From a virus (taxonomy: Duplodnaviria > Caudoviricetes): a DNA stretch of 64,000 nucleotides. A program made the position numbers and the translations under genes. This document shows, in pieces, positions 1 to 64,000 of the stretch (the stretch's first letter is position 1; every line of letters begins with the position of its first letter). The notes under the pieces were generated by a model. The model searched no databases and was not told the origin of the DNA. It worked only from the letters and a program-made list of their open reading frames with translations. Location: IMG/VR virus record IMGVR_UViG_3300048598_000287, positions 64,001-128,000 of that record; one strand, written 5' to 3'.

Positions 1-1
1 C

Positions 2-448
2 AGTTGATTCACACCCGTCGCACATTATCTCCGGAACATATGATTCATATACTCCGTCAGTAAGAATGAAATTTTCAGCCATTCCTGACATTATCAGGTC
101 TTTTCGATACAATTCCTTTTCCGTCACCCGTTTAACAAAGACGAGCTTGCCATCTACGGATATCATGGGAAGGAAGAGCCATAGATTTCTGATGAATGGT
201 GATCCCCCATCGTCGGAGAAGGTATCCATATAAATAATTTCAGTCTCTCCGGGAGAGAACATGTTTTCCGGTACATGCTTCTGTGTAAGGCACATGGCGA
301 ATCCGCATTCCCCGGGGGATATTATCCTGGGCGTCCATTTTCCCTTCTTTATGGGGACAGTTACGCCAAGCTCTGACATGGATTTTATGGGATCTTCTGA
401 AAGACCGCATGACCGGCAAAGAGACAGTATGCTTTCTATAAGGTTCAT
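2..448 (-). CDS. Hypothetical protein, 3'-partial (runs off window start)
   Basis: ATG at 448 overlaps the TGA of the upstream ORF (ATGA); frame open to window edge (MNLIESILSLCRSCG...). Confidence 0.6.
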   Translation of the reverse strand, partial: MNLIESILSLCRSCGLSEDPIKSMSELGVTVPIKKGKWTPRIISPGECGFAMCLTQKHVPENMFSPGETEIIYMDTFSDDGGSPFIRNLWLFLPMISVDGKLVFVKRVTEKELYRKDLIMSGMAENFILTDGVYESYVPEIMCDGCEST

Positions 449-912
449 TTTCCTGGTTCCTTCAGGGTAACCGTATAATCGGCTGACTCTGCGCATGTTT
501 TCATTGTTTCAAACGCGTCCTTCATATTCATGAGAAGTTCTACATCGGTGAACCTAATCATTTTGCATATCCGTGATGCCTCATCTTTAATGAACTCGAT
601 CCTCTGAATGACATCTTCCCTGAAAATTCCGAACTTGAATCTTGACAGATCAGAAAGCAGTTCATCTATGTCGTCATATATTATGCACCGTGATCCTATA
701 AGAAGGACGATGTCGATGCGTTCCTTGTCTTTCATAATGGGCATGTCTATGACGAATGTAGTGCCTTTTGGAAATTCGACGCCGGCTATATTAGCCATGG
801 ATAGCAATTCATATTTTTCCCCGAGAGGTAGAATGAGGTCGCATTTCTTTCTGTAAGAAGAATACATATCCAGATAATCCTTCCCGTTTTCTATGAAAGA
901 ATGAATGTCCAT
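445..912 (-). CDS. Hypothetical protein
   Basis: 155-aa ORF, GAGG RBS, tightly packed operon. Confidence 0.7.
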   Translation of the reverse strand: MDIHSFIENGKDYLDMYSSYRKKCDLILPLGEKYELLSMANIAGVEFPKGTTFVIDMPIMKDKERIDIVLLIGSRCIIYDDIDELLSDLSRFKFGIFREDVIQRIEFIKDEASRICKMIRFTDVELLMNMKDAFETMKTCAESADYTVTLKEPGK

Positions 913-920
913 ATTATTCC

Positions 921-1262
921 TCAGTATCCATGGCGAATGTGCGCTGCATTGTCATTGCATAGGCCTTCAGTTTCTGATGCACACATTCCGGCGCGATAAG
1001 ATTCCACTTCTTTGACTAGCCTGGCATTTTCACTTGACAGGGATTCTATCTTGTCCCGGCTTCGGCGGATAGTCTCTTGCTGCTGCATGACGGTCTCCTG
1101 TATATGCCGGATCGTTTTGTCCTTTTCATTCACTTCATTGTACAGGGAATTTATCTTTTGGGACATGCTTGCGATGTCTTCCGGTCGATTGCATTCTGGC
1201 TTCTGCCGTAGGGAATCCATAAAAGCATCCCATCCGCCACGATCATACATAGTGTGCATCAA
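921..1262 (-). CDS. Hypothetical coiled-coil protein
   Basis: AAGGAG RBS; heptad-like central region. Confidence 0.7.
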   Translation of the reverse strand: MMHTMYDRGGWDAFMDSLRQKPECNRPEDIASMSQKINSLYNEVNEKDKTIRHIQETVMQQQETIRRSRDKIESLSSENARLVKEVESYRAGMCASETEGLCNDNAAHIRHGY

Positions 1263-1287
1263 ATCTCCTTTGAATCAATTTAAATTA

Positions 1288-1683
1288 TCATTTTGGATTT
1301 TTTGAAAGCGCCGAGCTAAGAAAGGACAACGCATCGTCTATTCCAGTCCTGCATTCTTCACGATAGCCAATCGAATCAGGATCGCCTGCATCGAACGAGA
1401 AATCCACAGATTCACCGCCGATTGACATATCTTTAATTGACCGAAACATTCCAATTTCCGTATCAGGCGTAACGGTGAAGTCAACCATTGTTTCACGGTA
1501 AATAAAATGATATCGCATTCCATCATCAGCAGTGTTTTCTTTACTTTTGAACAAAAGACCTATGGACTGGGCATCCTGCCTCATGCGGACATCTTCCTGC
1601 ACTCCGGGCTCCATTCTATTTACTGTTCTATGCATTTCTTCCATATATTCATTTCTCACGTAGTTTATATAGACTATTTTCAC
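1288..1683 (-). CDS. Hypothetical protein (alternative start 1644)
   Basis: ORF overlapping the upstream stop; TATAAACTA motif at 1661-1669 suggests a possible later start. Confidence 0.6.
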   Translation of the reverse strand: MKIVYINYVRNEYMEEMHRTVNRMEPGVQEDVRMRQDAQSIGLLFKSKENTADDGMRYHFIYRETMVDFTVTPDTEIGMFRSIKDMSIGGESVDFSFDAGDPDSIGYREECRTGIDDALSFLSSALSKNPK

Positions 1684-3398
1684 GATAGCAATTCGTTCTT
1701 AACTATTTCTGAAACATCTATACATTTATAGAACTGAGCCGGTCCGGACTTTGGTATATGGAATATCCACAGTGGCCCTATTTTCAGGTTGCTATTGCAT
1801 TCCACTATTGCCTTATATGCGCTTAGCTGAACGCAATAATGATAAAAATTTAGGTCATCAAAATTCTCAAACGGGTGAAGCATCTTTTTAGTATATGGCT
1901 TTGGAACAGTATCTATGCATGCGTTTGAGTTATGCGTTGGTATGAACGCTCCTGTGCATAGATATGTATGCGTAGGGCTGTCAACTTCTATGCACTGCGT
2001 CGGATAGGTAAATGTCTGGTGCACCTCAGATATTATCCGTGCGTTATGCGGCGTATGCATTTTTGATAAGTCTATGCCGGAATTAGTCACCAAGAACGGC
2101 ATTGTCCCATCAGTAATGAAATCAATGACATATTCACTTGACATGTCGAATGCATCTGATTCGCGCGGATTGATGGATACATCTGACATTCCTAGACTGC
2201 ATAAAAGTGATCCGAATGATTCCATCATGGTGCGGTCAGAGAATGAAATAGAAAATCGCTGATTTCCAATGCATCTTCCACGGGAATCCATTAGTCCCCT
2301 GAGAAGATCAAGCCGCTGCTCATATGATGCCCGTTGATAACTCATTGGAATGCATCTGGTGGATGCTATGTCATTTGCAATTTCCGGAGAAGTGGCATAA
2401 ATGCAGCCTATTCCAGTGCATTCATCGGCATCATATCCATATCCTCTTGATGAAATCTCATCCATCATTGACGAATCATGCCCTTCCTCGGTATACGATT
2501 CACCAAGCCAGCATCCGAGGACATATGGATCTATTGGAAGATCCGCCGTATTCGTCTTAATAGGGAGAGCATCGGCGATTTCCAGTTTATCCCCGCAGGA
2601 AATATTATGCATAATTTCCGCAGTCGTCATTACAGTGATCTCAGGACTTCCGTGATGCCGTATTTCCCATCGGTGATCCATATCCGCTATTATATATCCA
2701 CCAGAAGAAAACACGATTTCACAGCACGGATTATAATGAACAGATGACTTTGCCTTTATCTTCGTCATGTCGCCGTTCTTGTCGAATACGGTGTCGCCTA
2801 CGCGCAGATCTTTCATGGATGTGAATCCGGACGGGGTCGGGATATCCGTGTCCAGGGGCAATCCCTTCCAGTCCATTATGACTAGTTCGCTCTTGAGCGT
2901 GTCGTAGCATAGAAAATCTATGGTCCCGCATAATGAATGCTTCACGTCATATACAGGAAGCTCATTTTTTATAGGCACATACCGTGGGCTAAGTTTTTCA
3001 TACAGATTCAGGCACTCGGGTATTCTGGCGTCAAAATCAGCCTGTATGTCGTCATATTTGAACTTATCATGAAATATATGATGATACGCCTTGCGTTGCC
3101 ATGCGTTTTCCATCACTAGATGTATCTGGGTGCCTAGAATTTTAGAATAATCGTTTTTATCTTTCCACATCGCAAGCGTATCATTCACGGAAATTCCGAG
3201 TTTTTTAGCGGTGAACGGAGCAATCTTGGCTGCGTCGAACTTATGAGTAAATTCCTCGATAAGACTGGTTACGGATTTGAACTTGGTGCCTAGAGAATTG
3301 GTGTATCGATGCACACCCGGTCCTTCCTCGAACCAGATGTCACGGAACGAATCCCACAGTATCTTTGATATTTCAGCGGATATAGGAAATTCTGCCAT
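1680..3398 (-). CDS. PD-(D/E)XK (Cas4/RecB-like) exonuclease containing an intein
   Basis: Motifs GTQIH, NELPV, GTIDFL, IMDWK, Y..QLSAY; about 260-aa extein after intein removal. Confidence 0.85.
   Translation of the reverse strand: MAEFPISAEISKILWDSFRDIWFEEGPGVHRYTNSLGTKFKSVTSLIEEFTHKFDAAKIAPFTAKKLGISVNDTLAMWKDKNDYSKILGTQIHLVMENAWQRKAYHHIFHDKFKYDDIQADFDARIPECLNLYEKLSPRYVPIKNELPVYDVKHSLCGTIDFLCYDTLKSELVIMDWKGLPLDTDIPTPSGFTSMKDLRVGDTVFDKNGDMTKIKAKSSVHYNPCCEIVFSSGGYIIADMDHRWEIRHHGSPEITVMTTAEIMHNISCGDKLEIADALPIKTNTADLPIDPYVLGCWLGESYTEEGHDSSMMDEISSRGYGYDADECTGIGCIYATSPEIANDIASTRCIPMSYQRASYEQRLDLLRGLMDSRGRCIGNQRFSISFSDRTMMESFGSLLCSLGMSDVSINPRESDAFDMSSEYVIDFITDGTMPFLVTNSGIDLSKMHTPHNARIISEVHQTFTYPTQCIEVDSPTHTYLCTGAFIPTHNSNACIDTVPKPYTKKMLHPFENFDDLNFYHYCVQLSAYKAIVECNSNLKIGPLWIFHIPKSGPAQFYKCIDVSEIVKNELLS
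1929..2864 (-). mobile_element. Class 3 (WCT) intein, 312 aa, with degenerate LAGLIDADG homing endonuclease
   Basis: Starts GLPLDTDIPTPSG, block B ADMDHRW, block F TQCIEV, ends IPTHN/S; LAGLIDADG-like YVLGCWLGES and LLRGLMDSRG. Confidence 0.85.
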
Positions 3399-3410
3399 TA
3401 TATCTCCGTA

Positions 3411-3656
3411 TCACATCAGTGGATTTGATTTGTTACTGGGATCGGAAACTTTTTCCGGATCTTCCCCGTCTTCATATACGGGAGATGGGGTTATCGATTT
3501 TTTCCCCATAAGGATCTCTCCGGACGAGCCCGGCATGTTACCATAGGCATTTGCCTTACCGTCGGATGATTTCACAATAAGTTCCGCAAAATTCACTACG
3601 GCATCCTGCTGATCCTTAGAAAGAGAATTAAATGCATTTTTCACGTTTGTTTCCAT
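3411..3656 (-). CDS. Hypothetical protein
   Basis: 81-aa ORF with GAGG RBS downstream of a sigma70-type promoter. Confidence 0.65.
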   Translation of the reverse strand: METNVKNAFNSLSKDQQDAVVNFAELIVKSSDGKANAYGNMPGSSGEILMGKKSITPSPVYEDGEDPEKVSDPSNKSNPLM

Positions 3657-3678
3657 ACATGACCTCTAGTTAACGTGA

Positions 3679-3707
3679 AATATATGAAATATATCCGCTT
3701 TTGGCAA
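3679..3707 (-). promoter_or_regulatory. Sigma70-type early promoter
   Basis: TTGCCA-N17-TATATT. Confidence 0.7.
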
Positions 3708-3724
3708 TACCAATCGGTCGGCAT

Positions 3725-3733
3725 TATAAACTA
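3725..3733 (+). promoter_or_regulatory. Putative phage late promoter TATAAACTA
   Basis: Recurrent motif 5' of many genes including the tail sheath; resembles the T4 late promoter TATAAATA. Confidence 0.65.
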
Positions 3734-3760
3734 TTACCGTTAATAACAGTTGAGCGTTGT

Positions 3761-5509
3761 ATGACAAAAAAAGAACAGTTTGAGCATGATGCGGAAAAAA
3801 TAATGTCCGTCGCACAGTTGGAAGCCGTGATGATGATTCATTCCGCAATTTTTGAGGGCCCGGAAGATGCATTGCTCCGGGCGGCTGGAACGGCTGTGAT
3901 GAAAGACACCGTAGAAAAGGTGGTGGACGGAGTAAAGGATGCGGTTAATGCTGCTGTTAGTGACGCCGTGTCTGATACGGTTGATTCTGCCGATGATAAA
4001 TCTGATTCCCCTGAATGTCAGGGAGACTGTGTTCAGAAACCATGTGACGGCGATGCGGCTGAGCTTACCGAAGCTATGAAAGGAATGTCTGACGAAGACA
4101 TCCGCGGGTTCCTTGAAAGTCTAGATCCGAATGACAGGGAAATCCTAATGGAGGGGGTTCTCGGAACGGTTCTTAAAGGAATGGGGAAAGCGGCGAAATT
4201 TGTCCGTCCGGCGATAAGCAAGGCCCTTCCTGAAATAGAGAAATTCGGCGGAAAGTTAAAAGGCGACCTGGCATCGGCGTTCAGTGCTCTGAAGAATAGT
4301 CCGGCGTTCTCAAAAGATGCCAGAAATGCAAACATCCTGGATAAATTTTCTAAAAACACTAACGAGTTGAATATTCTGCGCCAGCTTAATCCTACTGCTC
4401 GTACAGCAAAAAGAATGTCCGAATTATCCAAAGAAAATGAAGCGCTAAGCGCCAGCATTAACAACACACTGGCCAACGCTACAAGAAAGGGTAACACAAA
4501 GGCTATCGATGACCTAGTGGCGTCAAGCGCCAGAAAAAATGCAAGCTCGATATCACCGTTGCTAGCTAATAAAAATTTAGCGGCAAAGCAGGCGGCTAAG
4601 GATGCGCTGATGAAAGAAAAGACCGCCGCATTGAAAGACATCGATGGTCAGATAGCGGAAAAGAGCCAGCTGCTTGACATCAATAGCGGAACAGCCGAAG
4701 AAGATGAAATTAAAAAAGAGCTCATTGCACTAAAAACTCAGAGAGTGGGCATAGAAAGCGAATGGAATAAGAACAATGCCGATGCTGTTTCCAAGCTGGA
4801 TGAAGAAATAAAGGAGGCTGGACATTTTGCCGGTCATCAGCCGAATAACGTGGGAGTAGATGCGACGCGTGCTACGATGAACGGAAACGGCGGGCAGGCC
4901 TACCCAATGAACGGGCAGCAATCCGGAGACATGAACGCTCTGCTTAATGCTAGCAGGGGAACCATGATGAACATAGGCGGGAATACCTATATACGCACCA
5001 AGGACGGTATAAAAAATATCGGATTGATCAATAACATCATAAGCAAAGTCCCGTTTATCGGAAGCATTAATAAAGCCCGTATTGCAACCAAGACCGCATA
5101 TCCGATCTTGTCAAAGGCAGTCATACTCGGAGGAATAGGCGCCGGTGGATATTATGCACTTAAACCGAATGATGCTTCCGGAGAAGGATCAGGAATAATT
5201 GAGAACGTCGCTAAGGCGGCTGCCGTAATAGGCGCAGGATATGTTGGCTATAAAGGGGCCGAGGCGCTAGGCTGCGGTTCTGGAGGAAAGACCATAGGCG
5301 CCCTTGCCGGAAGTGCGGTGGTCGCATATCTGGTTTGGTTAAATGACGGAGATGAGAAGAAAGGTAACGATATGTATAATGCATTATCAAATCTTCCCCT
5401 TGATCAGCAAGCGGTTGCATCCAAGGCGCTTGGAATTCCCAATGTGCAGAATTCTATGCTTTCCGCATTCAACATGAATCCGTCAATGCTTTCTTCATTT
5501 GCACTATAA
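3761..5509 (+). CDS. Putative virion/internal protein with coiled coil and C-terminal glycine-rich transmembrane helices
   Basis: Late promoter; shared N-terminal motif; hydrophobic GxxxG-rich segments near the C-terminus. Confidence 0.6.
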   Translation: MTKKEQFEHDAEKIMSVAQLEAVMMIHSAIFEGPEDALLRAAGTAVMKDTVEKVVDGVKDAVNAAVSDAVSDTVDSADDKSDSPECQGDCVQKPCDGDAAELTEAMKGMSDEDIRGFLESLDPNDREILMEGVLGTVLKGMGKAAKFVRPAISKALPEIEKFGGKLKGDLASAFSALKNSPAFSKDARNANILDKFSKNTNELNILRQLNPTARTAKRMSELSKENEALSASINNTLANATRKGNTKAIDDLVASSARKNASSISPLLANKNLAAKQAAKDALMKEKTAALKDIDGQIAEKSQLLDINSGTAEEDEIKKELIALKTQRVGIESEWNKNNADAVSKLDEEIKEAGHFAGHQPNNVGVDATRATMNGNGGQAYPMNGQQSGDMNALLNASRGTMMNIGGNTYIRTKDGIKNIGLINNIISKVPFIGSINKARIATKTAYPILSKAVILGGIGAGGYYALKPNDASGEGSGIIENVAKAAAVIGAGYVGYKGAEALGCGSGGKTIGALAGSAVVAYLVWLNDGDEKKGNDMYNALSNLPLDQQAVASKALGIPNVQNSMLSAFNMNPSMLSSFAL

Positions 5510-5519
5510 GGAGATGAAC

Positions 5520-8084
5520 ATGAACACGTTAAAAAAATATGACGAATCGATTTCAAAATGCAAGAGCAAGAAACTTGCAGAAAGAAGGAAGATAAAGGCA
5601 TTTACCGAAGCAATAAAATCTATCGTCGAAGAGCCCCTTCTGGAAAATATAGTGAACGCACATTGCGCTCTATATGAATCAAGATTTGGCCGATTTGCAA
5701 AAGGCGTACATCATTATATCACCAATCAGGCGGAAAATCCTGAAAAGAGCAACGATTGGAGCATAAAGGATGTATATCAGGATAAGTATCACCAGAACAT
5801 TCCCGGACAGCCGCAGCGTCCGACGAGTGGATATCCAGGTACCGGATGGCGGATTCAGCAGGGAAGCAATGATACACATAATCCAAGAACATATGCGCCT
5901 ATTGTCAGAAACTATACATATCAGCGGCAATCGGTTCCGCAAGAAATGCCGGACGACAATCAAGTGATTGATAATCCTCCTCCCCAGGAGCCGGTTACCC
6001 CGCCCGTTCAGCCATCCCCCACTCCGGAAACACCAAAACCCGCCGCATGTGTTACACCCCCATGCCCGACATCCGAAGAAACTAAGGTAGTCAAGAAAAT
6101 AGAAACCCCGGCTCAAGGATCAAATGCCGTGAAGGTTCCGCCAAAGAAAAAAGCGATAAGCAATCCTGCAGTAACATATAAATGGCAAGATAAGGATTTT
6201 TCCGCAGTGACGACATCGTCATGCATGCCTAGCCATCCATATGTAATCCATGTCGCATCGTATGATACCGACGATAAGGATGGCGCAGAACGTCTTGCAT
6301 ATTGTCTTTCAAATGGTATAGATGTCAATTACAAGAAAGGCGGGAAACCAGTAAGCGGGGTATATCTATATCAGCTTAACGGGCAAGGGAAGGGAAGTAC
6401 CCGGTCAAAGGTCTGGCGTGTCAGGGTTGGCTTCTTTGCGTCTCCACAGGCGGCAAGCTATTATGCAACGAATTTCATCACCCCTCTAACAAAGGTCGGG
6501 CGGTTTAGTCAATCCCGGGCTGGCGGAAAGAATGAAGTCACTAAAGGATGGTGGATAGATAAATGTGAAAACGATAAATTCATAGAAGGCACATGGGAAC
6601 TGGGAACTGCGGTAAGCAGCGACTGCTTGGATACAAGCGTATCTCAGACATCGGCATCTAATGAAACTAATGCCGCAGAAGGCGGAGCAGTGAAATCACC
6701 GGCTCAGCCCATGGGAAATGCTGATGCTAAACAACAGTATGATATGTCTGGCTATGATGCCAGCGGATCGTCTTCAAAACTAAGTGACGATATAAATACT
6801 TGGAACGGTGTCATTGATTCGTTCAGCGGATTAGATGGCGATTTCGATGACTGGTATTATGCCAATGGCGCCTTTACTGAGGAAGGCAGGAATCTATTAA
6901 CTCTAGACCCAGATTCTTCTGACAATGGAGTTAAAAAATTTGCCCTCCGCATGTTCTATATATACAAAAATGTGATTGCCTTCGGCGCATATTGTGACAA
7001 ACTTCCAGGAAGCATAAAGGGCGTAGTTATGGATGATCACTGGTATTCATCCGATTCCATCGAAAGCTCAAAGAAAGACATGGTTGATGTGCTGGATGAC
7101 ATGATGGATGAGCTTAAGTCGATATACGGCAAAGACCATGATGTCGAGGAGAGGGACGACTTCTTTGATGAGGTAAACGATTTCAATGACGAGATAAAGA
7201 GCATATATGATGCCCTGGATAACGTCGCCGGTATGACTAACGGTGATTCCGCCGCGACCAAATTCGCACAGGACAATAACGGATACAAGGCCGCCAGCAA
7301 AGGTAAGCCGAGTGCTAAGAATCTCAGCGGATATCTGAAATGGATGGCTATAAACCAGTACCGCATTCAGGTAATAAAGACCAGTTCAGAGCCTGGTGCG
7401 CAAGAGTTCAGTTATTTCAATCCGCAGGATGATTTCAAAGAAGATAAGGATATCCGTCTCAGCGACACCGAAGAAGACTACATAGATACAAAACGGGCAG
7501 CAGCGCTGGTTCCTCAGAATAAAATAGATGAGGTATTAACGAAATTCAGGTCCGGAGAAATGAATCAGGATCAGGCGAACGACGAGCTCAACAGCATGTA
7601 TTCTGTTTCTCTTGACAATATGAAAAAGTCAATGAATGTTCTGTTCAGATTCTCCGGAATAACGGATGATAATCCTAATGCGAACAAGATAAAGCAATAT
7701 TTCATAGATACCCATAATAAGCTTGATGAACCTAATGCCAAGAAAAACTGGGATAAGCTTGTGTCTAACTATAAGGAAAAGCTTACCGAACGCATAGCTG
7801 ACTTCGATAAAGTAAATAAAGACGGAATGACTCCGCAATTGCAAAACATACGGAAGAAATATTCCGACCTTCAGGTTAATGCCGATATGCTAATGAAGGA
7901 TATAAATGCAAATGACGGGGATAGGCTAATAAAAGACTGTCAGGAAATATCTGTTATATTAGAAACCGCAGGAAAAGACGAGGAAACGGAAAAGGCATCA
8001 CCGGCTCCAGTTGTTCCGGCAACTAATAAAGAGAAGATTCAGAAGCCGGTTAAGCCAATTGTTCCAAATCCAAAAAAGAAATGA
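5520..8084 (+). CDS. Large putative virion protein with SPOR-like (peptidoglycan-binding) domain
   Basis: AAGGAG RBS; YVIHVASY...AERL...WRVRVGFFASPQAA matches the SPOR pattern; preceded by a Pro-rich linker. Confidence 0.6.
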   Translation: MNTLKKYDESISKCKSKKLAERRKIKAFTEAIKSIVEEPLLENIVNAHCALYESRFGRFAKGVHHYITNQAENPEKSNDWSIKDVYQDKYHQNIPGQPQRPTSGYPGTGWRIQQGSNDTHNPRTYAPIVRNYTYQRQSVPQEMPDDNQVIDNPPPQEPVTPPVQPSPTPETPKPAACVTPPCPTSEETKVVKKIETPAQGSNAVKVPPKKKAISNPAVTYKWQDKDFSAVTTSSCMPSHPYVIHVASYDTDDKDGAERLAYCLSNGIDVNYKKGGKPVSGVYLYQLNGQGKGSTRSKVWRVRVGFFASPQAASYYATNFITPLTKVGRFSQSRAGGKNEVTKGWWIDKCENDKFIEGTWELGTAVSSDCLDTSVSQTSASNETNAAEGGAVKSPAQPMGNADAKQQYDMSGYDASGSSSKLSDDINTWNGVIDSFSGLDGDFDDWYYANGAFTEEGRNLLTLDPDSSDNGVKKFALRMFYIYKNVIAFGAYCDKLPGSIKGVVMDDHWYSSDSIESSKKDMVDVLDDMMDELKSIYGKDHDVEERDDFFDEVNDFNDEIKSIYDALDNVAGMTNGDSAATKFAQDNNGYKAASKGKPSAKNLSGYLKWMAINQYRIQVIKTSSEPGAQEFSYFNPQDDFKEDKDIRLSDTEEDYIDTKRAAALVPQNKIDEVLTKFRSGEMNQDQANDELNSMYSVSLDNMKKSMNVLFRFSGITDDNPNANKIKQYFIDTHNKLDEPNAKKNWDKLVSNYKEKLTERIADFDKVNKDGMTPQLQNIRKKYSDLQVNADMLMKDINANDGDRLIKDCQEISVILETAGKDEETEKASPAPVVPATNKEKIQKPVKPIVPNPKKK

Positions 8085-8092
8085 TGCTGATG

Positions 8093-8127
8093 AAAAAAGA
8101 GACCCGGATATCCGGGTCTCTTTTTTT
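8093..8127. terminator. Bidirectional intrinsic terminator
   Basis: Perfect palindrome AAAAAAGAGACCCGGATATCCGGGTCTCTTTTTT between convergent genes. Confidence 0.85.
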
Positions 8128-11099
8128 CAGAATAGTTCATTCATTATTTCTTCCTGATTTTCTTCTATGTTATCGCCCCATCCTACCGCCTTGAACAGAC
8201 GGCCAAGGATATTAGATACGGTGACTTTCCAGTGGCCTTCCCAATCCGGGGTAAACAATTTAAGAAGACGAGGAGGAACGGTATCTCCGGTATATCCTAT
8301 GGATGATATGCCAAACGGATTTTCGCACACCTTTATGTATTTCATCTTATCGCCGGAGTGAATCGGTTCATATGGATATTTAGAAAGCTCTCGGTCATTC
8401 AATATAAGATAATTCCACACGCTTGCACTCTTACGTCTCCAGTCTATCTTTTTCAACATTTCCTGATCGAAATGTATCATTTCCTCATATGGAGGAGGTT
8501 CTTCCTTTACGCCGGACGGGCAGGATATTTCAGAGAATGCGCCTTCTATTATTTTTTGACAGTATTCATCCTTTATTTCTATCACGCGTTTTCTAAGCGT
8601 GACCTTATCCATTGTATCAAGCATAAGCTCTACCGTTGTCATCATTCTACCCTTTGAGAACATCGTCGTCGAGCTGCGGACTATTTCCAGTCCGGTTATT
8701 GCAAAATGCGGCTTAATATGTAAATCAGGATCCTTCTTGTCTAGATATACGATGTCTTCGTTGCTTTCGGCAACGCAGATGTATTTCTTCTTGGCGGTAA
8801 CGATTGTCTTGTATATGCATTTCTCTCTTTTGAGGAAAAGTTCATTCGTTCTGAAATTAAACTGATTAGCATAGCCAAGCATGTATTCGGCAAGTTTATC
8901 TTCTAGTATGGACGCATCCAGCATACGGCAAAAATCAGTAAGCCGATATCGGTTTAGAATGACCCTATATTTTTTATTGCTTATCATTCCATCATGATAC
9001 ATTATCTGTAGTTTAGAGAATTTAATCGTGCTGTGTTTTATCTCCTGCAATTCCCTATTTTTAGGGTTCGAGTAAACATCATTGCAGTATGTCTTTGCCG
9101 TGTTCGCAAAAAAGGTCTTATACTGAATCTCATCTTCAGACCTAAATTGCTTCCTAGATAATAGCGAATGTCCATCAAATACAACGACTTCTACTGCTTT
9201 CCCCTGATTCTGCTTAAACTCGGCAAAAATGTCGGAGAACTTAGCATAAAATGAATCGGTGTCTCCATGCGACATTCTCTTCTGCAATACATCCCCTGTT
9301 ATGTCATATCCCCATTCGGATGCCGCATCGACATCCTCAAAGTCTACTTTGCTTTCATCCCAGAATATTTCCCCTACATATTCTGGATTTATCTTAGGAG
9401 AGTATCCGAACGTGTTAATGAACCGTTCATCATGCGAAAGATCATGGTTTATATATTCCGCAAGATGCTTGCATGTATATTTTATGAGTCCCTGGCCGAA
9501 TCCTGTGATTGACGCGGCATTGTCAATGTCATAGAACGCGAAATATGGCGTTCCAAGAAGTCCGTAAAGCGAGTTTCCGAGAACTTTGTATACCTTCTGC
9601 ATCATGTCATAGATGTTCATTAGGTAATCGTCGCCGGCCTTTTCCGCCTGTTTCTTCTTTATCTTAAGCTCTGCGCGTCCATTGAAAAGCTTCCGGGTCA
9701 CCTGAGGAACGACGCCTTCTATGTCGTTACGATAGAATACCTGATATTGTCCGTTATGCGTCCATGGAGACCGGATAAGATATTTCTTTTCCTCTGCGGT
9801 AAGCACATAGCCCAGCGGCTTTATCACCTTGGTTTCCGGACTTATGTTAAACGTCATCATGATGGATGGATACAGAGATCGGTAATCGTACGATACTTCC
9901 GTAGTATAAAATCCGGGGACGGAATATACAAATGCGCCAGGATATTCTTCCTTGACGGTTGGGCGGTACACAGGGAATACCTGATGTTGCTTGTGCAGAT
10001 GGTTAAGCACAAATCCGACCATCATCTTTTTAGATTCGAACACTGAGCTTATAGGAACACGCGCTTCAGCCGATGACATAAGGGCCAGATCGAACATCTT
10101 CGTTTCTTCAAACAGAAGACGCAGAAGCTTTACATCCTTGAAGTTATAATATGCATACTGAGGAAAATAATTCTTCCATGAAAGATATCCATCAGGGAGC
10201 GGTTCCTTATGTTCCCCTACAGTTATCTCTCCTATGTAATCAAGCTTATATGACGACTGTTCCGAAAAAGTATATTTCTTATATAGAGCCAGGAAATCCA
10301 TCACTTCCGTGCCGGCTATATGCAGCTCCTTCTTTTTATCGTCAAAATATACATTTTTATACCCATCGGGCATTCTTGACATCAAGTCAAGAGGCACTTT
10401 AAGTTTTTTTGCTCTCCTGACCATGTATTCGGTATCATAGGAAAAGTTCCATCCGGAAAGGATGGATACGTTGTTGACTCCTATGTCACGGAAAACCGAA
10501 GTGAGAAGTTCCGCTTCTGACTGACACTTTACATATGTGCAGTTCTCGGTTTTATATTTTGCCTCGACATCTGCATCGATGTCTCCAGTACCGTACTGGA
10601 TATATCTATTTTCCTTAGTATAATGTATTGCGACTAGGTTTATCGGATATTCAGCCAGCCACGGAACAGGGAACCTTCCTACCGTTGCAACTTCGATATC
10701 TAGGAATCCTATATTTAAATCGCATACATTTGGATGATCTATTTCATATCCGTCATATAGCTGCTGTAAAAAACGGCAGCGCTGGTCTATGTCTATCTCA
10801 TTGAAATGGTTTAACTGTCCCTCATACCTGCCTTTTATCTCACGCTCTTCCTCATTTGATAAATAGAATTCATACACATCATTCCCAAATATGTCTTTCA
10901 TCCCGCATTCGACGGCGCCGAATTCTCCTTTACGGTTAGTGTATGAACGGTGTCTTACCGGTAGTATTTCCTTCTTACCGTCCACATACCACATGAACAT
11001 CTGATCACTTTTCTTGTCGTGGTAGATGCATTCCCACATCGGTTTGGTCTTTGACTGTGTAGCTTCCATTATATCCTCTGAAATATGCATTTCTTGCAT
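8127..11099 (-). CDS. Family B DNA polymerase (T4 gp43-like)
   Basis: ExoI DIEV, ExoII GWNFSYD, ExoIII YNFKD, DYRSLYPS, KVLGNSLYG, HGDTDS, KKKY. Confidence 0.95.
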   Translation of the reverse strand: MQEMHISEDIMEATQSKTKPMWECIYHDKKSDQMFMWYVDGKKEILPVRHRSYTNRKGEFGAVECGMKDIFGNDVYEFYLSNEEEREIKGRYEGQLNHFNEIDIDQRCRFLQQLYDGYEIDHPNVCDLNIGFLDIEVATVGRFPVPWLAEYPINLVAIHYTKENRYIQYGTGDIDADVEAKYKTENCTYVKCQSEAELLTSVFRDIGVNNVSILSGWNFSYDTEYMVRRAKKLKVPLDLMSRMPDGYKNVYFDDKKKELHIAGTEVMDFLALYKKYTFSEQSSYKLDYIGEITVGEHKEPLPDGYLSWKNYFPQYAYYNFKDVKLLRLLFEETKMFDLALMSSAEARVPISSVFESKKMMVGFVLNHLHKQHQVFPVYRPTVKEEYPGAFVYSVPGFYTTEVSYDYRSLYPSIMMTFNISPETKVIKPLGYVLTAEEKKYLIRSPWTHNGQYQVFYRNDIEGVVPQVTRKLFNGRAELKIKKKQAEKAGDDYLMNIYDMMQKVYKVLGNSLYGLLGTPYFAFYDIDNAASITGFGQGLIKYTCKHLAEYINHDLSHDERFINTFGYSPKINPEYVGEIFWDESKVDFEDVDAASEWGYDITGDVLQKRMSHGDTDSFYAKFSDIFAEFKQNQGKAVEVVVFDGHSLLSRKQFRSEDEIQYKTFFANTAKTYCNDVYSNPKNRELQEIKHSTIKFSKLQIMYHDGMISNKKYRVILNRYRLTDFCRMLDASILEDKLAEYMLGYANQFNFRTNELFLKREKCIYKTIVTAKKKYICVAESNEDIVYLDKKDPDLHIKPHFAITGLEIVRSSTTMFSKGRMMTTVELMLDTMDKVTLRKRVIEIKDEYCQKIIEGAFSEISCPSGVKEEPPPYEEMIHFDQEMLKKIDWRRKSASVWNYLILNDRELSKYPYEPIHSGDKMKYIKVCENPFGISSIGYTGDTVPPRLLKLFTPDWEGHWKVTVSNILGRLFKAVGWGDNIEENQEEIMNELF

Positions 11100-11170
11100 A
11101 TCTAATTAATCGCGGAATCCGTTACAAAAAATCCACCAAAATCGATCATGCGACCGCCTTGGCTGATTCT

Positions 11171-11482
11171 CTAGGTTTGTAAACCCTGTAACGGAGCGAC
11201 AACAGTATTTACCTCATATTCTTTTATGATTTCAATTATATGCTCATATCTGATGCCAATAACGCCAGTCTTATTCTTTTGCTCCGAGAAAATCACGCGC
11301 CGGATTTGCACTTTATCACATAGATTATCTAAACATAACCTAGGGTCAAATATGACAACATCTTGCCATGTTCTATATTCAATATCATCATTAGGGATAA
11401 TTGGGTTAACTGGAATTATATGTGATGCAAATAGCGTAGGTTCGGTTTTTTTAATACGGGGGATTTTCATAGAATACACCAA
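11171..11482 (-). CDS. Hypothetical protein
   Basis: ORF in operon context. Confidence 0.5.
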   Translation of the reverse strand: MVYSMKIPRIKKTEPTLFASHIIPVNPIIPNDDIEYRTWQDVVIFDPRLCLDNLCDKVQIRRVIFSEQKNKTGVIGIRYEHIIEIIKEYEVNTVVAPLQGLQT

Positions 11483-11817
11483 GTGATGATTATCTGGATT
11501 AAATGGTACAACTGATCGCGGGTAAGGCTGATAGAATGCTTGTTCGCCTTTTCATCATCTATTGCATAATGGACCGCAGCATTCACCGAAAACATTATGA
11601 AGAACAAGAATGTCACATGATGGCATATAAACAGGGGAAGCATTACGATGAACGTCCATTCCACTGAATGAATGAGCAAGGCAGTTTTATAATCATTGGC
11701 GCATAGTTCTTGCGGGCAATGATTTTTCCACCAGTCCTTGCATTTAAGATTTGCCAGGCAGCCCTGCAAGTGGAAATCTGCTATAATATGCAAAATGATC
11801 ATTATGAAAAGTATCAT
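11467..11817 (-). CDS. DUF3307-like membrane protein
   Basis: HIIADFHLQ...LIH...VHYAID...DQLYH pattern; hydrophobic. Confidence 0.75.
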   Translation of the reverse strand: MILFIMIILHIIADFHLQGCLANLKCKDWWKNHCPQELCANDYKTALLIHSVEWTFIVMLPLFICHHVTFLFFIMFSVNAAVHYAIDDEKANKHSISLTRDQLYHLIQIIITWCIL

Positions 11818-11908
11818 GGTTATCCTTATGAAAAAGCTATTTAGCTTAAATATATTCAGTTTTGCAACTATTCAGACATTTAAAAAACAAATCATCTAAT
11901 TCAGCAGG

Positions 11909-12451
11909 TCATTTTCTAGGAAGAGTCAATATTTCATCATGGATCTGATGAACATATGAATTTCCGCCAAGATTGCAGTAAACATCATAAAGTGCAAGGA
12001 AATTCTGCTTTTGAAAATCAGATATGCCTTCGTTTTTCATGGCTAGGTCATATATTCGGGTAAGCGCGTCTCTTGCCGTGCATAAAGCATGTGCTTTTAA
12101 TAATGCAATATCTGTACTATGGCTTGTATCGGTTTTCTGCATTTCTTTAACTATCTTGTTAAGTTCATCCAGAGCTTTCTTTGTGCACGCTTCTCCTTCC
12201 TGATGGTCCTTCTTTATGTCATCAAGAAGTGAATGCATAGTTTCCGATTCTTTCTTTTGCTCTTTTATGTCGGCGATAGCTTCGCTCACTGATGCGTATA
12301 ATTTTTTCTTTGTCTCGATATCGCTAAACAATCTAACTATGGCCGTTCTAACCGGTTTAACTATCACCGCCAGTACGGTTAATATAGCCGTTACACTACC
12401 AGCAACCGTTCCTGCAAAACTCATAACTGATGATATATCGCCCATCGTCAT
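11909..12451 (-). CDS. Putative holin-like membrane protein
   Basis: Single N-terminal TM helix, coiled coil, C-terminal LY..Y..LGGN motif typical of phage lysis-module proteins; TATAAACAA upstream at 12481-12489. Confidence 0.5.
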   Translation of the reverse strand: MTMGDISSVMSFAGTVAGSVTAILTVLAVIVKPVRTAIVRLFSDIETKKKLYASVSEAIADIKEQKKESETMHSLLDDIKKDHQEGEACTKKALDELNKIVKEMQKTDTSHSTDIALLKAHALCTARDALTRIYDLAMKNEGISDFQKQNFLALYDVYCNLGGNSYVHQIHDEILTLPRK

Positions 12452-12553
12452 CGAACATTCTCACATCTTATTGCCATATATTGTTTATAAGTTTTTGATA
12501 ACAATTAAAACAGATTATTCATGAAAATGCAAAAAATAATAGCCAATTGGCAA

Positions 12554-13216
12554 TCATCTCTGCTTAGGCTTCCTGAACGAATATTTATCGAATCCCTTCG
12601 ATTCCGCTATCACCTTGTCGGATCCTACAGGCATCTCCGGATGCCCGTCATGCGCCAGCTGATTTCCTATGAACATCTGCAGTTCCTGCACTGCCGTATA
12701 AGGATCGATTACTGACGCAAACCCAAGTCGTTTAAGTTCCGGGTTCTTCTCGGCGACAACTGATCCATGAACATCATACCGCATTGCATAGATGGGGGCG
12801 TCCAGCGTGACGAACATGTCCTCGGTAATAGCCTTCATATTAGATACATCCGGCATAACGACCAGCCCGGAGAACAGGTACCTGTAGTATGCGTTGTGGC
12901 ATTCCATGAATTTCGCATAGTCAACATTTATCCATTTGTCATCCATGGCATCCGGCGTCCTGTCAGGAATCTTCTTTATCATATAATAGATCTTACCGCA
13001 GAATCCGACGATAATACGATCATAATCATCTTCTCTACACAGTCCTCGGTATATATTATCATATAGTGTGCACGTCGATTCTTTCTTAAAGATGGACCCG
13101 CCGGCATTAGAAATCAGGATGACATCTTCCGATTTCCTGATATATACTGGATCCTCTGAATAGAATGCCTTCAATGCACCATCATAGTAATCGTGAAATT
13201 TAGAAATCAGTCTCAT
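12554..13216 (-). CDS. Conserved phage hypothetical protein
   Basis: MRLISKFHDYYD...GFDKYSFRK termini; GGAGA RBS. Confidence 0.7.
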   Translation of the reverse strand: MRLISKFHDYYDGALKAFYSEDPVYIRKSEDVILISNAGGSIFKKESTCTLYDNIYRGLCREDDYDRIIVGFCGKIYYMIKKIPDRTPDAMDDKWINVDYAKFMECHNAYYRYLFSGLVVMPDVSNMKAITEDMFVTLDAPIYAMRYDVHGSVVAEKNPELKRLGFASVIDPYTAVQELQMFIGNQLAHDGHPEMPVGSDKVIAESKGFDKYSFRKPKQR

Positions 13217-13419
13217 ATATCAAATCTCCTGTGCATGTCAGCATCCGACATGGTAAATGACCTAATCTCTGCAGCATCGCGTTTCGCATTCCGTTCCATC
13301 ATTTTCGCCAGCTCAGTGACATCGGTCGTAGTTGGCTTAATGACCGCCGAATCTCGTTTAGCATTATGTTCCATCCTGTTAGCAAGAGATGTCAGATAAT
13401 CATCATTATTAATGTCCAT
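13213..13419 (-). CDS. Hypothetical protein with internal repeat
   Basis: LANRMEHNAKRDSA / LAKMMERNAKRDAA duplication; GAGG RBS. Confidence 0.6.
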   Translation of the reverse strand: MDINNDDYLTSLANRMEHNAKRDSAVIKPTTTDVTELAKMMERNAKRDAAEIRSFTMSDADMHRRFDI

Positions 13420-13444
13420 AGTGTATCACCTCAACGTACGGAGC

Positions 13445-13765
13445 CTATTTCTCCACTATTTGATAGTTTACATTTTCGCCGAACTCCCACATTGTATGGA
13501 GTAGATCTATATTATGTTCGGAACAGAATTTTTCCGCCGCTTCATGGTTATCGAATGCGATGAATTCAGATTCGCCTCCTTTTCCAATCCAGGCGTATTG
13601 ATAGTATAGATTATTATCCTCTATAAATCTGCACGTTCTATACGAATCGGGTTCACGATATATACCTAAAATGGCGTGATAATCCGTAGTTGTACAGGGG
13701 AATTCTAATCCATTACTCATCTTCTCTATATAGAAGGCCATAGTATCCTCACTCGATACATTCAC
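13445..13765 (-). CDS. Hypothetical protein
   Basis: GTGA overlap with ligase stop. Confidence 0.6.
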   Translation of the reverse strand: MNVSSEDTMAFYIEKMSNGLEFPCTTTDYHAILGIYREPDSYRTCRFIEDNNLYYQYAWIGKGGESEFIAFDNHEAAEKFCSEHNIDLLHTMWEFGENVNYQIVEK

Positions 13766-14916
13766 CTTTTTTGCAGAAGGTATTCATTCGATACTGCCTT
13801 GAACGAATGCATGCCATCTGTGCTTCTGAAAACGATGCCTTCGCGGATCTTTCCGTCAATTACGGACATTCCATCAGCCATCGTAAGAATTGTATGCGCG
13901 TCATCGGGAATATCTATCTCCCCGAATCCTAATGTAGGAACCCAGGGAATACCGTATTCAGCTAGAATTTTCTTTCCTTCTATGCTTCCATATCGCTTTC
14001 CATCCACGATCAGGTTAAATGCTGCGATATCCTGACCCTGAAGAGAATAAGTCCGTTTCTGCACACCCTTCCCGTATATTTCTCCCTGGATCGTCACATA
14101 CGACTTAGCACCGTGCGACTTAGCTATCCTAGAAAGAACCGAGTTAATCTCATACCGTTTAGAGATATCAGTATACTTTCCTGATGCAGATGGATGAATG
14201 ACCCGGTTTCTACTGCATATGTAATACCGGTCACGTTTAAACAGCGAACCTATTTTAAGGGTGAATGTGGAGCTGGTTCCATCGATTTTCTCCGTTGCTA
14301 TCCACTTTCCATGGTAAATGGCCTTAAGCCTGCCTATGTTTATGTTCTGGCAGCGTTCTTCGTCTGTCTTGATAACCCATGCAGGCCAGGAGAATTCAGG
14401 CTTAGCGAGCTTAGTTGCAACACGGACGGCATGCTGTATGATGGCACGGGTTGCCGAGAATTTCATGAAGAATCTAATAATCGGGACGCTCATAAGTTTC
14501 TTGTTTGCCTTTTTCTCAATGGTCTCCGAGTTTTCCTTTTCCGATGCGTCATCCGAATCATAATAGGTAACGCCAAGAAGTGCGGTGCAATCGGCATCGT
14601 CATCCGTCGGAATAGGCACATCGAAAGCCGTGACAGGCAGAGCAAGACCCTGGGAAATGACGCCGAATTTTCCAAGTTTCATCGTCTTGATTTTGTATTT
14701 CCGGGAAGCAAGGAATTCGCTCCATGGCTTTTCAGGAACCTTCGAGTCTATTTCGAAATACACGCACTGGTCTCCTTTCCTGAATTCACCCTTCTTAGCG
14801 ACGAGTGTCCATGAATTAACCATTACCAGCTCAATATTATCCGCCCCATCGATGGGAAGGACATTGGCTATACGTTCCGTATACGCCAGCATTCGGTTCT
14901 GATTTTTATCAAGCAT
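13762..14916 (-). CDS. RNA ligase, DRB0094-like family
   Basis: N-terminal IDGADNIE...YFEIDS..P, ISQGLALP; motif I TEKIDGTS, QGEIYG, REGIVFR, SFKAVSNEYLL. Confidence 0.9.
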   Translation of the reverse strand: MLDKNQNRMLAYTERIANVLPIDGADNIELVMVNSWTLVAKKGEFRKGDQCVYFEIDSKVPEKPWSEFLASRKYKIKTMKLGKFGVISQGLALPVTAFDVPIPTDDDADCTALLGVTYYDSDDASEKENSETIEKKANKKLMSVPIIRFFMKFSATRAIIQHAVRVATKLAKPEFSWPAWVIKTDEERCQNINIGRLKAIYHGKWIATEKIDGTSSTFTLKIGSLFKRDRYYICSRNRVIHPSASGKYTDISKRYEINSVLSRIAKSHGAKSYVTIQGEIYGKGVQKRTYSLQGQDIAAFNLIVDGKRYGSIEGKKILAEYGIPWVPTLGFGEIDIPDDAHTILTMADGMSVIDGKIREGIVFRSTDGMHSFKAVSNEYLLQKR

Positions 14917-14966
14917 GACATTTCTCCTGTGAGGTAAAATATGAAATCATGAATATGATACCATTG

Positions 14967-15215
14967 CTAATTAAGGTACCGTGTTCCCGTATGTTCCGTT
15001 TGCAGCGACCAATTAGTATATGACATGCAAATCGTTCCTAGTATTAGGGTGCAATCGAAACAGGAATCTTTGTTTTTACGTCTGCCGCCATTTTCATGAA
15101 ACGCGATCCGAGGCGTCCATTCTTTATGATCAGCATTTATGCTGATAGATTTTGTACCTTTATCAAACCATAAGCTGAAGGATCGTTTACCTAGTTTCTG
15201 GATATACATAATCAT
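14967..15215 (-). CDS. Hypothetical protein
   Basis: AAGGAG RBS before ATG 15215. Confidence 0.55.
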   Translation of the reverse strand: MIMYIQKLGKRSFSLWFDKGTKSISINADHKEWTPRIAFHENGGRRKNKDSCFDCTLILGTICMSYTNWSLQTEHTGTRYLN

Positions 15216-15223
15216 TTCTCCTT

Positions 15224-15616
15224 TTAATGAATTAGTGACCATACCGCGCATGTTAGAAACGTGCACATTTTTTTGAAGACTGGAAATCCCTTGTCATCAA
15301 TATACAAATCCGATGTTATCTTCCGTCCATAAAGATGTCCGCATTCTCCCCATTTCTCGCCTACGTTGCCGTTAACGGCATTGAACTCAAGCCCGTAGCT
15401 ATGGCAAAAAGAAATAGCATCAGCAAGATAATTGCCATCAGGATACCATTTCCCCCCGTAATTTTCCCGGCAAGTCCATAGGATTATACTATCGCCCATA
15501 TTTTTGCGGTGCTTCAGCCACCATATCAAGAACCGGTTGGGGCACCCGTTATGCGCCATGGGAAAGGAGCATCCCGTAGCAATAGTTCCGTCAAAGTCAA
15601 CAGCTATTGTAGCCAT
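15224..15616 (-). CDS. HAD-superfamily phosphatase (capless)
   Basis: IAVDFDGTI, LWTCR, RKI, LYIDDK. Confidence 0.85.
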   Translation of the reverse strand: MATIAVDFDGTIATGCSFPMAHNGCPNRFLIWWLKHRKNMGDSIILWTCRENYGGKWYPDGNYLADAISFCHSYGLEFNAVNGNVGEKWGECGHLYGRKITSDLYIDDKGFPVFKKMCTFLTCAVWSLIH

Positions 15617-15617
15617 G

Positions 15618-16400
15618 TCATACCTCTATGATGAAATCATTCTGTGACAGATTATTTAGACTATATGGATGCTCTGTACCGTCAAACCCAGAATAATATC
15701 CATACGGATTGCATAAGATGACCGTATCCTTGTACCGAGACACATGAGCATCATGGGTATGACCGCATATCCAGTATTTCACCCCTGACCAGTCGTAGTT
15801 ACCCGGATAGAAATAGAAATACTTGTTAGCGGCACTCCACTTGTATTCCGGATTTGTATTTATCGTGACTGGTGCGAAATGTGTCATCATTATGTCCGGA
15901 TGCTGAGCCAGGACAGCCCTGAGCTTCCCCTGCTCCTTAACCGTTGCACTGCGGAGATTGCCATAGTTCATATTGGCACCGTCGAACCATTCATGTTTCC
16001 ATCGGAACTCTACCAGAGGATCATCAAAATCAGGATCCCACCACCCAGTACATCCCCCGATCCGGAAAGATCCTAATGGTTCCACCGTGCCGTCAAGCAT
16101 ATGAAGGTTCGTGTGGGATGATGAAAAAGTGCGGACCGCATCTATCTTCCTTTCCGTGGTGCCGATCGTCTTAGCGTCCCAATGCACGCACAGGTCGTGG
16201 TTACCAAGACAGAAGAAACATTGCGGGTATGCGTCTGACGCAGCTGACAACGCGGACTGTATTTCATCGATGGAGTTTCCGAAATCTCCTGCCATCAGTA
16301 TGGCGTCAGCCGGATACTTATCGGCGGAAATAATTTCCTCCGGTGTCTTAACTCCTTTCCAGCTATCTATGTGAATGTCAGACAGAACGCGAAGTTTCAT
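15618..16400 (-). CDS. Calcineurin-like metallophosphoesterase
   Basis: SDIH, AGD, GNHD, THFAP, GHTH. Confidence 0.9.
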   Translation of the reverse strand: MKLRVLSDIHIDSWKGVKTPEEIISADKYPADAILMAGDFGNSIDEIQSALSAASDAYPQCFFCLGNHDLCVHWDAKTIGTTERKIDAVRTFSSSHTNLHMLDGTVEPLGSFRIGGCTGWWDPDFDDPLVEFRWKHEWFDGANMNYGNLRSATVKEQGKLRAVLAQHPDIMMTHFAPVTINTNPEYKWSAANKYFYFYPGNYDWSGVKYWICGHTHDAHVSRYKDTVILCNPYGYYSGFDGTEHPYSLNNLSQNDFIIEV

Positions 16401-16441
16401 AGAAATCCCTTGGTATAATGTTCATATTTATATACTATCTC

Positions 16442-16924
16442 TCATATTTGTAGCATTTTATGAACGATATTGCAATCAGCGGCACATACAATATGGACAT
16501 GCTTGGAGTCAAATCCATACTTTGCTTCGGCGAAAAGGCAAAGCCGTCGAAGTACAGCATCAACGTCCATACCAGTTCTATGAATGAGGGCATCACATGC
16601 TAATCCAGATATGGTAAAATGCCTAGAGTCCCCATATTCCTGAATGTCGAACAGCAATTTACCGCTGATGGTACACAGCAACATACGAGACGAGTTATTA
16701 TCTATACTCGATCCAACAGGGTCAATATACTTCTTTTCAACGCAATTATTAAATAGATTCCTTAGCACATAATCAAAATCTTCATATGTAACTGTATCAA
16801 CATCAACGGCGGTTACTCGATTCTTTTCAAGGTCATCATCAGAAAAAGATGCCGACAGCGCATAGGCTTCTGGATGTATGGACTTATACATCAATATCGC
16901 TTCATCTTTGGTAAATTCAATCAT
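16442..16924 (-). CDS. Hypothetical protein
   Basis: AGGAG RBS, 160 aa. Confidence 0.7.
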   Translation of the reverse strand: MIEFTKDEAILMYKSIHPEAYALSASFSDDDLEKNRVTAVDVDTVTYEDFDYVLRNLFNNCVEKKYIDPVGSSIDNNSSRMLLCTISGKLLFDIQEYGDSRHFTISGLACDALIHRTGMDVDAVLRRLCLFAEAKYGFDSKHVHIVCAADCNIVHKMLQI

Positions 16925-16970
16925 ATCTCTCTCCTATAATAATACCCAAATATAATATATTCTTTTGTTG

Positions 16971-17351
16971 TTACGAACCTATTTTTTCATTACATGATTC
17001 ATATTTTTGAATCGCGGCTTCGGCCATCTTAACTGTCAATGTTAAATGCTGCGGATAATCTCCACATACAACTGCCGACGATACATTACCACGATCTTTA
17101 TATATTGTTATAACGATGAATGACGGGCCCGGATCGCATCCGTTATTCCATCCAGATGAATCACTTTCAGATAGCATATCTTCGCTTACATCCACCGGGA
17201 TAAGTTCAATGTGAACATCGTCATTGAAACGTTCCGATTCCAAAGATTCTGCTATAGACCGAAGTTTGTTCATTGTTCCACATGATTCATTATCAGTAGA
17301 AAATTCATCGCCTCGAAAAGCGCATCGGATCTGACCTTCGTATATTCCCAC
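16971..17351 (-). CDS. Hypothetical protein (start uncertain)
   Basis: 126-aa ORF, GTG start. Confidence 0.55.
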   Translation of the reverse strand: MGIYEGQIRCAFRGDEFSTDNESCGTMNKLRSIAESLESERFNDDVHIELIPVDVSEDMLSESDSSGWNNGCDPGPSFIVITIYKDRGNVSSAVVCGDYPQHLTLTVKMAEAAIQKYESCNEKIGS

Positions 17352-17467
17352 ATTGGACGTGGTAGCATTTACCTCATTTTTTTATCTTTGCATGATGCAC
17401 AATCGGCATCATAAATGTGTTGCTCTTTAACAATTATCATAATTATTTCCTTTTTCAAATATGTTAA

Positions 17468-17944
17468 TCATATTGTTCCTATTATATTCATTTCCGAAGG
17501 TCCGATTTGCTCATATATGGTACCTGATATGAAATCATATATGTACGATGGCTTCCCGGAATCAGCCGCCTTGGTAAGATCATCTTTCGTTCCATGGCTT
17601 TTCATGTCCCATAGAGCTATAATGATATCGGAATCTCTGATGATGTATCCATTACGAATGAAACCTGCCCGGCGTCCATATCTCTTCCAATCCGCTGGAT
17701 ACACTAGCTTAGGAATTCCATTGGCGTCGGCATATTCTTCCCCGATACGGTCTGCTCCGGCTGCTCCTCCAGATACCATAAGGCTCATAGATATGCCACG
17801 CTTATGAAGAATCCACGCTATTGCGCAGAATCCCTTTGCACGGTCATCAAACGACCGAGATCCTACGATGCCTATCTTCATGGCTTTACCTGCATCGGGT
17901 AATGCTCTGCCATTTTTTGCTTCTTCAGAGTTCACTTCAACCAT
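17468..17944 (-). CDS. SLOG-family (DUF2493/YspA-like) protein
   Basis: IVGSRSF, VSGGAAGAD, ADW..YGRRAGFIRN, WDMKSHGT. Confidence 0.85.
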   Translation of the reverse strand: MVEVNSEEAKNGRALPDAGKAMKIGIVGSRSFDDRAKGFCAIAWILHKRGISMSLMVSGGAAGADRIGEEYADANGIPKLVYPADWKRYGRRAGFIRNGYIIRDSDIIIALWDMKSHGTKDDLTKAADSGKPSYIYDFISGTIYEQIGPSEMNIIGTI

Positions 17945-17968
17945 AGCAGCATCCTATTATTAGATATA

Positions 17969-18313
17969 TCAATATCCTTTACATTTCTTCGGTATATAAG
18001 AACTAATGGATTTGAATGTATATTGAAAATTATGGGCGACGTCATCAGCATAAGCTATGCATGCGGCCACATTTTTTGGCGATCTTTCTTTGAGTATGTT
18101 AGCATTTAATGTATTATATCTAACAAGGGTGGTTTCTAACGTGGCATATCTAACGCAATATGCATCATATATAGAGCAACCAATAAAAAGGAGGATTAGC
18201 ATTATCACACTGTCGATTATGCACGTTCCCTCACATATGCCAAATATTATGAGTAGCAGAACAGCGGATGAACCCAGAATGGTAACGATAAGCAATAATA
18301 TATTAATGGACAT
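17969..18313 (-). CDS. Hypothetical membrane protein (2 TM)
   Basis: AGGAGG RBS; two hydrophobic helices. Confidence 0.65.
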   Translation of the reverse strand: MSINILLLIVTILGSSAVLLLIIFGICEGTCIIDSVIMLILLFIGCSIYDAYCVRYATLETTLVRYNTLNANILKERSPKNVAACIAYADDVAHNFQYTFKSISSYIPKKCKGY

Positions 18314-18635
18314 ATGCTGCCTCCTTTTTATGCAACTGATTTATTTTCTTTTTCTCTAATTTTTGCAGTTTCTCATACTTTCTCAACTGCACTACACTCT
18401 CAGAGAAATCTCGGAACAGCTCGGCATTTTTGATGAGATTTGTATACGTGACTTTAGGCAATTTGGCCTTACTCTCAATAAGTACCTTCGACAAATGAGT
18501 TATGCAAGAGCTTCTTATATCGATGATGCGCTGCGATTTACTAATAGAATCCCGCAGATTCTCCAATATAGAAGGGGGTTTCTTTAACGATGATACGCAA
18601 ATCTTTCTTGCTTCTTCAATCGTCAATTCAGCCAT
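18303..18635 (-). CDS. Hypothetical protein, MAELTIEEARK-leader family
   Basis: AAGGAGGCC RBS and N-terminus shared with the 19279 and 21181 genes. Confidence 0.7.
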   Translation of the reverse strand: MAELTIEEARKICVSSLKKPPSILENLRDSISKSQRIIDIRSSCITHLSKVLIESKAKLPKVTYTNLIKNAELFRDFSESVVQLRKYEKLQKLEKKKINQLHKKEAAYVH

Positions 18636-18689
18636 GTCTGGCCTCCTTATATTATTTAATAATTCAATCATATTATTCATACCGTTATA

Positions 18690-18914
18690 GCGGTAACATC
18701 ATCCAATCCTAACGTGGTGTTCACCGAGCAGTCGACCAGCTCCACGCTGCAACATCATCCACTCCGAATCTAATCGTTGCCCCAGTTTAGAATAGTACTA
18801 CGACATCCGTTTGGTGTAACATCATTCAATCCGAACTGGATATTCATCATCGGGAAATCCGGCTTAAGTCCGGAGTTTGGTGTAACATCATTCAATCCGA
18901 ACTGGATATTCATC
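18690..18914 (-). repeat. CRISPR-like array of four 36-bp repeats with 30/31/20-bp spacers, starting inside the upstream ORF; no cas genes in window
   Basis: GATGAATATCCAGTTCGGATTGAATGATGTTACACC at 18879-18914 and 18813-18848 (identical); degenerate copies at 18746-18781 (23/36) and 18690-18725 (27/36). Confidence 0.75.
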
Positions 18915-19279
18915 TGATTTTTCATAAGTCGTTTAATATCCTCATCTTCCAATGAATCCGTATCCTTGAAAATCTTCCATACACGGTAATAACTTACCCA
19001 GAAACGCTTATTTTTTCCGGTGAACTGAAGGTCAAACAGCCATTCATTATTTGAATTTCGAAGTTCGATTCTGTTAGTGGGAAGCCGGCTTTCATTCCCC
19101 TTTTCATCAAGGAACCTCTTCTTGGTGCATTGCCCAAGTAGTTCCAGGAACGTCTTGTCGAATTCTTCCTGAGTAACACCTTCTAGTTCACTTTTAGAGA
19201 ACTTGGTAAGCATCAAAGCTTTAAGGGCATCCGATTTTTTATAGATCGTTCTTGCTTCTTCAACAGTCAGCTCTGCCAT
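18770..19279 (-). CDS. Hypothetical protein, MAELT-leader family, whose C-terminus reads into the repeat array
   Basis: AAGGAGGCC RBS; ends MNIQFGLNDVTP x2. Confidence 0.75.
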   Translation of the reverse strand: MAELTVEEARTIYKKSDALKALMLTKFSKSELEGVTQEEFDKTFLELLGQCTKKRFLDEKGNESRLPTNRIELRNSNNEWLFDLQFTGKNKRFWVSYYRVWKIFKDTDSLEDEDIKRLMKNQMNIQFGLNDVTPNSGLKPDFPMMNIQFGLNDVTPNGCRSTILNWGND

Positions 19280-19307
19280 GTTAGGCCTCCTTAATGATAC
19301 ACTGATA

Positions 19308-19336
19308 AATATACAAATTTCATTGGCTATTGGCAA
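19308..19336 (-). promoter_or_regulatory. Sigma70-type early promoter
   Basis: TTGCCA-N17-TATATT. Confidence 0.7.
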
Positions 19337-19339
19337 CTA

Positions 19340-19579
19340 CTAGTACATCCGCCACTCTGGCCAGCCGGAATACTTATCATACATCCGGTTTCCATCGGCA
19401 TCGTACCAAAACTCATCACCATCGGAATCTTTCGCGTGACTCAGGTTATCACCATCCGGTTCAATTGATTCATTTGGAAACGTGGTGCACATCATGAATT
19501 TCATCTCCGTCGATATTTTGTAGAGTTTTCTTGCTTCTCCAATGTATTCATTTGATATTAATCTCATCAGCATAATCAA
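19340..19579 (-). CDS. Short/degenerate paralog of the 20378-21181 repeat protein
   Basis: GEARKLYKISTEMK...DGDEFWYDADGN resembles the leader plus one repeat unit. Confidence 0.55.
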   Translation of the reverse strand: MIMLMRLISNEYIGEARKLYKISTEMKFMMCTTFPNESIEPDGDNLSHAKDSDGDEFWYDADGNRMYDKYSGWPEWRMY

Positions 19580-20286
19580 TCCATCATCTCAGGCCGGTCC
19601 GCGTACAGCGCCACAGTAGCTCCGGCTGGAGATTTATCCGTGATGTACATACCGCCTATATTCTTTATGTTATATTCCATCGCCGCAGAATCATATGACT
19701 TCGACATATAGTCAACCGTTGTTCCGTCGCCCATATGGAGCCTGTACGATTCGGCCGCCCGGTCATCAGAGAACGGTTCGCATATCTTTTCGAATTCATC
19801 ATCAGTTATGATGCGGTACTGCATACGCAGGATGTCATTTGCTGAAAGAACGACATAAGTTTCCAGTCCGGTATATGTATGCACCGAAAGGCTCACATTC
19901 GGCATCCCAGACGACGGGTTCCGGTAGTATCCTCCGCCGATGATCCTGAAATACGATCGCGCATACGCAACCACAGGGATACTAGTGATTAAGTTGCCAT
20001 CATACGGATACGACGCATGTGCATCCACAGAATACGCGCTTTCAGGGCAGCGTATCCGTTGATATGAACCATCGCCACATCCAGACGTGGAATCCGATGT
20101 ATACGCGATGACCACGGGATTTATATATGATACACACTTACCGGACAGGTACATACCAACGAAATGCCGTACGAATCTGTCACGTCCGCGAATTACCCCG
20201 TTATTTAAATCGGAATACCTCATCAGCTTCGCGAAGAACCGGTCCGCGCGGGCCTTCCCAACAAGCATATATCTACAATGTATCAT
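19576..20286 (-). CDS. Hypothetical protein
   Basis: GGAGG RBS, 236 aa. Confidence 0.7.
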   Translation of the reverse strand: MIHCRYMLVGKARADRFFAKLMRYSDLNNGVIRGRDRFVRHFVGMYLSGKCVSYINPVVIAYTSDSTSGCGDGSYQRIRCPESAYSVDAHASYPYDGNLITSIPVVAYARSYFRIIGGGYYRNPSSGMPNVSLSVHTYTGLETYVVLSANDILRMQYRIITDDEFEKICEPFSDDRAAESYRLHMGDGTTVDYMSKSYDSAAMEYNIKNIGGMYITDKSPAGATVALYADRPEMMD

Positions 20287-20377
20287 ATGGTTACCTCCAA
20301 ATGTTGGCTATATGCTAAAGAGTCATCGGCCCCGTTAGAATATTTTTTGCGAATCATATTTCCATTGACATCATACA

Positions 20378-21181
20378 TTAATACCACCATTCATGTCCAT
20401 CTGACCTTTTATTATGAATAATGTTCCCATTGGCATCGTACCAATATTCATATCCATCGGAATCCTTCTCATGGATCAGTTTTCCATTGGCATCGTACTT
20501 ACATTCTCGGCCAAAGGCATCTTTCGTACTACGAAGTGTGCCCTTATCGTCGTACCACGATTCGTATCCGTCGGAAGACTTCTCATGGATCTTATTCCCA
20601 TTGGTATCGTACCAATATTCGGCCCCGTTAGAATATTTTTTGCGAATCACTTTTCCATTGACATCATACCAGCATATTGTTCCAGTGGAAGCATTCTTAT
20701 GACTCATGCCTCCATTGGCATCGTACCAATCTTCATATCCATCGGAATCCTTCTCATGGATCAGTTTCCTATTGGTATCAAAGTCATGCCATTTTTCGTA
20801 TCCACTAGCTGCCTTTTCATGAATCATGTTACCTTTGCCATCATACCATTCTTCACGTCCATCGGGATGTTTGCAGTGAAGCCATCTTCCCGTAGGCGTA
20901 TACCACGATTCGTATCCGTCAGAAAATTTCACATGATTTGTGTTACCATCGGCATCTGGCCAGAATTCGTATCCATTGGACAATTTCCTATGCATAAGAT
21001 GTGCAGTCCCAGTGTCATCATATTCATACCACGATTCTGATCCGTCAGAAAATTTCATATGAGTCAGATTTCCATTGACACCGTCAAGTGCTTCCTTAGT
21101 GAACTTAGTGAGCATCAGGGATTTCATCTCATCCGATTTTTTATAGATCTTTCTTGCTTCTTCAATAGTCAACTCTGCCAT
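20378..21181 (-). CDS. YD-like beta-repeat protein with MAELT leader
   Basis: About 12 tandem WYDxNGNxIHxKxSDG units of roughly 19-21 aa. Confidence 0.8.
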   Translation of the reverse strand: MAELTIEEARKIYKKSDEMKSLMLTKFTKEALDGVNGNLTHMKFSDGSESWYEYDDTGTAHLMHRKLSNGYEFWPDADGNTNHVKFSDGYESWYTPTGRWLHCKHPDGREEWYDGKGNMIHEKAASGYEKWHDFDTNRKLIHEKDSDGYEDWYDANGGMSHKNASTGTICWYDVNGKVIRKKYSNGAEYWYDTNGNKIHEKSSDGYESWYDDKGTLRSTKDAFGRECKYDANGKLIHEKDSDGYEYWYDANGNIIHNKRSDGHEWWY

Positions 21182-21198
21182 GTCAGGCCTCCATTAAT

Positions 21199-21726
21199 TC
21201 AGAAATTCCGCTTATAGAAAAAATCATTATATGATGCAATCGCCTTGCACCGTGCTAGGTTCTTTGGAGTAGTTCCGCCGAGCTTGAACTCCGGTATGAC
21301 ATACCGGTAATCCGGAACGAAATTATCCGGCATGATTTGCATTCCGCGATGCGTTCCTTGGCCAACAAGCATGTTTACTCCTATCCATACGGATTTCTGT
21401 TTACCCGGAAATGAAATATATCGTTCGGTATTGAATTGCGATGTATCTCCATCACCATAGCAATCTCGTGTTAATCCGTTGCTAATAAGCCAGGACCATA
21501 CCTTGTAATAATCCTTTTCATTTATTCCATACGTATTTCCAAAACATAATATACGTTCATTATCCGTGCCTCCTTCGCTAACCACGAATGAAAGCACTCT
21601 ATGGACAAGTTTTCCGGAAACTTTATGTATCCGGTTCATATCGTCCAGCTGCCGGAAAAGCTTCCTTACCTTCGCAGGATCAGCGAAAAACCGATCTATG
21701 TCAGCCTGAAAAGAATCCGGCGTCAT
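21199..21726 (-). CDS. Hypothetical protein
   Basis: 175-aa ORF, ATGA overlap. Confidence 0.65.
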   Translation of the reverse strand: MTPDSFQADIDRFFADPAKVRKLFRQLDDMNRIHKVSGKLVHRVLSFVVSEGGTDNERILCFGNTYGINEKDYYKVWSWLISNGLTRDCYGDGDTSQFNTERYISFPGKQKSVWIGVNMLVGQGTHRGMQIMPDNFVPDYRYVIPEFKLGGTTPKNLARCKAIASYNDFFYKRNF

Positions 21727-21962
21727 TTCGCATCCTTGTATGGTGGCTCATCTACTATGGTGAGAATACATGCCGGAGCTGAAGCGTACGTATATGGATA
21801 AGGATAACCAATATCTACAATATAGGTCAGTCCAATACCAGGGATAGCATTGTTAGAGATACCTTTAATCCTACCAGTGAATGTTTTGCCATCTATTACA
21901 TATTTAACGAGGGTATTTTCTTTTAGACATTCGATGTCAGTGGTGGTTGTTTCCGCGTTCAT
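21723..21962 (-). CDS. Hypothetical small protein (SH3-like beta pattern)
   Basis: AAGGAG RBS downstream of sigma70 promoter. Confidence 0.6.
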   Translation of the reverse strand: MNAETTTTDIECLKENTLVKYVIDGKTFTGRIKGISNNAIPGIGLTYIVDIGYPYPYTYASAPACILTIVDEPPYKDAK

Positions 21963-22002
21963 TGTTACTCCTTTGTATTAGTCGTCCATTTCATATAGAA
22001 TG

Positions 22003-22031
22003 AATATAGCAATTATCCAGCCATATTGCAA
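22003..22031 (-). promoter_or_regulatory. Sigma70-type early promoter
   Basis: TTGCAA-N17-TATATT. Confidence 0.7.
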
Positions 22032-22040
22032 GGTATTATT

Positions 22041-22066
22041 AAAAACCCGCGGAATTAATTCCGCGG
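22041..22066 (-). terminator. Intrinsic terminator
   Basis: CCGCGGAATTAATTCCGCGG hairpin followed by T-tract on the minus strand. Confidence 0.75.
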
Positions 22067-22091
22067 ATTAACTATTGTAAGCAGGCAAAAA

Positions 22092-23402
22092 TCAGTCGTC
22101 GTCGGTTCCTTCCGGGAAATTCTCCATCGATGCAGATAGCCTATTCACCAGATCCTTACTTAGGGTCGCTTCGCGGGTCTTTACTTTTCCAAGATCGGAC
22201 TTAGCCTTTATAGCGGCAGCGGTAGGCTTCAGTTTTCCATCGTTCTTCTTTCCGCTGGTGTTCTTGGATGTTCCTATATCTGCCATTGATTTTTCTATGT
22301 GCTTCTTTTCTGCGTTCCATCCGGATACGTCTTCTCTTGAATGATGCTTAGTGCGGAAAGCGGACATGGAAGATGCAGTGGCGTCCAATTCTCCCTGTAT
22401 GATATGAAAGGCAAAGATGGCGGATATAGCCTTTTCCGCTATATCATCCTGGGAAATACCTAGCATTTCATATCCGCCATCCTGACGTGAATTCTGCCCG
22501 TGCCGTTTCTTATAATCAAGAAACGATACCAGATTCTTGGTTCCGGTTACAATGTCTTCTTCAGGAAGATCTATTCCGGTGACCTCAACGTCGAACCGAA
22601 GCTTTCCATCTTCAGATGGCTTCCCTGAAGGGATTATCTCCATTATCAATTTAGATGTAGATGATTCGGTCACATCTATAGCGGGATATCCACCATTTTC
22701 TTTATCCCCAGGAACATACTTGACCAGATACGAGAGCATTTTTGATTTAAGATTTTCATTTATCACGGTTTCCATGTATTCACTGAGCGACTGCATGAAA
22801 ACCCCTGCCTCATCGCCAGACGATATGCGCTTATATGTATCTATATCTTTATAATGCTGCTCGGCAAGGTTTGACTGCCCGGATATCTTATCGTCAAGGA
22901 TGCCGATAATTTCCTTTATGGGAAGCCGGATAGCATCCATAACTGGTATGATGTACTTAGTTCCGTTGTTATATTTGCTTGCGCATATCTTAATCTTAAG
23001 CTTCTTTTTTAGCTCATTTAGTGCGTCTATGTTATTTTCCGGAAGTTTTAGCGTTGAAACTATGGCTTTCCGTTTATCCTGGGATGAATCTCTAGGAGAG
23101 AACTTATCGGAATAATATTTTTCGGCAAGTGCCCATACCTCGTTCTCCATGGGGTCATCAGCAAGCTTCTCCAGATCGGATTTCATCTTTTTGGCGACGG
23201 TTCCTATGTCAGTGAACTTCTCGTTATATGACTTTTCGATAGTCTCCTCGCTTAGGGTTTCCGGATCAATTCCATACCGGGTGGTAAGATCAGTCAGGGA
23301 AGTGTCAGGATGACTTTTCTTATACTGTTCATGATATTTTCCGAATTCATTGTTGAAATCGGAATCGTTACGCGGGGTTTTTATGAGAGAATTAAAGTCC
23401 AT
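22092..23402 (-). CDS. Hypothetical late protein
   Basis: 436 aa; TATAAACTA at 23428-23436. Confidence 0.75.
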   Translation of the reverse strand: MDFNSLIKTPRNDSDFNNEFGKYHEQYKKSHPDTSLTDLTTRYGIDPETLSEETIEKSYNEKFTDIGTVAKKMKSDLEKLADDPMENEVWALAEKYYSDKFSPRDSSQDKRKAIVSTLKLPENNIDALNELKKKLKIKICASKYNNGTKYIIPVMDAIRLPIKEIIGILDDKISGQSNLAEQHYKDIDTYKRISSGDEAGVFMQSLSEYMETVINENLKSKMLSYLVKYVPGDKENGGYPAIDVTESSTSKLIMEIIPSGKPSEDGKLRFDVEVTGIDLPEEDIVTGTKNLVSFLDYKKRHGQNSRQDGGYEMLGISQDDIAEKAISAIFAFHIIQGELDATASSMSAFRTKHHSREDVSGWNAEKKHIEKSMADIGTSKNTSGKKNDGKLKPTAAAIKAKSDLGKVKTREATLSKDLVNRLSASMENFPEGTDDD

Positions 23403-23431
23403 GTCCGTTACCTTATTATTTCGTTAATAGT

Positions 23432-24262
23432 TTATAATGCCGGAGATCCGGCGTCCGGTGATTCATCGTTTCCATACTGATATTTTCCGGGTTTCGTTGG
23501 ATCCAGCGTATTAATGTCATACAATTTTTCCCATTCCTTGCTGTCATTCGGATGTCCGCCGTCTGAATATAGTTTTTCCATTATGTTCCCCGGGAGGGTC
23601 TCATAACCGGCATTGACAAGATTCTGATTATTGACGGCCTTTATTGCCCGTATGGCTTCCTCGCTGAATCCATACTTTACCGCGTCACAGCAGCATAGCC
23701 AATATGTCTCCATCTCATTAGCCTTCTTATAGTTCCGCTTTGCGGTCATGTCATTTCCCGTTGACATCGTCCTTGACATTATTCCCCTGGCAGTGTCCTG
23801 ATCGATGAATTTCAGCAGCATCTTTGAATTCGGCTGCAAATATTTTCCATGATTCACGAACCGGTGCACCGCATGGTTTGTCTCATGCAGAAGGATTACC
23901 GCATTATACAGCCCAAGTTTAAGCAAAATTGTCTTTTTAAGCGGATCCGATGAATCTTTCTGCCGGTGATATGTCATGGACTCTTCTGATTTAGGGGTGC
24001 TTATTATAGGCTTTCCCTGCATGGACGTCATTGTTCCTATTCCATGAGTTCCACCTACGCCCCGGCCAAGATTTTCATCGTTGAGCACCAGTTCAGCAAC
24101 GGCGAACACATTGTCCCCGCTGGCGGAATCATTGATCCGCACAAGATTATCAAAAATAGCCTTGCCCACTTTTCCGCCGTTGTCAGGGGTAACTATGTCA
24201 ATTTTATAGAAAAGGCTTCCTGGTATGCTTTTAGTTCCAGTAAATCTCTGCCACTCGTCCAT
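23432..24262 (-). CDS. Hypothetical late protein with HExxH zinc-peptidase-like motif
   Basis: LLHETNHAVH and downstream NE; TATAAACTA at 24290-24298 implies start 24262. Confidence 0.6.
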   Translation of the reverse strand: MDEWQRFTGTKSIPGSLFYKIDIVTPDNGGKVGKAIFDNLVRINDSASGDNVFAVAELVLNDENLGRGVGGTHGIGTMTSMQGKPIISTPKSEESMTYHRQKDSSDPLKKTILLKLGLYNAVILLHETNHAVHRFVNHGKYLQPNSKMLLKFIDQDTARGIMSRTMSTGNDMTAKRNYKKANEMETYWLCCCDAVKYGFSEEAIRAIKAVNNQNLVNAGYETLPGNIMEKLYSDGGHPNDSKEWEKLYDINTLDPTKPGKYQYGNDESPDAGSPAL

Positions 24263-24302
24263 AACGGTTCCATCAGGTATATGCAGAAATAGTTTATATA
24301 TC

Positions 24303-24360
24303 AAAAAACGCGCCCCCGCGGAGGCTGAATGTTTTCCAGCACGCGGAAGTGTGGGGGGTA
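24303..24360 (-). ncRNA. Candidate ~57-nt hairpin small RNA
   Basis: TTGACG-N17-TATATT (24366-24394) immediately followed by a GC-rich hairpin and T6 tract, no ORF. Confidence 0.45.
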
Positions 24361-24452
24361 TATTAAATATAATAAATCAATCATTAACCGTCAAGCGGTT
24401 ATTGCAAATAATATCATCCGTTAGGAAGAGTTGTTAATATTTCATATATGGC

Positions 24453-24481
24453 TTGCCAATATGATTTTAATTAATTATATT
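24453..24481 (+). promoter_or_regulatory. Sigma70-type early promoter
   Basis: TTGCCA-N17-TATATT. Confidence 0.7.
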
Positions 24482-24517
24482 ATATCTATAATTCATCCGT
24501 AATTAAAAGGAACAAAA

Positions 24518-25207
24518 ATGGTATATCTATTCGACAAAGTCGCCAAGGTTTATGCACATTGCACTATAGGGGCAAAGCCAAGCGTAGTCGCGAGCATTAA
24601 AGATGCCGCAACGTATAAATCCGAAAGAACAGCTCGCAATGATGCCACGACATTCGGGCGGACGCTTGCCAAATATAAATTTGACACGTTTTATCTCACC
24701 GATTCCGGAAAATATAAGGAGGGATCCACAGGTATAGAATATGATTCTCCCGAAGATAGCGTAGCTGCGGAACCGCAGGCTAGAATTAATGAACATTCAT
24801 CGGATACGCAGGAAATGAAAACCATTGACTCTCAGGCCAATATCAACTGTAAGTGTTCCAGGGAAGAGTTAGAAAAATCATTGGATAATCTCGGACATAT
24901 ACTTACTGAGATGCATGCCGAAGAAAATATCCTTAAGGAAGAACTGGGAAAAGTAGACCGGAAAATATCGGATGTCATGCATTATATTGAGCTGAATGCT
25001 TTCAATGCATCCAAAGGATATCAATTATGCAAGAAGCTAAAGGATCTTAGGATTGAACGGAGAGGCATAAAGGACCGTATGGCATGGAACTTCATCATCA
25101 AACAGATGAATTATACGTCAGTGATCACAGGAAGCACAGTCAATTCCCTTAAAGGCCTTGATACCAGGAAATACACCCCTAGAGAAGATGACTATGAAAA
25201 TGAATGA
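24518..25207 (+). CDS. Hypothetical protein with conserved phage coiled-coil C-terminal domain
   Basis: ISDVMHYIE..FNASKGY..LKDLRIERRGIKD...RKYTPR; AAGGA RBS. Confidence 0.7.
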   Translation: MVYLFDKVAKVYAHCTIGAKPSVVASIKDAATYKSERTARNDATTFGRTLAKYKFDTFYLTDSGKYKEGSTGIEYDSPEDSVAAEPQARINEHSSDTQEMKTIDSQANINCKCSREELEKSLDNLGHILTEMHAEENILKEELGKVDRKISDVMHYIELNAFNASKGYQLCKKLKDLRIERRGIKDRMAWNFIIKQMNYTSVITGSTVNSLKGLDTRKYTPREDDYENE

Positions 25208-25234
25208 AAAAGGCCGGATCATCCGGCCTTTTTT
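25207..25234. terminator. Bidirectional intrinsic terminator
   Basis: AAAAAGGCCGGATCATCCGGCCTTTTTT. Confidence 0.8.
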
Positions 25235-25800
25235 GCATGGCTTTTAATATATAATTCCCGGGTTTCTTTAATGTATTTATCCGCGGAATCGTTAACCGTT
25301 TTTTTCCGTATTGCTATCTGTCTGCTCCAGTATCGCATCGACATGAGCCGCATGAAGTCTACCCGCATCTTGTCCGTTATCTTGCGCACATTCTTGCGTG
25401 CTTCAGCGATCTTATAGATATATGGCTTCATCATATGGTGCATCGGAGAAACAATTACCAACCCGGCTCCTTCAGGAAGATTCTGCACTGCCCATTCTCC
25501 GATAAATTCAGGAACGGCATAATATAGATATTTTACATATCCGCTCTCGTGATGATGCCGTTTTTTGAAATCCGCCTTGAAATCGGATTTGGAAATCTTG
25601 ATCTCAATCTCGGTCACATATCCGGAGTCAGAAAGGACAAGCATGTCAGCTTCATGTCCGACAAGATCTTTAGTCCGGTTAACCACGAGATGCTGCGTGA
25701 AGGAGAACGGACTGGAGTTTCTGGAAACCAGCGCGTTCTCCATGTCCACCGTAGTCACCGGAAACTTTAACGGGTTCATTTCGGTAGATGCACTATTCAT
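25219..25800 (-). CDS. MmcB-like PD-(D/E)XK nuclease
   Basis: EADMLVL...TEIEIKISKSDFKADFKK, YYAVP. Confidence 0.75.
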   Translation of the reverse strand: MNSASTEMNPLKFPVTTVDMENALVSRNSSPFSFTQHLVVNRTKDLVGHEADMLVLSDSGYVTEIEIKISKSDFKADFKKRHHHESGYVKYLYYAVPEFIGEWAVQNLPEGAGLVIVSPMHHMMKPYIYKIAEARKNVRKITDKMRVDFMRLMSMRYWSRQIAIRKKTVNDSADKYIKETRELYIKSHAKKAG

Positions 25801-26294
25801 TATAGGGAAAGCTTGTGGATATTGTCATTGATACTAATGATACTTGTATGGATGCTATCCAGTGCTTTGGTCAGTTTGGCATTTCTATCCATAAGTATAT
25901 TCAATTCGCCATAGCCAAACTCAGCCTCGGCATTGCACAATTTCTTAATAATTGCCCGATTTGGGGTTCCATTTTTGTTCAATGTCGCATATTTATTAAC
26001 AGCAAGCTTGCAAGCGTTCGCAATATCGGGAAATATTTCTAATGTTCCATCTGAATCGATTAAGCCAATTTCCGCATCGATACCGTATGCATTTATGCAT
26101 ACTGTGTAATAACTTACAGAAGGCTCTGCCGTGTTGCATCCATGCTCGTAAGCATCCTCCGAAAATACGGGATTCCTGTATATATTGTATACTTCTCCAA
26201 GCAGTTCCACCGATTTTTCCACAGGACGCATTGAATACATCCTATTGACTTCCTTTCCCCATGCCTTTCCGTTCTTCATCTTCTTGTTATACAT
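25800..26294 (-). CDS. Hypothetical protein, tandem paralog A
   Basis: Clear similarity to 26309-26779. Confidence 0.75.
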   Translation of the reverse strand: MYNKKMKNGKAWGKEVNRMYSMRPVEKSVELLGEVYNIYRNPVFSEDAYEHGCNTAEPSVSYYTVCINAYGIDAEIGLIDSDGTLEIFPDIANACKLAVNKYATLNKNGTPNRAIIKKLCNAEAEFGYGELNILMDRNAKLTKALDSIHTSIISINDNIHKLSL

Positions 26295-26308
26295 GGCGAC
26301 CTTCTTTA

Positions 26309-26779
26309 TTACGAAGACATCTTGTGGATGCTATTCAGTTTTTCAGCCATTTCGTCTTTTTCTGTTGATATGACATTTAACGCTCCATGAGCAAACGCAT
26401 TCTTGGCATTGCACAATTTATTAATTGCTGCCAGGTTAGGGGTTCCGTTTTTGTTTAATGTCGCAAACTTACCCACATATTCATCATTGATTAAATTGCA
26501 AACCTTACCAATGGGTGTAAATAGGACAAACGTTCCATCGAGGCGGATAAAACCGATTTCTACATCCACCCCGAATGCATCTATGCATACCGTGTAGTTA
26601 CTCAAATTATCGTTCAGTTCACATCCATTATCGTCTTCACTATCGGTTTCAATAGGATGCCGGTATATGTTATATACTTCTCCAAGAAGTTCCGCCGATT
26701 TTTCCGCAGAGCTATTAGAATATAGTGTGTTGACGTCCTTTTCCCATGCCTTTCCACTTTTCATCCTTTTGTTGTACAT
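26309..26779 (-). CDS. Hypothetical protein, tandem paralog B
   Basis: MYNKRMKSGKAWEK...ELLGEVYNIYR...ATLNKNGTPN shared with paralog A. Confidence 0.75.
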   Translation of the reverse strand: MYNKRMKSGKAWEKDVNTLYSNSSAEKSAELLGEVYNIYRHPIETDSEDDNGCELNDNLSNYTVCIDAFGVDVEIGFIRLDGTFVLFTPIGKVCNLINDEYVGKFATLNKNGTPNLAAINKLCNAKNAFAHGALNVISTEKDEMAEKLNSIHKMSS

Positions 26780-26882
26780 AATGTCCTCATTTATTAAAAA
26801 CATATCCTTAATATATATTACTGAACTGCAAATCTGGCATTCTATATTAAATATATTTGCTGAAATACAAATCCGTTATTGT

Positions 26883-27833
26883 TCACCATGCGGTCGTCGT
26901 TTTTGCGAACAAATCTTCTATCCGTTCCTTTCCTATGAAACCGAACCTATTATTAAGATTTGCCGTTGACATACGGGCAACGGTCATATTAGGAACATCC
27001 ATATACATGGTGGCGCATGTTATATTGCCATCTGCGTCATGCACGTCGGTGTCGTCTCCCTGGAAAAGCATATTATACTCGGCGTCGCTAATGTTAAGCC
27101 CGGATTTAGGATTAATCTGAGAAATGCCAAGGCAGTCGAAAGACATCACGCGGAATTTCTCGGACAGCAATTTGACGTTATTCCTGAGCCATTCCATTCT
27201 CCCGTCCATCATAGATTCCGCCCTGTTCATATACGCATGACCGCGGCGAAGGTCCTTGTATCCAAGGACGAGCACTTTCCGGCCTTCCAGCGATGGAATG
27301 TCCTTTTCAGACAATATCCCGGCTATGGTATGAATGACCACGTTTTCGCCAAGAGTATCTATGAAATCGAAAATCTCATGGTCCGAACTGTCGGTAAGGG
27401 AAATTCCTATGCCATGCACAAGCCCGGATCCAACGATGTCGGATATGATCCCGGAGAACGGCCTTAGATGACGCTGATTTATGGTTATGTTAGATACTAT
27501 TCCCGTATCCTTAAGTTTTTCAAGGAACGGGATGATGGCCGGATGTGCAAGCGCGTTTCCTCCGCCTATGGCAAGCTCCGTACCGGGATGAAGACTATCC
27601 ATGGTTCCGCTTATCGCATCAAGATCGCCGTGACGCCCGGATAATGTGGAATCCTCGTGGCAATACGGGCATCCGCCGTCGCAATAGTCAGTTATTTTTA
27701 TGTCCATGTTCTCCGGAAACTCATATGTGAAATGATCCTCTGCAGGATCCATAGTTTCCTTCACTTTTGTCCCGTCGTCATACAGATTCACTGTATGATT
27801 TCCATTTGTATAGTTAGCGATTAGTTTTTTCAT
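26883..27833 (-). CDS. Radical SAM protein
   Basis: CDGGCPYCHE (CxxxCxxC), ELAIGGG. Confidence 0.9.
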   Translation of the reverse strand: MKKLIANYTNGNHTVNLYDDGTKVKETMDPAEDHFTYEFPENMDIKITDYCDGGCPYCHEDSTLSGRHGDLDAISGTMDSLHPGTELAIGGGNALAHPAIIPFLEKLKDTGIVSNITINQRHLRPFSGIISDIVGSGLVHGIGISLTDSSDHEIFDFIDTLGENVVIHTIAGILSEKDIPSLEGRKVLVLGYKDLRRGHAYMNRAESMMDGRMEWLRNNVKLLSEKFRVMSFDCLGISQINPKSGLNISDAEYNMLFQGDDTDVHDADGNITCATMYMDVPNMTVARMSTANLNNRFGFIGKERIEDLFAKTTTAW

Positions 27834-27912
27834 AAATATAATATACAAAAAATACTTCCGGATAGGAAGGCTTTTGAAATATAATATATTAGGTTTAACC
27901 GTTAAAGATAGT

Positions 27913-28125
27913 TTACTTCACATGCCTAGTTTCACGAAATATGTTTTTAACCGCGCGTAACTCTTCTATTGCACGGTATTCGATCTCCCGGCAAAGTGAT
28001 ATTTCAGCATCGTGCAAATCTGCATAGGAAAATGGGCCATCACCATAAAGAGATGGCGCATCATATCCTATCGATTTAATGAGATTTTGCTGCAATACGT
28101 CGATGTCTGATTTTTTCATATCCAT
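27913..28125 (-). CDS. Hypothetical protein
   Basis: AAGGA RBS, 70 aa. Confidence 0.55.
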   Translation of the reverse strand: MDMKKSDIDVLQQNLIKSIGYDAPSLYGDGPFSYADLHDAEISLCREIEYRAIEELRAVKNIFRETRHVK

Positions 28126-28152
28126 GAATATCCTTTGCTTAATTGGCTGCGA

Positions 28153-29010
28153 TCATTCTATCATGTACGGATGTATTATCTTTCCATAGACGCTCGGGCG
28201 TATATACCGGCGGGAATCCACTACCACCGGAGTAGATGTCCCATGCGTGTACATCGTGATATAGCTGGATTGCATCACATGTTGTGAAAATAGGAAGAAC
28301 CGAGTTCCGGAAAAATACGTGGATATCACATATGTTAGCACCGTTTGGTCAAGTCTTGCTGATTCTCCTCCGTGACCGGTAAGGATAAGCATCGCCCACG
28401 TTATATCGTCGATTACATTCACCACCTTGCTGTTTTTCCGAAGTATCAGTGCTGACTGGAACAGAACGGCCCGGTTGAAATATGTCTTCCCAAAGAGTCT
28501 TTTCTGTGAGTCGGATTCTTCCCTGGGAAGACCCCGGAAAGATATCCATGTGGAAATCTCCTCATAAACGTTAGCCCGGTATGGATGGATGCCTATCCCT
28601 ATGTCAGAGGATGAAGACGAGAAATCGTCGTACAGCTTATCCAGGGATTTGTTTATCCTCATGCTGCCGTCTATGTATATGGATATCTCGGTATCTGCGA
28701 ATTCAAACGGATGATACCTGACATAGTTTACCTTGCTTATGGGTGACCGGTATTTTGAAAGGGCGGGAAATTCGTCGCAGTTCCGTACTTCCCATGTACG
28801 GCTTTTTACACCTTTACCGTCAGTCACCAATATATATCGGACATCGGAAGGCGCGTTGGCGACTTCTCTTACCGGCTCATACCCGCCCATTATGCATGAT
28901 ATTACGGTATACCGGTAACGCTTCTTTGGAGGTGAAACCGGCGGATCAGCCGTTGGTGTGCTTTCTGAATCTTTCCGACGCCTCAGACGCGACAGTAAGC
29001 CATTTATCAT
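28153..29010 (-). CDS. DUF616 (TOD1/MUCI70-like) glycosyltransferase
   Basis: SCIMGGYE, LVTD, RYHPFEF, IYIDGS, IHPYR..VYEE, LDQ. Confidence 0.75.
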   Translation of the reverse strand: MINGLLSRLRRRKDSESTPTADPPVSPPKKRYRYTVISCIMGGYEPVREVANAPSDVRYILVTDGKGVKSRTWEVRNCDEFPALSKYRSPISKVNYVRYHPFEFADTEISIYIDGSMRINKSLDKLYDDFSSSSSDIGIGIHPYRANVYEEISTWISFRGLPREESDSQKRLFGKTYFNRAVLFQSALILRKNSKVVNVIDDITWAMLILTGHGGESARLDQTVLTYVISTYFSGTRFFLFSQHVMQSSYITMYTHGTSTPVVVDSRRYIRPSVYGKIIHPYMIE

Positions 29011-29719
29011 CAGTCAAGAGCTCCTTTATTCTGCTTCCAATGTTCGAAAGCGTGCAATATACGACAGAATTTCCGGCATATGAATCATTCCTTGACTTTT
29101 CAGTTAGGACGCATCTGCCGTTTATGAGAGGATAAAACAACCGGACGATTTCTTGATTCATGTAATCGTCGAACGCATGTATGTTAAGGATTATTTTCGA
29201 ATGGGAAATAAGATAATCCAGTGATTCGCCCGATACTCCAGTGGCCGTTACTATTTTTAACTTACGGTCATTTATCATTATGCCATGGAGTATCCGGTAT
29301 CTCCTAAGCGTTTCCTCTCCGTAAAACAGGACGTCATAAAGCATGTCGTCAGGTTTTATTTCGGGAAGTGTCTTGAGGGAATTAACCCATTTAATGGGAT
29401 GATACTTAACTCCGGATATGCCGTTCCTGGCTAAATAATTGATGTTCTCAAGATTATAATCCCATATTTCATCTGATTTTCTAAACCAAATCAGGGAGTC
29501 ATGGTTAACCCATGGAGAACCGTCATACAGCTGTTCTAAATTATAGACGGCAAGCTTGCACCCCGGATGCTTAGACCGTATGTCATCTATGTTATTGGGA
29601 TTCATCACGTTGTATCCTAAAACAACTACGGTATCGTCATAATTAGATGACGTGCATAAGCCTTCTATCATTGTCTTTACATGCTTGAACACAAATGGGT
29701 GATTATCTATTACATACAT
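28946..29719 (-). CDS. GT-B-like glycosyltransferase
   Basis: YNLEQL, IWDY, YDVLFYG...RR, SKIILNIH...EIVRL...VLTE. Confidence 0.7.
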   Translation of the reverse strand: MYVIDNHPFVFKHVKTMIEGLCTSSNYDDTVVVLGYNVMNPNNIDDIRSKHPGCKLAVYNLEQLYDGSPWVNHDSLIWFRKSDEIWDYNLENINYLARNGISGVKYHPIKWVNSLKTLPEIKPDDMLYDVLFYGEETLRRYRILHGIMINDRKLKIVTATGVSGESLDYLISHSKIILNIHAFDDYMNQEIVRLFYPLINGRCVLTEKSRNDSYAGNSVVYCTLSNIGSRIKELLTDDKWLTVASEASERFRKHTNG

Positions 29720-29738
29720 TATGGAATCTCCTTGAAAG

Positions 29739-29767
29739 AATATACAAAAATATCATTCGTACGGCAA
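29739..29767 (-). promoter_or_regulatory. Sigma70-type early promoter
   Basis: TTGCCG-N17-TATATT. Confidence 0.7.
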
Positions 29768-29779
29768 GCGCAAATCTCA

Positions 29780-29788
29780 TATAAACTA
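29780..29788 (+). promoter_or_regulatory. Putative late promoter TATAAACTA
   Basis: Motif upstream of the glycosyltransferase operon, back-to-back with an early promoter. Confidence 0.65.
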
Positions 29789-29815
29789 TATTATATGTTT
29801 AACTGATATAGATAT

Positions 29816-31618
29816 ATGAGAATTCCAGAGAAAATGCGGCTGCTCAGAGAAATGCAAAAGAAGCAAGACTTACTTTCCATTAAGGGAGGTAAATCGTTCG
29901 AAGATCTTGAGATATGGAAAACACCTAAAAAAGTAACTGAATATGCAGGCAATCGCAAAAGAATTCATTTAATTCACTGGTATGCAAAAAACAGATCGAG
30001 TCTAGAACTTACGGATGTAGAGAAATTTCATTTTACGATGCTATATCTATCGGATTTCGATTGCAAGTTTGATGAAATATACTTTACTGTCGCAATAGAT
30101 GATATGGATGCTGATCCGCTAAAAGAGTTTATCTCAGATAAAATTAATGAATTAACTAAATATGGAACTGCTAAATTGCATGTAAATTTCATAAAAAATA
30201 ATGTCAGCACGGGAGAGCTTGATACCTGGTTAAAATTGTTTGATTTCATTTATGACGATGATGAAGAGGCATTGCTTTTTTATTCGCATTTTAAAGGAAC
30301 AGGAAGGCATAATGATTCGAAAACTAATTTAAATGTAAAATACTGGGCATATCTACTGTATCAAGGATGCCTAATTGACGGATGGGAGACTAGTCAATCC
30401 GTATTAAATGATAAGGCATCATTCGGCGCATGTATAAATGAAAAAAACATAGACATAGAATATTATAAGGCGGAATTTCCATTTTGGAACGTCGTGCAGA
30501 ATGTTCAAAACAGAAAAGTATATACCGGAACGTTTTACTGGATTAATTCGCTGCATGCAAAACATATGCTGTCGGATAGAAAAATATGTAAGCAGGACAT
30601 ACATGATATACGTAACCTAAATAAAAGAGTAAATACGGGTAATTATCTAGCCGCCCCATGGTTCGCCGAATATTCTATTCCTAGCATTCTTAATGAACAG
30701 CCCACCGCATATTTCAGAAACTCAAATAAATATGATTTTCACGAATATGAATTGTATAATACCCGACATTTACCTGAATATATAAATAAATTCAACAATT
30801 TATATAATATGTGCATGGATAGAAAAGCAGTAGCCTCTATTACGCATAGCAGATGCATTCTATCTTGCATATTTAATAATTATGAAAAGGTTCATGAAAT
30901 AAGGCAACGATCTCCGGAAATCGACTATGTGATGATAACTGATGATCCGGACCTCAAATCTGACACCTGGACGGTGATTCATGAAAACGAATATCCTGAA
31001 TTAACTAAATTATCAGATCCTATTGCAAAATGCTGGTATGTCAGATTTCACCCGTTTGAATTCTGCCCAAGTGCGCAAACCGTATTTAAAATAGACGGGG
31101 ACATGGAGATAAATAAAACGCCGGAGAAATTATTCAATGATTTCGAAGCGGGCAAGAAAGACATAGGATTTGCAATACATCCATATAGATCTGATGTATA
31201 TTCAGAAATAGATGAATGGAAAAGGATAAGACCGGATAGGGCAAAACTTGCACAGCAGGAGCAATTTTTCAATAGCAAAAAATATAAATCAACCGGACTA
31301 ATAGAAAGCGGATATTTAATGATAAGCCATTCTGACCGTGCTAAAGAAATCCTTGACGTATCATGGAAGCTATGTGTTGATTGCCGGCCTGAAGGAAAAG
31401 AAGCCAGCCCGGTAGATCAAACATTGTTCACGTATTCAGTACATATGAATTTCGGGAATGGAGATAACTTCATGGTATATGATAGGCATCTGGTATCAAA
31501 TAGTTACATAACAATAATGGGGCATAATTCAAACATACCCGCTGCATTATTTGAAGATCCAAAATTGCCGGAAAGAACCATTTTCAATATTAAAATTAAC
31601 CCTTATTATATAGAGTGA
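29816..31618 (+). CDS. Two-domain glycosyltransferase-like protein (YxHxKG-type N-domain + DUF616 C-domain)
   Basis: GE..T, FYSHFKG, YTGTFYW in the N-half; C-half paralogous to 28153-29010. Confidence 0.7.
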   Translation: MRIPEKMRLLREMQKKQDLLSIKGGKSFEDLEIWKTPKKVTEYAGNRKRIHLIHWYAKNRSSLELTDVEKFHFTMLYLSDFDCKFDEIYFTVAIDDMDADPLKEFISDKINELTKYGTAKLHVNFIKNNVSTGELDTWLKLFDFIYDDDEEALLFYSHFKGTGRHNDSKTNLNVKYWAYLLYQGCLIDGWETSQSVLNDKASFGACINEKNIDIEYYKAEFPFWNVVQNVQNRKVYTGTFYWINSLHAKHMLSDRKICKQDIHDIRNLNKRVNTGNYLAAPWFAEYSIPSILNEQPTAYFRNSNKYDFHEYELYNTRHLPEYINKFNNLYNMCMDRKAVASITHSRCILSCIFNNYEKVHEIRQRSPEIDYVMITDDPDLKSDTWTVIHENEYPELTKLSDPIAKCWYVRFHPFEFCPSAQTVFKIDGDMEINKTPEKLFNDFEAGKKDIGFAIHPYRSDVYSEIDEWKRIRPDRAKLAQQEQFFNSKKYKSTGLIESGYLMISHSDRAKEILDVSWKLCVDCRPEGKEASPVDQTLFTYSVHMNFGNGDNFMVYDRHLVSNSYITIMGHNSNIPAALFEDPKLPERTIFNIKINPYYIE

Positions 31619-31621
31619 ACC

Positions 31622-32041
31622 ATGCGAATACTTCTTACTAATTTGGCAATGAAATTCATTGGTGGAACTGAAGTATATGTATATTCCATAGCTGAAGAGC
31701 TTATTCGCCGTGGCTATATAGTATATTATTATACTCCAAATGATGGGGACATCGGATTCAGGCTAAGGCAAATCGGCGTGCATCGCTATTCTGATCAGCA
31801 GGTGGATCTTATATTATGCAATCATGATACGGTGAATGACCTTATGGGAACTGCTCCGGTTATTCAGACCTGCCATGGAATACTAAAGGAAGAGTTTCCT
31901 ATACGCGAAGCAAATAAATATATCGCGATAAGTGAAGAAATCCAGGAATTGTTGAAAGGCAAAGGAATACATGCAGAAATAATACGAAATGGGGTGAACC
32001 TTAAGAGATTCTATGATAAAACTCCTATACATAAGAGTTAG
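31622..32041 (+). pseudogene. GT4-like glycosyltransferase, N-terminal part, interrupted by TnpB element
   Basis: MRILLTN...GGTEVY, TCHG, IAISE, IRNGV; stop codon lies at the insertion junction. Confidence 0.75.
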
Positions 32042-33478
32042 TCGAAATGCAATAAAATGCATATTGAGTTTTCAGGAATCCGGGACTCTAAGCACCGAAC
32101 CATCCAGGCTGAACAATCCCTCTGACTTCCAGAAGAAGCCTTCGGTTTTGCTCAGTGAGGACAACATATCGCACCGGGGTAGATCGGGCAGAAGTTGCTC
32201 ATGGTTCTTCGCCGCGTTAATGTCGGCGTCGATAGCCAGCCCGCAATGCGGACAGATGAACAGTTTACCCTTCCTAGATGCTTTACGTACCAGGCCGCAA
32301 TCCGAACACCGTTGAGAACGATAAGCCGACGACTGCTGATTCACCTGGACCCCAAGCTCTTCAGTAATTCTTATCAGGCTATCTCTGATGACCGGATTTG
32401 ACCAGTGAGACAATTTCCTACTGGTATTTCTACCATATCTTACATTCACTACATTTTCCAGCGCGATTTCCTTAACGCCGCGTAAATCCAAACGATTCAG
32501 CGCATAATTCACATAGTTCTTCCGTTCAATCACAGCGCGGGCGAATGCGTGTGATCCACGTTCCTTCCTTGCCATCTTAGCGGCTATGGTATCCAGGTTG
32601 ACGGAGATGATCCGTTCTGGCTGGTTTTTCTTAGGAGCCTTTATGACCAGGTCCGGAGTGACTGATCCGTTGGACAGTGACATGGTCGTCTTCAGCCCTT
32701 GATCGGCGCCGATGCGCGTGCCTTCCGTTCGCTGGGGGACTTCCTTCTGCCATCTAAGCTGGACGCCGTGCTCGTCGATTAAATATCCGGAGCAGCGTTC
32801 CCATGACCCGTCCGTGTATTTCTTCAGCATGGAATGCCTGCAGACGGGAATCCTGACGTGTTCTCGTCCAGTAGATTTGATCCTGACGTATCCGTAGAAC
32901 TTTCCATCGGGTGTTTCGGCGAAATCCGCGCATTTAGAGCTGATCTCTATTCCCGCGTCACTTAAGTCAGGCTTCTTCGGCATCGATTCTTCTATCTTTG
33001 TCCAGAGCCGTTCGCTGTATTCGCCCTGTCCACATAGCCTGTCAAATACATATATCCGCGCCGACTGCTTGCCTAGCATTGATCTGAGCTTGCCGCTTAG
33101 CTGCGTAACCAGTGAACTGAGCATACGTCCGCTTAACCACGTGTCTACGTTGAACCGGTTGTAGTCCAGGTATTTAGGTAATGAGAGCTTGAATTTGCTT
33201 ACATTGAACTCATGCGTGCTCCCGTTTTCCATCCAGCGGTATCCGTTAATCCACAAGTCGTCGCAGATCAGCTGCATCACCCTGCGCCATTCAGACAGCA
33301 GGATGAGAGTCTCATCCTGCTTTCTTGCATTAGCGAACTTGAGTGTATGTTGTGTCGATCGGACAATCATATTAATAGTTTATATCCTGCCTATGTAAAT
33401 TATATCTTTATTAACTTACATTCTTATATATATATATTCCATTGATTTACTATATTTTCTGTATCATGTTATTAGACA
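32039..33478 (-). mobile_element. TnpB-only IS200/IS605-family (IS1341-like) element, ~1440 bp (ends uncertain by a few bp)
   Basis: Removal restores a continuous GT frame (…IHKS|LTTVLS…); different base composition; small subterminal hairpins. Confidence 0.75.
32072..33370 (-). CDS. tnpB: TnpB RNA-guided endonuclease
   Basis: RuvC I GADQG, RuvC II ALEN, zinc finger CSDC...CPHC, RuvC III DADINAAKN. Confidence 0.9.
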   Translation of the reverse strand: MIVRSTQHTLKFANARKQDETLILLSEWRRVMQLICDDLWINGYRWMENGSTHEFNVSKFKLSLPKYLDYNRFNVDTWLSGRMLSSLVTQLSGKLRSMLGKQSARIYVFDRLCGQGEYSERLWTKIEESMPKKPDLSDAGIEISSKCADFAETPDGKFYGYVRIKSTGREHVRIPVCRHSMLKKYTDGSWERCSGYLIDEHGVQLRWQKEVPQRTEGTRIGADQGLKTTMSLSNGSVTPDLVIKAPKKNQPERIISVNLDTIAAKMARKERGSHAFARAVIERKNYVNYALNRLDLRGVKEIALENVVNVRYGRNTSRKLSHWSNPVIRDSLIRITEELGVQVNQQSSAYRSQRCSDCGLVRKASRKGKLFICPHCGLAIDADINAAKNHEQLLPDLPRCDMLSSLSKTEGFFWKSEGLFSLDGSVLRVPDS

Positions 33479-33928
33479 TTGACAACTGTCCTTTCAAATT
33501 GTAAGGAATGCAATGGAGCGGACAATATTCTTAAGGAAGCATGCCGACGCCTTGGACTGACTCTAATAATTCCGGAAAAGAGAATATGGAACATTGAAGA
33601 TCTCATATGCGAATCCGATCTTGTAGTTGGCATAGGGCGTTCATTATATGATGCAATGTCATGCGGAAGATGCGTAATATCATGGGATAACAGATCGTAT
33701 AATGGAAATTTAGGTGATGGATATCTGAATAACGAAAATATAAGGCAATCCCTTGTGCATAATCTTTCTGGAAGAATAACTGGCCACCAATTTGATGTAG
33801 ACATGATGATCCATGAATTAGAAAAATATAATTCGGATGACGGAATATTTATGCGCCGGTTTGCTGAAGAAAATCTTGATATAACCCGATCGGTTGATAC
33901 CTATCTAAGATTATATAACGCAATGTGA
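33479..33928 (+). pseudogene. GT4-like glycosyltransferase, C-terminal part
   Basis: SDLVVGIGRSLYDAMSCGRCVI nucleotide-binding motif; in frame with the N-part after element removal. Confidence 0.75.
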
Positions 33929-33977
33929 TCTCACAAAAATATATTTTCATTATGCTATATATACAAAAGGTAACATT

Positions 33978-35498
33978 ATGGAATCAGAACCCAGTGTGCG
34001 AATCTATGTAGTAGGCTCATCGGATAGTGTATTTCATTGCCCGGATGACCCCTCGTATGTAAAATACTATACTGACGCCAATTATCAGAAGGACAACATA
34101 AATCAGGAAAACCATGTCATATGCGAACTTTCCGGACTATATTATCTATGGAAGAACGAATCAGCAGAAATTGTCGGACTTGAACATTACAGACGTATGT
34201 TTGAGGAAGATGAAACGCGCCTTTCCCTGGAACGGATAAATGAACTGCTTTCCGAAAATGACATTATAATATCCAAATATAGGTGGACCTCACCTAACCG
34301 GGAAACTCTTTCGCAGATACATATGGATCATCTCGACGACTATATAGCCATGTCAGATTCACTTCTTCCGGGCATAGAAAAATATATAGAATCCGAAATG
34401 GATTCATACGACATTGCGCAGGGCAACCGTTTCATATGTAGGAAGCAATTTATAAATGAGTATTGTGAATACATCTTCAGACTATATGGCATGATAAAGG
34501 AAAGGTTCACGATTAATCCCCGGGAATTCGGATATTACGCGGAATATACCTTCATGGCATACCTGAAATATAAAGGAATTAAATATCATGCCGTTGGATT
34601 CTCCGAATATTCAAAAACCGGAGATGACGTGTTTCATTACTCTGTTCCGGAAGAATATAAGAAGAATGCTATGATGCTGCTGACAGGATATAAGCCATAT
34701 CTGTATGATCTTGTTTTTGATCGAATCGAGAAATTCCTTCCTGATGATTTTGATCTGTACATAGTTACCGCCGGCGTTGGAAAACAGAAAAGGATCGAAG
34801 ATTTCGCCCAAAAAATGGATGCCGAATATATCATGTATCAGCAAAGCAATAATTCAGGAGAAGCCATGAATGCATGCGTGGCATCAATGGCGCAGGAAGG
34901 AAAGCATTATAAATATCTCCTGAAATGCGACGAGGACATATTCATTACTGAGCATTCAATAGAAACCATGGTGGAATGTTATGAAAAAGCGGAAACCGTC
35001 TGCATGCCTGGATTCATTGCTCCTCTTCTCAATGTAAATGGAAACTGCTATCAGAAAATACTTGCCGATTATGGAAAGACCGACGAATGGATTTCCAGGT
35101 TCGGAAAGATAAAATACGGAAACTGGAATGACTATATGGAAATCGAAGGGTCAGAATCTGCAGCGAGATTTATGTGGGGAGAAGATGGAATCATCCCGGG
35201 AATAGATAGCATGAACCGGGATTACCAGATAGATGGCGGAGATGATTTCATGTTCGCAAAAACAAGATATTCAATAGGAATGGTGCTGATGTCATTTCCT
35301 CTTTTCATTAAAAGAGGAATGTTCTCTGCATTTAACGGGCATGTTGATGATGAATATGCACTTAATTCACTGTTCGCACTTGGATATCCTCCAGTGATAT
35401 GCTGTAAGACGCTGTGCGGGCATTTTTCTTTCTTCGGACAGGTGAACGGTATGAAAACATTCCTAGATGAACATCCGGAAAACTTCTCTGTTAACTGA
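33978..35498 (+). CDS. DUF4422 (GT111-like) + GT-A glycosyltransferase fusion
   Basis: DNIN..N...CELSGLYYLWKN...VGLEHYRR; C-half LLKCDEDIF...H. Confidence 0.8.
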   Translation: MESEPSVRIYVVGSSDSVFHCPDDPSYVKYYTDANYQKDNINQENHVICELSGLYYLWKNESAEIVGLEHYRRMFEEDETRLSLERINELLSENDIIISKYRWTSPNRETLSQIHMDHLDDYIAMSDSLLPGIEKYIESEMDSYDIAQGNRFICRKQFINEYCEYIFRLYGMIKERFTINPREFGYYAEYTFMAYLKYKGIKYHAVGFSEYSKTGDDVFHYSVPEEYKKNAMMLLTGYKPYLYDLVFDRIEKFLPDDFDLYIVTAGVGKQKRIEDFAQKMDAEYIMYQQSNNSGEAMNACVASMAQEGKHYKYLLKCDEDIFITEHSIETMVECYEKAETVCMPGFIAPLLNVNGNCYQKILADYGKTDEWISRFGKIKYGNWNDYMEIEGSESAARFMWGEDGIIPGIDSMNRDYQIDGGDDFMFAKTRYSIGMVLMSFPLFIKRGMFSAFNGHVDDEYALNSLFALGYPPVICCKTLCGHFSFFGQVNGMKTFLDEHPENFSVN

Positions 35499-35527
35499 AA
35501 ACTTCGCGGGTTATCCGCGAGCTTTTG
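35498..35527 (+). terminator. Intrinsic terminator
   Basis: TCGCGGGTTATCCGCGA hairpin + TTTT. Confidence 0.6.
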
Positions 35528-35605
35528 TAATTATCGTTAACTGCCCACACACCAAAGGATTCCATCGATGATGTTCGGTGGCATATTGCGGTCGGCTATT
35601 CTATG

Positions 35606-35884
35606 TCACTTATTGGCGGAGTCCTTTTTGGCATCAGAGGCTTCCCTGTTCAGACCTTTATAATATTTCATGCGTTCTGCCATAAATAATTCTTTCCATG
35701 CAAAATTAGTCACCTCTATGCTATTTCCATCAGAAAAAGAAATTGTTTTATCTCCATTCCCCTTGTCTTCCGGATCAACTGGAGAAACCATAGTAATCTG
35801 GTCTGGATTTATGTAAACAGGATATTCAAGGTTTTGTGCATATATTTTTCTTAGCATTTTTTCTCCTTTCTTCTTGCTCATCAT
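35606..35884 (-). CDS. Hypothetical protein
   Basis: AAGGAG RBS before MLRKIY; VYINPDQI. Confidence 0.55.
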   Translation of the reverse strand: MMSKKKGEKMLRKIYAQNLEYPVYINPDQITMVSPVDPEDKGNGDKTISFSDGNSIEVTNFAWKELFMAERMKYYKGLNREASDAKKDSANK

Positions 35885-36047
35885 ACATGTATACCGCCAA
35901 TGTCGCCCACAGTATGGTCAATATTGCCAGAGTTTCAAGCAATATTACCAAATCGGCGCCTCCTGTTGCAAATCTTACAGAAACTATAGCCACACATATG
36001 GCAGTAGCCGCTGATCCGCACGATATCATTATATGTTTAGTTTTCAT
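35826..36047 (-). CDS. Small membrane protein (2 TM)
   Basis: Hydrophobic helices; directly after promoter 36055-36083. Confidence 0.55.
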   Translation of the reverse strand: MKTKHIMISCGSAATAICVAIVSVRFATGGADLVILLETLAILTILWATLAVYMYDEQEERRKNAKKNICTKP

Positions 36048-36054
36048 GTATGCA

Positions 36055-36083
36055 AATATACATTATTTAAAGTGCAACGGCAA
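36055..36083 (-). promoter_or_regulatory. Sigma70-type early promoter
   Basis: TTGCCG-N17-TATATT. Confidence 0.7.
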
Positions 36084-36113
36084 TGGCCGCCAAAACATAT
36101 TTTGCCCGTGTTG

Positions 36114-36148
36114 AAAAAAGGGGGCTCCCTCTTGCACGAGGAAGCCCC
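36114..36148 (-). terminator. Intrinsic terminator
   Basis: GGGGCTTCCTC-loop-GAGGGAGCCCC + T6. Confidence 0.7.
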
Positions 36149-36331
36149 TGAATTCAATCCATTCGGGAGACTCAATGGAGAGCCAGATCCGTTGGAATTA
36201 TAGCGTTCATATTCGGTGAAATATTATTAATATACATTTTTCTATGGCAAAATACATATCGCCAGGATAACTTTCTAAAGTTTTCTTCCACAAATCTTAT
36301 ATAAACTATTCAGATACATCACAGGAAATAT

Positions 36332-36571
36332 ATGAATCCACTATTCGAATACGTACAGTTTGTCGAGGGGCATAAAAATTCAAAGGGAGAAGCCGCCCCA
36401 TGGGTCATAAAATCTCACGAAACCGGAAAAATCCTGTCGTCTCATAAATCAGAAGGAGATGCCAAAGAACATCTGAAGCAGATGCACATATTCAAAGAAT
36501 CAGTATCAAAACTTAATCTGGAACCACTAGAAGAATCCGCTGTTATTGAACTGTATGAAACTTGTTTTTAA
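36332..36571 (+). CDS. Small late protein
   Basis: TATAAACTA at 36300-36308, AGGA RBS; WVIKS..TGKILSSHKS...AKEHL. Confidence 0.7.
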   Translation: MNPLFEYVQFVEGHKNSKGEAAPWVIKSHETGKILSSHKSEGDAKEHLKQMHIFKESVSKLNLEPLEESAVIELYETCF

Positions 36572-36590
36572 ACATTGATTAATATATTGG

Positions 36591-37244
36591 TTAGTTCACC
36601 ATAGTCGGATCGCCTTTGTCCAGAAGCTTTTCCAGCTTTTTCTGCTTGTATTTACTATATGTTTCCCCTATCTCACATTCGTCGAATATACAATTACCTG
36701 AAATGTATTTCTTCATCCAGTCCGATATGTCCGTTTTGAATTGTTCAATAGGATATGTATGATCAAACAGAACTGAAATATATAGAGGATTATCACATCC
36801 TGCGCAGAGAAATTTAGCACGCGTAATGCTTTCACATGGGGTCATGATGTAAAAATATATTGGATTTTTCAGTACTCCGGAAATGAACGCGTTTATGCCT
36901 TCTATAGGAGAATAGCTGTCATCGCCAGTATCGAATATTATCCGTAGTTCACGGTCGAAATGGATCTCGCGCATTTTAGGATTGTCCTCGGTACAATCTT
37001 TCGTATGAATATTCATTTCATGTATAGTTTGCTCGATATTCTTGATCTCGTTCCTAATAGTTTCGCCATTAACTATCGCTTCGGTACTGGCGTTAATTCC
37101 ATGCGCGTGGCAGAATGGATTGATGCGTTCATATTCTTCAGTGAGCAGCTTGATGTAGCTTTTCTGAGTATCAACCAGTGATATATATTCTTTAATTAGT
37201 CCGGATTCGTTATCCATTTCATGACCTCGTGTTGTTTGAATCAT
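36591..37244 (-). CDS. Hypothetical protein
   Basis: 217-aa ORF (likely start 37217 after GAGG). Confidence 0.65.
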   Translation of the reverse strand: MIQTTRGHEMDNESGLIKEYISLVDTQKSYIKLLTEEYERINPFCHAHGINASTEAIVNGETIRNEIKNIEQTIHEMNIHTKDCTEDNPKMREIHFDRELRIIFDTGDDSYSPIEGINAFISGVLKNPIYFYIMTPCESITRAKFLCAGCDNPLYISVLFDHTYPIEQFKTDISDWMKKYISGNCIFDECEIGETYSKYKQKKLEKLLDKGDPTMVN

Positions 37245-38407
37245 TTTTCATCCATGTTCACTTCCATCGCTGCTTTTATAGCATCATCCATATCCAGGTA
37301 TTTATATAGCCCAAGCCGGCCTACGGGAATGATATTTTTAGGCAACGAATTCCTGATCATGTTATAAGTATTCGCACTATCCTGATTATTTATAGGATAG
37401 CATGGTTCGTCATCTTTTCCACATATACCTGAATATTCATATGAACGTACGGTGGATGGAATATCCAGGCATTCCGAATTAAAATACTTATGCTCTATCG
37501 CCCGGGTGTATGGGACATCGTTACCGGTATAATTAATTACCGCGCAGCCCTGAGTATCCGATAATATTTCTTCCCTGAACCTTACGGTACGGTAAGGAAG
37601 AGCCCGTTCATTATGGGATACGTTGTCCGAAACGATGTCATCCAATGCCCCTGAATAATAGATCAGGTCATATTTCTTGGCCATTTCAGGAAATTCTGAC
37701 ATATGGGCGCCGAATATGATTTCATGCCCTCCGAACATATTTGAAATCCATTCGGTATATCCTTCTTCCGGTATTCCCTGATATGTATCTCCGAAATAAT
37801 TATTGTCAAAGGTAAACCTAAGCGGAATACGGCGTATTATGCCAGGAGCAAGCCGGTCGCACGGCATTCCCCATTGTTTTTCCGTGTAGCCTTTGATGAG
37901 CGTTTCATATATAGTCGTTCCAACCATCTGGATGGCCGCTTCTTCAAGATTGCATGGCAAATCATTTTCTTTAGCCGGATCCTTATGGATACGATCATAT
38001 CGATATGATGCGATTTCGTCATGTATCCTGTACATAGCTTCGCTAGGTGTATTTACTCCATCAAATATACGGGAGAATGTGTTCATGTTGAATGGAAGAT
38101 TATATACTTTTCCTGAAAATATAGCGATGGGCTGATGTATATATGGTCTGAAATGTCCATATCGATTAGCAAAATCCCATATTGATTTGTCATATGTATG
38201 AAATATATGCGCGCCATATTTATGAACAGTTATCTTTCGGGAACTATCCGACGCGTCTATCCCTATTTTTTCTGTATAGCAATTTCCGCCTATCGTATTC
38301 CTGGCTTCTACAATTGTTATATCTCCAGGGAGAATTTTCTTATCTATTAACCTGGTATAAATGACTGCATTAGTAAGTCCGGCTCCGACAAGCAGTATTT
38401 TAGTCAT
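37241..38407 (-). CDS. glf: UDP-galactopyranose mutase
   Basis: VGAG Rossmann motif, GGNCY, HKYGAHIFHT, YTEKQWG, YQGIP..GYT, YTR.IEHK, GRLG.YKYLDMD. Confidence 0.95.
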   Translation of the reverse strand: MTKILLVGAGLTNAVIYTRLIDKKILPGDITIVEARNTIGGNCYTEKIGIDASDSSRKITVHKYGAHIFHTYDKSIWDFANRYGHFRPYIHQPIAIFSGKVYNLPFNMNTFSRIFDGVNTPSEAMYRIHDEIASYRYDRIHKDPAKENDLPCNLEEAAIQMVGTTIYETLIKGYTEKQWGMPCDRLAPGIIRRIPLRFTFDNNYFGDTYQGIPEEGYTEWISNMFGGHEIIFGAHMSEFPEMAKKYDLIYYSGALDDIVSDNVSHNERALPYRTVRFREEILSDTQGCAVINYTGNDVPYTRAIEHKYFNSECLDIPSTVRSYEYSGICGKDDEPCYPINNQDSANTYNMIRNSLPKNIIPVGRLGLYKYLDMDDAIKAAMEVNMDEK

Positions 38408-38741
38408 TTTTAGATCCTTTTTTAAGTTCCTGCAGTCTTTCGGCTCGGGCATGAAATTCGCCGATCCATTTCATTAGCCGTCTCACATTATTGTAATATG
38501 CCGGGACGTGCTCGACTTGCTGGAGCGCCCCAGTCTTCTTGTTAAACAGGATTGAAGAGACATATGAAAAATCAGTTTCCTTTGTATATGTAAGGTATGC
38601 TGACACGTCTCCGGTGAAATTCATTTCCGCCGTAGTTATCCCGTCTCCATCGTCTGAATGGATGGTCATATGCCGCGCGGAGCATATTTCTGAAAAAGCG
38701 TTCACGGACAATATTCCCACATATGTATGATAGTCAGTCAT
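38400..38741 (-). CDS. Hypothetical protein
   Basis: Packed in operon. Confidence 0.6.
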   Translation of the reverse strand: MTDYHTYVGILSVNAFSEICSARHMTIHSDDGDGITTAEMNFTGDVSAYLTYTKETDFSYVSSILFNKKTGALQQVEHVPAYYNNVRRLMKWIGEFHARAERLQELKKGSKND

Positions 38742-38742
38742 T

Positions 38743-39327
38743 TCAGTTTCCTTTCTGCAATTGTTCTTTCACCTGTATGCTATGAATGACTGGAGTGCCA
38801 TTATCTAGACTGCATGGAACGTCGATTATCCTCTGATTAGATGAACCGCGATACATCAGGCCTATGTCCCGCTTTGCAAGAATGAACGGTCCGTCAACTA
38901 GGATGTCTATCAATGTAAGTGCCGTATATATGTTATTCCCGTCTTGCTTGCTTAGTTTAAGCAGCTCTTCAAAAATATATCCGGTGAACACCACCGTGTT
39001 CATGTTCCGTTTCTTTGCGGCATATAGAATGGGTATTATCTCATCTGTCCAGTAGAATGGCTCGCCTCCGCTTATAGTTATCCCGTCTATGATGGGATTT
39101 TCATCCATTCCGGATATTATATCCTTTACAGTAACAATCTTCCCGCCAGACTTATCATGAGTTTCAGGATTATGACATCCCGGGCAATGTCTGGTACATC
39201 CCTGCGTGAATATTACCATCCTTATTCCAGGGCCGTCTACGAATGATTCCTTTTCCATTCCGGCCATTCGTATAGATTTTCCTTCGCAATTCACAAGGGT
39301 TTTATAATTTCCAAGGGAATCGGTCAT
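38743..39327 (-). CDS. nrdG: Anaerobic ribonucleotide reductase activase
   Basis: SFVDGPGIR, QGCTRHCPGCHNPET, SGGEP, VDGPF, RGSSNQR. Confidence 0.95.
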   Translation of the reverse strand: MTDSLGNYKTLVNCEGKSIRMAGMEKESFVDGPGIRMVIFTQGCTRHCPGCHNPETHDKSGGKIVTVKDIISGMDENPIIDGITISGGEPFYWTDEIIPILYAAKKRNMNTVVFTGYIFEELLKLSKQDGNNIYTALTLIDILVDGPFILAKRDIGLMYRGSSNQRIIDVPCSLDNGTPVIHSIQVKEQLQKGN

Positions 39328-40019
39328 TTCAGACCTTCTTTTTCGGGATCATTGGCGATGAACTCGGCGGCATATGGAAGATCCATTGCCCATTTTATGA
39401 AATGCTGCATCGATGCGTCACGCCGGCCTGACCATTCGTTAAGCTTATGATTTTTACGCTGATTGACCATTGACCGTATGTTTTCATAATTCATCGTTAC
39501 CGTACGGGTCTGGAGCCATGATTCCGGAAGAAGGCGTATAAGTTCTTTCCAATATGTAAAGTCCTTGGTATCCAGATACTTAAGTCGCAGGGCTTCCAGA
39601 TTATTTATAGTACGTGTCCATATATCATCAATGGCAGACTTGTCCACCGAATTCGTTGCATAGCAATAGTCATCCATTTCAAAACAGCCCAAAGTTATTT
39701 TCGTAGTGGACAGCTTGTGCATCTTGGATGTTGAATTAGCCACGGTGCCTACTTTATAAGTATCAAATTCAGACCAGAAATACATGGGGGCAGTAATATC
39801 CATGCTGACGAAGATCTGGCGTAGAAATTTACGGTGCTCTGTACCGCTGCGGATGAGAGTCTTTGCCAGAGCCATGTCCAATGGGCCTATTAAAAATGTG
39901 TGAGTCTCATCCCACTTACTGTCGCTTTTATCCCATGAATTCATTGGATTACGCATTCCACGCAGAGCGCCATCAAAATTATATACCGATGTATGTTCAA
40001 AATTCATATCATTCCTCAT
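39324..40019 (-). CDS. ThyX-like (FAD-dependent thymidylate synthase-related) protein
   Basis: H.KFLRQI.V..DITAP..FW.EFDTY, NSTSKMH, LLP, NYE....QRKNHKL.EW; lacks the canonical RHR motif. Confidence 0.65.
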   Translation of the reverse strand: MRNDMNFEHTSVYNFDGALRGMRNPMNSWDKSDSKWDETHTFLIGPLDMALAKTLIRSGTEHRKFLRQIFVSMDITAPMYFWSEFDTYKVGTVANSTSKMHKLSTTKITLGCFEMDDYCYATNSVDKSAIDDIWTRTINNLEALRLKYLDTKDFTYWKELIRLLPESWLQTRTVTMNYENIRSMVNQRKNHKLNEWSGRRDASMQHFIKWAMDLPYAAEFIANDPEKEGLK

Positions 40020-40521
40020 TAATTTTTCCGGACATTTTCAAAAAGTCGCGGAGTTTTCTGTTGCTTTCATTAAGATCAATGTATTGCCAGCTTTGCGGCC
40101 CATGTTTGCCAACCATATTGGAAAATTCATCCCCAGTAACCGGAATAACCCAATCTATTATCCAGGCATATAGCCGTTTACCGCGGGAATATTTTTTAAT
40201 GTCATCTTCCGGAACGCATCCATCGGCGATAAGCTCCTCCATAGAATTTCCGGGCTCCTGCGTTCCTGATGTATAATCAGTTGATGCCCTACTAAGAGAT
40301 TTAATTTCAGACGGACGTTTGCTATTATAGCAGTCAACAGTAAGGATGCGGGAGACCTTGGCTATTCCAGAAATACGTCCATCAGGCTTAGTGGAATATA
40401 GCATCACCATGTTATCCCAATCCTTACGGTTAGGCAAGGTTTTCCTCCATTCCACGGTCTTTTTTCCTGAAATGATAAGATTGGCATATTTAGCCTTTAT
40501 GCTGAGTAATACGGCAGGCAT
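40009..40521 (-). CDS. ASCH-domain protein
   Basis: LLSIK.KYA..I.SGKKTVEWRK, YST.P, PQSWQY. Confidence 0.85.
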   Translation of the reverse strand: MPAVLLSIKAKYANLIISGKKTVEWRKTLPNRKDWDNMVMLYSTKPDGRISGIAKVSRILTVDCYNSKRPSEIKSLSRASTDYTSGTQEPGNSMEELIADGCVPEDDIKKYSRGKRLYAWIIDWVIPVTGDEFSNMVGKHGPQSWQYIDLNESNRKLRDFLKMSGKINEE

Positions 40522-40613
40522 GATATCTCCTATTTGATTCAATTCAAATATATATTTTGTATATAGAATTTGCACATTCGATGGTAAAAAATATATTTTT
40601 CTGATGGATTAAT

Positions 40614-42098
40614 GTGAAATATATGGAAGATATTGTAGTTGCCATTACGTCAAAAAAAGATAGATTAAAGAAATGCGGGAATACGGTGAAATCTATCATT
40701 AATAGCTATCCCGATATGAGAGTCTCGATCACGGTTCCTGAAGAAGATGAATGCGTCATGAAAAGGCTCATGTCCGATGGATATTTCGGATCCCCATCGG
40801 ATTCCGGGAGAATCACGGTAATATATAAAAATTCCCCGCCCAGTAAATATAATAGACTAATATGGACAATGCTCGTCAATCCTGATTCACTTATAATATC
40901 GGCAAGTGACAGCATGATATATCACCCCGGATTTTTCGATGGACTTCTTGATATGTATCATTCATATCCGGAAAGCATATGCCGAATGTCCGCCTGCGAT
41001 GTAAGGGTATCATTTAATGGAAAAGATTATTCATCGGAATCAGTTTCCCCGTATGAACTGGATCATCGGCATATAATAAAACTAACATATGGCCCAGGGA
41101 CTATCTATCCTCCGGCCAATAAAACTGGGTTCAGCGAGCAATGGCAGAAATTCTTTTCCGGCAATCTTATAAGAGAAAACTGTTCTGAAGACGCCTATAA
41201 TGGGATGATCGCCGAATCGTTAGGAATAAAAATACGGACGGTTAATAAAAATACTATAGTCAATGATCCAAGAGCGGAAAAGGCAATTCGTGAAGCATAT
41301 GGAAGAATTTTTCCACGTCCGGTGATAAGTCAGGAAAATGCCGATACCATAAATGAAGACATTTCAATAATGACGGTATCTGCGGAAGGTAATGCCATCC
41401 CTGCCATGGCTGCAATATCTCCCATTCGCATTAGATTCAATGTCAATTCTGTACATAGCGGTAAAAATATAGATGATAAAAATCAATGGATGTGCGAGCT
41501 TACCGGACTGTATTATATGTGGAAAAACTGGAATGCCGGCATAGTAGGTCTTGAGCATTATCGCAGGTTCTTTACCGAGGAAGGGAAAAGTTACTCTCCC
41601 CATGAGTACACTCTTCTGGATGCATTCCGGATAAAAGAAATCCTAAACACGCATGATTTCATCGTGACATGTCATCAGCATGCATATGGAAATCCCGCTT
41701 ATTTATATATGACAGAATCAGGAAATACGCAGAAATTTTCCGTATGGCTTGATTTTCTGAACGAAACCACTCCTGGATTCAAGCAGTTCTGCATGGATTA
41801 CTTAACTAGGTCAGGAACCTTGATCTGCTGTAATATGTTCATTGCCAAAAAAACTGAAGCAGACGAGTATTGCGAATGGCTTTTTGCCAATATGGAAAAT
41901 TTCTTTAAACAATATCCATTAAATGACATGCAGGCAAGAATAATGGGATACATGGCGGAATTCACGTTCGGCGCATGGCTCATGTTCACAGGTAAACGGC
42001 TGTATATATGCAATCACATCAGATTTGACAAAGCATGCATAAATCTTGACGAAGTTGAAAGGACTACCATCCACCGGAATATAATAAGGAGTAAATGA
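40614..42098 (+). CDS. GT-A-like + DUF4422 (GT111-like) fusion
   Basis: C-half NIDDKN..MCELTGLYYMWKN..VGLEHYRR, CNMFI, R..GYMAE. Confidence 0.8.
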   Translation: MKYMEDIVVAITSKKDRLKKCGNTVKSIINSYPDMRVSITVPEEDECVMKRLMSDGYFGSPSDSGRITVIYKNSPPSKYNRLIWTMLVNPDSLIISASDSMIYHPGFFDGLLDMYHSYPESICRMSACDVRVSFNGKDYSSESVSPYELDHRHIIKLTYGPGTIYPPANKTGFSEQWQKFFSGNLIRENCSEDAYNGMIAESLGIKIRTVNKNTIVNDPRAEKAIREAYGRIFPRPVISQENADTINEDISIMTVSAEGNAIPAMAAISPIRIRFNVNSVHSGKNIDDKNQWMCELTGLYYMWKNWNAGIVGLEHYRRFFTEEGKSYSPHEYTLLDAFRIKEILNTHDFIVTCHQHAYGNPAYLYMTESGNTQKFSVWLDFLNETTPGFKQFCMDYLTRSGTLICCNMFIAKKTEADEYCEWLFANMENFFKQYPLNDMQARIMGYMAEFTFGAWLMFTGKRLYICNHIRFDKACINLDEVERTTIHRNIIRSK

Positions 42099-42099
42099 A

Positions 42100-42771
42100 A
42101 TGGTCATACTTATATGCGGGACATCACCCACATTCAGCGCATTTGAAGTAAAACGCCCGAGGCTATATTTTAATCTAAATACCGGATATCTTCCTAGCGA
42201 TTATTATTGCGAATTAGGAGGAATGTTCAAGACATGGAAACAGATAAACACCGACATCGTTGGAATTGAACATTACCGCAGATTTTTCGTAGAAGAAAAT
42301 GTTCCGGCAGCAAATGTAATACTAGGTGAGTCGTCCATACGGAACATCCTAGAAAGATGCGACGTCATAATGACGGAAACAGCACTTCCTTCTGCTAATG
42401 TAATGACATGGATGGCAAAGGAAAAACATAATCTTAAAGAAAGCCGCCCCGATGTGGTAAAAACATTGCTGTTCTCATGGCTTATGTATCTTAGAGATAA
42501 TTATTCCGTTGAGTTCGTTGATTTCATGATGAACGAAATGCTGACATCTAACAAATACATGGGATGCAACATGTACATATCCAGGAAAGCGCTGTCCGAT
42601 AAGTATTGCGAATTTTTGTTTCCCATGCTTGAAGGATTTTCCATTGATAAAATGCATGGAAACATGGAACCCAGGCTTTTCGGATATCTGTCCGAATATG
42701 TCATGGGATACTGGATGAAATGGAATGAATACTCAATTCATCCAGTACGCAGAATGACCATTAACGCCTAG
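42100..42771 (+). CDS. DUF4422 (GT111-like) glycosyltransferase
   Basis: YCELGG...WK...VGIEHYRRFF, CNMYI, YCEFLFP, R.FGYLSE. Confidence 0.8.
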   Translation: MVILICGTSPTFSAFEVKRPRLYFNLNTGYLPSDYYCELGGMFKTWKQINTDIVGIEHYRRFFVEENVPAANVILGESSIRNILERCDVIMTETALPSANVMTWMAKEKHNLKESRPDVVKTLLFSWLMYLRDNYSVEFVDFMMNEMLTSNKYMGCNMYISRKALSDKYCEFLFPMLEGFSIDKMHGNMEPRLFGYLSEYVMGYWMKWNEYSIHPVRRMTINA

Positions 42772-43628
42772 CCTACTATCCATGGAATAAGATCTTTTTT
42801 AACCGCATCATATTCCTTGTCCCATATCTTTGTGACCTCGCTAGTTAAGCTTAGGTTATCCATCTTATACTTATGCGATACCTTCGGAGAGACGGAAAAG
42901 ACGTTTTCCTTTCCTATATTCGACATGGCCTCGAATGTATTGCTTTTCCCAGTCCTGGCAACCCAGTTATCCAGGATGTATTCTCCCCATTTCAACAGAC
43001 ACCTATTTCCATCGGTATCATCATTAGGAGTATCCATGGTGGTATTGAATGAAAGTATCCTGGGTTTCCACTCAGGATTATCCCGTTTGATGCCGGCTTC
43101 CAGCACCATTATGGGATCGTTTGACCACATACCTCCATCGCAATAATACTTTCCATCCTTTTCTAGCACGTCGAAATATGTAGGCGCCGATGCCGAGGAC
43201 AATACGGCGAACCATTTTTCTTCAGTATCGCCGATACCCCATACCTTTTCCACACTGTCCCCGTTCATGCAGGTAGTGGTGATGTAAACGGGTTTCTTCC
43301 AATCGTTCAGTTTTCCCGTTAGCTTGGTTTTAAGCATCTTTTTAAGATTGCTATTGTCATAAGTAGGGCATGACGGATTGATACGCTTATACCAGGGATA
43401 TTTAGTGAAAATCTTTTTTAGATTGTCGCTATATAGATAATATATCGCGGTCGCGGACATTCCTTCAGAAAGGCAGGCCGCTATTATTGCTCCCGTTGAT
43501 GTTCCGGAATATGCAACGGACATTCCTGAAAGTGATTTTCCTAAATCTGCTTCCAGTCTTGTCATGAACCAAAGCGGGCCAATTCCCAGTGCCCCTCCGC
43601 CATTTATTGATATAGCTAGATTTCCCAT
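42768..43628 (-). CDS. Patatin-like phospholipase
   Basis: GGGALG, GTSTG, SASAPTYF, DGG. Confidence 0.9.
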   Translation of the reverse strand: MGNLAISINGGGALGIGPLWFMTRLEADLGKSLSGMSVAYSGTSTGAIIAACLSEGMSATAIYYLYSDNLKKIFTKYPWYKRINPSCPTYDNSNLKKMLKTKLTGKLNDWKKPVYITTTCMNGDSVEKVWGIGDTEEKWFAVLSSASAPTYFDVLEKDGKYYCDGGMWSNDPIMVLEAGIKRDNPEWKPRILSFNTTMDTPNDDTDGNRCLLKWGEYILDNWVARTGKSNTFEAMSNIGKENVFSVSPKVSHKYKMDNLSLTSEVTKIWDKEYDAVKKDLIPWIVG

Positions 43629-43666
43629 GTTTTTATCCTTCCTAAAATTCCCTGCAATTCATATGT

Positions 43667-43744
43667 CAGTTTATATAAGATTTGCGGAAGAAAACTCCCG
43701 GAAGTCAATATGGAAGTTTTCTTCCCAAAATATTCTATAAACTA
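43667..43744. promoter_or_regulatory. Divergent pair of extended late-promoter elements
   Basis: GTTTTCTTCC..AAAT...TATAAACT on both strands (43667-43699 minus; 43716-43744 plus). Confidence 0.65.
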
Positions 43745-43789
43745 TCACCAGCGTGGCTGGCTCACTCTCATTAATATAGAGGACCCTAT

Positions 43790-44614
43790 ATGGATATTGA
43801 ACGGAAGCTGTTTTCACCTACTCCGGAATGGATGCGGACCGTGTATGAAAAGTTCAACCGGATGTTTTTCGATAACGTCCTTCCCCATGATATAGACTTT
43901 GAGGTATCAAATACAACGAGCATGCTGGCTGACGCACGATACTGGTGCAACAGCAGACGGGCAAAAAATTGCACGATAAAAAATCATGGATTATATTTTG
44001 GATTATTCCGGATAAGAATATCAAAATATTATGACAACATGACTGAGCATGAAGCTGAAGAATTGATGGCGCACGAAATGATTCACATATATCAGTTTGC
44101 ATTCATAGACAAAAAAGAATGGAATTCACATGGAAGGCAATCCTCGCACGGATGGACGTTTACCGAATGGGTTGACAAGATTCGCCGGATAAGCGGAGGA
44201 AAGTGCATAGTCTCTCCTACATATGAACCGGTTGGATCATATCCAAAGCATACCATACGTGAACGCGAATATGAACTTGCCGAAAATAAGGCCGCCGATG
44301 AAATGGGCTTGGTGGTGTTCCCTACCGAACGGGATCCAAAAGATCCATATCATGTATGCTATAGAATATTCAAAAGCAAAGCCCTGTGTAATAAGGCCAA
44401 AAAATTTATAGAATCATCCTATAAAGATTGGAAACCTTTAGCTATATTTAAATCCGGCGAGAATCTGCATGGATATACATATTTCTTCTATGGTAAACCA
44501 AGAAAGAATGCATATAATGCAGGAAACTGGGAATCCGTAGATTATAGGGAACTTATAATGATGGATCGGTCAGGAGTAATAAAATTGAAACAGTTCCCAA
44601 AGGAGAAAAAATGA
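43790..44614 (+). CDS. SprT-like zinc metalloprotease
   Basis: YEKFNRMFF..LP, AHEMIH, HGWTF. Confidence 0.85.
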   Translation: MDIERKLFSPTPEWMRTVYEKFNRMFFDNVLPHDIDFEVSNTTSMLADARYWCNSRRAKNCTIKNHGLYFGLFRIRISKYYDNMTEHEAEELMAHEMIHIYQFAFIDKKEWNSHGRQSSHGWTFTEWVDKIRRISGGKCIVSPTYEPVGSYPKHTIREREYELAENKAADEMGLVVFPTERDPKDPYHVCYRIFKSKALCNKAKKFIESSYKDWKPLAIFKSGENLHGYTYFFYGKPRKNAYNAGNWESVDYRELIMMDRSGVIKLKQFPKEKK

Positions 44615-44865
44615 ATCGGTTTTTAGAATCTCTGGAAGATATCCAGCTCGATGGAGATGCAAAGCAAGCGGTGGGAAAAATTTACCGGGCAATACAATCC
44701 CCGGAATACGATGATCTTGACATAGAAAAGGAGGCTTCTGAGCCTCCCAGTCTAGTTGAATTCGAAACACTTGGGTCAAATACTCCGGGAGTGACCGTGT
44801 CTGATGATGGACTGAAAATAACGCAGACCCTTCCTGATGGAACCGAAGTCATAACCGTTCAGTGA
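44611..44865 (+). CDS. Small late protein with shared N-terminal motif
   Basis: AAGGAG RBS; MNRFLES...AVGKIY. Confidence 0.65.
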   Translation: MNRFLESLEDIQLDGDAKQAVGKIYRAIQSPEYDDLDIEKEASEPPSLVEFETLGSNTPGVTVSDDGLKITQTLPDGTEVITVQ

Positions 44866-44866
44866 A

Positions 44867-45727
44867 TCAGCCTATCCGATCAAGCATTCCCGTATCTCTC
44901 ATCAACGGATCGTGTTCTATTTCGTCCTGTATCATCTGCCCGGCCTCTTCAGGAATGGATATGTCATCCGGATAATCATCAACGGTTCCTACTGTAAGCA
45001 TTGATGATGGATAGCCTTCTTCCTTCCCTGGATCACCAATTATTCCATTGGAAGAAACGATCACATCCTCATCCGGCTGTTCCCCACATTCGCATTCTGA
45101 ATCAGTTTCCTGGTCATCTTCCTCAGTTATCCGGCGCTCATCATTTTCTCCCATTGCCGACGCCATTAGGCTTTCCCATTCTGCTATCAGAGGAATAAGT
45201 TCAGTTATTGGATCGCATTCTGAACATGTGCCTTCTCCGGTGGACATGTCCTTTAGATAATCGACGGGTGTTTTCCCTGTGATATCTTTTTCATTCCATA
45301 CCGTTTCTTTTTCCATATCCCCTTCATTACCTGTTTTATATTCATATACGAGAGGATGTTCAAGTATGGACTTTAGAAGCCCATAATCGATCTGTTCAGT
45401 AGTTTTCCCTACCGCGTATTCGACAAGATTCATGAGTACGGTATCCCCGTATGAATTTTTAGCCGCTAGATATATGGGATTTATTTCCAGAAGCGCGCTC
45501 ACTCCATTATCCGCCCATTCATGCAGCATGGTAGTCCATTCTCCGTTTTCAGATGGACGTTTCACCATGAACTGCGCCGGATTCTGATATAGTTCCCGCA
45601 GATTTTCCCTGGATATGGAAGGAATGTCACGGTTGAATCCGCGCTGAATGCTTTCTATCATAGGAAGCCGGTCGGGAAACCGGTCCTTCATCGCGTTTAG
45701 TTCTAAATTGAATTTTCTCTTATCCAT
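44867..45727 (-). CDS. Ankyrin-repeat-like protein with acidic tail
   Basis: TTMLHEWA, NSYGDTVLM, DITGKTPVDY. Confidence 0.5.
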   Translation of the reverse strand: MDKRKFNLELNAMKDRFPDRLPMIESIQRGFNRDIPSISRENLRELYQNPAQFMVKRPSENGEWTTMLHEWADNGVSALLEINPIYLAAKNSYGDTVLMNLVEYAVGKTTEQIDYGLLKSILEHPLVYEYKTGNEGDMEKETVWNEKDITGKTPVDYLKDMSTGEGTCSECDPITELIPLIAEWESLMASAMGENDERRITEEDDQETDSECECGEQPDEDVIVSSNGIIGDPGKEEGYPSSMLTVGTVDDYPDDISIPEEAGQMIQDEIEHDPLMRDTGMLDRIG

Positions 45728-45747
45728 GAATACCTCGGGACAATGAA

Positions 45748-46125
45748 TTACGATACAAAAAGCGACACAGCCGAAGCGTAGTCAGCCGGACTCATGCCAG
45801 TTGCCTTTGCCGCATCTTCTATATCAGCATCTCCGGTAGATATCCCGTCATCCATCGTGTCAGTCGATTCATTGATCATAGGGGAATTTTCTTTTCCATT
45901 ATCTTCATTTCCGCCGCATTCGCATTTAACGTCGCCGGGAACACCATCATCGCATTTGCAATTGGTTTTGCCACATGGTTTTCCATCACATGTGCATTCT
46001 TCTCCAGAAAAATCACATTCCTGATCTTCAAAATATATACGGTGAAGCGCCTGGACCGCTTCGAACTGCGCCTTGCTGGTACATACCGACTTCAAATAGC
46101 TCTCAAACATATCGCTTGCTTTCAT
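45748..46125 (-). CDS. Small acidic Cys-rich late protein with shared N-terminal motif
   Basis: TATAAACTA at 46153-46161; FES...AQFEAVQALHRIYFE. Confidence 0.7.
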   Translation of the reverse strand: MKASDMFESYLKSVCTSKAQFEAVQALHRIYFEDQECDFSGEECTCDGKPCGKTNCKCDDGVPGDVKCECGGNEDNGKENSPMINESTDTMDDGISTGDADIEDAAKATGMSPADYASAVSLFVS

Positions 46126-46190
46126 ATGGATACATCCACATTAGTTTTAATATAGTTTATAATTCGAACGAATTAAACATATGGATACTG

Positions 46191-46865
46191 ATGAAGATAA
46201 TGGGCATAGATCCATCCGAACATTCCAGCGGACAGGTGATAATGGATTTGGATGATAAACTGGATATCAAGGAAATTCATTTTTATGGGTATAACAGTGC
46301 AAAGATAAGATGCATTCATACAGATAACATAGAAGTCACCCATCTTCCCACGGGATGGCATAAGATGTGTGTCATCCAGCGCAGAATGATCGCTATAGAT
46401 CTGCTGTTGTCGCATGTGAAAGATGTGCAGTTCATGTCTATCGAGGATTATGCATATGGCGCGTTAAAATCAAAGAAATGCCAGACAAACAGCATACTGC
46501 AGCTTGCAGAATTTTCAGGAACGCTTAAAACAGAGTTATACCGAAGGGGTATCGGGGTAATCGCCTATCCTATAGGATCCAACAAACTGTTTGCCACCGG
46601 AAATGGATCCGCAGGAAAGCCTGGAATGTGTAATGCAATGAAAGACATGCATCCTGACCTATTTCCAAAAGAATTCGAAGGAAACTATGATTCCCCGATA
46701 AATGACATGGTTGATGCCTTCTGGCTATGCGAAGTATTGAGAAATCATATAAAATATGACCGTGAACTTCCTATGGATGATGTAACCAAAGGATTGCTGG
46801 AATATACGTCTGGCGCTGGTAAATGCCTGGTAGGCACACGCATGGACATTATTAACCATGATTAA
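46191..46865 (+). CDS. RuvC-like Holliday junction resolvase
   Basis: IMGIDPS, SIEDYAY, LAEFSG.LK, K.FATG.G.A.K, NDMVDA. Confidence 0.85.
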   Translation: MKIMGIDPSEHSSGQVIMDLDDKLDIKEIHFYGYNSAKIRCIHTDNIEVTHLPTGWHKMCVIQRRMIAIDLLLSHVKDVQFMSIEDYAYGALKSKKCQTNSILQLAEFSGTLKTELYRRGIGVIAYPIGSNKLFATGNGSAGKPGMCNAMKDMHPDLFPKEFEGNYDSPINDMVDAFWLCEVLRNHIKYDRELPMDDVTKGLLEYTSGAGKCLVGTRMDIINHD

Positions 46866-48846
46866 TAGGATTATATAACTGGACGCCAATGCGTTTAGAG
46901 AACAATCCGCATGATTTTTTACCGGAATTATCATTCTTCTCGGGTCCTATGAAAATATAGTCCGGTGCCTTTATGTGCTCCTTTATAAGGGAAACCCATT
47001 TGGTGAATCCTATATCACTCATTTCATCAGGAGTTCCTTCCCAATGTTCGTATTTTTTACCGAACGGAGGGCACGCTATCACCGTTTTGTCCGTATGTAT
47101 AATTCCGGCAAGTACATCCCGTTCAGTCCATCCATACCATGAACAGAATAGCGGATTTATATCATATGCCTCGATTTTCCCATCAGGAGTAATCCCACGC
47201 GAAGTGAACCATTCTCTTACCCCTGAGACAATTCCGCCGAATCCTGACATAGGGCAATATACCCCGTTTGACAAATCCTTTCCGGACTGCTCTATTATTT
47301 TTAACAAATCCAGACTTCTTAACGCAGTAACTTTTGGCGCAATTTTAGCAATGGTGAAACGAGCAAGAACAAGTTTATCAATATCAGACTTTTCACCGCG
47401 GGCAAATTTTATAAGTTCAAATATATGATGCACGCAAAATGCCCGATATTTACCTGTTTCCAATGAATAATTCAGAATCTTAAGCATATTATTTACCGCA
47501 TTTCGTAATGTTGCCTTATCTTTCCATGCCGCATAAGGGGATTTATATCCAGGAACGAAACTTCTCCATATAGGATGCGCAGCCGGCCATTTATGAGTTC
47601 CTGGAAATGGGGACCCAATGCAATGATCCACTATAACGTCGGCGGTTACATTTATTTTGGCAATGAAATTTATCAATGTCTCACATAATTCGCCATCGAC
47701 AAGTTCCACGTTATTTTCCTTTATGCACAGTAATTTGGAATTTTCCTTAGTTTCTGGAATTGACATAAGATGAAGAAGATATGAATTTTTTATGTCTATT
47801 ATGCGGGTCCCAATCAAAAAATCAGGAAAATAAAAATGTTGCGTTCCATTGAAAAAATATTGAAACTTAATCTTAGGGTGATATTCAAATGATATTCCTA
47901 AATATTTAAGTATATTGTAAAATTTTACCTCATATAAAGAATCGAACGTTAGCCCATCAAATTTTACCTTATGCCATTTTCTGCTATTGAATTCTATTGT
48001 CTGAGAATACGATTTTACACCGAACCTTTCCATGTTGGTGCTTTGCATCTTTTGAATATTATGATAATACCGGTCACCATATTTCTTTTCGCATGTTGCG
48101 TACTGACCACGATCACGCATATCAGGAGAGGACCAATTATGAGGATAACCAAAACGAGCAATGCATGTATTTCTAATACGTTTCCTTATTTTTATCTTGT
48201 CTTCGTTATTAATATTGCGCAGTCCTGAAGATACTTTATCACGGTTTTCTTGAACATTCATTGCATTATTATCGGAATGTAATTTGCATAAACATTCACT
48301 GGATCCACACGTCATTTGAAATTTGAATGATTCAAATTTCCTTTTATTTCCACAATATGGGCACGAATGATCAGTCTTATCTATATATTTTTCAAAATAT
48401 GTCAAATGATCAACTTCAGGATGAACCTCAGATAGATGCTGACTAAGTTTATTGAGAGATTTATATCCCTTCCCGCATATTGAACATGTGAACTTATTCA
48501 TTTCAGCTGAATGTCTTACATAGTCTTCATATTTCTCAATGCTTCCATATTTTTTAATGTGCCGACGGGTTTCGGCATCCTTTGATGCCATAGATTTTCC
48601 ATACAATTTTCTCATGGTGTCATGCTGGAGCTTTCTTACGCATGATTCACTGCCGCATGTCTCCTTATATACGCCATGAGAAAATTCATTCTGCTTGCCG
48701 CAATATATACATACATGAGTACGTCCTGGTGCAACATACGTGTCATAATAGATTTTATAATCAATCTTATGAGTACGTTGCACATGATTTACAAGGCCCC
48801 CTAGGAGCGAATAGTCATTTCCGCATATTAAACATTTACATGGCAT
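46852..48846 (-). CDS. Zinc-finger / PD-(D/E)XK endonuclease / methyltransferase-like fusion protein
   Basis: 2x (C2H2 + CxxC..CxxxxC), T..E(R/K)(F/Y)G repeats, DS.YE...YFPDF...IDIK, then VYCPMSGFGG...YDIN...ACPPF. Confidence 0.65.
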   Translation of the reverse strand: MPCKCLICGNDYSLLGGLVNHVQRTHKIDYKIYYDTYVAPGRTHVCIYCGKQNEFSHGVYKETCGSESCVRKLQHDTMRKLYGKSMASKDAETRRHIKKYGSIEKYEDYVRHSAEMNKFTCSICGKGYKSLNKLSQHLSEVHPEVDHLTYFEKYIDKTDHSCPYCGNKRKFESFKFQMTCGSSECLCKLHSDNNAMNVQENRDKVSSGLRNINNEDKIKIRKRIRNTCIARFGYPHNWSSPDMRDRGQYATCEKKYGDRYYHNIQKMQSTNMERFGVKSYSQTIEFNSRKWHKVKFDGLTFDSLYEVKFYNILKYLGISFEYHPKIKFQYFFNGTQHFYFPDFLIGTRIIDIKNSYLLHLMSIPETKENSKLLCIKENNVELVDGELCETLINFIAKINVTADVIVDHCIGSPFPGTHKWPAAHPIWRSFVPGYKSPYAAWKDKATLRNAVNNMLKILNYSLETGKYRAFCVHHIFELIKFARGEKSDIDKLVLARFTIAKIAPKVTALRSLDLLKIIEQSGKDLSNGVYCPMSGFGGIVSGVREWFTSRGITPDGKIEAYDINPLFCSWYGWTERDVLAGIIHTDKTVIACPPFGKKYEHWEGTPDEMSDIGFTKWVSLIKEHIKAPDYIFIGPEKNDNSGKKSCGLFSKRIGVQLYNPINHG

Positions 48847-48898
48847 AGTCCAAATATACAAAAAAACAGAAGAAAACACATGGATTAGTTTATTTTTA

Positions 48899-51412
48899 TC
48901 AAATATTTACCCTATTTTTTAGCTCGTTCAGCTTTCCGTCATTCCAGCTTTTCGTAATTGATTTACGAGGAGACCCACTTAAATATCCTGTTATTCTTCT
49001 TACACGGACGATATAATTTTCATCAGTATTTCCGCACTTTGGGCAGGCACCGTTAATTACGCCATGGAAATGGCATACCTTACCAGTGTCATCCATATGT
49101 ACACACGTGTCGCTATCCATTGTCACGGTGAAATATCCTAGGTCATGTTCATACATATAATTCATGCATTTTTCCACCCCATCGATATTTTTGCTGAGGT
49201 CGCCATCTATCTTGTAATAGAATATATGACCTGCATTTGTCATTTCATGGAACGGCGCTTCCCACTTGACCTTGTTCTCCAGTGTTGTTTTTACATCGAA
49301 CGGAAGCATATGCGAATTAGTGTAGTATCCCTTTCCGAACAGTTGAAACATATCAACGTCCTTTAGCTTAGGATTCTTTTCGAACTGATGCTTGTCTATG
49401 TTGCAGAATCTTCCTGCCGTAGCCTCGGCAGGAGTGGCGAAACAGCTCCAGTTAAGATGAGTTTCCTTCTGTGTCTTTACACAGAAATTATATATACGTC
49501 TGACAATGTCTTCGCCAAGCGGTTTTATGGATTCATCAGTTCCCAATGTCTTACCGGTAAGCAGAAGTATGGTTTCATACAGTCCGATATACCCTATGCT
49601 AAGGGTTCCCTGCTTCAATATCTCGCCGATATGGTCATGAATATCATGCGGTTTATCATCCGAAGTAAGATACAGTCCCTGCTGCATGGTGAACGGGAAA
49701 TTTTCATACATTTTATTTGATATCAAGTTAAATCTATCAATAAGTGATTTCTTGACCGCGTCCAGCATGTAATCAAGCTTTTCATAAAATATTTTTATTC
49801 GTCCATCTTCGGAATCGGAGGCGATATGCGCCTCTATCGCAAGCTTTGGCAGATTAAGCGTATGAAAAGCCAGGTTTCCCCTGCCCACCGTCTGTTCCGG
49901 CCCGTTTATATTGCCTATTACTCTTGTACGGCATCCCATGGTAGATACGGTGCTTTCTGGAATTATACGTTGCAGTTTTCTCTTGCATATCTGCCAGTAT
50001 TTTCCATTGACATTAACTTCCCATCTTGGGTATGTATCGTTTTCATGTTCAATGGAAGAATACTTAGCCATATCATCTGATCCTATCTTCTTTACCATCG
50101 TATCAGGGGAAAGGATGAATTCGGCATTATACTCATATCTGATATATTGAGCGTTGAATTTATTATCTACGCCAACGGCATTAGGGTAAAATCTTCTGGC
50201 AAGGCAGATTATGGCTTCATGCCTTAGATCATAATTAGGATCATCCTTGAGATAAGACACTCCCCTCATATATTTGAATATGAGGATAGGAAAAATCGCG
50301 GTGAGTCCATCCCCAAGGCCAGCCATCTGAGCTTTTATAAGATTATGTGAAAGCATTCTTCCACAAATAGACGTGTCCAATCCGAAGTTCAGGCTGGAAA
50401 AAGGAACCTGGTTTCCTGATCTGCTTTGCAGGGAATTGAGATTATGAATTAAGCCTTCCATCGCCTGATATGTGTCATCATCCGTTTTTCTTACTGCGGC
50501 GATAACCTGAGCCTTTCCGTATTTCGCATACATATTACGCTGACCGTCATCCAGCGACACGCCGGACTTTTTAAGTTCAGCCTTAATCTTTTTCTTATGG
50601 GCTTCTTCGTCATACGTTTCGTCAAGGTCAGCATATTCAGGAAGAGTGTATCTTTCCTTAGCGGCCATTTCTCCGGCAAGATTATCAATGAAGCTCATGT
50701 TAACGAAAGGGGCAAGCTCGAAGTCGAGATTAGTCGAAGCTATTCCGCCGAACTGCTGATTTGACTGAAGCTGAAGAATCACCGCGGTTATCTGGGCGGC
50801 GGTCTTTATATTGCTTGGATTACGGATGAATCCTGTCCCGCTGTCGAATCCATGAGAAAGAAGCTTACTGATGGGTGCGAAAAGACAATTGAACGTAAGG
50901 TCATACATGTTCAGGTCATGAATATGCATATATCCTTTAGTATGAAGCTCCGCAGTCTTTCGGTCAATGATATTGAGAAGGTCATACACCTTATTCGTCT
51001 CGGAGGCGATCTTTGCATATGCCCCTGCGGGAGTATTTCCTGCCTCGTTAGCGTTATCACGGAGGATGTTCGAGGATTTGATATCAGATTCCTTGATTTC
51101 CTTGATTGTGCTTATTATCTTGCTCTTTGTGTCGCGTACCCGATTACGCTCATTCCTGTACAGGATGAAATTCTTAGCTACCTCTGGGTATCCTTTCATT
51201 AGGACCGCTTCCACGGTATCCTGTATATGCTCTACGCCTATATTGTTCTTTTCATAGGTTTCAAGAGATTCGCATACCTTATCGGTGAGTGATTCAAGAA
51301 TATCGTCATCGGCGATTTTTTGCGTTGCTGCAAAAGCGTTCTTTATAGCATTAAGTATTTTACTTGGGTTGAACTTCCTTCTTCTTCCATCTCTCTTAAT
51401 TACGTTCTTCAT
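48899..51412 (-). CDS. nrdD: Anaerobic ribonucleoside-triphosphate reductase (class III) with ATP cone
   Basis: VIKRDG ATP cone, HIHD, MGCR, ATPAE, YYTNS, RRITGYL. Confidence 0.95.
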   Translation of the reverse strand: MKNVIKRDGRRRKFNPSKILNAIKNAFAATQKIADDDILESLTDKVCESLETYEKNNIGVEHIQDTVEAVLMKGYPEVAKNFILYRNERNRVRDTKSKIISTIKEIKESDIKSSNILRDNANEAGNTPAGAYAKIASETNKVYDLLNIIDRKTAELHTKGYMHIHDLNMYDLTFNCLFAPISKLLSHGFDSGTGFIRNPSNIKTAAQITAVILQLQSNQQFGGIASTNLDFELAPFVNMSFIDNLAGEMAAKERYTLPEYADLDETYDEEAHKKKIKAELKKSGVSLDDGQRNMYAKYGKAQVIAAVRKTDDDTYQAMEGLIHNLNSLQSRSGNQVPFSSLNFGLDTSICGRMLSHNLIKAQMAGLGDGLTAIFPILIFKYMRGVSYLKDDPNYDLRHEAIICLARRFYPNAVGVDNKFNAQYIRYEYNAEFILSPDTMVKKIGSDDMAKYSSIEHENDTYPRWEVNVNGKYWQICKRKLQRIIPESTVSTMGCRTRVIGNINGPEQTVGRGNLAFHTLNLPKLAIEAHIASDSEDGRIKIFYEKLDYMLDAVKKSLIDRFNLISNKMYENFPFTMQQGLYLTSDDKPHDIHDHIGEILKQGTLSIGYIGLYETILLLTGKTLGTDESIKPLGEDIVRRIYNFCVKTQKETHLNWSCFATPAEATAGRFCNIDKHQFEKNPKLKDVDMFQLFGKGYYTNSHMLPFDVKTTLENKVKWEAPFHEMTNAGHIFYYKIDGDLSKNIDGVEKCMNYMYEHDLGYFTVTMDSDTCVHMDDTGKVCHFHGVINGACPKCGNTDENYIVRVRRITGYLSGSPRKSITKSWNDGKLNELKNRVNI

Positions 51413-51497
51413 TATGTTTCCTTATTGTGCGATTAAGTTTATCTTCCGATATATGAGTATATCCGCTATTTTCCAAATATTAATTGATATTTTTAAA

Positions 51498-53099
51498 TTA
51501 CACGATGATTCCGGCCTGACCTCTATGAACATCCGAAGATTTGCCGTCGGATGGATGATCGAAATACCCGTTCTTAGTTTTCAGATTGGCATGCTGTATC
51601 GACGATATCCGGTCATCTATAGCAGCTTTCATGTCGGATATGAGCGTTTCCTGGTTCCCGTCTGAAAGATATATTAAATCATCTATGATTCCTGCTATGT
51701 GAGCATGGGTGAAATTATTAGCTATGCATTTGTTTATAACTTCGACAAGGCATTCATTTTTCAGAGATATGACGGAAGGCATTTCAATTCCGGCATTGTC
51801 ATATCGTTTCCGCATTATATCAAATACGACTTCCTTCGTCCTTGGATTATCTATATATATTATCTTGTCAGTCCTTCCAGGACGGGTAGTTATGGAAGAA
51901 TGAACCCGGGTAGGTTCATTTACCGTCATTATGGTTATCCCGCTATAAGCTGTACGGATATCCTTGCCATCCATGCATTCTATGAATGCCGACGTTTTCG
52001 CTGATTTTTCGCTTAAATTAAGTGCATCTATGTCATCGAATATGCATATTGACTTGGGAAAGAAATGAAGCGTTTTGAACACTTCGCGAATGGCGGAGGT
52101 CGTAAGGGAAGAAGAATCCACCCAGAATATGGGAATGTCAGTGAAATGTTCGACCATCTTCTGTATAGATGCCGTTTTCCCCGTTCCAGGATCTCCTATG
52201 AACATATACCCGCGATGCTTCCCTATGGAAAGGCATTTCTTCATTTCGCCAATTACCCCGTCCATGTCAAAGTTGTTTATCGCAAATGGAATAACGGTAC
52301 GGGGAATGGCCTGCATATCACCGAACGGATCAAGCTTTATATAATTTTGAGAAACATCTAAGCATTCCACATAATTCCGAAGCGCTATCATAATGATTGA
52401 TTGTGATATGTCGTGGATGACGTTTGCATCCATTTCATTTACTATGTCATCCTCAGTAACTTGGTAAGCTTTGAAGGCGATTACAAATTCTCCCTTAGAA
52501 GATGCCGCAGAAGTGACCTTATCGCTAGCATTGCTATTGAAATATACGCAACGGACAAAAAGTTCAGATCCCTTGAACACCTCTATGTCTCCATTATACT
52601 GAAGCACATAATTTACCCGTACATCAGTGTTTTTATCACTCCTATCGTATTCAATCTTCTTTATGGCAAAATTTCCACGGGATTCCAATGCACGTATATT
52701 TTCCGCAAAAAGACGGGTCACTTCTGAATTCAGTGCAAAATCACTTATATCAAGTTCATCCACATTATTTACAGGTAGGTATTTCATGATATAGTCGAAT
52801 TGTGTAGTTGCGATGAGATTCTTTTTGGTGAGCGTTCCCTCTATCTCCGATATGAACTTCGTTGATTTAAGGCAAATAAGGCCAAGATCACTGAGTTTAC
52901 GATATACACTTCCGGGAGAAGATGCCCGGTGAAGTATTTCGAATAGATCTGAAAGATTGCTGTTTATTTTCCCTGATATGTTGCCTGAATTACCATGCAG
53001 TACGCTTTTAATCCAGTCTATTTTTTCCAGTATTGTGTATCCGGCCCAGGTCTCGACCGGAGTAAAATCTATTTTAAACTGCTGCTTGTCCTTAGCCAT
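51498..53099 (-). CDS. AAA+ ATPase
   Basis: RGYMFIGDPGTGKT, IFDDID, TVN, RPGR.D. Confidence 0.85.
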   Translation of the reverse strand: MAKDKQQFKIDFTPVETWAGYTILEKIDWIKSVLHGNSGNISGKINSNLSDLFEILHRASSPGSVYRKLSDLGLICLKSTKFISEIEGTLTKKNLIATTQFDYIMKYLPVNNVDELDISDFALNSEVTRLFAENIRALESRGNFAIKKIEYDRSDKNTDVRVNYVLQYNGDIEVFKGSELFVRCVYFNSNASDKVTSAASSKGEFVIAFKAYQVTEDDIVNEMDANVIHDISQSIIMIALRNYVECLDVSQNYIKLDPFGDMQAIPRTVIPFAINNFDMDGVIGEMKKCLSIGKHRGYMFIGDPGTGKTASIQKMVEHFTDIPIFWVDSSSLTTSAIREVFKTLHFFPKSICIFDDIDALNLSEKSAKTSAFIECMDGKDIRTAYSGITIMTVNEPTRVHSSITTRPGRTDKIIYIDNPRTKEVVFDIMRKRYDNAGIEMPSVISLKNECLVEVINKCIANNFTHAHIAGIIDDLIYLSDGNQETLISDMKAAIDDRISSIQHANLKTKNGYFDHPSDGKSSDVHRGQAGIIV

Positions 53100-53119
53100 T
53101 GATTGCTCCGTAGAAAATT

Positions 53120-53479
53120 TTACTCTTCATCACCATCGGATTTCTCACCCTCTGTGTATTCATTTCCATCATCCGACTTCGTACCAGGTAGGTCATTTCC
53201 GTCAAACCGGACATTTACTTCACGGACGCATCCGAACCGGCACATGCGGTATACAATATATGCCATTCTATATACGATATACAATATAACTCCGGCAAGC
53301 ATGAACTTATATGCCCGTTCAAGCTTCTTTGAATCACCGAAAAAGTCCTTTACGGCTCCGAATATGCCCAAAAGGTCAAAAATTGAAGAAAATACTGATT
53401 TCATGGCAATCCTGTTAATGAGTTGCCTTAAATATACCTTTTTAACGGATGATTCCAAAGGGAATACCATTTTTTTCAA
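53120..53479 (-). CDS. Small membrane protein (start possibly 53404)
   Basis: One TM helix, acidic tail, upstream of the ATPase. Confidence 0.5.
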   Translation of the reverse strand: MKKMVFPLESSVKKVYLRQLINRIAMKSVFSSIFDLLGIFGAVKDFFGDSKKLERAYKFMLAGVILYIVYRMAYIVYRMCRFGCVREVNVRFDGNDLPGTKSDDGNEYTEGEKSDGDEE

Positions 53480-53492
53480 AAAAATGCACCCA

Positions 53493-53501
53493 TATAAACT
53501 T
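53493..53501 (+). promoter_or_regulatory. Putative late promoter TATAAACTT
   Basis: Directly upstream of the tail sheath gene. Confidence 0.65.
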
Positions 53502-53533
53502 TAGCATGAAGTGAACCAAGATATGAGGATATT

Positions 53534-56500
53534 ATGGCAACAAGAGGAAGTCCCGGAGTAGCGATAAAAATCGAGGATTATTCAGGGTATTCTTTCATAG
53601 ACAATCCGTCAGTTATAGGCGGAGTTGTTGGATTTTCTTCCCGCGGCGAATTTAACAAGATCATTAAAATAACTAACACGTCCGTTCAGGACACGGTGCT
53701 TGGGCTTGGATATAATCAGCCTAAGTACAACATGGGCATGTATGCCACCAGAGCCGTCCTTAATAACGGCGGGCATGTGCATTTCGTGCGTCCGTATGGA
53801 GAACAGGTAGACAAGACTGATTCATATCAGTCCGACCTTAAATCCGATGCGTTCGTTGTCGCATTTGACCGCGGAGCGTCGAGAAGCGATTACGTAGATA
53901 AATCAGGACTTGGAAACACGTCCCTTGACATACGGCATTTCGCTGCCACGCGATATGTGTCGGATGGATTCAGCGGATTCGGCGGAAAGCGGAAGATCAA
54001 CACCATCCAGGAAGCTATTTCCACGGGTTCTAACGTTGATTTTCAGCTCACCGCAGGTGAGGAATTCAATGAAGATGGAAAAGACAGCGATGTACGGTCA
54101 GACACCAATGCCGTCCTTTTCGCATTGGTAAATGCCGATCCTACTGCCTCCATACGTGCAGCAGATAAGTACACTGCTACGGTTAAGAAAAATTCCGTCG
54201 GCGTATCGGCAAACATCGTCACGCTGATATGCGATTCTGTCCCTTCATTCGAAGTCGGGGATATCATTTATTTCCCGACATCCGATTTCACTGAAGGAAA
54301 TGATTCCGCAGGGAAGGGGAAAACGGCGACGGTCACCAAGATATTGGATTTGACTGTCACCGCTGAATTCAGCGCACTGGATAACGGACTGGCCGACAAG
54401 TCTTCCGTTACATTCTACTGTAACAATGACGATACGACAACGGGAGTGGACTATCTTTCCGTAAAAACGGCGGTTGCCAACAGAGCTGTTAAAAAATATG
54501 GCGAAGCATCTATAAAAGATGTCAATGACATCAAGATGGGTGCTGCAATAGATTTCCTGAACACTGCTCATTCCACGCTAGCAACGCGAATATATGGACT
54601 TTCCACGACTGAAACCGTTACTCCGGCTGAAGTTAGTGGATCCACGGCAGAATTTACGTTCACTCCGGCAAATTCTGTATTGGAGCAGGGTGATGAGCTG
54701 ACGTTCACAATGGATACTATCCATAGTGTTACAGGAACAGTAACAGGATCATCATCGCCGTATACTGTAAGTACCGATCCTTCTATCGATCCGGCATTGA
54801 CCGTATCGTGTACTTACGGAACGCTAACGAGAAATATTGACGGAACCTACTCTCTTACAACGACAGAAACGCCAGCGTCTTCGATAACGCTTACGTATAC
54901 CGTTGAAGGCACCTTTACTGGAACAGTAAGTTCAATTACGACTTCCGATGTTGCTACAATCAGCATAACGGATTCCACCACTTACGCTGCCATAATGGCT
55001 GCCGGCGTTACAATAACCGGATATGAGATTACGTCCCTTGGAGATGATTCATATGACTCATCCGCTAAAATAGCAACGGTAGCAATTAATACTAACCGTC
55101 CCAAAATAGTTAATGCGCTGACTTTCAGCAATCCGTCTCTTGATGTTACAAGCAAGATCCTCACAGTTACATGCGATGGTGATATTGCAAGTAAACTAGA
55201 CAAGAATGACGCCGTGCTAGTTACAATAGGAGCAAGCACCGGCGAATATACTGGAATAACTGTGGCCACCCCAACAGCTGCAGGAACCAGAACGGTAACG
55301 GGAACTCAGGCATCTATACTTAACTCCGGAACTAGTAAGTATGATGTGACGGTTACTTTTACCTCCGCGATAACAGAACCTGGAGCAGTAGTAACAATAG
55401 GCGGGACAACTCTTACAAAAGAAACCAGCCTAGAATATACTTATGTATCGGATACAGCGGTTACTGGATCCGTTACTGCAACGGTGTCGTTTGAAACTTA
55501 TACGACGCTTACATTCACCGATGCCATATCCGGGGTTCCTTCGGCTATCAAGATAAGGGCAAGAGTCCAGGATGCTGATACAATATCCGTTGGTGATGTC
55601 ATAGAAACAGCCGCAAAGGATAAATATTACGTATCGGTGGTTACAGGATCCGGTGCAATAACACTTACCACATTGGCGGGTGCATCAATCGTAACGGAGA
55701 CCTCACTAGGTTCAACCGTGATTGATCTGACGGCAACGGTAGACAACATGCTTGCCGCATTCGAAAGCGAGGGCCTTGCAATAAACAGCTATGTCGGAGA
55801 GAATGCCACTGCGCTTACTGATCCGGCTGAAATAACAAAATATAACACCACGTCCACATTTGCAGTAAACGTTCCGGCAGGAACATCTACTAACTATTCG
55901 GTGGGAGACGTCGTCTTTTTCATGAAGAAAAAGGATAATTCCACGGATGACGGGACGTTCTCAATGGATGATATGTTCGAGGTGAAGTCAATCAATTCAT
56001 TCAAGGACATAGTGGTACTAAGCACATCTGGAGATGTTTCCGTAAAATTCGGATCCACCACCTCATGGAAGCTGGTAGACCTAACAGCGTCCAATGCAAC
56101 AATATGGGCATCTGGAACAGATGGACTGACTATAAGCATTCTCGGTGCATATAATCTCACCGTTCCGGCTAATGAACAGCTAGACGAATTCATTTCCAAT
56201 GATGACGTCATGTCGTTCACGTACACGGCGTATAACGACGGCATAATCCAGCGCACCGACAAGATAATGGTGAGCGATGACATAGGCATGTCATTCAACA
56301 ACATGGGGCTTGCCACGGTGAAGTATGAAGATGTTGATTTCAGCGGAACTTCGTCTCAGGTGTATGTGCTATCGGCAGAAGGAGATGCCATCGCCCGGAT
56401 GTATGTTTTCGTGACATATCATCTTAACGGCACCGATTATGAATTCGAAGGTACGATATCCCCATATGTGATGAATAAGACCACCAACCTCTATATCGGG

Positions 56501-57658
56501 TATGCTGCGGATTCCGCACTCACCGACACTGGAGTGAGGCTCCTTATAAATGATAGCGGAATACTGGACAACTTCCTCGTCAACAACGCATATGACCTTT
56601 CCCAGACGGTAAAGGACGGACATCTGGATTCAGTTACCACCATGCTCGCATATGATGAACGAGATCCGGCGATCATTTATGATGGAGTATGGAGCTATCT
56701 TCCTGCAAACAACAATGATACGGCGACGCTTTCCAATGCATGGAATCTGTTCCTTGACAAGGACGGCACCGACGTAAGCATGCTGATAGCGGCAGGGACT
56801 GACATATCCAATCTGTTCATGAAGAACAGAGAAACACTTAACGGAACGGTCATTTCCGCAATGCTGAATATATGTGAACTCAGAAAGGACTGCTTCGCGT
56901 TATTCGACGGCGTAGGAGAATCTAACATAGAGACTACTCTGAAGAAGATGATCGGCGCACAGGGATTCGGTATCAAGGGTCGCTGGGGAGCCATGTACGA
57001 CGGAAGAAACATATTCTATGACGGATATTACACTCTTATGAATGTGGAAATCGTCAAATCCATACTGCTGGCCTCCATAATAACCGCCAACGCGGCAAAC
57101 GGAATCTGGTGGCTTCCTCCGGCTGGCGAGACCAATGGGGTAATTCCTACCGAATGGGCGGTCACGGAGAAATATCCTAGATCATTCAAATATCCAGAAG
57201 ACACTACATCTGATATCGCTCGCCTGACATCCATACGGGTAAATCCGACTAGATACAATAGTCAAGGCATGTTCGTCTGGGGAGATTTCACGATGCAGAA
57301 GGAATCTTCCGCATTTGATCAGATACACGTCGCCATGCTAATCGCCGGCATCCATAAGATGGCCTACCATTATCTTGACAAGAAAGTATTCCAGCTAAAC
57401 ACGGCTACCCTCAGGACGAACATACAATCCGATCTTCAGGCTCAGCTGGACATGATCACCAAGTCAAACCCGGCGGGATTGTATTCCGGCGCTGTAATAT
57501 GCGACGACACCAACAATACTGCAGATATGATAGATAAGAATGAACTTCACGTAGATCTTAGGATTAAGCCGACGAAGACATCAAGATGGATCACCCTGAC
57601 CACAAAGGTGGAATCCACCGGAACGTCCAACACTCAAACCACTTCACTCTACGTGTAA
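53534..57658 (+). CDS. Contractile tail sheath protein with large Thr/Ser-rich insertion
   Basis: N-term SPGV.I..ED.S, GVVG.S.RG; C-term RKDC.A.FD, W.PPAG, RVNP, VWGD.T, CD.TNN..D.ID.NEL.VD..IKPTK. Confidence 0.92.
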   Translation: MATRGSPGVAIKIEDYSGYSFIDNPSVIGGVVGFSSRGEFNKIIKITNTSVQDTVLGLGYNQPKYNMGMYATRAVLNNGGHVHFVRPYGEQVDKTDSYQSDLKSDAFVVAFDRGASRSDYVDKSGLGNTSLDIRHFAATRYVSDGFSGFGGKRKINTIQEAISTGSNVDFQLTAGEEFNEDGKDSDVRSDTNAVLFALVNADPTASIRAADKYTATVKKNSVGVSANIVTLICDSVPSFEVGDIIYFPTSDFTEGNDSAGKGKTATVTKILDLTVTAEFSALDNGLADKSSVTFYCNNDDTTTGVDYLSVKTAVANRAVKKYGEASIKDVNDIKMGAAIDFLNTAHSTLATRIYGLSTTETVTPAEVSGSTAEFTFTPANSVLEQGDELTFTMDTIHSVTGTVTGSSSPYTVSTDPSIDPALTVSCTYGTLTRNIDGTYSLTTTETPASSITLTYTVEGTFTGTVSSITTSDVATISITDSTTYAAIMAAGVTITGYEITSLGDDSYDSSAKIATVAINTNRPKIVNALTFSNPSLDVTSKILTVTCDGDIASKLDKNDAVLVTIGASTGEYTGITVATPTAAGTRTVTGTQASILNSGTSKYDVTVTFTSAITEPGAVVTIGGTTLTKETSLEYTYVSDTAVTGSVTATVSFETYTTLTFTDAISGVPSAIKIRARVQDADTISVGDVIETAAKDKYYVSVVTGSGAITLTTLAGASIVTETSLGSTVIDLTATVDNMLAAFESEGLAINSYVGENATALTDPAEITKYNTTSTFAVNVPAGTSTNYSVGDVVFFMKKKDNSTDDGTFSMDDMFEVKSINSFKDIVVLSTSGDVSVKFGSTTSWKLVDLTASNATIWASGTDGLTISILGAYNLTVPANEQLDEFISNDDVMSFTYTAYNDGIIQRTDKIMVSDDIGMSFNNMGLATVKYEDVDFSGTSSQVYVLSAEGDAIARMYVFVTYHLNGTDYEFEGTISPYVMNKTTNLYIGYAADSALTDTGVRLLINDSGILDNFLVNNAYDLSQTVKDGHLDSVTTMLAYDERDPAIIYDGVWSYLPANNNDTATLSNAWNLFLDKDGTDVSMLIAAGTDISNLFMKNRETLNGTVISAMLNICELRKDCFALFDGVGESNIETTLKKMIGAQGFGIKGRWGAMYDGRNIFYDGYYTLMNVEIVKSILLASIITANAANGIWWLPPAGETNGVIPTEWAVTEKYPRSFKYPEDTTSDIARLTSIRVNPTRYNSQGMFVWGDFTMQKESSAFDQIHVAMLIAGIHKMAYHYLDKKVFQLNTATLRTNIQSDLQAQLDMITKSNPAGLYSGAVICDDTNNTADMIDKNELHVDLRIKPTKTSRWITLTTKVESTGTSNTQTTSLYV

Positions 57659-57670
57659 TGGAGGAATTTT

Positions 57671-58396
57671 ATGGCAAGTAATAACACAATAGGCGATGAA
57701 GGAAAGAAAAAACTGTTCTTTGGCTCTGCCGTAGACAGCCTGGCCGATCCTTTCAGAACCACCAGATGGCGAATGCTCATTTCCACAAGTATTTTCAATG
57801 CTTTTGGTATGGATCTTCAAAATCACGATCAGTTCAATGTTCAGGACGGTGAATCGGAATTTGCACTATATGTGCAGGATCCTCCTGCATTGCCTTCCGT
57901 AGGACTGACTGATGCGGCATTACATTACATGGGATTCAACAAATGGTATGTTACCGGTCAAAACGGGCTAGATGGAGAATTCAATATCGGCGGCGTACTT
58001 ACCGAAGATATGGCTCCGCTGGAATCTATGCTTGAATGGAGAAACATGGTATACAACACCGGCGAGCTTACCAAGGCTAACCGCTCTGATGCAAATTATG
58101 ACACTAACAGAATAGCTCAGGATTCCAGCAATAAAATAAGCCTTGGCTTAGGTCAGCAGGCTAACTGGACAAATCCTACCGTTCAGCTTCTTAGAAACCA
58201 AACAGTGACAGTCGAGCTATACGATTGGATGTATGGAAACTGCATCCTTAGCATAACCTATATTAATGCCTGGCCAAAACAAGTGAGCATTCCATCTAAT
58301 CTTACTTATCAACAAGCGGACCTTGGAAAATGGAGTGCAAAATTCAGATACGACAGATTCACCATGTGGATTCCTGGCGGATATATATATAAGTAA
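57671..58396 (+). CDS. Tail tube protein
   Basis: Follows sheath; LADP.R..RW, NAWP, F.YD pattern of T4 gp19-like tubes. Confidence 0.8.
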   Translation: MASNNTIGDEGKKKLFFGSAVDSLADPFRTTRWRMLISTSIFNAFGMDLQNHDQFNVQDGESEFALYVQDPPALPSVGLTDAALHYMGFNKWYVTGQNGLDGEFNIGGVLTEDMAPLESMLEWRNMVYNTGELTKANRSDANYDTNRIAQDSSNKISLGLGQQANWTNPTVQLLRNQTVTVELYDWMYGNCILSITYINAWPKQVSIPSNLTYQQADLGKWSAKFRYDRFTMWIPGGYIYK

Positions 58397-58412
58397 TTAT
58401 CTAGATTTATAT

Positions 58413-58440
58413 GAAAAGGCGAGCATCAGCTCGCCTTTTT
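58413..58440. terminator. Bidirectional intrinsic terminator
   Basis: AAAAGGCGAGC-ATCA-GCTCGCCTTTTT. Confidence 0.8.
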
Positions 58441-58465
58441 CACATCCGCCGTATTTCAGTTTGCA

Positions 58466-58843
58466 TTATTTTAAGAAAGCCTTTCGACTACTTCTTCCTT
58501 CTGCGAGTAGCGTTATTTGCTTTGCCGTATTATAATCCAGATTATTACATTTCATGCATTCGGTGATTTTAGCACGGAGGGCATCCACACGCTTCCCTCG
58601 GGTAGGATTGTATTTAATATTAACTGACATTCCAGAAAGGCAGTCAAAGGCATGTGCCTGAAGTTTCTTAGACAGTCGGAAGAATGCTTCAGTATTCGTT
58701 TCGGTAAGCAATTCAGGAGCCAGGTGCGTATCGTTTTCCAATGCAACCTGAGCAAGATATGGTTCGAACGAAGATTCTTCATCCGGAGACATGTCAAGTC
58801 CGCGGGTGCGATTTTTTATGAATGATGCTATGGAGAAACTCAT
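58466..58843 (-). CDS. Putative clamp loader small subunit (gp62-like)
   Basis: Position after gp44-like gene; F.PY...AL...N pattern; size. Confidence 0.55.
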   Translation of the reverse strand: MSFSIASFIKNRTRGLDMSPDEESSFEPYLAQVALENDTHLAPELLTETNTEAFFRLSKKLQAHAFDCLSGMSVNIKYNPTRGKRVDALRAKITECMKCNNLDYNTAKQITLLAEGRSSRKAFLK

Positions 58844-59853
58844 CCTAGCATCCCGCATACATGTAGAAGATCTATAGTCTTTGCCATATATGCATCAATC
58901 ACAGTTAGCGGATTTACCTGACGGTTTGACATGTCTTCATAATAGGCGGTCATCACGCTGAATTTAAGCCTTCCTGCAGGAGGAAGCTTCATGATAAACA
59001 TTTCGGCGAAACTATGGAAGAAACAATCGAAATCAACATATGTTTCCCGTACATATTCCCTAACTTTAATGTCATCTCCAGTAAGTACGATATTCATTAG
59101 GGTTTCTGTGAAATCAACGTTTGGTATTTTGACTTCTCCGTCAATGCTGCATTTATGCTCAAGGAAATTATTGAACAATGTATTTGTCATGAGCCGCATG
59201 TCAGGATAGCATTTTTGAACTATTTCTTTGACCGTATCCTTGTTTACTGTTCCGGAATACGGAGACGTTTCTGTTTCTGCTATGGAAAGCAATCTTACAT
59301 ACATGGCATTTTTCATTACCCGGTCATCAGACGAATAGTCAAAGCTTATAGGAAAACATCTGGATGTTATCGGTTCTGGAAGACGGTAAAATTCATTGCA
59401 TGTAAGAATGAACCGTATGGTACTTTCATTCTGTTCTATCAAGGTTTGCAGCTTACGATAAAAATCCGCCGGATTTCTTGGATGGTCGGCTTCATCTATG
59501 ACGACGAATCTAGGCTTGCCGTCAATCATCTTGGATGATGAAAAGTCTTCTATCTCGTCGAATACGTCACTCTGTGTCTTTGCCGAAAAAAATCTGAATG
59601 TAGTGCCTAGAGTATTGGGAAGCGCCATTGCCAAAGTGGTTTTTCCGGTTCCTGGCTTGCCTGAATATAGCACATAATGACCGAAGGCATTTAGCTTTAT
59701 TGCCGTATCGACAGTGGATCGGATGCTAGGAGGAAGTATCATGTCGGCAACCGTTGTTGGACGATATTTCTGAACCCATAGTGTAAATTCCTGCATCGAC
59801 GATGTCTGTTCACTGGAATCTGAAATGCCTTCTCCGGTAAATATATCAGTCAT
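58840..59853 (-). CDS. Clamp loader large subunit (T4 gp44/RFC-like)
   Basis: LWVQKYRP, PGTGKTT, IDEAD, FILTCN, SRC, YPDMR. Confidence 0.92.
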   Translation of the reverse strand: MTDIFTGEGISDSSEQTSSMQEFTLWVQKYRPTTVADMILPPSIRSTVDTAIKLNAFGHYVLYSGKPGTGKTTLAMALPNTLGTTFRFFSAKTQSDVFDEIEDFSSSKMIDGKPRFVVIDEADHPRNPADFYRKLQTLIEQNESTIRFILTCNEFYRLPEPITSRCFPISFDYSSDDRVMKNAMYVRLLSIAETETSPYSGTVNKDTVKEIVQKCYPDMRLMTNTLFNNFLEHKCSIDGEVKIPNVDFTETLMNIVLTGDDIKVREYVRETYVDFDCFFHSFAEMFIMKLPPAGRLKFSVMTAYYEDMSNRQVNPLTVIDAYMAKTIDLLHVCGMLG

Positions 59854-60070
59854 TGATTTCTCCTTCTGCTAATTGTACTATAATTATTTTACTTGTTGGA
59901 ATAAGGTCAAGCAAGGTTCCGTTTCCCGTAGGTGCTTTCTGTATAATCTCTATGAAATCTTTTTTCCTTGCCATGGCGTCTTTGATGTATTGGTACATCT
60001 TCAATCCGCCATTAAATCGAAAAGGATCTGAAATTCCATCCATATATATAATTACGTCATCGATTGGCAT
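59846..60070 (-). CDS. Hypothetical protein
   Basis: GAGG RBS, operon context. Confidence 0.55.
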   Translation of the reverse strand: MPIDDVIIYMDGISDPFRFNGGLKMYQYIKDAMARKKDFIEIIQKAPTGNGTLLDLIPTSKIIIVQLAEGEIND

Positions 60071-60744
60071 AATCCCTCTGATTTCATGAAATTAAGTAAA
60101 TCGGTAGGCTCGGATATGTCAGAATCAGTGATATACTCGGCCCCGTCATGTAATGAAAAAAGAGATGCGACCGCATGTAAAAACCCAATTCCTGAACCGA
60201 AATGAACCATCCTCTTTGATGTCCTTAGATAGGTCTCAAGCATATATGCGGAATGATTTTCTACTATGTCCACGGATTTTCCTTTATTACTAAGAACGGT
60301 AGCAATATCTGAAATATATGTTTTTTTCCCTATATTTGCAAGAATGATTTTATAATCTGATTTGCTTAACGCATCCACATACCTATCTATGTCAGATTCA
60401 TCCCGTATCCTTCCGAAGGACACGGTCTGATCTAGACGTCCAATCGAAGAAAAATCATGCCTGACTGGATATGTCGGATATTTACCCGAATGCCCGAAGG
60501 TAATTACATCATGTATGCCATATGTATCATAGCCAATGCCGTCATAATCGATGAATACCCGTCTGGCTGATCTACGGATTTCCTCTGAAGTTGACTGAAC
60601 GCCTTCTTCTCCATAAAAAAATACTTTTCCCCCGGTGCCTGAATAATAACGGATGTCATGATTAAACGCGGCAGCTGATGATGCCAAAATGTTATGCGAA
60701 GATTCGCTTTCGTTTATCATATTTTTTGAAAAGAATATGTTCAT
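60052..60744 (-). CDS. Hypothetical protein, possible degenerate GT-B fold
   Basis: Weak; next to a glycosyltransferase. Confidence 0.4.
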   Translation of the reverse strand: MNIFFSKNMINESESSHNILASSAAAFNHDIRYYSGTGGKVFFYGEEGVQSTSEEIRRSARRVFIDYDGIGYDTYGIHDVITFGHSGKYPTYPVRHDFSSIGRLDQTVSFGRIRDESDIDRYVDALSKSDYKIILANIGKKTYISDIATVLSNKGKSVDIVENHSAYMLETYLRTSKRMVHFGSGIGFLHAVASLFSLHDGAEYITDSDISEPTDLLNFMKSEGLCQSMT

Positions 60745-61775
60745 TTAATTTCCGGACCTCCGCTAGACATGCAGTGGGTTTCTAAAAATGCATTCACGTC
60801 GGACAATACTGATTCATATATGGAATTTGGCGTTATATATTTTTTTATGAATGATTTTACATAATCCTGTCCGTCTTCCTCAAGTATTGTCTCCAGCACT
60901 TCAGTTATGGTAGGTGAGAAAGTCCTAAGAAAATATATGGATGTATCGATTTTAAGCGTAGTTCCGTCACCTATTTTTATCACGGCATATCCTTCCAGCC
61001 GATTTTCCGCGGAAAAAATTTCATACATTGTTTCCAAAGAAATGGTTCCGGCAATATATGATGAGAATTCTGAATCAGTCATCCGGCGTATGATGGAGCA
61101 ATATGCCCTGTTCTTAGTATATCGTTCCCCAGATAGATATGAAGCATCATTAGCCTTACGATGCCACATATGAAGAACCGTGCCCGTGGAACATCTAAGT
61201 TCTCTCAGGTTAAACTTTCGCCGCACCTTGAATATGAACGCATCATCTTCAGCTCCCCATCCTGAAAATTCCTCATCAAATCCGCCTACTGCGTCATATG
61301 TTGATTTGGAGAAACAATTTATGAGTCCGGACTGACGGGTTATAGGAATGTTAGAATTATATGCCATTTTTATGGCAGATGCAGAATGTCTGCATTTTAT
61401 CCTTGTTTCAGCTTCATTAAGATAGACGCAGTTAGAATATGGGAAAACCAGAGGGGCATCTTTTCCATGCCGTATAATATTGTCAATTATTTCCCCATCA
61501 ATCCATGAATCCGCATCTATCATTACATAAAGATCGTATTCTGGATGTTTATTGACTGCATTATTAAGCAGTGCAGTCTTATGAAAATTAGAATCAGGAA
61601 TGTCTATGGTATGATGAAATTTTACCCCGTTGACCGGAGTAAATCCATTCTGCTCTACAATGCAGATGTCTGCCCCGGAATTAACTATAATAAGCTGGTC
61701 TATCGAAGCGGTTAAATTTCGTATCCGGCATGCATCTCCGGCATAAAATGCATAAATGTAAAGAACCTTTTCCAT
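60741..61775 (-). CDS. GT2/GT7C-like glycosyltransferase
   Basis: IVEQ, F.K..LLN, IDAD, VGGFDE.F.GWGAEDD, HMWH. Confidence 0.85.
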   Translation of the reverse strand: MEKVLYIYAFYAGDACRIRNLTASIDQLIIVNSGADICIVEQNGFTPVNGVKFHHTIDIPDSNFHKTALLNNAVNKHPEYDLYVMIDADSWIDGEIIDNIIRHGKDAPLVFPYSNCVYLNEAETRIKCRHSASAIKMAYNSNIPITRQSGLINCFSKSTYDAVGGFDEEFSGWGAEDDAFIFKVRRKFNLRELRCSTGTVLHMWHRKANDASYLSGERYTKNRAYCSIIRRMTDSEFSSYIAGTISLETMYEIFSAENRLEGYAVIKIGDGTTLKIDTSIYFLRTFSPTITEVLETILEEDGQDYVKSFIKKYITPNSIYESVLSDVNAFLETHCMSSGGPEIK

Positions 61776-61779
61776 AGCG

Positions 61780-62565
61780 TTAATCGATGATTTTAAGTAT
61801 GTCTGATTCGTGTATGTTTGAAAACTCTAGTTCGTTTTTGAATGACCTAATTATATTCATCACTCGTTCCGTACTAGATGGATGGGTTTCATATCCGGTG
61901 TCGTCTCCTTCCATAAAGTATATTGCAAGAGTCATAAGAAGCATTCCATCAACGAACGAACTTCCTATGCCCGTCCCCTGAAGTATCGAGCATGCGAATA
62001 AATCAGCAGAGCGTTCGTCATTTCTGGAAATGTTATTATCACTTCGTTCAGAGTTATCCACATGCCCAAGGCATATGTGTCCGGTCTCATGCCCAATAAT
62101 GCCGGCGATGGACTTTACCGTAAGTTCCTTATACAGAGAAGCCATATTTTCGGAACTATACATTGGAAATTTAGCATAAAAATCCCGGATCCTTTCATAC
62201 TTAATGACTGAAAATACGGAATCACCATATTTGCCGCTGGCAATCATGTTATCGCATATCCAAGAAGCAGACTGCCTTACCAAGGATGCATTCTTTGAAT
62301 TTATATAATATCCAAATATGGGTGAATATATAGACAGCATCGTGCATAATCCTTCGAAACTATATACTGATGATATGCCGTCTTTTTTACCTGCAAATGA
62401 ATTAATAATGGGTTCGTCCATATAAGTATAATGAATATTTTTTACAATATTGCGATATGCTGCATTTTTATTGATATATCCAGATGACCGGCATATATTT
62501 ATTCCGTTGTCCACCATGGAGAATATGTCATATTTAGGGATTTTAACATTGTGCGAGTTTGACAT
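61780..62565 (-). CDS. M48-like zinc peptidase
   Basis: IGHETGH..LGH, E..AD.FA, THPS..ER. Confidence 0.8.
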   Translation of the reverse strand: MSNSHNVKIPKYDIFSMVDNGINICRSSGYINKNAAYRNIVKNIHYTYMDEPIINSFAGKKDGISSVYSFEGLCTMLSIYSPIFGYYINSKNASLVRQSASWICDNMIASGKYGDSVFSVIKYERIRDFYAKFPMYSSENMASLYKELTVKSIAGIIGHETGHICLGHVDNSERSDNNISRNDERSADLFACSILQGTGIGSSFVDGMLLMTLAIYFMEGDDTGYETHPSSTERVMNIIRSFKNELEFSNIHESDILKIID

Positions 62566-63334
62566 TCTTTCCTCCTAATCTGATTTTTTCTCCGGATGAG
62601 AAAGCTTTCCATGCCGATTTCATTTTCCTACGCATTCTGGTTAGCACAAGGATGGCGGAGTCTTTGCAACATCCGCGCTGTTCAGAATATACTTCCATTG
62701 CAGACCGTATTGAATCTGTTGTTAAAATATAATTATACATGTCCCGCTCGTCATTAGAAAGAGTGCCCGCCACGCGGTCAGATATCTGTATCTTCCCCAT
62801 GATGTCGGCATCAAATGGTTCCGGAGACGATAGATATTCCACAATGTCACCGTCATCTTCTGAAATGGTCAATTCCGAATATGTTGCGCTTATGTGATGA
62901 GACGGCGTTATCTTTACAAGGCAGTCGTCATGTATATATTTTTTTATATATCCATTAAGGCATAATATCATGTAGCTATTGAATTTAGATCCTGAACCAG
63001 GGCAATAGTTACGTATCAATGAGGTGAAATTTATATACGGAAGATGCGTAAGGTCATTGGCATTTATAGAATATTTTTTCGCATATGCATTATACAGGCG
63101 TATTAGAAAAAGAGAATAATTGCCTATTATAGCATCGCGGTAAAGTCCCAAAAGCCGCAATTTTCCTGGGGAATCATTAGACGAAAGGCCCTTACATTTC
63201 AACACCATGAATTCTATCGCATCCCCGTCAGGAAAGGTCATTACTTTTCTCAACCCAGCTATTATACGTTTAGATTTTTCATAGGCATCTACCAATACTT
63301 TTTTATTTACATAGTCAGGGCTTTTATAAATCAT
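62543..63334 (-). CDS. Putative RNA polymerase sigma-like factor
   Basis: R..II.NY.L, A.KY, Y.P..G.KFNSY....L...I (region 2-like); LS..ER, C-terminal HTH-like segment. Confidence 0.55.
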   Translation of the reverse strand: MIYKSPDYVNKKVLVDAYEKSKRIIAGLRKVMTFPDGDAIEFMVLKCKGLSSNDSPGKLRLLGLYRDAIIGNYSLFLIRLYNAYAKKYSINANDLTHLPYINFTSLIRNYCPGSGSKFNSYMILCLNGYIKKYIHDDCLVKITPSHHISATYSELTISEDDGDIVEYLSSPEPFDADIMGKIQISDRVAGTLSNDERDMYNYILTTDSIRSAMEVYSEQRGCCKDSAILVLTRMRRKMKSAWKAFSSGEKIRLGGKNVKLAQC

Positions 63335-63365
63335 TAAATCCTCGCAGATTCACGGTTGTCAAGAA

Positions 63366-63394
63366 AATATACATATTTTCTACATTTATTGCAA
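63366..63394 (-). promoter_or_regulatory. Sigma70-type early promoter
   Basis: TTGCAA-N17-TATATT. Confidence 0.7.
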
Positions 63395-63442
63395 GGTGAA
63401 CTACTCATCCGTTAGATGTGTGCTTCTTTTCGTTTCAACGGA

Positions 63443-63640
63443 TCACCTATGTATTAAAGTCAGGGAGTTTTCTTCCGCAAATCTTATATAAAAATAGAAG
63501 CCGGATGATTCCCGGCTTCTATTGTAAACTTTTTTTGATTCAATGATGCGGACCCGCAATCGTCGTCCGTTTTCGGTGTTCAAAATCCTGTCGGATCTCG
63601 CTTTCCTGGTTTCCTTGACCTGTTTATCTATGAATTTCAT
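63443..63640 (-). CDS. Small basic protein, ArfA-like candidate
   Basis: AAGGA RBS; LRVRIIESKKVYNR resembles the ArfA core; internal terminator before the stop. Confidence 0.45.
   Translation of the reverse strand: MKFIDKQVKETRKARSDRILNTENGRRLRVRIIESKKVYNRSRESSGFYFYIRFAEENSLTLIHR
63487..63523 (-). terminator. Intrinsic terminator inside the 63443-63640 ORF
   Basis: 12-bp perfect stem AATAGAAGCCGG/CCGGCTTCTATT followed by TTTAT. Confidence 0.7.
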
Positions 63641-63643
63641 ATG

Positions 63644-63979
63644 TCATCCTTGCAATATGCTGTCTTTAAGTAAATCCATTACCGATGCGACATCTTTGTC
63701 CGAAGGAGCCTCTATGGCTTTCGGCTCAGGATCATGGTGACCGCATTCTCCTTTTTTACCAAACATAGCAATAGAATCGATTTCTTCCAATGGGGAAAAT
63801 TCATATGAATGCTGCTGTTTAAAGTTCTCTATCGTGGCAAGAATGCTGTTATATCCATATTCAGGGATATTTACCACCCGGCGGTTAAATTCTTCAACAT
63901 TGTTCGTCTGAGGGTATAACGCAGGATCCTTATCGCCATATCCTATGACATTTCCGGCAGATATCATATCAATGTCCAT
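63644..63979 (-). CDS. Hypothetical protein
   Basis: AAGGA RBS, 111 aa. Confidence 0.65.
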   Translation of the reverse strand: MDIDMISAGNVIGYGDKDPALYPQTNNVEEFNRRVVNIPEYGYNSILATIENFKQQHSYEFSPLEEIDSIAMFGKKGECGHHDPEPKAIEAPSDKDVASVMDLLKDSILQG

Positions 63980-64000
63980 GTTGTCATTCCTTTTCGACGA

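Follow-up and report, generated by a model that had tools for sequence, protein, structure and literature searches.

A phage gene family whose conserved coding end probably doubles as the first repeat of a CRISPR-type mini-array

The locus described here is probably a copy of a phage cassette that combines a small gene with a CRISPR-type mini-array on overlapping DNA, with the last 36 bp of the conserved coding sequence being at the same time the first repeat of the array. CRISPR arrays are usually regarded as non-coding loci served by cas genes, and in the literature on virus-borne mini-arrays and on Cas1/2-less arrays filled in trans we found no description of such a gene-embedded layout. 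A first-pass annotation of the same DNA had pointed to a CRISPR-like architecture, which has held up well: spacers of these arrays are captured phage DNA, and near-identical sister phages differ in them. As a whole, the interpretation offered there, i.e. either a protein plus guide-RNA array or a store of alternative C-termini, is partly supported.

Locus geometry and reading frame

The window, i.e. the whole stretch of DNA that was analysed (64,000 nucleotides), comprises bases 64001-128000 of a virus record of 277,197 bp with a CheckV completeness of 66%. The source phage is a wastewater phage. Repeats (R1 to R4) and spacers (S1 to S3) are numbered from the gene outwards:

19308..19336, minus strand: promoter-like hexamer pair, 10/12 consensus positions with a 17-nt spacer (a consensus match only)
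19266..19291, minus strand: ribosome-binding site (RBS) and start block of the 'MAELT' leader, conserved and common to other genes
18770..19279, minus strand: 169-aa open reading frame (ORF); the conserved protein takes up residues 1-134, and the remaining residues 135-169 are read from spacer 1, repeat 2 and spacer 2
18914-18879, minus strand: R1, coding for residues 123-134, with which the conserved domain closes (a box ending Val-Thr-Pro)
18878-18849, minus strand: S1, 30 nt; an unrelated 30-nt spacer stands here in sister phages
18848-18813, minus strand: R2, identical to R1 across 36 nt
18812-18782, minus strand: S2, 31 nt; also present in sister phages
18781-18746, minus strand: R3, degenerate (23/36 to R1), in the +1 frame, with the TAG stop of the ORF at its start
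18745-18726, minus strand: S3, 20 nt; short, and either old or partly deleted
18725-18690, minus strand: R4, degenerate (27/36 to R1)
18680-18662, minus strand: fifth repeat, truncated and degenerate, joining the block conserved upstream of the next gene
18303..18635, minus strand: next gene, 110 aa, with a leader and start block as in the family gene and an unrelated body

The four 36-bp repeats, two of them identical and two degenerate, had been reported in the first-pass annotation together with their three unrelated spacers, and all coordinates, identities and lengths given there are correct. The identity of R1 and R2 extends 4 nt past the 36-nt unit, S1, S2 and S3 are mutually unrelated in sequence, and the window contains the 23-nt conserved repeat core four times, with 0.04 occurrences expected from shuffles. 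The other arrays of this genome likewise close with a truncated repeat. In these arrays and in related loci, repeats are 36 nt and spacers mostly 29-32 nt long; odd units in the arrays of this genome include a 40-nt internal duplication and several spacers of 20-22, 47 or 71 nt.

Since the period of 66 bp corresponds to 22 codons, the ORF stays open across R1, S1, R2 and the greater part of S2 until it meets the TAG that opens R3. The earlier statement that the first repeat forms the coding end is thus accurate for the conserved domain, which ends in R1, but not for the ORF itself, which reads on to R3. Likewise, spacings that break the frame had been proposed and do place R3 in the +1 frame, whereas R4 is again in frame 0, but behind a TAG and a TGA. 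That each repeat encodes a similar peptide is explained by the mere duplication of a coding repeat.

Upstream of R1 lies conserved coding sequence of the family gene and not a non-coding, promoter-bearing leader. The sigma70 promoter that had been assigned to the gene does correspond to the hexamer pair listed above (read as 19336-19308), but promoter-like sites are not enriched in the window over shuffles. The RBS and start block is present in three copies in the window (18622-18647, 19266-19291 and 21168-21193) and in none of the shuffles. No terminator-like site was found on the gene's strand, either between the family gene and the next gene or between the gene and the array, and the next gene is probably co-transcribed with the family gene.

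As to structure at the RNA level, the 36-nt repeat has no conserved and no stable hairpin, and an Rfam search of the region returned noise only. A palindrome or hairpin had been noted in every spacer. This does not set the spacers apart: the folding energy of 21 spacers with lengths of 28-32 nt is only a little more favourable than that of random 30-mers from the same genome (-3.5 versus -2.8 kcal/mol), and the G+C content of the same spacers is 0.46 as against 0.41 in random genomic 30-mers.

The cassette in the same genome and in other phages

The 277-kb record carries about ten loci of this family, nine of which are found at C1:46.9-56.6 kb, i.e. 26-36 kb upstream of the outlying tenth copy described here. 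All ten end in the 12-codon box, nine of them with two to four box copies and one with a single copy, and the spacings between boxes range from 56 to 107 bp and cluster at 66-68 bp. Downstream box copies are frequently out of frame or behind TGA or TAG stops. With units placed in this way and with spacers unrelated to each other, the arrays are not in-frame tandem duplications with homologous spacers, which the first-pass annotation had named among the findings that would speak against it. An alternative genetic code, considered for these interrupted frames, was dismissed, since each of TAA, TAG and TGA is found to interrupt paralogs or arrays. Some spacer units are common to paralogous arrays of the genome.

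Outside this genome, the cassette is present in more than 200 close metagenomic homologs and also in relatives with less than 30% identity. Throughout the family, the last 12 codons of a domain of about 100 aa are repeat 1 of a mini-array with a period of 65-66 nt. In 118 of 120 close metagenomic homologs, the box closes the conserved part of the protein with its Val-Thr-Pro and is followed by a hypervariable tail of 1-27 residues, which bears out the proposal of repeat 1 as the gene's natural coding end. A second in-frame box is found in 22 of these 120 homologs, and the stretch between the two boxes is then always exactly 10 residues long, which amounts to a 22-aa period. A HMMER search added 134 clusters of more distant relatives, whose box sequence differs, with ending and 22-residue period unchanged.

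In distant members (below 30% identity), the sequence of the repeat co-varies with the C-terminus of the protein while the 36+30 geometry is kept, and the final five bases of the repeat are identical in every lineage (alignments A5 and A7). The 221-kb contig of locus L032, for example, carries three identical 36-nt repeats, a degenerate terminal fourth and three unrelated 30-nt spacers; at L055, on an IMG/VR contig, three repeats stand in three different reading frames and are separated by 29-nt spacers; and the same gene-array pattern is seen at L071, on a short contig that had been binned into a Bacteroidia genome. Thus, an array whose first repeat overlaps the C-terminal codons, looked for in homologs at the suggestion of the first-pass annotation, proved to be the layout of the whole family, including its very distant members. 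Three distant ORFs stay open through three to five tandem gene-array units, and in some lineages the units could therefore be used as protein. The phages that carry the family differ in size and habitat. Among GenBank phages, no relative was found at either the DNA or the protein level.

Spacers as captured phage DNA

An important question is where the spacers come from. Within the genome itself, one 31-nt spacer of another array matches C1:18156-18186 at 30/31 positions, and one 30-nt spacer of another array matches C1:228365-228394 at 29/30. In these matches identity stops at the borders of the spacer, with only 0-1 flanking nucleotides shared, and each carries one mismatch; by our own arithmetic, the probability of such a match arising by chance in 277 kb is about 1e-10. 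The spacer 1 that sister phages have at the present locus matches C1:191148-191177 at 29/30, a site inside an open frame of 1817 codons. Related contigs contain YD/MORN-repeat genes to which yet another spacer is identical at 29/30 positions. Compared as peptides, about 8 of the 69 different homolog tails have a counterpart in this genome, and translated tails of other homologs match four further sites of this genome as well as YD/MORN-repeat genes.

The search for spacer sources, which the first-pass annotation had called for, was therefore successful for sister phages and for other arrays, the spacers of which match phage DNA, but not for the window's own spacers 1-3, for which no source was found in this genome or in GenBank phages; exact scans of IMG/VR with the cores of spacers 1 and 2 also gave no match. 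Similarly, the spacers of L055 have no source within its 41-kb record. Relative to their source genes, five of eight placed protospacers are antisense and three are sense, which is a small sample, and with this mixed orientation a role in RNA targeting gains no support. No common flanking motif was evident among six protospacers. A diversity-generating retroelement was rejected as the origin of the variable units, since the spacers are mutually unrelated and are not adenine-mutated copies.

Turnover between sister phages

Spacer replacement is seen in eight independent wastewater contigs of sister phages, which, apart from spacer 1, are about 99.5% identical over 386 columns (alignment A1). 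Here, spacer 1 is cleanly swapped for an unrelated 30-nt sequence. It is thus the gene-proximal unit that varies from one sister phage to another; the distal units are decayed and common to them. Many pairs of homologs show a common distal tail with one proximal unit more or less, and in one repeat type a nested series with one, two and three units is found. Taken together, these patterns would fit growth of the array at the gene side combined with loss of units by recombination between repeats. The related arrays L026 and L030, however, have the first spacer in common and differ in their distal part, which requires deletions or an internal insertion in addition, and deletions could mimic polarity.

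Independent assemblies made from many different wastewater samples contain the locus with the same sequence. The gene and R1/R2 are also covered by contigs from RNA libraries; these are assembled contigs only, which break at the 40-nt identical repeats and are subject to cross-mapping between paralogs.

The family protein

Residues 1 to about 35 of the protein represent a portable leader, which together with its RBS is common to unrelated nearby genes, whereas residues from about 35 to 134 form the actual family domain, an alpha/beta domain of about 100 aa. Structure prediction, also proposed in the first-pass annotation, yielded a confident model without a solved relative: with the deep alignment A3, AlphaFold gave a pLDDT of 93.6 and a pTM of 0.84 for a helix, a four-stranded sheet and two helices, in which the box corresponds to the end of the last helix plus the terminal residues. 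(An earlier model from a shallow alignment, with a pLDDT of 47, was useless.) Fold searches with the good model gave no significant match in the PDB, and the best Z of a wide search was 4.5; look-alikes in BFVD and the ESM Atlas are uncharacterised phage proteins only. No recognisable RNA-binding or Cas fold was found in the predicted structure, and no family in Pfam, PHROGs or PADLOC fits the protein, its close or distant relatives or the longer fused forms. In principle, the small protein might bind processed repeat-spacer RNAs, as had been suggested.

Over roughly the last 40 codons of the gene, synonymous sites vary less than in the remainder, with uniformity at 0.94 in the box and 0.78 elsewhere in what is a small sample. 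This may be a weak hint of constraint acting on the nucleic acid, or else of gene conversion.

Cas genes, host repeats and neighbouring elements

In the first-pass annotation no cas gene had been seen in the window, and for the two genes sought here, cas1 and cas2 (PF01867, PF09827), this holds for the entire record: they have no match in the 277 kb, which at 66% completeness does not imply their absence from the whole phage. The genome does, however, possess a type I CRISPR locus outside the window, at C1:30-5683 and about 75 kb upstream of the present locus, with Cas3 (E = 5e-42), a weak match to Cas7 and nine palindromic repeats with a 61-bp period. The repeat of this array is unrelated to the 36-nt unit, and its seven spacers have no matches in this genome or its relatives. 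As the gene-anchored arrays do match the phage's own kin, the two kinds of array sample different sources.

A bacterial counterpart of the 36-nt repeat did not come to light. The exact repeat core had 20 scattered single matches in 185,579 species genomes, which is about the number expected by chance, and none of these was in tandem; two repeat profiles run against 151 Bacteroidia genomes detected no bacterial array, the sole tandem match being the phage family gene copy of L071. The strong Shine-Dalgarno sites of this phage, as we take them, give no indication of a Bacteroidota host.

No effector or adaptation gene was found to be linked to the gene-anchored arrays. Two TnpB-like genes are present in this genome, one of them adjoining an array; a TnpB-like gene is also found beside a family gene in L026, and an IS607-like element lies behind a family gene in a related contig. 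TnpB was considered as an effector and rejected, because most arrays have no TnpB nearby, and we read these genes as insertion-sequence insertions.

Discussion

How would a gene come to carry an array at its coding end? Captured spacers with sharp borders, tight control of their length and exact duplication of 36 bp point to an integrase-type insertion with a molecular ruler, and a gene-array fusion conserved so deeply is more likely to be maintained than accidental. In the mechanism that we propose, an integrase-type reaction of the kind carried out by Cas1-Cas2 would create each unit: the gene-proximal repeat would be cut in a staggered way, at positions 36 bp apart, a new piece inserted and the gaps filled in by repair, and recombination between repeats would delete units, so that arrays stay short. 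The inserting enzyme would be provided either in trans, by a host adaptation module of the 36/30 type, or by a phage function. The array is predicted to be transcribed together with the gene, probably, and the first spacer would be translated as an arbitrary tail. The likeliest use of such an array, which we put forward tentatively, may be the production of crRNA-like guides directed against related phages.

Several findings stand against this shared gene-array cassette as an explanation. With no cas1 or cas2 in the record and no related bacterial repeat, there is no enzyme or host machinery that could be named. The missing repeat hairpin, the missing protospacer motif, the distal change between L026 and L030, the odd spacer lengths and the open multi-unit ORFs also do not favour it.

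Short viral arrays of a similar kind are known from the Sulfolobales viruses SPV1 and SPV2, whose mini-CRISPR arrays contain 1-2 spacers and have no cas genes next to them; close relatives among these viruses carry different spacers at a given position, and the spacers match related viruses, while the carrier's own copy of the target is point-mutated (Medvedeva et al. 2019, PMC6858448). These arrays are intergenic, have a host-like, promoter-bearing leader and use repeats like those of the host CRISPR loci (PMC6858448). The present arrays resemble them in being short, viral and devoid of neighbouring cas genes, in the position-specific difference of spacers and perhaps in the near-perfect matches to the own genome (here 30/31 and 29/30). 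They differ in that the 'leader' is a protein-coding gene and that repeat 1 encodes the end of its conserved domain, and also in that one genome has ten such loci and that no matching host repeat was found.

With respect to filling in trans, type VI-B (Cas13b) arrays without cas1/cas2 have been found to gain spacers through the Cas1-Cas2 of a type II-C system, and the VI-B arrays of F. columnare consist of 36-bp repeats and 30-bp spacers (Hoikkala et al. 2021, PMC8092290). The 36/30 geometry and a turnover without adaptation genes of their own are also features of the arrays reported here, for which the VI-B system thus provides a precedent of filling in trans. Unlike VI-B arrays, however, ours are part of a coding gene, and the eight placed spacers show no bias towards transcripts; in addition, this phage and its host are not known to have a cas13b or type II-C locus.

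Huge phages reportedly carry compact or orphan CRISPR arrays as well as CRISPR-Cas loci that lack Cas1/2. The phage studied here is likewise a huge phage with arrays lacking an adaptation module, and its own type I locus at C1:30-5683 is such a case, whereas the gene-anchored arrays employ a different, non-palindromic 36-nt repeat that is fused to a multicopy protein family. They also depart from a canonical array in storing spacers from the phage's own group.

Among other explanations, one in which the arrays have no function survives best, and we consider it unlikely. Off-target CRISPR integration ('neo-CRISPR') occurs in E. coli, and by analogy the 3' end of the family gene could be an ectopic target of a 36/30-type Cas1-Cas2 of host or phage, into which prespacers of phage DNA are inserted and from which they are later lost. 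That spacers come chiefly from the phage's own group, from either strand and without a motif, that arrays are very short and decay distally, and that effector or adaptation genes are not linked to them is all in line with such a by-product. It is hard to see, however, how an accident should persist as a gene-array fusion with 36+30 geometry below 30% identity and in varied phages, with repeats that co-vary with the C-terminus of the protein, and the higher synonymous uniformity in the box, small as the sample is, does not favour an accident either.

Next, and in our estimation rather improbable, comes a capture system of the phage itself that is independent of Cas1/Cas2. Here, the family protein would recognise the DNA or RNA of the 3' end of its own gene and either direct the insertion of 30-nt pieces or employ repeat-spacer RNAs made from the array as guides.

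Protein rather than RNA could also be the point of the array, with insertions rewriting the C-terminal tail or adding copies of the 12-residue box and thereby diversifying the protein. The first spacer is always translated and close relatives differ in their tails, and the three distant ORFs in which three to five gene-array units are open in a single frame also fit this idea. Yet spacers are arbitrary pieces from either strand of unrelated genes, stops in them are about as frequent as chance would predict, and tails vary from 1 to 27 residues; moreover, with many units out of frame, most of the array is unreadable as protein. We thus regard diversification of the protein as improbable.

In polymorphic toxin loci (CDI, Rhs), orphan C-terminal units are whole toxin domains with their immunity genes, which are exchanged by homologous recombination. 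The present arrays are similar in that a conserved box closes the constant part of a protein and that units of box plus variable sequence follow downstream, and the store of silent alternative C-terminal cassettes that had been envisaged in the first-pass annotation would be expressed in the same manner, by recombination at the repeat. Direct repeats flank every unit, so recombination would indeed deliver the next unit to the gene, and some units are shared by paralogous arrays. Unlike toxin modules, however, the units are 30-nt copies of arbitrary DNA. They stem from unrelated sites, antisense as often as sense and in any frame, have frequent stops and frame-breaking lengths, and encode peptides that are not conserved between relatives, which makes a cassette store very improbable and leads us to abandon this part of the earlier interpretation. 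Finally, an ordinary 22-residue protein tandem repeat decaying by frameshifts would account for R1-S1-R2 being in frame with a 22-codon period, but with unrelated linkers whose sources lie elsewhere in the genome and with units in different frames or separated by stops it is hardly credible, and neither is an assembly artefact, since independent wastewater assemblies carry the same sequence.

Overall, we favour the reading that gene and array share DNA in this phage cassette. A phage gene family would thus build the first repeat of an array into the coding end of a conserved protein, and the family itself, hitherto unannotated, is now defined and has a confident structural model with no known fold. 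If a host integrase fills these arrays, they would represent a new way in which phages exploit host adaptation, probably for conflicts among related phages. If a phage function fills them, a new mechanism of sequence capture would be at work, and Cas1/2-independent capture, if true, would amount to an adaptive, guide-storing system of a new class, separate from CRISPR-Cas. Either way, the gene-anchored arrays offer a testable handle on how viral arrays without Cas1/2 gain their spacers.

Spacer sources and array rearrangement

The spacers of the mini-arrays often derive from the 57-63-bp coding repeats carried by genes for YD/MORN-type repeat proteins, which form a large multigene family in this phage. 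Coordinates marked C1 count along the whole 277,197-bp phage record (G000).

Window 20378-21181 (-) and G000 C1:8-28 kb: YD/MORN-type repeat proteins
G000 C1:50417-50496: 71-nt 'spacer', a 40-nt tandem duplication
Locus L028:9923-9952, sense orientation: 30-nt spacer resembling the 5' part (D-arm region) of a tRNA gene

The duplicated 40 nt comprise a 31-nt spacer and 9 nt from the start of the repeat, which shows that the arrays undergo internal, slippage-type rearrangements. A source for the tRNA-like spacer was sought in the phage genome and not found.

Surroundings of the arrays and distant relatives

Several other elements lie close to family genes or elsewhere in the same genome.

Window 32072-33370 (-): TnpB-like gene
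G000 C1:45525-46721 (-): TnpB-like gene, immediately behind one array of the upstream cluster
L026:8001-10372 (related contig): IS607-like pair (serine recombinase and TnpB)
Window 13762-17944 (-): RNA ligase, metallophosphoesterase, YAcAr/SLOG-domain protein
G000 C1:30-5683 (outside the window): type I CRISPR-Cas locus L053

In L026, the IS607-like insertion directly behind the family gene has lengthened the tail of that gene. The RNA ligase neighbourhood is kept in sister contigs and could constitute an RNA repair or nucleotide-signalling module. The phage's own CRISPR-Cas locus, which lacks Cas1/2 and is otherwise canonical, has genes for Cas3, a protein weakly matching Cas7 and two unnamed products; its array has nine palindromic repeats with a 61-bp period and seven 33-nt spacers, none of which matched the phage genome or related contigs.

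Among distant relatives of the family protein, examined as protein sequences, P0167, P0217 and P0170 are each a single ORF of 346-760 aa that spans 3-5 tandem gene-plus-array units free of stops, reflecting either chance or a lineage that would make these units as one polyprotein.

A shared leader

The family gene start itself recurs in the window.

Window 18622-18647, 19266-19291 and 21168-21193 (all -): conserved ribosome-binding site and 'MAELT' leader start

This leader of ~30-40 aa, with 'MAELT' at its N-terminus and the conserved ribosome-binding site before it, is common to genes otherwise unrelated to each other: the array-gene family, a 110-aa protein and the YD/MORN-repeat proteins, with further copies elsewhere in the phage genome. 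Leader and ribosome-binding site may be a portable module for addressing or expression.
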